Origin: a virus
Length of the DNA: 23,074 nt
IMG/VR virus record: IMGVR_UViG_3300031419_000012
Strand: one strand, 5' to 3'
Shown: positions 1-23,074 of the stretch, piece by piece
Layout of the letters: every line of letters starts with the position of its first letter
How positions within the stretch are numbered: position 1 is the first letter of the stretch
Program-made: the position numbers and the translations under genes
The notes under the pieces: generated by a model
Seen by the model: only the letters and a program-made list of their open reading frames with translations
Databases searched by the model: none
What the model was told of the DNA's origin: nothing

Positions 1-185
1 TCTGTACCCCTGAAAAGGCGAAAGGCCGCATATAGCGGCCTCTCTGGCTTTTAACGTTCCCAACCGCGCGTTGCAGATTAGGTAAGTTGTCAAAAATTCC
101 ATCAGGGAACCGCTAACAGCTTGGGGCCGACTTTAAGCGGTTTGTAATTTGCGGTGTTACAGGTCAAGCAGTTTTTTCAGAAAAT

Positions 186-212
186 AAAAAAGGCCGCTCA
201 GTGGCGACCTTT
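186..212 (-). terminator. Intrinsic terminator for the ref / small-ORF transcript
   Basis: On the minus strand, AAGGTCGC-CACTGA-GCGGCCTT followed by a T-rich run, directly after the stop of ORF 219-374. Confidence 0.7.
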
Positions 213-218
213 CGGGGG

Positions 219-374
219 CTATTTATCGGCGTCCTGCTCGCGGCTATCGTCAGGCGCAGCAGCGACGGGTGAGGGTGTCACCTCATTGATGCGCGACGGC
301 TCCAGTTTGCCCGCAGCTATCTCGTTCATTTGCTGCATGCTGGTGGTCAGGCGGTCAAACAGCTGGTTATCCAT
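219..374 (-). CDS. 51-aa protein resembling the N-terminal segment of HigA2/NadS-family antitoxins, without the HTH (not in the ORF track)
   Basis: Manual translation MDNQLFDRLTTSMQQMNEIAAGKLEPSRINEVTPSPVAAAPDDSREQDADK*. AGGAG lies just upstream of the ATG and a terminator follows. The first ~30 aa match the remembered NadS/HigA2 N-terminal pattern MDxxLFxRLTxSMxQMNEIxxGxxEPSR. Confidence 0.75.
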   Translation of the reverse strand: MDNQLFDRLTTSMQQMNEIAAGKLEPSRINEVTPSPVAAAPDDSREQDADK

Positions 375-403
375 ATCAACTCCTGCAAACGTGTTAACGC
401 TTG

Positions 404-1078
404 TTATAGCACGATGACGCTTGCCTGCGGCAGCAGGTAGCTTATACCTGCCAGATTATAGGCTTTTGCCATCAGCTGCATTTCCGAACCGTTGTACTTA
501 GCAAATTCTGCTTTCCCGCCTGTTATCCCGTCCGCGTGTACCGGTACCAGCCAGGGAAACTCTGCTCGGACGTTTTCAGGCGCGGCGTGCTGGTGGTGGT
601 AAACGCAAAGGGGGATCTGCAGCAGATGTGCGCCGGGTTTGGTGCGACCGTCGATGTGATGCAGGCTGATTCGCGGCGATTCCTTACCGTGCTGTAGGCA
701 GGCAATGCAAGGCAGCTTGCCTAACGCATCCATAACCACGCGCTCTGCTGCTGTAGGCGTTCGCCCTTTAAGCCCTTTTCCTGACGCGCTGGCGCGCGTT
801 TGCGGCTTCGCCGTTATCCGTGCAGGCTTTTTCTCCTTTAGACGCTCAGAGGCGCTTACAGCGCGTTTCAGTGCTTTCGCTCTTTGTTCTGCTTTCCATT
901 CCGGCGAATTACGCCGCTCAATCTGTCTGGCGATCATTCTGCTAGCGCTGGCCTGCTGCTTATCAAACTGCTGCTGGCGGTACTCCGGATCGGCCTGTTT
1001 AGCGGCTTGCTTTTCGCGCTGGCGCTGTAGCGCTCTGGCCTGTTTTTCCCGAGCTGCCTGATACTGTGACGCTTCCAT
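404..1078 (-). CDS. ref: Ref recombination-enhancement, RecA-dependent HNH endonuclease (P1 Ref family)
   Basis: GLKGRTPT...LPCIAC...SLHHIDGRT...PLCVYHHQHAAP...PWLVPVHADG..GGK closely matches the P1 Ref C-terminal nuclease domain. The N-terminus is long and highly charged. Confidence 0.93.
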   Translation of the reverse strand: MEASQYQAAREKQARALQRQREKQAAKQADPEYRQQQFDKQQASASRMIARQIERRNSPEWKAEQRAKALKRAVSASERLKEKKPARITAKPQTRASASGKGLKGRTPTAAERVVMDALGKLPCIACLQHGKESPRISLHHIDGRTKPGAHLLQIPLCVYHHQHAAPENVRAEFPWLVPVHADGITGGKAEFAKYNGSEMQLMAKAYNLAGISYLLPQASVIVL

Positions 1079-1332
1079 GTGTGACCTATTCTAAAATTTT
1101 CCTTAGATTTTTGATCACTTGAATGATGTTGTAAAGCGTCATGGAATTATCCAGTGGGAGATTTAAGATTTCTGCGGTGAGGCAACCAGCGTGCTTGTAC
1201 GTCGCTTAGAGCTGCGATCTACGGCTCATGTGTGCCACGGGGAATATGGTAAGAAAAGCGCTGCAGAACGTCGCTGAGGCGGTGATACAGGCGATTGGCA
1301 GTGAGATGTGAGAGCGGCATAGGGTGCTGGAG

Positions 1333-1375
1333 TGTGGATAACTGCTTAGTCGCAGGAGTTATCCACTTATCCACC
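1333..1375. promoter_or_regulatory. DnaA boxes of the plasmid origin
   Basis: TGTGGATAA at 1333-1341 is a perfect box on the reverse strand. Tandem overlapping TTATCCACT / TTATCCACC at 1359-1375 resemble P1 oriR. Confidence 0.9.
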
Positions 1376-1379
1376 GTGT

Positions 1380-1429
1380 AGATCCAATAATAGTACCGTA
1401 TAGATCCCTTTATAGATCCAACAGATCCC
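1380..1429 (+). repeat. AGATCC(A/C) 7-mer repeats (Dam GATC sites), unwinding region of a P1-type origin
   Basis: AGATCCA 1380, AGATCCC 1402, AGATCCA 1414 and AGATCCC 1423, between the DnaA boxes and the iterons. Confidence 0.88.
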
Positions 1430-1471
1430 CTTTGCTCTCAGCCTTAGTGCTGCAAGGGTTTAAAAGGGGTT

Positions 1472-1577
1472 AAGGTGTGCTGTGAGGGGGAAAAGGTGTG
1501 CTGTGAGGGGATGGAAGGTGTGCCGTGAGGGGAAAAAGGTGTGTCGTGAGGGGAAAAAGGTGTGCTGTGAGGGGAAA
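1472..1577 (+). repeat. Five origin iterons (incC-like), consensus AAGGTGTGCTGTGAGGGG
   Basis: Copies start at 1472, 1493, 1515, 1536 and 1557 (21-22 bp period), immediately upstream of repA. They resemble P1/Rts1-family iterons. Confidence 0.95.
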
Positions 1578-1630
1578 GCATGTTATTTTCATGTATAACT
1601 CACGATCCTTATGGCTGATTGCGTAAAACC

Positions 1631-2488
1631 ATGAAAAGTAAAATGTTAATCTCTGATGTTCTCTACGCTGATACCTTGAAGAAAAACAAAGAGCTAACAG
1701 TTAACCAACATAATACCGTTCAGCCAGTAGCTATAATGCGGCTAGGTGTGTTTGTGCCTAAACCAGCTAAGAACGCTGCTATAAGCCCACTGGTAGATGC
1801 GTCTGAACTACTCAAAGGGTTATCCCTCGCACGCGCTGAAGGTTATGACAACATTCAGATCACAGGCCCGCGTCTGGATATGGATACTGATTTTAAGGTT
1901 TGGATAGGCATTGTTCGATCATTTCATGATCATGGCCGACAGGGTAATTCAATTTCACTGAAATTCACCGAATTTGCCCGCAATTGCGGCTTCCCCTCTA
2001 AAAAGATTGATTCTGAATTACGCGAAAACATACATCAGTCTCTTATAAAAATACGTTCAAAAACAATAGCTTTTAAGCGTGGTAAAACTGCTATTGCAGG
2101 CTATATAACTGGTCTTTTAAAAAGCGGTGGGTACGATTCTGATGAAGATACAATCGAGCTTGAAGCCGATGAAAGGCTGTGGGAACTGTATTACTTTGAT
2201 CATCGCGTACTGCTGCAGCAGCATGCTATTAAAGCCTTACCCAAGAAAGAGATAGCCCAGGCATTGTATACGTTCATAGAAAGCCTGCCTGCAAAACCTC
2301 AGCCTGTGTCTTTTGCTCGCATTCGTGACCGGTTATCACTCACAAGCTTGGTAAAAGAGCAGAACAGAATGATTAAAAACGCGGTGAAGCAGTTACAAGA
2401 CATAGGTTATCTGGAAGCATCAGTCATAAAAGAAGGTCGTGAAAATTACGTTTTAATTCATAAACGTAATCCAAAATTAAAGCCTTAG
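1631..2488 (+). CDS. repA: Plasmid replication initiator RepA, P1/Rts1/RepFIB family
   Basis: ISDVLYAD..KELTVN..NTVQPVAIMRLGVFVPKP, AEGYDNIQITGPRLDMDTDFK, ALPKKE.AQALYTFIESLP and RNPKLK are collinear with P1 RepA. ATG 1631 is preferred over TTG 1619 by length. Confidence 0.96.
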   Translation: MKSKMLISDVLYADTLKKNKELTVNQHNTVQPVAIMRLGVFVPKPAKNAAISPLVDASELLKGLSLARAEGYDNIQITGPRLDMDTDFKVWIGIVRSFHDHGRQGNSISLKFTEFARNCGFPSKKIDSELRENIHQSLIKIRSKTIAFKRGKTAIAGYITGLLKSGGYDSDEDTIELEADERLWELYYFDHRVLLQQHAIKALPKKEIAQALYTFIESLPAKPQPVSFARIRDRLSLTSLVKEQNRMIKNAVKQLQDIGYLEASVIKEGRENYVLIHKRNPKLKP

Positions 2489-2499
2489 TGCAAGCGTAA

Positions 2500-3033
2500 A
2501 AGGTGTGCTGTGAGGGGAAAGAAGTTGGTGGATGAAGGGAAAAAGGTGGGCCATGAGGGGAAACACCAAGCCATCTATGCCTAAAGCCCAACAAGCAAAA
2601 GCATTTTGCCTGTTTTCTATGCATTACTGAGCGATCATTGACCTTAATTTGCACGAAAACTTACCCTTTGTAGCTTTGATACTGAGACATTCCCCTCACA
2701 GCACACCTTTCTCCCCTCACAGCACACCTTTTTGTGATTAATGCCTCAAAAACTACTGCCTCAAGAAAGTATAAAAAAAACATAAAATCAAAAAGATAAA
2801 TACTAAAAGGTGTGCTGTAGGGGGAGTAAAAAGAGCTGGCAAAGGGAAGGTTATCTTGATTGCGAAGAATGGAAAGAATTTGCCTGATATTAGGTATCGG
2901 CAAAGGATACAATGCGGGCTTGAAGTCAACCATGATTAAGATTTGAGCTTTATGTCAGCTCGCCCAACCACTTTCTCTCTCAGCACACCATTTTTCTTTA
3001 TCGACTGCCTTTTTTCCCCTCACAGCACACCTT
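2500..3033. repeat. Downstream copy-control iterons (incA-like), mixed orientation
   Basis: Forward copies at 2500, 2543 (degenerate), 2807 and a weak one at 2522. Reverse copies at 2691-2709, 2712-2730, 3013-3033 and a degenerate one at ~2972-2990. Confidence 0.9.
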
Positions 3034-3080
3034 TCTATCTCTACCAGCCACTAGCAGCGGAAAAAAGGCCAGCGCCTATC

Positions 3081-3942
3081 ATATTTATAAACATTACTGA
3101 GAATCAGAACTGAGGGCGATTACTACACATTGTTCAACAGGCTGACGCTGGTAGCGCAGAGCGCCAGCAATGATGTTTGCTAACATGATTGCTGCCAGCA
3201 ATCCGCCGGAAAGTGTTTGTAAACATGGCAGGCAGTGATTGATGCGATGAAAATAACAGCAAATTTGGCATTTTCTAATGCGCCATCATGATTGCAAACA
3301 TCTTTACCGGATAACTCCAGCCCGGCTGGCATGTTTGCAAACATTTTTACCGCTGTTCGGGATCTCCATCATGTTTATAAACATTGTGACCTACTTGTAG
3401 TAATCGTGCTGGTGGCGCAGAACGCTGGCCACGATGTTTGCAAACATGACAACCACCAGTATTCCGCCAGAAAGTGTTTATAAACATGATGGACGCTGCT
3501 CACGCACGATACATTGCCCTGGCGCAATTGGACTGGCACGTTTGTTAGCATGTTTATAAACACTTTTCAGCCTGACACCCGATCCCATCATGTTTGTAAA
3601 CACTGTTAGTCTATTCATGGCAACGGCTGACGCCTGCCATGAAACCAGCAACGCGGCAGCGATTGGCCGTTCAGGCCGTGAGGGCAATTTCTACACTTCT
3701 CACATCCCCACAATCGGCCCTGCCGCTGGTGGCTATCATGTTTGCAAACATCGTTAGTCTATTCATGGCAACTGTTGCTGGTTTCATGGTGGAGGGTGGC
3801 GCAGCCACCAAATACGCTCGTAATATGTACAGATTGAACCTGTTTACCATGAATAGACGAACATTTGCCTGCTAACTGAGTGGGCTACCATGAATAGACT
3901 AACGTTGCCATGAAACCAGCAACATGAGGGCAATTCTTACAT
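3081..3942. repeat. Complex array of 14-bp palindromes RTGTTTRYAAACAY plus three other repeated motifs; candidate centromere or other protein-binding array
   Basis: Palindrome copies at 3081, 3173, 3213, 3288, 3331, 3371, 3434, 3474, 3550, 3590 and 3738. Four pairs are exactly 40 bp apart. The repeat is directly visible; its function is inferred. Confidence 0.85.
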
Positions 3943-3981
3943 GCTTTGCGATCAGGAATCCCGCCAGCACACATGAAGTAC

Positions 3982-4009
3982 AAATAAAAAAGCCGCCCGA
4001 AGGCGGCTT
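3982..4009 (-). terminator. Intrinsic terminator of the small-peptide mRNA
   Basis: Minus strand AAGCCGCC-TTCG-GGCGGC followed by TTTTTTATTT (cUUCGg loop), a few nt after the stop at 4014. Confidence 0.9.
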
Positions 4010-4013
4010 ACTG

Positions 4014-4136
4014 TCATTTGCTGTGGATTACTGTCACCGGAGCATTGATGGTGGTATTGATGTTCATACCCTCACCGCCGCTATGGGCGTTCAGCAATGC
4101 CACCAGCAGTGACACAACAAGTGCGTTGCGTCTCAT
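4014..4136 (-). CDS. 40-aa hydrophobic peptide, candidate type I toxin
   Basis: MRRNALVVSLLVALLNAHSGGEGMNINTTINAPVTVIHSK: basic N-terminus, short hydrophobic helix, polar tail. It has its own terminator and a long leader complementary to a divergent sRNA. An in-frame ATG at 4214 is an alternative start. Confidence 0.65.
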   Translation of the reverse strand: MRRNALVVSLLVALLNAHSGGEGMNINTTINAPVTVIHSK

Positions 4137-4449
4137 GTCTGGAGCCTTACATTTGGACCAGTGGCGTTCGGGGCGCCGTACAAGAGAAGAAAGCTTCTGC
4201 TTGTGCTCGGTCATAGTTGTTAAAGGGACAGTCAAGGTTCCGAATGGCTGAGAATCCACCCCTTGCTGTATGCCGTTGAATAAAGCATGCCATATTACTT
4301 ATGTGCTTTCATTGCCTTTTCTGATTCCACTCTTAAGAAGTGACAAAAGTGTGGAAAAAACCGCTTTTTTGTTCAAAAAATGCTCTGCAATTTTTGGCCA
4401 CTATTGTGGAAACGCAAAAAAAACCCAAGAATTATTTGCATAACACAAG

Positions 4450-4477
4450 TTGCAAACACTATTTCAAGACGTATACT
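4450..4477 (+). promoter_or_regulatory. Sigma70-type promoter for the sRNA
   Basis: TTGCAA (4450-4455), 16 bp, TATACT (4472-4477). The predicted start at ~4484-4485 coincides with the first base of the 17-nt antisense block. Confidence 0.7.
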
Positions 4478-4483
4478 GGCCTT

Positions 4484-4621
4484 TGAAAGCTTCTGCTTGT
4501 GTTTGCTGCTTCAAGCAAATCTGCAGCAGGCGAAGGTTGCCTGAGAACATCCTTTGCCTTCTGGATAAATGCCTGAGAACATTTTCCGGATTCATCAAAA
4601 CCGCCTACGGGCGGTTTTTTT
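4484..4621 (+). ncRNA. ~137-nt structured sRNA, candidate type I antitoxin
   Basis: Bounded by a promoter and a terminator. Its 5' GAAAGCTTCTGCTTGTG (4485-4501) is identical to 4189-4205, so it is antisense to the minus-strand leader. Two hairpins (4528-4559, 4561-4589) carry the same CCTGAGAA loop. Confidence 0.72.
4597..4621 (+). terminator. Intrinsic terminator ending the sRNA
   Basis: AAAACCGCC-TACG-GGCGG followed by TTTTTTT. Confidence 0.9.
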
Positions 4622-4837
4622 GTGACCGTCTTATTAGCGGCTCCGCGCTGTGTTTACGACTCAGGTAGCATTGCATAATTTTTCCAAAAAGTTTTGCCCT
4701 TTTCGTCGTGATCACGCAAATTTTCCGAGTTCACCCAAATCAAACTACGCTCGTTTTTTATATTTCACGCAGTAATGCAAGCTACTTCTGGTCGCTGCGT
4801 GTATAGCTAGGGACGTTTAGATCCGGTTACCAGCATA

Positions 4838-4862
4838 AAAAAAGCCGCTAAAAGCGGCTTTT
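4838..4862. terminator. Bidirectional intrinsic terminator
   Basis: A-run, GCCGC-TAAAA-GCGGC, then TTTT, just past the stop of minus-strand ORF 4871-5092. Confidence 0.8.
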
Positions 4863-4870
4863 GTTTGGAT

Positions 4871-5092
4871 TCAGGAAATTGTTTTCAGAAGAGGGTAAAG
4901 CATTTCGTTAGATTTTAGTTTGTTCCCTCTGTCATCGTATGACACCCACTGCTTTTTCTCAAATGCGATGTGATAATCACCGCGATCTATGCGTAATGGC
5001 TGCTCTTTCACGCGTGAATCCCGAAATCCTTTTGCTCTCCAGTACCCGCGCCATTTATCCAGTTCTATCTTTTTTAAACCTAAATTAATCAT
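4871..5092 (-). CDS. Small basic hypothetical protein (73 aa)
   Basis: ATG ORF in AT-rich DNA followed directly by a terminator. The RBS is weak and no family is recognised. Confidence 0.55.
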   Translation of the reverse strand: MINLGLKKIELDKWRGYWRAKGFRDSRVKEQPLRIDRGDYHIAFEKKQWVSYDDRGNKLKSNEMLYPLLKTIS

Positions 5093-5171
5093 GAGGTAAT
5101 TCTTAACTTCTTAGATTTTGAGTGATTGTACTCGAAATCAACCACTGGTCAATTCCCTGCGCGTAATCTTA

Positions 5172-5191
5172 TACTGTATTTTTATACAGGC
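5172..5191. promoter_or_regulatory. LexA (SOS) box overlapping the umuDC -10 element
   Basis: CTGT-ATTTTTAT-ACAG at 5174-5189, TATACT at 5170-5175 and GGAGG at 5196-5200. Confidence 0.92.
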
Positions 5192-5205
5192 AAAAGGAGG
5201 TGAAT

Positions 5206-5649
5206 ATGATGCGATTAGAACTGATAGCCAAACCGGCATATACCGCGCCACGACAGGCATACTTGCAGTTTTTAGAGAGGGTTGCAGCGGGCTTTCCGTC
5301 GCCGGCAATAGGCTACGAAGATACGCCGCTGGATCTGAATGAGTATTGTGTCCGGGCTAAAACGGCGACCTATTTTGTCCGCTGCCAGGGCGAATCGATG
5401 ATTGATGCCGGTATTTTTGACGGCGATTTGCTGGTGGTTGATAAATCGCGCACGGCGGCGGACGGACAGATCGTCATTGCCTCAGTGGACGGTGAATTTA
5501 CGGTAAAAAAGCTGCAGCTGAAGCCGGAGCCGATGCTGCTGGCCATGAACCCGCGCTATAAGCCGATCCCGATTGAACCGGAGTCACTGGAAATATGGGG
5601 CGTGGTCACTTACGTGATCCACAGCACTGACAATGTTTCTGCACAGTGA
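5206..5649 (+). CDS. umuD: UmuD/MucA-type DNA polymerase V subunit (S24 autopeptidase)
   Basis: VAAGFPSPA cleavage site, GESMIDAGIFDGDLLVVD (catalytic Ser) and GEFTVKKL (catalytic Lys). The start is ATG 5206 or 5209 after GGAGG. Confidence 0.95.
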   Translation: MMRLELIAKPAYTAPRQAYLQFLERVAAGFPSPAIGYEDTPLDLNEYCVRAKTATYFVRCQGESMIDAGIFDGDLLVVDKSRTAADGQIVIASVDGEFTVKKLQLKPEPMLLAMNPRYKPIPIEPESLEIWGVVTYVIHSTDNVSAQ

Positions 5650-6898
5650 CGTTAACGCGTTCTACGTGTCCGCCGAGCTGGCATTCAGGCCGGACCTGTA
5701 CGGGCGCCCGGTGGTGGTGGCGACGAACAATGACGGGTGCATTGCCGCACTGAACAAAGAGGCGAAAAACGTCGGGCTGAAGCGGGGCGATCCGCTGTTT
5801 AAAAACCGGGACACTATCCGGCGCTATGGCGTGGTGGTATTCAGCAGCAATTACACGCTGTACGACGCATTCAGCAAGCGCTTTCACACCATCGTGGGCG
5901 AGTACGTCCCTAACCTTGAGGCGTACTCAATCGACGAGGTATTTGGCTCTCTCGATGGCATGTCAAAGCTGGTGGACTATCAGACCTTCGGAGAGGAGAT
6001 CCGGCGCACTGTCATTCAGCACACCACGATGAAGTGTGGCGTGGGGATAGCAGAGACCAAGACGCTCTGTAAGGTTGCCACGCACGCAGCAAAGACCTGG
6101 CCGAAAACAGGCGGCGTGGTGGTGCTGACCGACCCGGCGCGGCGCGACAAGCTGCTGTCGCTGCTGGACGTGTCCGAAACGTGGGGAGTGGGGAGCCGGA
6201 TAGCCGCCAGGCTGCGCATGATGAACATCAAGACGATGCTCGACCTTGCCCGCGCTGACACAACCACAATCCGCAAAACGTTTAACGTGATGCTGGAGCG
6301 CACGGTAAGGGAGCTGCGCGGCGAACGCTGCTTTGAGCTCGAGGAGAACCCGCCCACGAAGCAGCAGATTGTGGTGAGCCGATCCTTTGGCAAGCGCCTC
6401 ACCAGCTTGGATGAAGTGAGCAACGCGGTTTGCTTCTTTGCCACCAGCGCCGGCGAAAAGCTGCGGCGGGAAAAGCAGTACTGCCGGAATATCACAGTAT
6501 TCATCCAGACCAGTAAGCACGATCCGGACTACCCATACTACTCGCGCGGTGCCAGCCATTCGTTTACCACGGCCACACAGGACACGCGCGATCTGATTGA
6601 TGCAGCCGTGCGCGGCCTGCGGGCTATCTGGCGCGATGGCTACCAGTATGCAAAGGCTGGCGTGATGCTGGGGGAGTTCTGCGGCTCAGAGCAGCAGCTT
6701 AACCTGTTTGATGAAGCGCCACCGCGTCCTGGTAGCGATAAGCTGATGGCTGTTATGGACAAACTGAACAGCTACCAACGCGGCACACTATTTCTGGCAG
6801 GACAGGGCGTAAATCCGGCTTACCAGATGAAGCGAGAAATGCTGTCACCACGTTATCTCACACGCTGGGAAGAATTACCTGTTGTAAAGTTAAAGTGA
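5633..6898 (+). CDS. umuC: UmuC/MucB-type Y-family translesion DNA polymerase V catalytic subunit
   Basis: DVNAFYVSAE, NNDGCIAA, YSIDE, SRSFG, YAKAGVML and MKREMLSPRYLTRWEELP motifs; overlaps umuD. Confidence 0.96.
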   Translation: MFLHSDVNAFYVSAELAFRPDLYGRPVVVATNNDGCIAALNKEAKNVGLKRGDPLFKNRDTIRRYGVVVFSSNYTLYDAFSKRFHTIVGEYVPNLEAYSIDEVFGSLDGMSKLVDYQTFGEEIRRTVIQHTTMKCGVGIAETKTLCKVATHAAKTWPKTGGVVVLTDPARRDKLLSLLDVSETWGVGSRIAARLRMMNIKTMLDLARADTTTIRKTFNVMLERTVRELRGERCFELEENPPTKQQIVVSRSFGKRLTSLDEVSNAVCFFATSAGEKLRREKQYCRNITVFIQTSKHDPDYPYYSRGASHSFTTATQDTRDLIDAAVRGLRAIWRDGYQYAKAGVMLGEFCGSEQQLNLFDEAPPRPGSDKLMAVMDKLNSYQRGTLFLAGQGVNPAYQMKREMLSPRYLTRWEELPVVKLK

Positions 6899-6991
6899 CT
6901 GAGCGTAAGCCTAGGAATTTAAAGAATTTAGGTTAAGTGTAATTAGCCATTAATTAATTTCGTTTTGAGCAGTCAAAAGGCCGATCAAATG

Positions 6992-7020
6992 TTGATCACC
7001 TTTTAGAATGTACATACAAT
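6992..7020 (+). promoter_or_regulatory. Sigma70-type promoter
   Basis: TTGATC, 17 bp, TACAAT upstream of small ORF 7086. Confidence 0.6.
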
Positions 7021-7085
7021 CGGAAAAAACCGAAACTGCATTATTTTTCGATTGAGCTGGCTTTCTAATCGGGAGTTATAGGGAT

Positions 7086-7223
7086 ATGGCTAACATTCTT
7101 TACGCTGCAATGATTTCCTTCTTCACATTGTTATCACTGGGAACTGCGTTAGTCGCATATCTATTACCCGGCATGTTGCGTTCTTTTGATGCCGAAATGA
7201 CGAAAAGTAAATCCTTCCGCTAA
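7086..7223 (+). CDS. 45-aa single-pass membrane protein (not in the ORF track)
   Basis: MANILYAAMISFFTLLSLGTALVAYLLPGMLRSFDAEMTKSKSFR*. GGGAG/AGGGA lie upstream, it has its own promoter, and a hairpin follows at ~7255-7283. Confidence 0.65.
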   Translation: MANILYAAMISFFTLLSLGTALVAYLLPGMLRSFDAEMTKSKSFR

Positions 7224-7320
7224 CTCTTTCCTTTTTTGTGATCGTGATACTGAAAACCAGCCTGCCGTTACAGGTTGCTGGTTGTAAACTGCACTAAACC
7301 CCTCTGCGGTTAATGAAAAA

Positions 7321-7349
7321 TTTAAACTTTCCTTAGAATGTCATAATAT
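7321..7349 (+). promoter_or_regulatory. Putative promoter of the 7361-9145 operon
   Basis: TTTAAA, 17 bp, TAATAT. The spacer shares TTAGAATGT with the 6992 promoter spacer. Confidence 0.5.
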
Positions 7350-7360
7350 AAAGTCTGAAT

Positions 7361-7567
7361 TTGACCATTGGACTCCAGAATTTGACCAGCAACAGCAAAC
7401 CTATCGTTTTGAGTCAGCCGATGCTTATCGGTGCGATTATGTCAGAAATTGGCAATCAGAAACCGGGTGCCACTATCAGCGCCGCGCAGTTTAAGGCAAT
7501 CACCAAAGCGGCAAACAAGATTATCGACGCTTTCAGTTCTGAAGCCGCTGAACAGGTTGGTGGATGA
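7361..7567 (+). CDS. Small hypothetical protein (start uncertain)
   Basis: Its stop overlaps the next start (ATGA). The TTG start lacks an RBS, so a later ATG is possible. Confidence 0.5.
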   Translation: MTIGLQNLTSNSKPIVLSQPMLIGAIMSEIGNQKPGATISAAQFKAITKAANKIIDAFSSEAAEQVGG

Positions 7568-8490
7568 TGGGCATGAGCCGTTCTAATCTAAACCGCTCAG
7601 AGCGCGAGCCGCTGGTGGTTAGCTTTTCAGGCGGTCAGTCATCAGCATTTATGTGCGACTTCCTGATACAGAACTACTCTGACGCGTTCGACTTCCACTT
7701 TGTCTTTGCCAATACGGGCCGTGAGCACCCTGAAACGCTCATATTTGCCGACAAGGTAGATAAGCTGTTTGGCCTTAACCTGATATGGCTGGAGGGCGTT
7801 ACCAGCCCCATACACGGCACTGGCATGACTTACAAGGTTGTGACGTTTGAGACTGCAGCACGCCGCGGTGAACCGTTTGAGCAATTTATCAGCGTAGAGG
7901 GGATTCCCAATGTTTCCCGCCAGAAGTGCAGTGATTACCTGAAAACTCAGACTATCCGCTCATGGATGCGTTCTAACGGGCTTGCCCGCCGTGGCTGGTC
8001 TGCCAAAACGGCAATCGGTATGCGTGCTGACGAGCCGCAGCGGGCAGATATGAATAAAGCCTCGACCAAGCGTTACAACCTGGTTTACCCGCTTTGCCAC
8101 TGGGGCGCGTTTACCAAGCGCGACGTAAACGACTTTTGGGATGACATGCCATTCAAGCTGAACATCCCGCCCCATTACGGCAACTGCCTTACCTGCTTCA
8201 AAAAGAGCGACGCCAAGCTATTTCTCATCGCCCATGAACACCCTGAATGGTTCTCATGGAATAACGACATGGAGAAGCGCTTTGGCAGGGTTAAAGCGGC
8301 TGAGGGGCATAGCTGGTGGCGCAGGAAGCGGGACACCGATCAGCTGATGGAAGAGGCCGGACTGCATGACCACCAGCGCCTTATCTACCTGACCAAAACT
8401 GATCCTGACGACAGCGACGGATGCACCTCTTCGTGCGATGCCTTCCAGAACGTCGTAGAAGATGAATTTGAAGAAGAGGCAGCAGTATGA
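7564..8490 (+). CDS. PAPS-reductase-like / adenine nucleotide alpha hydrolase (PP-loop) protein with Cys-rich C-terminus
   Basis: VVSFSGGQSS PP-loop, FANTGREHPETL, IGMRADE..RA, YPL, GNCLTCF and terminal GCTSSC. Confidence 0.85.
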   Translation: MMGMSRSNLNRSEREPLVVSFSGGQSSAFMCDFLIQNYSDAFDFHFVFANTGREHPETLIFADKVDKLFGLNLIWLEGVTSPIHGTGMTYKVVTFETAARRGEPFEQFISVEGIPNVSRQKCSDYLKTQTIRSWMRSNGLARRGWSAKTAIGMRADEPQRADMNKASTKRYNLVYPLCHWGAFTKRDVNDFWDDMPFKLNIPPHYGNCLTCFKKSDAKLFLIAHEHPEWFSWNNDMEKRFGRVKAAEGHSWWRRKRDTDQLMEEAGLHDHQRLIYLTKTDPDDSDGCTSSCDAFQNVVEDEFEEEAAV

Positions 8491-8792
8491 GCCAGGTAGT
8501 GAAACATTATCCGATGCCGGTTGTACCGGCGGAGCTGGTGGAGCCGCTGATCCGCTTTCTGTCCGACCGTGAGGAGCGTATTGAGTTTCCACCTCATATG
8601 TTTTCAATGCTGAAAGCCCTGGGGGAGGAGATCGCGCTGGCCGCACTGACTGCAAAGCCTGCCGGGTACACGATTGTGACTGGAGCAGGTAACACATTAT
8701 TCAGGAAGCACAGGCCGAGACTTCGTATAACCAATGAAGCGCCCGTGCCGGTCTATACCGTTTCACCAGCATCAGTGAGTACCGGGCAATGA
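8487..8792 (+). CDS. Hypothetical protein (phage-type)
   Basis: ATGA overlaps on both sides within the operon. Confidence 0.75.
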   Translation: MSQVVKHYPMPVVPAELVEPLIRFLSDREERIEFPPHMFSMLKALGEEIALAALTAKPAGYTIVTGAGNTLFRKHRPRLRITNEAPVPVYTVSPASVSTGQ

Positions 8793-9145
8793 ACCTGCGT
8801 AAATTCTTCCGCCTTAAAACGCCGTGCGCGAATTGCCCGTTTTTAAAAGCTGGTGGCATAGAGCTGAACCCCGGACGGCTGGAAGGAATTAAAGCTGATC
8901 TGCTGGGCGATGATTTCAGTTCATTCTACTGCCACAAAACCACGCATCTGACAGGCAGCGAAGAGGACCAGGACGGCGAGCAGGGTTACAGCGCGTCCGG
9001 CAGAGAGGCACACTGCGCAGGCGCTGCCGCGTTTCTGCTTGCCCGTGGTCGCCAGAACATTGCTATGCGCCTGGCGTTTCACGAAGGGACGATTAAGCCC
9101 GCTGATTTTGAGCCTGCGATCGACATGATCGACACGAAAGACTGA
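8789..9145 (+). CDS. Cys/His metal-binding hypothetical protein (possibly DUF6283-like)
   Basis: PCANCPF, FYCHKT and HCAGA motifs; translationally coupled to the upstream gene. Confidence 0.75.
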   Translation: MNLRKFFRLKTPCANCPFLKAGGIELNPGRLEGIKADLLGDDFSSFYCHKTTHLTGSEEDQDGEQGYSASGREAHCAGAAAFLLARGRQNIAMRLAFHEGTIKPADFEPAIDMIDTKD

Positions 9146-9264
9146 GGACACCGCCATGATTAATACCAGAATTATTGGCGATATCATGGCGCTGGTGCCG
9201 AGCTATGCCGTGACATAATCTGGCGTCTATTATGATTGATAACATCGTAATCAGAGCACTGATC

Positions 9265-9702
9265 ATGAATGCAAAATCCTTAACAAAATTAAGCCTTGTT
9301 ATCTTATTAGCGGGATGTGTCAGTAAGCCTGACAACTATGACAGGAATGTTTTTGCTGCTGTTGCAGATGTGACAATAATCAACTTAGCCAAAACGAAGC
9401 CTGTTGATTTTGATAAAGATAACCCTATGATTTCTCTGAGAGGAGTTTGCCAGCAATACACAGTAGACCCGGCTAAACACCGTGAGGAAATGTTAGATAT
9501 TGCAGCGTCAGTAGGTGAGACATACTGGAATTTTCATTTCCCCGGCCAGCCTAAACAGTGGCAGTCTTTCTCAAGACGCAATGCTGATTTAATTTACCAG
9601 GACTGCCGCGCTGAATACCTTATGGCTCGCGGAGCTACAGCCGTACCGCTTATCAAACTCAAAGACCCATCCGAATATAAAACGGATGAATGGAAGAAAT
9701 AA
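9265..9702 (+). CDS. Lipoprotein of unknown function
   Basis: From ATG 9265, MNAKSLTKLSLVILLAG|C is a classic signal II lipobox (LAGC). Confidence 0.82.
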   Translation: MNAKSLTKLSLVILLAGCVSKPDNYDRNVFAAVADVTIINLAKTKPVDFDKDNPMISLRGVCQQYTVDPAKHREEMLDIAASVGETYWNFHFPGQPKQWQSFSRRNADLIYQDCRAEYLMARGATAVPLIKLKDPSEYKTDEWKK

Positions 9703-9786
9703 CCCTTGTTAACAGCGTGATTAGCCGTCGGTGAGTGGCGTGTCTCAATCTATCTCCACGCCTGCCATACTATTCTCTGCTGGTTA

Positions 9787-10338
9787 TCAGGCACTGCGAC
9801 GGCGTTCTACCAGCATTTGCGCCATAGACTCGACTTCCTGAAAATCCCTTGAGGCAGCGGTTCTCAATATGAGGTTCCACTTGCTGAGAGTACGCGCATT
9901 TTCTGCCAGATCGCTGCCTGCTTTGAGCCGCCCGTTTTGTTCCAGCCAGACTGCTACGTCTGACCAGTCCCAAAGTGGGGACTGACCTTTAATACGCTGA
10001 ACAGGGCAGGGGAAATTGCCGTTGCCGCGTGTGCCGTCTTTGAGCATGGCTATCGCCTGGCGTGACATTTCGGCGTTATCCGCAATGTCGCTCAGCCCCA
10101 CCAGTGCTGAATCGACAGACGCCACGATAGCGCCAATTCCGGCTGACTCGACGTTTTGAATCGCTGACGCAATAGCTGTGTCCAGAGAGCCTGCTTCTCG
10201 GTCAAATTCCAGATAAACGGCGTGGCCATATGCGCAAACCAGCGCATCATCACAGCCGCTTTCAAACAGCGCATCTTCCAGTCCTTCGGTCTCATACGTT
10301 ACGCCTGAGAGTGTCAGAGTGAAGTTATAAAGCGCCAT
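9787..10338 (-). CDS. Putative HicB-like antitoxin / HTH DNA-binding protein
   Basis: ATG 10338 follows AGAGG. The acidic N-domain (LEFDREAGSLDTAIASAI) is followed by an AlpA-like HTH (VGLSDIA..AEMSRQAI...FPCP...PLWDWSDV). Confidence 0.7.
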   Translation of the reverse strand: MALYNFTLTLSGVTYETEGLEDALFESGCDDALVCAYGHAVYLEFDREAGSLDTAIASAIQNVESAGIGAIVASVDSALVGLSDIADNAEMSRQAIAMLKDGTRGNGNFPCPVQRIKGQSPLWDWSDVAVWLEQNGRLKAGSDLAENARTLSKWNLILRTAASRDFQEVESMAQMLVERRRSA

Positions 10339-10408
10339 AGTACCTCTTCTTTTTCGTGGGTGTGTAACTCGGTAAAGAGCGGCGTTCACCACTCCTTACC
10401 GGGCAAAA

Positions 10409-10633
10409 TCATGTGCAGTGATCGACCTTGCGCCTGATTTGCTTCGCGTGGTTCTCCGGGCTTCGCGGAGTAGACCACACACTCATTTGATGATCTCGGT
10501 GTTCATCTTCTGGATTACCGCAGCGCAGCTTGCAAAAGCAGTGAGCTGAATCGCCCGGTGGAACCCAAACCCAGCCTTTCGTTAACGCATAATCAATGGC
10601 TGCTTGAATATGCTTGTTCGGATGTTTCTTCAT
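10409..10633 (-). CDS. Small basic HicA-like putative toxin
   Basis: Helix-GW-x6-SAH-strand...STP pattern similar to the dsRBD-fold HicA; strong GGAGGAG RBS; upstream of an HTH partner. Confidence 0.65.
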   Translation of the reverse strand: MKKHPNKHIQAAIDYALTKGWVWVPPGDSAHCFCKLRCGNPEDEHRDHQMSVWSTPRSPENHAKQIRRKVDHCT

Positions 10634-10651
10634 TCTCCTCCGAATAATAGT

Positions 10652-10681
10652 ATTCTATTCTCCGTGTTGACATCCGTCAAC
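10652..10681 (-). promoter_or_regulatory. Promoter with palindromic operator for the HicAB-like pair
   Basis: Minus strand TTGACG, 17 bp, TAGAAT. The palindrome GTTGAC-ATCC-GTCAAC (10666-10681) covers the -35. Confidence 0.8.
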
Positions 10682-10773
10682 GGCGGTAACTCTATCCGTT
10701 GATGCCCGCACCCCCTGACTACCTGGTCACACGCTGCTGACTGCCAGCCCGGACTAACGACAAGATAATCTAA

Positions 10774-10812
10774 TTTGCTTGTATTGACAAGCAAAACCTT
10801 TGCCTGTACATT
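10774..10812 (+). promoter_or_regulatory. Strong promoter with inverted-repeat operator
   Basis: TTGACA (10784-10789), 17 bp, TACATT (10807-10812). TTTGCTTGT-ATTG-ACAAGCAAA (10774-10795) covers the -35. Confidence 0.8.
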
Positions 10813-10875
10813 ACACCTCATGGCGCAACGGTGCGCCGTCGCCCTGGCGCACCAGGCATAAAAAGGAACCTCTTC

Positions 10876-11556
10876 ATGACCCACGCATCAATGACTTCTA
10901 CCGCCGCTATCCAGCATATGTCCCACACTCTGACCGGCGCGATTGCTCAGAGCCACCAGCCTGGCTTTATCGCTGCTGAGGCGTATGCGGATATCAAAAC
11001 CAACTACGAGCTGGTGGCCTCCAGCTGTACTGACCTGGCAACCGTAGTCTGGCTGCGCAATAACATCTGCTTTGGTTACATAGGCGATGACTGCAGCTTT
11101 GAAGAGGTCAATCTGCAATACCGTGATCACTATGACTTCATCCTCAAGTCTGGCTGGCGTCCGGGTACTGCACCTGCGAATAAGCTGGTACTCAGCAATA
11201 TGTATGAAATGGACTGGTGGGAGCCGCAGGATATCGTGGTAACAGCCCACACTGACACTGAAGTCAGCGGGACAGCCACCATGACAGACACTGAGGGCGA
11301 GTATCAGTTTGCGTTTGAGTGGACGATGATCATGGGCGAAGAGGCCGGGCAGTACGATATACCGTTCATGGTAAACATCACGGCAGCACGCTTTACCCTG
11401 CCGTATGAGTTTGAACTGTTTGAAGATGACGGACGCCCGCTCGATGCGCTGACAGCTTTGCAGGAAATGGATTGCGGTCTGGGATTTTGTGTTGAGTTCT
11501 TCCCGGACGTTTACAAACAATACGCTCCGGCTAAAGGAGCCACTGAACGAGGTTAA
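10876..11556 (+). CDS. Acidic hypothetical protein (226 aa)
   Basis: ATG 10876 follows AAAGGA. About 34 D/E versus 11 K/R by manual count. First gene of the operon. Confidence 0.8.
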   Translation: MTHASMTSTAAIQHMSHTLTGAIAQSHQPGFIAAEAYADIKTNYELVASSCTDLATVVWLRNNICFGYIGDDCSFEEVNLQYRDHYDFILKSGWRPGTAPANKLVLSNMYEMDWWEPQDIVVTAHTDTEVSGTATMTDTEGEYQFAFEWTMIMGEEAGQYDIPFMVNITAARFTLPYEFELFEDDGRPLDALTALQEMDCGLGFCVEFFPDVYKQYAPAKGATERG

Positions 11557-11558
11557 TT

Positions 11559-12035
11559 ATGACCGATAAAGCACGCGACCCACGGGCTTTAAACTCAGTT
11601 AAGGGAGACGTCCCGGCGACGTCTCAGATTCAGATGCGCGTTACGCCTGATATCAAAGCCCGCTATGTCACTCAGGCACGGCGGGAGGGCATGAAGCTGT
11701 CAGAGTGGATTCAGCTTCACCTTAATGCGGTGTGCGATAAAGCAGAGGCTGATCGTCAGTGGGAAGAGAAGATCGCCGAGAATAATAAATATTTCCGCAT
11801 TTACAGAAAGCGGGATAACACCTGGAGAAAGCAATCACCGCGTACTGACATATTTGGGATGCCATATCCTGATTACACTGATAACGAATCAGAGGCAGGC
11901 ATCTGGCTAAAAATCGAAATTCGCGCCGCGTCATATAACCCGTATTCACATATGCATCTTCGGGAGGGTGAAGAACTCATTGAGTCTACGCCAACGCGAG
12001 ATCAGCTTGAGTTGCGTGCCTGGCTATCGGACTAG
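11559..12035 (+). CDS. Protein with N-terminal ribbon-helix-helix-like DNA-binding domain
   Basis: QIQMRVTPDIKARYVTQARREGMKLSEWI fits the RHH strand-helix-G-x-x-x-S-helix pattern; GAGG RBS. Confidence 0.7.
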   Translation: MTDKARDPRALNSVKGDVPATSQIQMRVTPDIKARYVTQARREGMKLSEWIQLHLNAVCDKAEADRQWEEKIAENNKYFRIYRKRDNTWRKQSPRTDIFGMPYPDYTDNESEAGIWLKIEIRAASYNPYSHMHLREGEELIESTPTRDQLELRAWLSD

Positions 12036-12078
12036 CCCCCGACTACCACAGAAAAGCAATGACAGGATTAGAACACCA

Positions 12079-12387
12079 GTGATTAAACAGGAAATCAGGG
12101 CGCTGTTTCTGGCGCACGGCTTCAAAATGGAGCAGCAACCTGACGGCAGTACGGATTTTGACCCGGCGTATTACAGCGTCGCTCAGGCGCTCGCAGAGAG
12201 CTTTAACGATATTTACGGGCAACCAGTCGGAAACGTGGAGATCGCCGCTGCTGGTGGCGCAGAGGCACGCACAATGCCGCTCTTTCACGATAAGGCAGCG
12301 AGCATAGAGTTTCCCGTGTACGTCATGCGCGAACCGTCCCAAAAGCCCGCGCTGGCCACCAGCAAAAATCCGGCGTTCGTGCGCTGA
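12079..12387 (+). CDS. Hypothetical protein (phage-type)
   Basis: Likely GTG start at 12079 after AGGA (avoids the overlap with the upstream gene). Its stop is coupled to the next ATG. Confidence 0.65.
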   Translation: MIKQEIRALFLAHGFKMEQQPDGSTDFDPAYYSVAQALAESFNDIYGQPVGNVEIAAAGGAEARTMPLFHDKAASIEFPVYVMREPSQKPALATSKNPAFVR

Positions 12388-12749
12388 TGGACGACCGATT
12401 AAGGCAGTACGGCTGGTACTCATTTGAGGGCTGGCCGGAAAGTGAAGTGCGCGACTTTCTTATCACCAAATGCCACATACTCCATGCCCGCCAGCTACCA
12501 GACGGCAGCTGGTGCGGGCTGCTGCAGTTGCTGTATACGCTCAGCGTCTGCATGGGGATCACGCCCACTGATGCGTATATGTATCGCTGGTGCTTTGAAG
12601 ATCCGAAAGAGGCGGCACACTTCTATAAAACCGCCGTGGCGTATGACGAAATTCCGGTGCGCCGGGAGTCGCTGGTGGGGCATCGGCACACGACAGGCAT
12701 TCCGCTTTACGTGGAATTTGACCAGCTTGGCCTGCCAAAGTGGCGTTAA
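12387..12749 (+). CDS. Hypothetical protein (120 aa)
   Basis: TGATG coupling to the upstream gene; followed by a terminator-like hairpin. Confidence 0.75.
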   Translation: MDDRLRQYGWYSFEGWPESEVRDFLITKCHILHARQLPDGSWCGLLQLLYTLSVCMGITPTDAYMYRWCFEDPKEAAHFYKTAVAYDEIPVRRESLVGHRHTTGIPLYVEFDQLGLPKWR

Positions 12750-12760
12750 CACCTTTTTAC

Positions 12761-12793
12761 TGACCACCAGCTATCCGGCTGGTGTCAGTTTTT
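12761..12793 (+). terminator. Probable intrinsic terminator
   Basis: TGAC(C)ACCAGC-TATCCG-GCTGGTGTCA followed by GTTTTT. Confidence 0.6.
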
Positions 12794-12821
12794 CAATAAC
12801 AGCAATACAGAATGGTAAAAA

Positions 12822-13247
12822 ATGGAAATCAGGATTAAATGCCCGCACTGCGGATCAGGGAGCGTCAAAAAGAGCAGGGCGGTTTATGAGCAGGGAACCT
12901 CAAAGACGCGCAGCGTGAGCCACACGGGCTGGATCTCAAATCGGGGATCGGGCGGTAGCAGACGGCAGGGCAAATCAACGCGCCAGTCAGTCGCCGCATC
13001 GCGTAATGCGCCCGCTGGCCGCAAGCTGGAAGGCTTCGTATTTACCGGCGCATTCATCCTGTTTACCTGGCTGGCTCTCTGCGTGCAGGGAACCACGCTG
13101 CAATCGTCGCTGGTGGCGGGCGCTATCCTCGCAATGCTGGTTACAGGGCTGGTGGCATACCTGAACCGACACAACCGGCGTAGAGAGCGGGTAAACTATG
13201 AAAAGCAGTGGTACTGCAGCAAATGCGGCGATACATTCATCAGATAA
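12822..13247 (+). CDS. Membrane protein with split zinc ribbon (two TM helices between CxxC pairs)
   Basis: CPHCG near the N-terminus, two hydrophobic segments, and WYCSKCG near the C-terminus. Confidence 0.8.
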   Translation: MEIRIKCPHCGSGSVKKSRAVYEQGTSKTRSVSHTGWISNRGSGGSRRQGKSTRQSVAASRNAPAGRKLEGFVFTGAFILFTWLALCVQGTTLQSSLVAGAILAMLVTGLVAYLNRHNRRRERVNYEKQWYCSKCGDTFIR

Positions 13248-13302
13248 GTAGTGTTCAACCCCTTATTTTAAAAACTACCCACAACCAAAAAAGGAAAGTG
13301 TT

Positions 13303-14052
13303 GTGCTTTATAAATATGTAGGAAATGAAGATCCATTAAAGGCGATCGATTATCTCAAGCGCTTCGTGAACGATGGAACGATCAAAGCCACTGCTCCACG
13401 GCAATTTAACGACCCTGCAGAATTCAAAGTTAACTTTGTTTTCGATGCTACTCAAGATGAAAAAAAAGGATTCGTTCGCCGCCTGTGGCCTGGTAAAAAA
13501 GAAGAAGTCTATGATAATTGGGTGAATAACAGAGCGGAACACGTTGAAAACAATGATGCTCTTAGGCTTCGCGCAGCGCTTCTTCAGACTGCAGGAGTTA
13601 TATGCCTGACTCTTGAGCCAGATAATTACTTAATGTGGTCGCATTACGCTCATTCTCACTCAGGTTTTTGCATTGGCTTCTCTGATCAAGTGCTTAATAG
13701 CTTAAAAACAAAAGATTGCGTAGCTCATGCTTATGTTGAATATGAAGAAAAACCACCTTCAGTGAATTTCTATAATACCGATGAGGAAGAAGTTGGAAGA
13801 GCGCTCTTCACGTATAAAAGCAAAGTATGGGAGTATGAGAAAGAATTTAGAGTGATTTTTAGAGAATCTGGAATAAGAAAATTAGAAATCTCATCAATAA
13901 AAGAAATTGTACTAGGATGTCGGGCAAGTGATGAATTGGAGGCGTATGCCAGAACTTTAATTGGTTCAGGTATAGGTATATTCAAAATGAGGGAGTCAAT
14001 TTCTTCATACCAGCTTGAGAAGATTGAGTTGAAAGATAATGTGTATTTTTAA
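13303..14052 (+). CDS. DUF2971-family protein
   Basis: LYKY, FNDPAE, ICLT...LMWSHYA.SHSGFCIGF, KSKVWEYEKEFRV and IKEIVLG motifs; AT-rich; AAGGA RBS with GTG start. Confidence 0.85.
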   Translation: MLYKYVGNEDPLKAIDYLKRFVNDGTIKATAPRQFNDPAEFKVNFVFDATQDEKKGFVRRLWPGKKEEVYDNWVNNRAEHVENNDALRLRAALLQTAGVICLTLEPDNYLMWSHYAHSHSGFCIGFSDQVLNSLKTKDCVAHAYVEYEEKPPSVNFYNTDEEEVGRALFTYKSKVWEYEKEFRVIFRESGIRKLEISSIKEIVLGCRASDELEAYARTLIGSGIGIFKMRESISSYQLEKIELKDNVYF

Positions 14053-14122
14053 CTATAATCTCCACCTTCAAAAAAAGTAACTTTACGTTATTAAATAGGC
14101 GCTTAGTGCGCCTTTCCTATGG

Positions 14123-14151
14123 TTGCTCTTAGTGGATCACATCCCTAAAAT
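14123..14151 (+). promoter_or_regulatory. Putative sigma70 promoter of the acyltransferase
   Basis: TTGCTC, 17 bp, TAAAAT, just after a hairpin at ~14097-14115. Confidence 0.55.
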
Positions 14152-14193
14152 GCGGCCATCTTTACTTTTATCAGACAATCCTCATACATACTC

Positions 14194-15270
14194 ATGACAC
14201 AACAGCTCAAATCTATTCAGGCGCTGCGAGGGCTTGCCTGCCTCGCCGTCGTTACCTTTCATTTCCGCTACCAGATAAAGGCGCACTATCCGGCATTGAC
14301 CAAACTGCTTTCAACCGGCGCTATTGGTGTGGATCTGTTTTTCATCCTCAGCGGCTTTGTTATCACGCTCTCTGTATCGCGTATGGGTACAGGCTTTGCT
14401 GCAGCGGGAGACTTCCTGAAGCGCCGTGCGCTGCGCCTGCTGCCCGCCTACTTCATTCTGCTGCTGATTAACTTCCTGTTAAGCGGAGCAATGGCGACGT
14501 TCCACTATGCCGATAAGACGCAGGCGCTGATTAGCGCGGCGACGCTCTCTGTCTACCTGCCGCAGCACGCGCCGTTTTACGTGGACGACAGCGGGTTTAT
14601 GGGCGTGCGCTGGACGCTCAACTATGAGTTTCTGTTTTACCTGATGATGGCCGTATGCCTGCTGGTGCGCGCACGCTGGGCGGCGCTGGCCGCAATGCTG
14701 GGCGCGGTGCTGGTGGCAGTGCCGATGGTAGCAGGCCACCAGCCGACGCTGCTGGTGCATGGCTACGACATGGGGTACGCCTACATTAACCTGATGACCA
14801 ACCCGATTATCTGGCAGTTTGCCGCGGGCGTGCTGATTGGCTTGGTTTACCCGTACATGGCGCGTCTGCCGGTGGCAACCCGTGTGCTGTTCCTGCTGGC
14901 AGCGGTTGCCCTGTTTGTGCAGCACATTATCAGCCATCAGCATATCGGGCATGGTCTGATGGCGTCCGGTACCGTGCTGGCGCTGCTGCTGGCCGCTATG
15001 GCGTTCAATGACAGCTGGTTAGGACGCATCACGCCGCGCTGGCTGGTGTTCCTGGGCGATATTTCTTTCTCCGTCTACCTGATTCACATTGTAACCAAAG
15101 ACCGGTTATCAAAATCCTTTACAGATCAGGGTATGACGTTCTTCGTGTGTAACGTCCTGCTGGCGCTGCTGCTCGGCTGGCTCAGTTACCGTTATATTGA
15201 GCCAATCGGACAGAAGATTGTGCGCCGGCGCAAAGAGAAAGCGCTCCGCACCGCAAGCGATGCCGCATAG
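14194..15270 (+). CDS. Acyltransferase-3 (OafA/YrhL-like) membrane O-acetyltransferase
   Basis: IQALRGLA..AV..FH, GVDLFFILSGFVI, RRALRLLPAY, WTLNYEFLFY, LGDISFSVYLIH and SYRYIEP motifs; multiple TM helices. Confidence 0.92.
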   Translation: MTQQLKSIQALRGLACLAVVTFHFRYQIKAHYPALTKLLSTGAIGVDLFFILSGFVITLSVSRMGTGFAAAGDFLKRRALRLLPAYFILLLINFLLSGAMATFHYADKTQALISAATLSVYLPQHAPFYVDDSGFMGVRWTLNYEFLFYLMMAVCLLVRARWAALAAMLGAVLVAVPMVAGHQPTLLVHGYDMGYAYINLMTNPIIWQFAAGVLIGLVYPYMARLPVATRVLFLLAAVALFVQHIISHQHIGHGLMASGTVLALLLAAMAFNDSWLGRITPRWLVFLGDISFSVYLIHIVTKDRLSKSFTDQGMTFFVCNVLLALLLGWLSYRYIEPIGQKIVRRRKEKALRTASDAA

Positions 15271-15345
15271 CCCGTAACCACTCTGCCGCAAGGGTTTGAG
15301 CCTGTCAGCTATACTTACTGGACAGGCTCAACAAAGGAGTAAGCG

Positions 15346-15552
15346 ATGAAATGTCCGACATGCGGTGCAGAGGCTTTTGTTTACGACACGCGCGACGTCC
15401 AGCTGAATACGGGCAACCCGGATGACATTGTAGAGGATGTGAAAGGGAGCCATTGCCTGGCCTGCGGAGAGGTGATCGTGGATATGTCAGAGGCCGATTC
15501 ATTCATGAGGAAGGTCAGCGCACTGGAAGCTGCAGCGGCACACAATCATTGA
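15346..15552 (+). CDS. Stand-alone MqsA/YgiT-type zinc-finger domain (no HTH)
   Basis: MKCPTCG...DTRD...VKGSHCLACGEVIVD..EAD.FM matches the MqsA N-terminal domain. It has an AAGGAG RBS and its own terminator, with no mqsR-like gene adjacent. Confidence 0.82.
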   Translation: MKCPTCGAEAFVYDTRDVQLNTGNPDDIVEDVKGSHCLACGEVIVDMSEADSFMRKVSALEAAAAHNH

Positions 15553-15558
15553 CACAAT

Positions 15559-15581
15559 AGCCCGCATCAAGCGGGCTTTTT
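15559..15581 (+). terminator. Intrinsic terminator
   Basis: AGCCCGC-ATCAA-GCGGGC followed by TTTTT. Confidence 0.8.
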
Positions 15582-15735
15582 AATGCCTTGAGTTACTGAA
15601 ATGCATAACTGGCAAGTAAACTTATCAAATTCTGCAAAGCTAGCTTTGCAAAAATCAATTAAATCATAAACATACATAGATTTTTGTGGTAAGTGGTGAG
15701 TGAGCCTTGTATGGTGACTACAAACACCACATACG

Positions 15736-16413
15736 ATGAATCTGCCCATGACTGACCAGCCAAACCGCCGCGCCCGCCAGCTTGTAACTGACCTTGAACA
15801 AATCCAGCAAGACTTATCGCAAAAGGATTTTTGCTGGTTGAATGTTGTCGATCTTACTGATTACAAGGTGTTCCATATGGTCAATGAGACTGATGGCCGT
15901 ACAACCATTTCTGTTACATGCTCGCCTAATCTGGTTTCAGTGGCATTTTGGGACACACGCAACGGGTATATGTTCAAAACTAAAACCCGGGATCCGCTTA
16001 CAGTCATGATTGCTGAAGAACCCATATGTCCGGAAGATTGGGAACAGAATCTGTTCTCACACTCTAATAACGGACCAGAGCAGGAAGGCTACTATTGGGA
16101 CTGGACCGGTTACTCGATGGCACTCACTGAACTAATAGAAGAGTGGTTCCGGGGCGACAAGCTATCTACTGATCTAATCGCCATAAATGCTTTGCGATCT
16201 TCAATCCGGGAAGTTAAAAAAATTATCGGCGTTGCTCCCTCACTGGCTGATGTAGTAAGCCTGAATAATAGCTGGCGGAACAAGTGGCACCCCTTACCAG
16301 AACTAGTGCCTGTTGACGACTACCTGATATGGCACAGGCCGTTTCTGCGCGCGCTGGCCGTCATTCACCAGCTATCTACAATCGTTCAAAATAATATGTC
16401 CGAACAGAGTTAG
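15736..16413 (+). CDS. Hypothetical protein (Trp-rich, 225 aa)
   Basis: Long ORF with an AT-rich upstream region; no family recognised. Confidence 0.7.
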   Translation: MNLPMTDQPNRRARQLVTDLEQIQQDLSQKDFCWLNVVDLTDYKVFHMVNETDGRTTISVTCSPNLVSVAFWDTRNGYMFKTKTRDPLTVMIAEEPICPEDWEQNLFSHSNNGPEQEGYYWDWTGYSMALTELIEEWFRGDKLSTDLIAINALRSSIREVKKIIGVAPSLADVVSLNNSWRNKWHPLPELVPVDDYLIWHRPFLRALAVIHQLSTIVQNNMSEQS

Positions 16414-16817
16414 CCTTTCATCTCAAAGCGGGATTTTTCAAAATCATGATATACCGCCGGGTTGCTAAAAGCGGGGAAAGTAGCATTGTGAACCGCTGAT
16501 TTTAGCGCTTCGCAGTAGGCTCTGTTGCCTTCACTGGTTCTGGCGCTTGTAACAGTGCCGTCCTGCTTAAATTCCAGATGTACCCGGCAATACTTCCCTT
16601 TCCACTTTTGCGGGTCGGCAATGTTAGCGTTGATGACGTTCCTGATTGCACGCGCCTGCGCACCCCATTCATCCTGGTCATCCCAGGTACCGGAGCCACA
16701 GCCGCCTAATGCCGTTGTCTTATGGCAATCAGAAGGGTGTAACGCCGTGCAGCCCGTAGTCAGGCTACCCAAAACCACCAGCATAGCGATCTTCACTGCT
16801 GCTTTAACGAATATCAC
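16410..16817 (-). CDS. Lipoprotein consisting of a TolA C-terminal (domain III)-like domain
   Basis: GTG 16817 follows AGGAG; signal ...LVVLGSLTTG|C. IRNVI...KGKYCRVHL..KQDGTV.....EGN.AYCEALKSAV..ATFP.....AVY..F parallels TolA-III, including its two cysteines. Confidence 0.8.
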   Translation of the reverse strand: MIFVKAAVKIAMLVVLGSLTTGCTALHPSDCHKTTALGGCGSGTWDDQDEWGAQARAIRNVINANIADPQKWKGKYCRVHLEFKQDGTVTSARTSEGNRAYCEALKSAVHNATFPAFSNPAVYHDFEKSRFEMKG

Positions 16818-16868
16818 GTATTGCTCCTGAAATTTAAACAACCCGCACCCTGCGGGCTTTTTACTGCC

Positions 16869-17231
16869 TCACAATCCCACAAGCGTGACGTGTTTCTTCA
16901 CCGTTAGCGCCTCATAAAGCGCTTTAGCCAGACTTGCAGGCTCCACTAAGCCAGCCCCTGACTGCGCCCCGTCTGGATCGGCCCGGAATGATTTAATGCG
17001 CAGCAGGGTGTTTATGCCGCTCACGCGCTCCAGTTCCAGCACCGCCAGCGTACGGTAGCATGTCCCGCTGTCCGTCTGCGTGACGTCCATCTCAATGACC
17101 GCGGCGCCGGGTGCCGCACTGTTGTAGATGACGTGACAGCGCACACCATTCAGGGTGAGCGTGTCGATAATTTCATGCAACTGCTGTACTGATTCTGCAC
17201 TGTAGGATGCGGGCATAATAAACATGGTCAT
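16869..17231 (-). CDS. Hypothetical protein (120 aa)
   Basis: ATG 17231 follows GAGGGA; no family recognised. Confidence 0.7.
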   Translation of the reverse strand: MTMFIMPASYSAESVQQLHEIIDTLTLNGVRCHVIYNSAAPGAAVIEMDVTQTDSGTCYRTLAVLELERVSGINTLLRIKSFRADPDGAQSGAGLVEPASLAKALYEALTVKKHVTLVGL

Positions 17232-17419
17232 TCCCTCTGACGTGGACTTATGAACAGCCAGCATAGGCGAAGCCGCAGAAAGGGAAAGTGATTGTTTTTC
17301 CAGCACAAATAGCGATGACAGCGGTGATAATGACTGGCGTGATGTTAATTCCAGATATGGCTGGCGCTGGTGGAACGTGCCGGCGCGGATAATTACCTCG
17401 GGCGGACGCGGGCTGGAGT

Positions 17420-17737
17420 AAAAAAACTGCCCGCGCGGGGCGGGCCAGGCGAATCAAAAGGGGGAAATCTCGTAGCACGCCTGCTGGGCGTAACCTGCAA
17501 GCGTAGCGGCATAGTACACGGGAAGTATTAGTCTTAAATTAAGAATATTCTCTGCACAAAACTGTAAATCATTCAGCTGCAGTCACGCTGCGCCAGCGCC
17601 CGCCGGCAGCAAAAAAATGACCCGCAGAAGCGGGCCAACAGAGTAGGACTTATCATTATTTTTAGAAGCTGATATTAAGAGTAGTTGAAGCGGCGCGCGC
17701 CAGCCAGCAGGCGTAAAAAAACCCGCCAGAGCGGGTT
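17420..17737 (-). terminator. Three tandem minus-strand intrinsic terminators (17420-17448, 17611-17637, 17715-17737)
   Basis: Each reads A7, then CCCGC-loop-GCGGG on the + strand, with no credible ORF between them. Confidence 0.75.
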
Positions 17738-17899
17738 AAGTCATTCAAACGGAGGTTTTATCTCACTCGCGGCCACCATACGCCGTTACAGTGAGTATGG
17801 GTAGTATAAAGCCAGTCAATTCAGATAACTGCGATAGTGCTCATGGTTTAAATCACAAACCGCTTACCCTAGCCGCATTTTCATTCAGAGGCCACCAGC

Positions 17900-18154
17900 A
17901 TGAAAAACGATACCCTTACACCCGCTCCGATCGCGTCTGCCGGCGATACGCTCTACGTTATGCAGGGTACCGCCTTATCGTTTCCGCTTGCCCCAGTGCC
18001 GCTGGTGGTGACGTTAAACGCCAGTGACGGCACGCGGGCGCAGCTTACAGTGAATAACGGAGCGGTGACGTTTGAGGGCGATCCTGACGCTGCAGCAGCG
18101 GTATTTATCGACATGGTAACGCGCCGGCACGCGCCGCTGCGTAATCGCATGTAA
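17900..18154 (+). CDS. Hypothetical protein, possibly the 5' part of an interrupted gene
   Basis: GAGG RBS; GC-rich ORF ending where the AT-rich segment begins. Confidence 0.65.
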   Translation: MKNDTLTPAPIASAGDTLYVMQGTALSFPLAPVPLVVTLNASDGTRAQLTVNNGAVTFEGDPDAAAAVFIDMVTRRHAPLRNRM

Positions 18155-18607
18155 TCCGATTACCCAATTGCCTTTACTTGACTTGTTGTAAGTCCATTTT
18201 TAAGAATAGAAAACACTGCTATTTTTGTAATAGAATAATCAATGGCTAGGAAGGGGCATCATTTAACCATATGATAGAATTAAAATCTTTGGTACATACC
18301 TTAAAATCAGAAAGTTTACTTTTAAAAATATCAGAAACGCTATTTACATCTAAATGTGGCGCTGAGGTGTATTAAGCAGCAAGGCAAGGAGCTACTTTTA
18401 AATCTGTTGCTGTTGGGTTTTTTAGTTTCAACAAGATGCTAGTTATTGAAATTATTTTTTGCAATATTTAGTAGATATTTAAATAACCAAGATAAATCCA
18501 GAGTAAAGTGAAAGTTAAAACAGGGTTGGGTTAAATATTGTCAATAACAATTGGCTTGGTTTAAAAGTGGTTGACTATGTATCATGTGTGAATATTAGAG
18601 GCATATA

Positions 18608-19108
18608 ATGTTTGGTTTCTTTAAAAAGAAAGTCAGTAGTAATCAAGTAGATTTATACATTAGCGATAAAATTCAAGGTGTTGCAGGTAAATTTTCAGCT
18701 GTGGTTGAAGCGAACAATGCCACCATTGTCGATAGTGAAGCAGTTTTATTCTTGGCTGCAGGTCTTTTTATGAATGCAACTTACATAAATGAAAATGGTA
18801 AGAAATCAGAGGCGATAAGGATTAAAGTTATTGGTTTTGTAAAATACCATTTGGATGCGGGGGATGATAAAAAAATGCTTGAGAGTTTATCCGATAGTAC
18901 CCGTTGGTTTACTCAAGGAAATATGTTTAGCCATTGGTTTATAAACCAGTTTGTCGGAGATGTTTGTGGTGCAGAAAGCAAAACCATCCACCAACAAATT
19001 TTATCAAACGAAGCGCTCGATATACTAGTAAATTTTTTACAAGAGCGAACAGATAATATCAGCAACACTCTCAATAAAGAAATATACCCATATTACACTC
19101 CATCTTAG
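18608..19108 (+). CDS. AT-rich hypothetical protein (MFGFFKKK N-terminus)
   Basis: 166-aa ORF with a GAGG RBS inside a low-GC segment at ~18155-19190. Confidence 0.8.
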   Translation: MFGFFKKKVSSNQVDLYISDKIQGVAGKFSAVVEANNATIVDSEAVLFLAAGLFMNATYINENGKKSEAIRIKVIGFVKYHLDAGDDKKMLESLSDSTRWFTQGNMFSHWFINQFVGDVCGAESKTIHQQILSNEALDILVNFLQERTDNISNTLNKEIYPYYTPS

Positions 19109-19200
19109 CTAGTTTGTATTCGGGATGGTAATATATATTAAATAACAGCCCACCTTCGCCAGAGGGTTTTTAGTCGATATTTAATTGGATATACCGTACG

Positions 19201-19314
19201 CACTATAACGGCCAGGCGATGCTCGCTCAGCGGTTAGTGGATGCGGACAAAGAGCGAGACGCGCTACGGGCAGAGATTGAGCGGTTGCGCGGCGGGCAGC
19301 AACATTCACTGTAA
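19201..19314 (+). pseudogene. Probable 3' gene remnant encoding a coiled-coil
   Basis: HYNGQAMLAQRLVDADKERDALRAEIERLRGGQQHSL*; GC content returns to backbone level; no RBS. Confidence 0.45.
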
Positions 19315-19351
19315 TCAGCATATAAGCTGTAATGAGTAATACGCAGATAAT

Positions 19352-19376
19352 AAAAAAGCCCCTTAATGGGGCTTTT
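19352..19376. terminator. Bidirectional terminator between convergent units
   Basis: AAAAAAGCCCC-TTAAT-GGGGCTTTT. Confidence 0.88.
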
Positions 19377-19503
19377 GAATAGGAGCTAATGGCAACGGAT
19401 AAGAAACTAACGCAGCTAAACTAACAAAACCTTAGAATTTATCAATATGTTTTTTGCCACAATCGCGCCACCTGGCGCTCAGCTTACCAGGCATTAATGA
19501 CGT

Positions 19504-20298
19504 TTATTCCGCTTTAGCCGGCGCAGCCTCTGCCGCTGCGGCCACCAGCTCCGGCTCAGGCTGTGGGGCGTCGGTTTTAACCTTTGCCAGCGCGATAGTG
19601 CGCAGCAGCTGCGCCTTTTCAATCGCCTCTTTAATCAGATCCTGCTCCATACCCACAACGGCGTACTTATCCAGCCCTTCCATGCGGAACAGGCTTGTCT
19701 CAGGCAGCAGTTCCAGCATGCCTTTTTCGTTCTCCGCCGTAAGATAGATCAGATGCCCTTCGGCTTGAGCGCTGTCCGGGATAAACACATAGGCACGCTG
19801 ACCGACACCCAACACGCTCAGGAACAGCATGCTTACCGCCAGCGGCAATGACTGCGCCGTATAGCTGATCGGCTGCTCTTTGTTAGCCAGCAGACCGTGC
19901 GCACCCATGTTGTACGGGTTATAGCGGGACACGCTCTCTACGCGCCACTGTCCCGCCAGCGAACCTGCCACAAACGCCTCGCCGGTGATGTTCATCGGCA
20001 GCTGTCGCATGAGGTGCTGCGCAAAGGCGTGATCCATTGACGGCATCAGCAGGCGGGCGCCCGTTTTCTCGCTGATCGCCTTGACCGCTTCTTCGCGCTC
20101 TTCGCCGTCCGCCGGCAGCGGCTGCTCATGCGCCAGCCAGTAAGACTCATTTTCATTGATCCAGACGGTAACGTCTTCCACCTGACGGGGCTGAAAGCCC
20201 AGTGAAGCCACCAGCGCGGTCTCCAGGTCAGCAGGGCTGATCTCGCCTTTGTCGTTGAGCTCGATGCTGGTCGTGCCGCTGATAATGTATTTGGTCAT
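19504..20298 (-). CDS. Hypothetical protein (264 aa, acidic)
   Basis: Long ORF in the operon directly after dut. Confidence 0.8.
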   Translation of the reverse strand: MTKYIISGTTSIELNDKGEISPADLETALVASLGFQPRQVEDVTVWINENESYWLAHEQPLPADGEEREEAVKAISEKTGARLLMPSMDHAFAQHLMRQLPMNITGEAFVAGSLAGQWRVESVSRYNPYNMGAHGLLANKEQPISYTAQSLPLAVSMLFLSVLGVGQRAYVFIPDSAQAEGHLIYLTAENEKGMLELLPETSLFRMEGLDKYAVVGMEQDLIKEAIEKAQLLRTIALAKVKTDAPQPEPELVAAAAEAAPAKAE

Positions 20299-20307
20299 GG
20301 TCAGGCC

Positions 20308-20958
20308 TTATTTGCTGGTGGTTTTCTTGGTGGTCGTGGTGGTTTTGGCGCTGGTGGTCTCGTCAGCCGCGTCAGTGTCCGCCTGCGGGGTTTCTTCAGT
20401 TGATGTTACCGGCACGTCAATGGGTGCAGGCTCTGGCGAATCCGCTGTAGTGGTATCGTCTACCGGGGTGCTGTCAGCTGCAGGAGTGGGATCGGTTTCT
20501 GCCGGCGTGGTGGAGCCAAAGCCGCCTTCGCCACGTTCTGTTTCGGACAGTTCATCAACTTCTGTCCAGGTGACCGGCTCCACCTTCTCAATGACAGCCT
20601 GCGCGATAACCATACCTGCTTTGGGCTCGATAAACGTACCGCCTTCATCGGCAATCATGCGCAGCTTAATCTCGCCGCGGTAGTCGCTGTCGATGATGGC
20701 CACGCAGTTGGCCGGGCGCAGGAAGTTAGCCGTACCCAGCCCGGAACGCGCATAAATCTTCATGCAGTAGCCTTCGGGGATCTCAACGGCCAGACCGGTG
20801 GTGATCCACCAGGCGCGCGGCTGGCGGGCGCCGCCCTGCGTCTGTACAACGTTAAGTTTCACGTCCAGCGCGGTTATATCCCACGCTGCAGCGCCTTTTG
20901 AGCCACGAAAAGGCAGGACGGCATCAGGGGTGAGGCGTTTAATCTTTACTTCTGGCAT
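20308..20958 (-). CDS. dut: Trimeric dUTPase with a long low-complexity C-terminal tail
   Basis: Motifs AAAWDI, ARSG, IIDSDYRGEI, IAQ and RGEGGFGST are all present; GGAG RBS. Confidence 0.92.
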   Translation of the reverse strand: MPEVKIKRLTPDAVLPFRGSKGAAAWDITALDVKLNVVQTQGGARQPRAWWITTGLAVEIPEGYCMKIYARSGLGTANFLRPANCVAIIDSDYRGEIKLRMIADEGGTFIEPKAGMVIAQAVIEKVEPVTWTEVDELSETERGEGGFGSTTPAETDPTPAADSTPVDDTTTADSPEPAPIDVPVTSTEETPQADTDAADETTSAKTTTTTKKTTSK

Positions 20959-20961
20959 GGC

Positions 20962-21435
20962 TTACTCCGGGTGTTTATAGGTGTAGTGGCGACGGGTGCG
21001 GTGCGAGTTTTCCTCAACGGGAACGTCGCAGTATTCCACCAGCCCGCGCTCAATGAGTTTTCTGGCTGACTGCAGGAACAGGGGATGACTTACTGCAAAG
21101 TCTTTGCGCATATCGTTGGCGGTAATAAATTTGCGATCGTTGAGCAACATCAGAATGGCGTGTTCAATTTTCCCCATTCTCAGCGGCGTAAGGCTGACGG
21201 CAAAAGAAGGGCGCATGGCCAGCGAGTATTCGCCGTCGATAGAGCGCTCAGTCAGGCCGACTTTGCACAGATCCAGCAGCGTTCCCCGGATGACGTGGGT
21301 TTCGGTGCCGGGAAGGGCGCGGGTAAAGCGCCGGCGCGTCGCGGTGCGCTCTTCTTTCAGCAGCTGCAGCACGGCCTTCGCCGTTTCCGGGTAGCGTGCG
21401 CGAAAAATTTTAAGTTTCGGTAAAATATGCTTCAA
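20962..21435 (-). CDS. Basic protein with probable tandem winged-HTH domains
   Basis: Two repeats of helix...L..L.(K/R)GL(T/V)E-wing (LLDLCKVGLTE; ARKLIERGLVE); GAGGA RBS with TTG start. Confidence 0.65.
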   Translation of the reverse strand: MKHILPKLKIFRARYPETAKAVLQLLKEERTATRRRFTRALPGTETHVIRGTLLDLCKVGLTERSIDGEYSLAMRPSFAVSLTPLRMGKIEHAILMLLNDRKFITANDMRKDFAVSHPLFLQSARKLIERGLVEYCDVPVEENSHRTRRHYTYKHPE

Positions 21436-21504
21436 AGTTCTGTTATCCTCGCCAGTGGTTTATTTCAGAAGTCCACGTCCAATGGTTATGAGTAAACCAA
21501 AGAT

Positions 21505-21535
21505 AAGGGAGCCAGCGATGGCTCCCTTTTTCTTT
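21505..21535. terminator. Terminator-like hairpin
   Basis: AAGGGAGCCA-GCGA-TGGCTCCCTT, T-rich on the + strand side, just after the stop of 21534-21992. Confidence 0.65.
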
Positions 21536-21992
21536 AGTCCTGCGTCCACTTTTCGCCCGTATCAGCACATACCACGCCATGACACACGCGTCCCTGATCC
21601 AGACGGTAAGCCATACCGCCCAGTTTGATGCGTTTGCGGCAGTGCTGCGCGCCTGACAGATAGGCATGCGGAACGGCGGAATCAATCGCCCCTTCCTCAG
21701 TGCATAAGCCGTCCTCTGCGTCGCTGTACCCGCGGGCAAACTCGCTCAGCATTTCGCGGCGATCCTCAAAGCGGATTGTTTCGCCCCGGTCCGGATCGCG
21801 GACGTATTCGATCGCGCCGTATTTCGCCAGCGTGGCGATCGTTTTGGGGTGCCTGAATATCTCCTCGCCCCAGTAATGCCCGGTGCAGGAGTCAACATAG
21901 GAGCCGTTGGAATAGGTGCCGATTGGATTTGAGACGTCGTGCGCGGTGGCCACTGCGACGAAGAAATTAACGACGTTGCCGGTAACAGACAT
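21534..21992 (-). CDS. Hypothetical protein (152 aa)
   Basis: TAATG coupling to the upstream gene. Confidence 0.78.
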   Translation of the reverse strand: MSVTGNVVNFFVAVATAHDVSNPIGTYSNGSYVDSCTGHYWGEEIFRHPKTIATLAKYGAIEYVRDPDRGETIRFEDRREMLSEFARGYSDAEDGLCTEEGAIDSAVPHAYLSGAQHCRKRIKLGGMAYRLDQGRVCHGVVCADTGEKWTQD

Positions 21993-22324
21993 TATTGCCC
22001 CGCAAAAAGCCGCTGGCGGCTGCTGAACGTGGGTTTACCCTGCTGGCTGAATGCGTCATCCACCAGCCCGACAAAACCGGCAAATTCCTTTCTGTAATAC
22101 TCCAGTAGTTTATTTGCGGCGCGATCGGTGATGTTGGAAACGTAGTAGCAGGCGCTGTGTCGGTCGCTCCAGGGCTTATCAAGGATGAGAAGCGGGGCTG
22201 CTTCTGACAGGGTGCTGACACCAAACTCCACCAGCACAGCTCCGCCGCGCATAACAGCGGTAAAGCTCAGCTGGTGGGCGTCTATGTCAAAGGTGCGGTG
22301 CAGCAGTATCTGTTGTGTGGCCAT
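21992..22324 (-). CDS. Hypothetical protein (110 aa)
   Basis: ATG ORF coupled to the downstream gene. Confidence 0.72.
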   Translation of the reverse strand: MATQQILLHRTFDIDAHQLSFTAVMRGGAVLVEFGVSTLSEAAPLLILDKPWSDRHSACYYVSNITDRAANKLLEYYRKEFAGFVGLVDDAFSQQGKPTFSSRQRLFAGQ

Positions 22325-22416
22325 CGTTAATCGCAGGTGCGTGACAGCCGGGATTGTGCGGTAAAATCGCTATGGTTACAATTTATATTTCTTTAGAATT
22401 TAATTAACTAGACAGA

Positions 22417-23073
22417 TCACTCTCCGTCCAGTATTCCGGACATTTTCCCCTTCTGGCTTTCCGAGCGGCGCAGGTAGCGCATAACAGTTTTTGGGTCTGT
22501 CCAGGTGCCTTCCTGCATGATCTGCGTAATGGTCGCGTCGCGCTCCGCCATGTCCATCGCCGCGCCCACGCGCGCGCTATGACCGGACCATTTGGAGTAG
22601 CGCCCTTTATTGTCTTTTACCGGATCTTTCCCCAGCAAATCCCAGGCATCCTTGAATATCTTCTCTGTAGCCGGGGCGCTCATGGGCTTTTCCGATATAC
22701 CGGCGGTGTTGTTGTGGCGGACGGGGCCGAATATCACGGCGTCGGGGCAGTTGATCAGCCCGGACACGTCCAGCCAGCGCAGCAGGTGGCCAGCAGCGGC
22801 TTTACTGAGGTGCTTAATCACGCCGGCAGCGGTGACCATCGTTTTTGTGTGGGTCAGGTTAACGATCACATGGCCGCTTTCGTCGATATCCAGATCGCGC
22901 ACACGGATGCGGCTCAGTTCGGACATGCGGCAAAGGGTGTTATACGCCAGATACAGAAACGCCAGGTTGCGCATGTCGGTGAGTTTGTCAGAACGGCTCA
23001 TGAGGTGCGTCAGTAACTGCAGATCCGGAAGCCGGAACGGGATCGCCTGCCCGGTGCGCTCGCCGCTTACCAC
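22417..23073 (-). CDS. cre: Cre-like tyrosine recombinase (C-terminal part; 5' end outside the window)
   Basis: GERTGQA, RNLAFL..AYNTLCR, TKT.VTAAGV.K.LS, WSGHSARVGAA.DMA, IMQEGTW and VMRY give the R-K-H-x-x-R-W-Y catalytic set collinear with P1 Cre. Confidence 0.93.
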   Translation of the reverse strand: MVSGERTGQAIPFRLPDLQLLTHLMSRSDKLTDMRNLAFLYLAYNTLCRMSELSRIRVRDLDIDESGHVIVNLTHTKTMVTAAGVIKHLSKAAAGHLLRWLDVSGLINCPDAVIFGPVRHNNTAGISEKPMSAPATEKIFKDAWDLLGKDPVKDNKGRYSKWSGHSARVGAAMDMAERDATITQIMQEGTWTDPKTVMRYLRRSESQKGKMSGILDGE

Positions 23074-23074
23074 C

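Follow-up and report, generated by a model that had tools for sequence, protein, structure and literature searches.

The stretch of DNA analysed in this work, hereafter the window, comprises 23,074 nucleotides of the viral record IMGVR_UViG_3300031419_000012 and encodes Ref, a Rep3 initiator, UmuDC, a dUTPase and a tyrosine recombinase. The Rep3-family replication initiator and the repeat array downstream of it occupy positions 1619..3941 of the plus strand, and umuDC, together with a site at 5174 that from its motif we take to be LexA-box-like, occupies positions 5174..6898 of the same strand. Between these regions lies a module of two divergent units, i.e., a minus-strand ORF for a TimP-like peptide of 40 residues (4014..4136), and a plus-strand unit predicted to produce a TimR-like antitoxin small RNA (sRNA) of ~137 nt (4485..4621). 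A search for CTG-N10-CAG between 3900 and 5250 returned a single site, the one at 5174 that precedes umuD, and none in the module, so SOS control of the module was rejected. Related modules were collected by BLAST, peptide and pattern searches, and once identical ones were merged, 25 distinct complete modules were obtained, carried by Pantoea plasmids, phage-plasmids and environmental contigs. Elsewhere in the window, the segment 3' of rep (3078-3941) is dense in repeats, both direct and inverted, which belong to three or more motif types and probably represent partition sites or iteron-like elements, and the cargo at 13303-16841 includes a DUF2971 protein, an Acyl_transf_3 acyltransferase, possibly a modifier of surface polysaccharides, and a small protein with a TolA C-terminal domain.

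The initial annotation had described a minus-strand ORF of 40 codons with its own terminator, and both are present in the sequence: the ORF list and its translation place the gene from 4136 to 4014, and the terminator scan detected an intrinsic terminator of the peptide mRNA at 3982..4009 (hairpin 3990-4009 followed by a U tail, minus strand), which is kept in alignment A1. The deduced peptide shows a basic N-terminus, a hydrophobic stretch, a glycine-rich linker and a tail of alternating hydrophobic residues. Its best hydropathy over 11 residues is 3.13 versus 2.9 for TimP from E. coli, and in this sequence-based comparison its length and hydropathy agree with those of the 38-41-residue TimP proteins. 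The ORF that begins at the 4136-type start is intact in 25/25 modules, with 39-43 codons; the alternative start at ATG 4214 that had been suggested was rejected, given that an in-frame ATG occupies that position in only 2/25. Among the 19 C-terminal codons of 21 of the 25 modules, 20 synonymous and 22 non-synonymous single-base differences were counted. Regarding the predicted promoter of this gene (4284..4312, minus strand), an extended -10-like TGG-CATGCT (4292-4284) is found together with a weak -35 box, ATGAAA (4312-4307). The former was detected by script in 21/25 modules, plus L008 by reading, and a -35 box at exactly the window spacing was scored in only 3/25. The hexamer TAATAT, earlier named as a possible -10, does exist at 4292-4297; nevertheless, it occupies the same place in 2/25 modules, while TGG-CATGCT is kept in most, and its role as a conserved -10 was rejected. 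From the conserved TGG-CATGCT the peptide mRNA likely starts at ~4277, which shortens the leader from the ~150 nt previously estimated to ~141 nt.

The sRNA is preceded by the promoter TTGCAA-16-TATACT (4450..4477, plus strand), a motif kept in 25/25 modules, and the 141-nt unit 3' of this promoter is structured (z -4.0, with 0/200 shuffles equally stable), which agrees with the divergent promoter-to-terminator unit proposed initially. The predicted transcript consists of a 5' seed of 21 nt (4485..4505), a small hairpin, two hairpins with identical loops and an intrinsic terminator (4597..4621), the last not listed by the simple terminator scan. The first twin hairpin (4528..4559) exposes the loop CCUGAGAA at 4540-4547, with an unpaired probability of 0.99, and the second (4560..4590), which corresponds by homology to the one hairpin found before the terminator of chromosomal TimR, exposes the same loop at 4572-4579. 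The stems of these hairpins vary in a compensatory manner while the 8-nt loops stay constant; in the stem of the first one, 6/11 pairs changed on both sides and 97.5% of the cells are paired. Two further observations concern the surroundings of the sRNA. A 7-nt word at 4443-4455, just 5' of the -35 box, repeats part of the seed in inverted orientation and is kept in many modules, and in NZ_CP141613.1 (L003:2615-2670) an IS3 element splits the sRNA terminator, leaving the peptide gene and its leader whole.

The leader of the peptide mRNA is best described in the light of previous work on timP (PMC11228461, PMC13000454, PMC7667032). According to the accessible portions of these reports, the timP leader folds into four stem-loops and TimR binds in SL2, ~50 nt upstream of the ribosome-binding site; a pseudoknot between SL1 and SL3 is formed by sites 1 and 3, the pairing of sites 2 and 4 opens SL4, and the pairing of sites 1 and 2 defines an off state. 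The elements found in the minus-strand leader of the window are those of the published timP switch, in identical order. From 5' to 3', these are the apical loop of SL1, AUUCUCAG (4248..4255, unpaired probability 0.84), which is the partner of the twin sRNA loops; site 1 (4239..4244), the 5' strand of the predicted pseudoknot; site 2 (4207..4212), which through its pairing with site 4 is predicted to open SL4; the seed target in SL2 (4189..4209), located 53-73 nt 5' of the ATG; site 3 in the SL3 loop (4167..4172), the 3' strand of the predicted pseudoknot, with an unpaired probability of 0.99 in the nested fold; and SL4 (4139..4161), a weak stem that includes site 4 (4161-4156) and a Shine-Dalgarno-like AAGG (4148-4145). 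Sites 1 and 3 can form 4-6 of 6 pairs in 25/25 modules and their outer pair changed on both sides, which speaks of sequence potential only. Likewise, sites 2 and 4 form 4-6 of 6 pairs in 25/25 modules, in two sequence versions, and sites 1 and 2 form 6/6 pairs in many modules, 5/6 in the window and 3/6 in the L006 type.

The first contact between both RNAs is mediated by the seed. The exact 17-mer repeat that had been noticed at 4189-4205 and 4485-4501 is indeed present, with 1.3e-5 occurrences expected in 640 nt, and the pairing proposed between the sRNA 5' end and the leader could be extended to a duplex of 21 nt that includes G-U pairs (4485-4505 with 4189-4209). The energy of this duplex, -35.7 kcal/mol, was reached by 0/2000 shuffles of the leader, and together with the expected frequency of the repeat this excludes an origin by chance. 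A seed duplex of 20-21 nt was present in 21/21 modules scored, and although loss of the match in homologous loci had been named as a sign against the pair, in the 25 modules the seed and its leader target change together and the match is not lost; neither the seed nor the leader loop was selected for by any of the searches. Cognate duplexes range from -31.8 to -37.9 kcal/mol in 25/25 modules, which fall into four seed families, compared with approximately -14 to -27 kcal/mol for duplexes between families (ten modules tabulated), and the cognate partner is the best partner in 17/25. One contig carries two tandem modules with different seeds and loops, whose duplexes are of -33.6 and -37.4 kcal/mol for the cognate combinations versus -18.0 and -15.7 kcal/mol for the crossed ones, as would be expected for insulated pairs. 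The prediction that these two divergent units form a type I toxin-antitoxin pair, with an antisense seed at the sRNA 5' end, is therefore well supported, and of the candidate new divergent system proposed in the initial annotation, the pair and its 5' seed stand by their co-variation in relatives; its novelty does not, given that the module leads to timP/TimR, as described below.

With respect to distribution, four Pantoea plasmids, each 90-95 kb long, have matches to the module and the recombinase region of the window. One of them, pEuc3, has annotated genes for terminase, portal, capsid, tail, maturation control and a late-promoter activator, and from these phage genes we presume that it is a P1-like phage-plasmid; it also carries an annotated RelE/ParE pair. 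The closest named peptide match is from Pantoea eucrina, related modules are present on three IncF conjugative plasmids of Pantoea, and the eight carriers that have a name are without exception plasmid records. The module often adjoins the replicon, and the replicons of the different carriers are unrelated. Its presence is patchy: the two P1-like records closest to the window flanks (90-95% identity) do not have it between the repeat array and umuD, so the module can be considered an accessory cassette. In the phage collection only terminator-length matches (12 records) were found, and a loose twin-word pattern run on GTDB contigs (29/64 parts) revealed the module architecture in 0/120 loci among the matches listed. 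Two carrier-related records deserve mention. NZ_CP019707.1 (L007:2000-2130) contains a remnant without leader and sRNA, in which the terminator and the 3' portion of the peptide gene are all that is left. CP060164.1 (L235), labelled Acinetobacter venetianus, aligns with the window at the same coordinates and identities as the Pantoea plasmid pPSP-26e and bears blaTEM-1 and blaCTX-M-3 on a P1-like backbone, and its host label may be wrong.

The most likely job predicted for this module is a weak stabilisation of the plasmid. Weak addiction, or defence, is put forward as a guess, because TimP harms cells only when overproduced; published timP work indicates that growth is inhibited only upon overproduction and that deletion of timR permits growth. 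A possible, if rather doubtful, reading keeps the same RNA switch and antisense control and sees in the peptide a low-level membrane modulator, involved in envelope remodelling or in superinfection or mating exclusion, that becomes harmful only when overproduced. The toxicity of TimP only on overexpression agrees with it, the TimP authors themselves raise a toxicity-independent role, the module is accessory, and the phage-plasmid pEuc3 already has its RelE/ParE pair. However, the module has an elaborate off-switch with insulated seed families, a design that is typical of type I toxins, and the exclusive occurrence of plasmid records among the eight named carriers, with the module often beside the replicon, also speaks against this reading. 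For timPR, this plasmid-borne branch offers a setting in which addiction can be assayed directly.

A second contact, absent from the initial annotation, involves the twin loops of the sRNA (4540-4547 and 4572-4579) and their partner in the leader (4248-4255). Each of the two sRNA loops can pair with the apical loop of SL1, which in the window lies 4 nt from site 1, and the pairing reaches 7/7 for both loops in 24/25 modules and 6/7 in L167. Since the pattern searches selected for twin loops, these are present by construction in the loci so obtained; nevertheless, they were also found in all 7 plasmid modules detected by BLAST and in 6 viral loci detected by the peptide, and neither set was selected for them. 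In six modules AT replaces AG at all three sites. In a tree from which the loops were masked, one of these modules (L219) is placed beside an AG sister (99/93) and the other five form a separate clade (100/99); hence the joint three-site change from AG to AT occurred twice, at separate and well-supported places of the tree.

The contact extends beyond this branch, given that chromosomal TimR homologues, E. coli included, have one such hairpin before the terminator, with a loop that matches the SL1 loop of their own timP. In a family-wide set, 45/46 loci pair at all four core positions, one of which is fixed by construction by the anchoring pattern, and for 12 distinct loop types 71/84 positions pair, a value reached by 0/100000 permutations of loci that share ancestry and hence are not independent. 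The 46-locus counts leave out six weak RF00126 matches, which are the ends of one longer unrelated gene, as well as L189, L192, L196, L182 and L183, which are partial or unscorable. A later test set was drawn from 240 further genomes, 36 of which contributed a total of 41 new loci: by register, core pairing was observed in 36/38 scorable loci, with two core pairs fixed by construction, and the two remaining loci, of one type, were unpaired; when loops were called from folding alone, 21/34 had at least 4 pairs (0/20000 permutations). L240, flagged for a repeated word, turned out on reading to have a single loop, and in L167, L259 and L271 one position of the contact fails to pair. The match spans 7 bp in the twin-loop branch versus 4 bp in the E. 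coli/Salmonella type; the published timP loop, the TimR primers and L182 indicate that Salmonella would have the same 4-bp version as E. coli. As a separate observation, TimR from E. coli K-12 (L009:1357-1460 and 1856-1867) has a further complementarity of 9-11 nt to the extreme 5' end of timP, in the lower strand of SL1, that also occurs in L180, L181 and L202, a group in which the loop kiss involves only 4-5 bp.

It is unlikely that only the 5' seed matters, with the loop complementarity remaining from a shared origin, or with the repeated word being recognised by a protein on DNA or RNA. It is true that the seed is necessary in Salmonella, that the available portion of the published probing reports no protection of the SL1 loop, and that at the DNA level all three words are copies on one strand. 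Nonetheless, all three words are located at hairpin tips on the strand predicted as transcribed, compensatory changes affect four positions family-wide and, twice, three sites at once, and the loop pairing held in new loci. A functional loop-loop contact thus remains the preferred reading, with a restricted task. As described in the accessible portions of the published work, in Salmonella timP the effects of TimR were seen in SL2, with minor ones at 57-58, 142-144 and ~165 and none in the SL1 loop, and a TimR seed mutant is described as binding-incompetent, so the loop contact could not suffice alone. Considering also that the predicted energy of the kiss is only -7.5 kcal/mol, it is best read as a transient interaction that would nucleate pairing or select a fold, and not as a stand-alone repressor.

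What is new here is the doubled loop of the sRNA and the predicted second contact with the SL1 loop, which co-varies family-wide. In the accessible text of both timP mechanism papers (PMC11228461, PMC13000454) the terms kissing and loop-loop are absent, and only the 5' complementarity was found described in the text, figures apart, of the mBio, Shigella (PMC5333039) and APEC (PMC13188913) papers on timPR as far as it was available. A commentary from 2024 pointed out that TimR destabilises the timP pseudoknot despite a binding site that does not overlap it (PMC11295053). The co-varying contact, situated 4 nt away from site 1 of the pseudoknot, provides a concrete candidate for what connects binding and destabilisation. 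The doubled loop is itself an unusual antitoxin design, and the natural compensatory loop alleles make the second contact testable in E. coli K-12.

The relationship of the module with timP/TimR was not evident from direct tests. RF00126 (ryfA) had no match in the window or in six relatives (314.9 bits for the E. coli control), the NCBIfam model toxic_TimP (NF040796) missed 4/4 peptides of the branch and recognised its E. coli control, and a profile-profile comparison of the branch peptide with TimP (hhalign) gave a probability of 18%. The chromosomal leader model R2, built from 19 chromosomal loci, found none of the twin-loop leaders, the chromosomal peptide HMM scored the window peptide above only 184/200 shuffles, and Pfam and the ESM Atlas returned nothing for the peptide or the leader. 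In the opposite direction, the sRNA model R1, built only from 11 twin-loop RNAs, has matches in 4/151 enterobacterial genomes, and the immediate divergent neighbour of each is a match to RF00126 (91.2, 85.1, 51.8 and 39.1 bits), in two cases over the gathering score. The terminator helix of R1 is two columns out of register; since both loop hairpins are right, this at worst makes the model less sensitive. Likewise, in 401 genomes the best small-ORF matches of the branch peptide profile are at loci of the same layout; the profile gave 31 matches, of which 15 loci were inspected, and among these L137, L138, L160, L165 and L166 are toxin-antitoxin-like and L167 is a twin-loop module, and RF00126 scored 39.7-51.8 bits at 3/4 of the peptide-profile loci tested. 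The diverged chromosomal loci are the closest in peptide (17-26 bits with the twin-branch HMM, 0/200 shuffles).

Given that R1 and the peptide profile both land on RF00126-positive loci despite the failed direct tests, the module is called a remote branch of timPR; it is filed as a variant branch and not as a member of the curated families, since RF00126 and NF040796 give no match and the reciprocal leader model is negative. At the profile level, the predicted homology to timP/TimR is detectable in one direction only, from branch profiles to RF00126 loci. From these comparisons, the module of the window is probably a remote mobile branch of timP/TimR, working like timPR and descended from it. 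The shape of the peptide had been likened to TimP, and this is borne out by the branch-only profiles and by a leader with the timP switch anatomy; the same results run counter to the claim of a new system. An independent invention, i.e., a module that works like timPR without descent from it, seems quite improbable: four direct library or profile tests fail, as it would predict, but two independent profiles built only from the branch arrive at ryfA/timP loci, and the module shares with timPR its loop frame, peptide layout and sequence of switch sites. A role of the sRNA in replication control, as a regulator resembling ColE1 RNAI with the peptide being incidental, was rejected as highly improbable. 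It is favoured by the position near rep and by weak, shape-only RNAI scores, which are below the cut-off (RF00106; 22-30 bits against 47); against it, no complement of the loop word was found near the start of rep, and the module occurs on unrelated replicons and is missing from close relatives with the same flanks.

Some chromosomal loci recovered along the way are of interest by themselves. One enterobacterial genus (G124, G250 and G332; L137, L138, L160, L165, L166 and L231) has several diverged timPR loci, all below the Rfam cut-off, and some of them are in tandem with different seeds. In L182:1440-1640 and L253:1450-1650 a chromosomal timPR apparently collapsed through the seed repeat, which fused the 3' part of timR to timP from SL2 onwards, with loss of SL1 and of the two promoters. 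The direct repeat behind the pairing may thus also act as a hotspot for deletions, unless the collapse is an artefact of assembly. On the minus strand of E. coli K-12 (L009:1695-1790) there is a second TimR-like unit whose seed fits the timP allele of L179 rather than the timP of K-12 itself, and which may be an orphan antitoxin.

Returning to the module of the window as a branch of timPR, we consider it quite likely that it is a distant plasmid-borne form of timP/TimR in which two contacts, a 5' seed of 21 nt and a doubled loop-loop kiss, would allow the predicted sRNA to prevent translation of a peptide that is likely located in the inner membrane. By analogy with the accessible portions of the timP mechanism papers (PMC11228461, PMC13000454), the unprocessed mRNA would switch between two folds: an off fold with sites 1 and 2 paired and SL4 closed, and an on fold with the site 1-3 pseudoknot, in which the pairing of sites 2 and 4 would open the ribosome-binding site. 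The seed would invade SL2, here also covering part of site 2, and hold the message off. Before this, either twin loop could kiss the loop of SL1, at a distance of 4 nt from site 1, tethering the sRNA and speeding or steering the invasion by the seed, and having two copies of the loop would raise the rate of capture. After loss of the element, the sRNA would decay and the peptide would be made. A more general hypothesis, for which we see the case as evenly balanced, is that all the antitoxins of the TimR family, those of E. coli and Salmonella among them, use a loop-loop kiss with the SL1 loop of timP, next to the pseudoknot, that lets them pick out and undo the active fold, and that the mobile Pantoea branch doubled this loop into a bivalent antitoxin that would guard plasmids and P1-like phage-plasmids.

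Compared with known systems, the module is closest in anatomy to timP/TimR from Salmonella and E. coli (ryfA, RF00126; NF040796). Both have a divergent, non-overlapping layout and an sRNA with its own terminator, a hydrophobic peptide (38-41 residues in TimP), a leader of ~140-150 nt with four stem-loops, and a 5' seed directed against SL2, ~50 nt upstream of the ribosome-binding site, of ~18 nt in timP/TimR and 20-21 nt here; the potential for pairings 1-3 and 2-4 and a loop in the hairpin before the terminator that can pair with the SL1 loop are also common, and pairing 1-2 is of variable strength among the modules. In contrast, the branch of the window lies below detection by RF00126, NF040796 and the chromosomal leader model, and its loci escape Rfam, Pfam and NCBIfam; it resides on plasmids and P1-like phage-plasmids, and its antitoxin, of ~137 nt, has two identical loops instead of the single loop of the ~100-nt TimR in the chromosomal homologues examined. 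No paper on a plasmid, phage-plasmid or Pantoea timPR was found among the matches listed, in a search of running text from mostly open-access literature. The diverged chromosomal timPR loci (G018, G054, G124, G250 and G332) share the loop frame with a 7-bp match and have the closest peptides, and differ in their single loop, another loop dinucleotide and other seeds.

Other type I systems are less similar. The antitoxin is likewise upstream and non-overlapping in tisB/IstR-1, shoB/OhsC, zorO/OrzO and dinQ/AgrB (PMC8594479), and the Rfam search of the window gave no match to any of these four; tisB and dinQ are controlled by LexA, and tisB also needs processing of its mRNA, whereas the module of the window has no LexA-like box. 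As for loop-loop contacts, in the par system of the Enterococcus plasmid pAD1 (Fst/RNA I-RNA II), also a plasmid type I system, the available portion of the report describes a reversible kiss that precedes pairing at direct-repeat sites (PMC7472228). The par system differs from the module described here in that its genes are convergent with a shared terminator, the kiss takes place between terminator loops, the pairing covers the translation start, and the peptide is unrelated.
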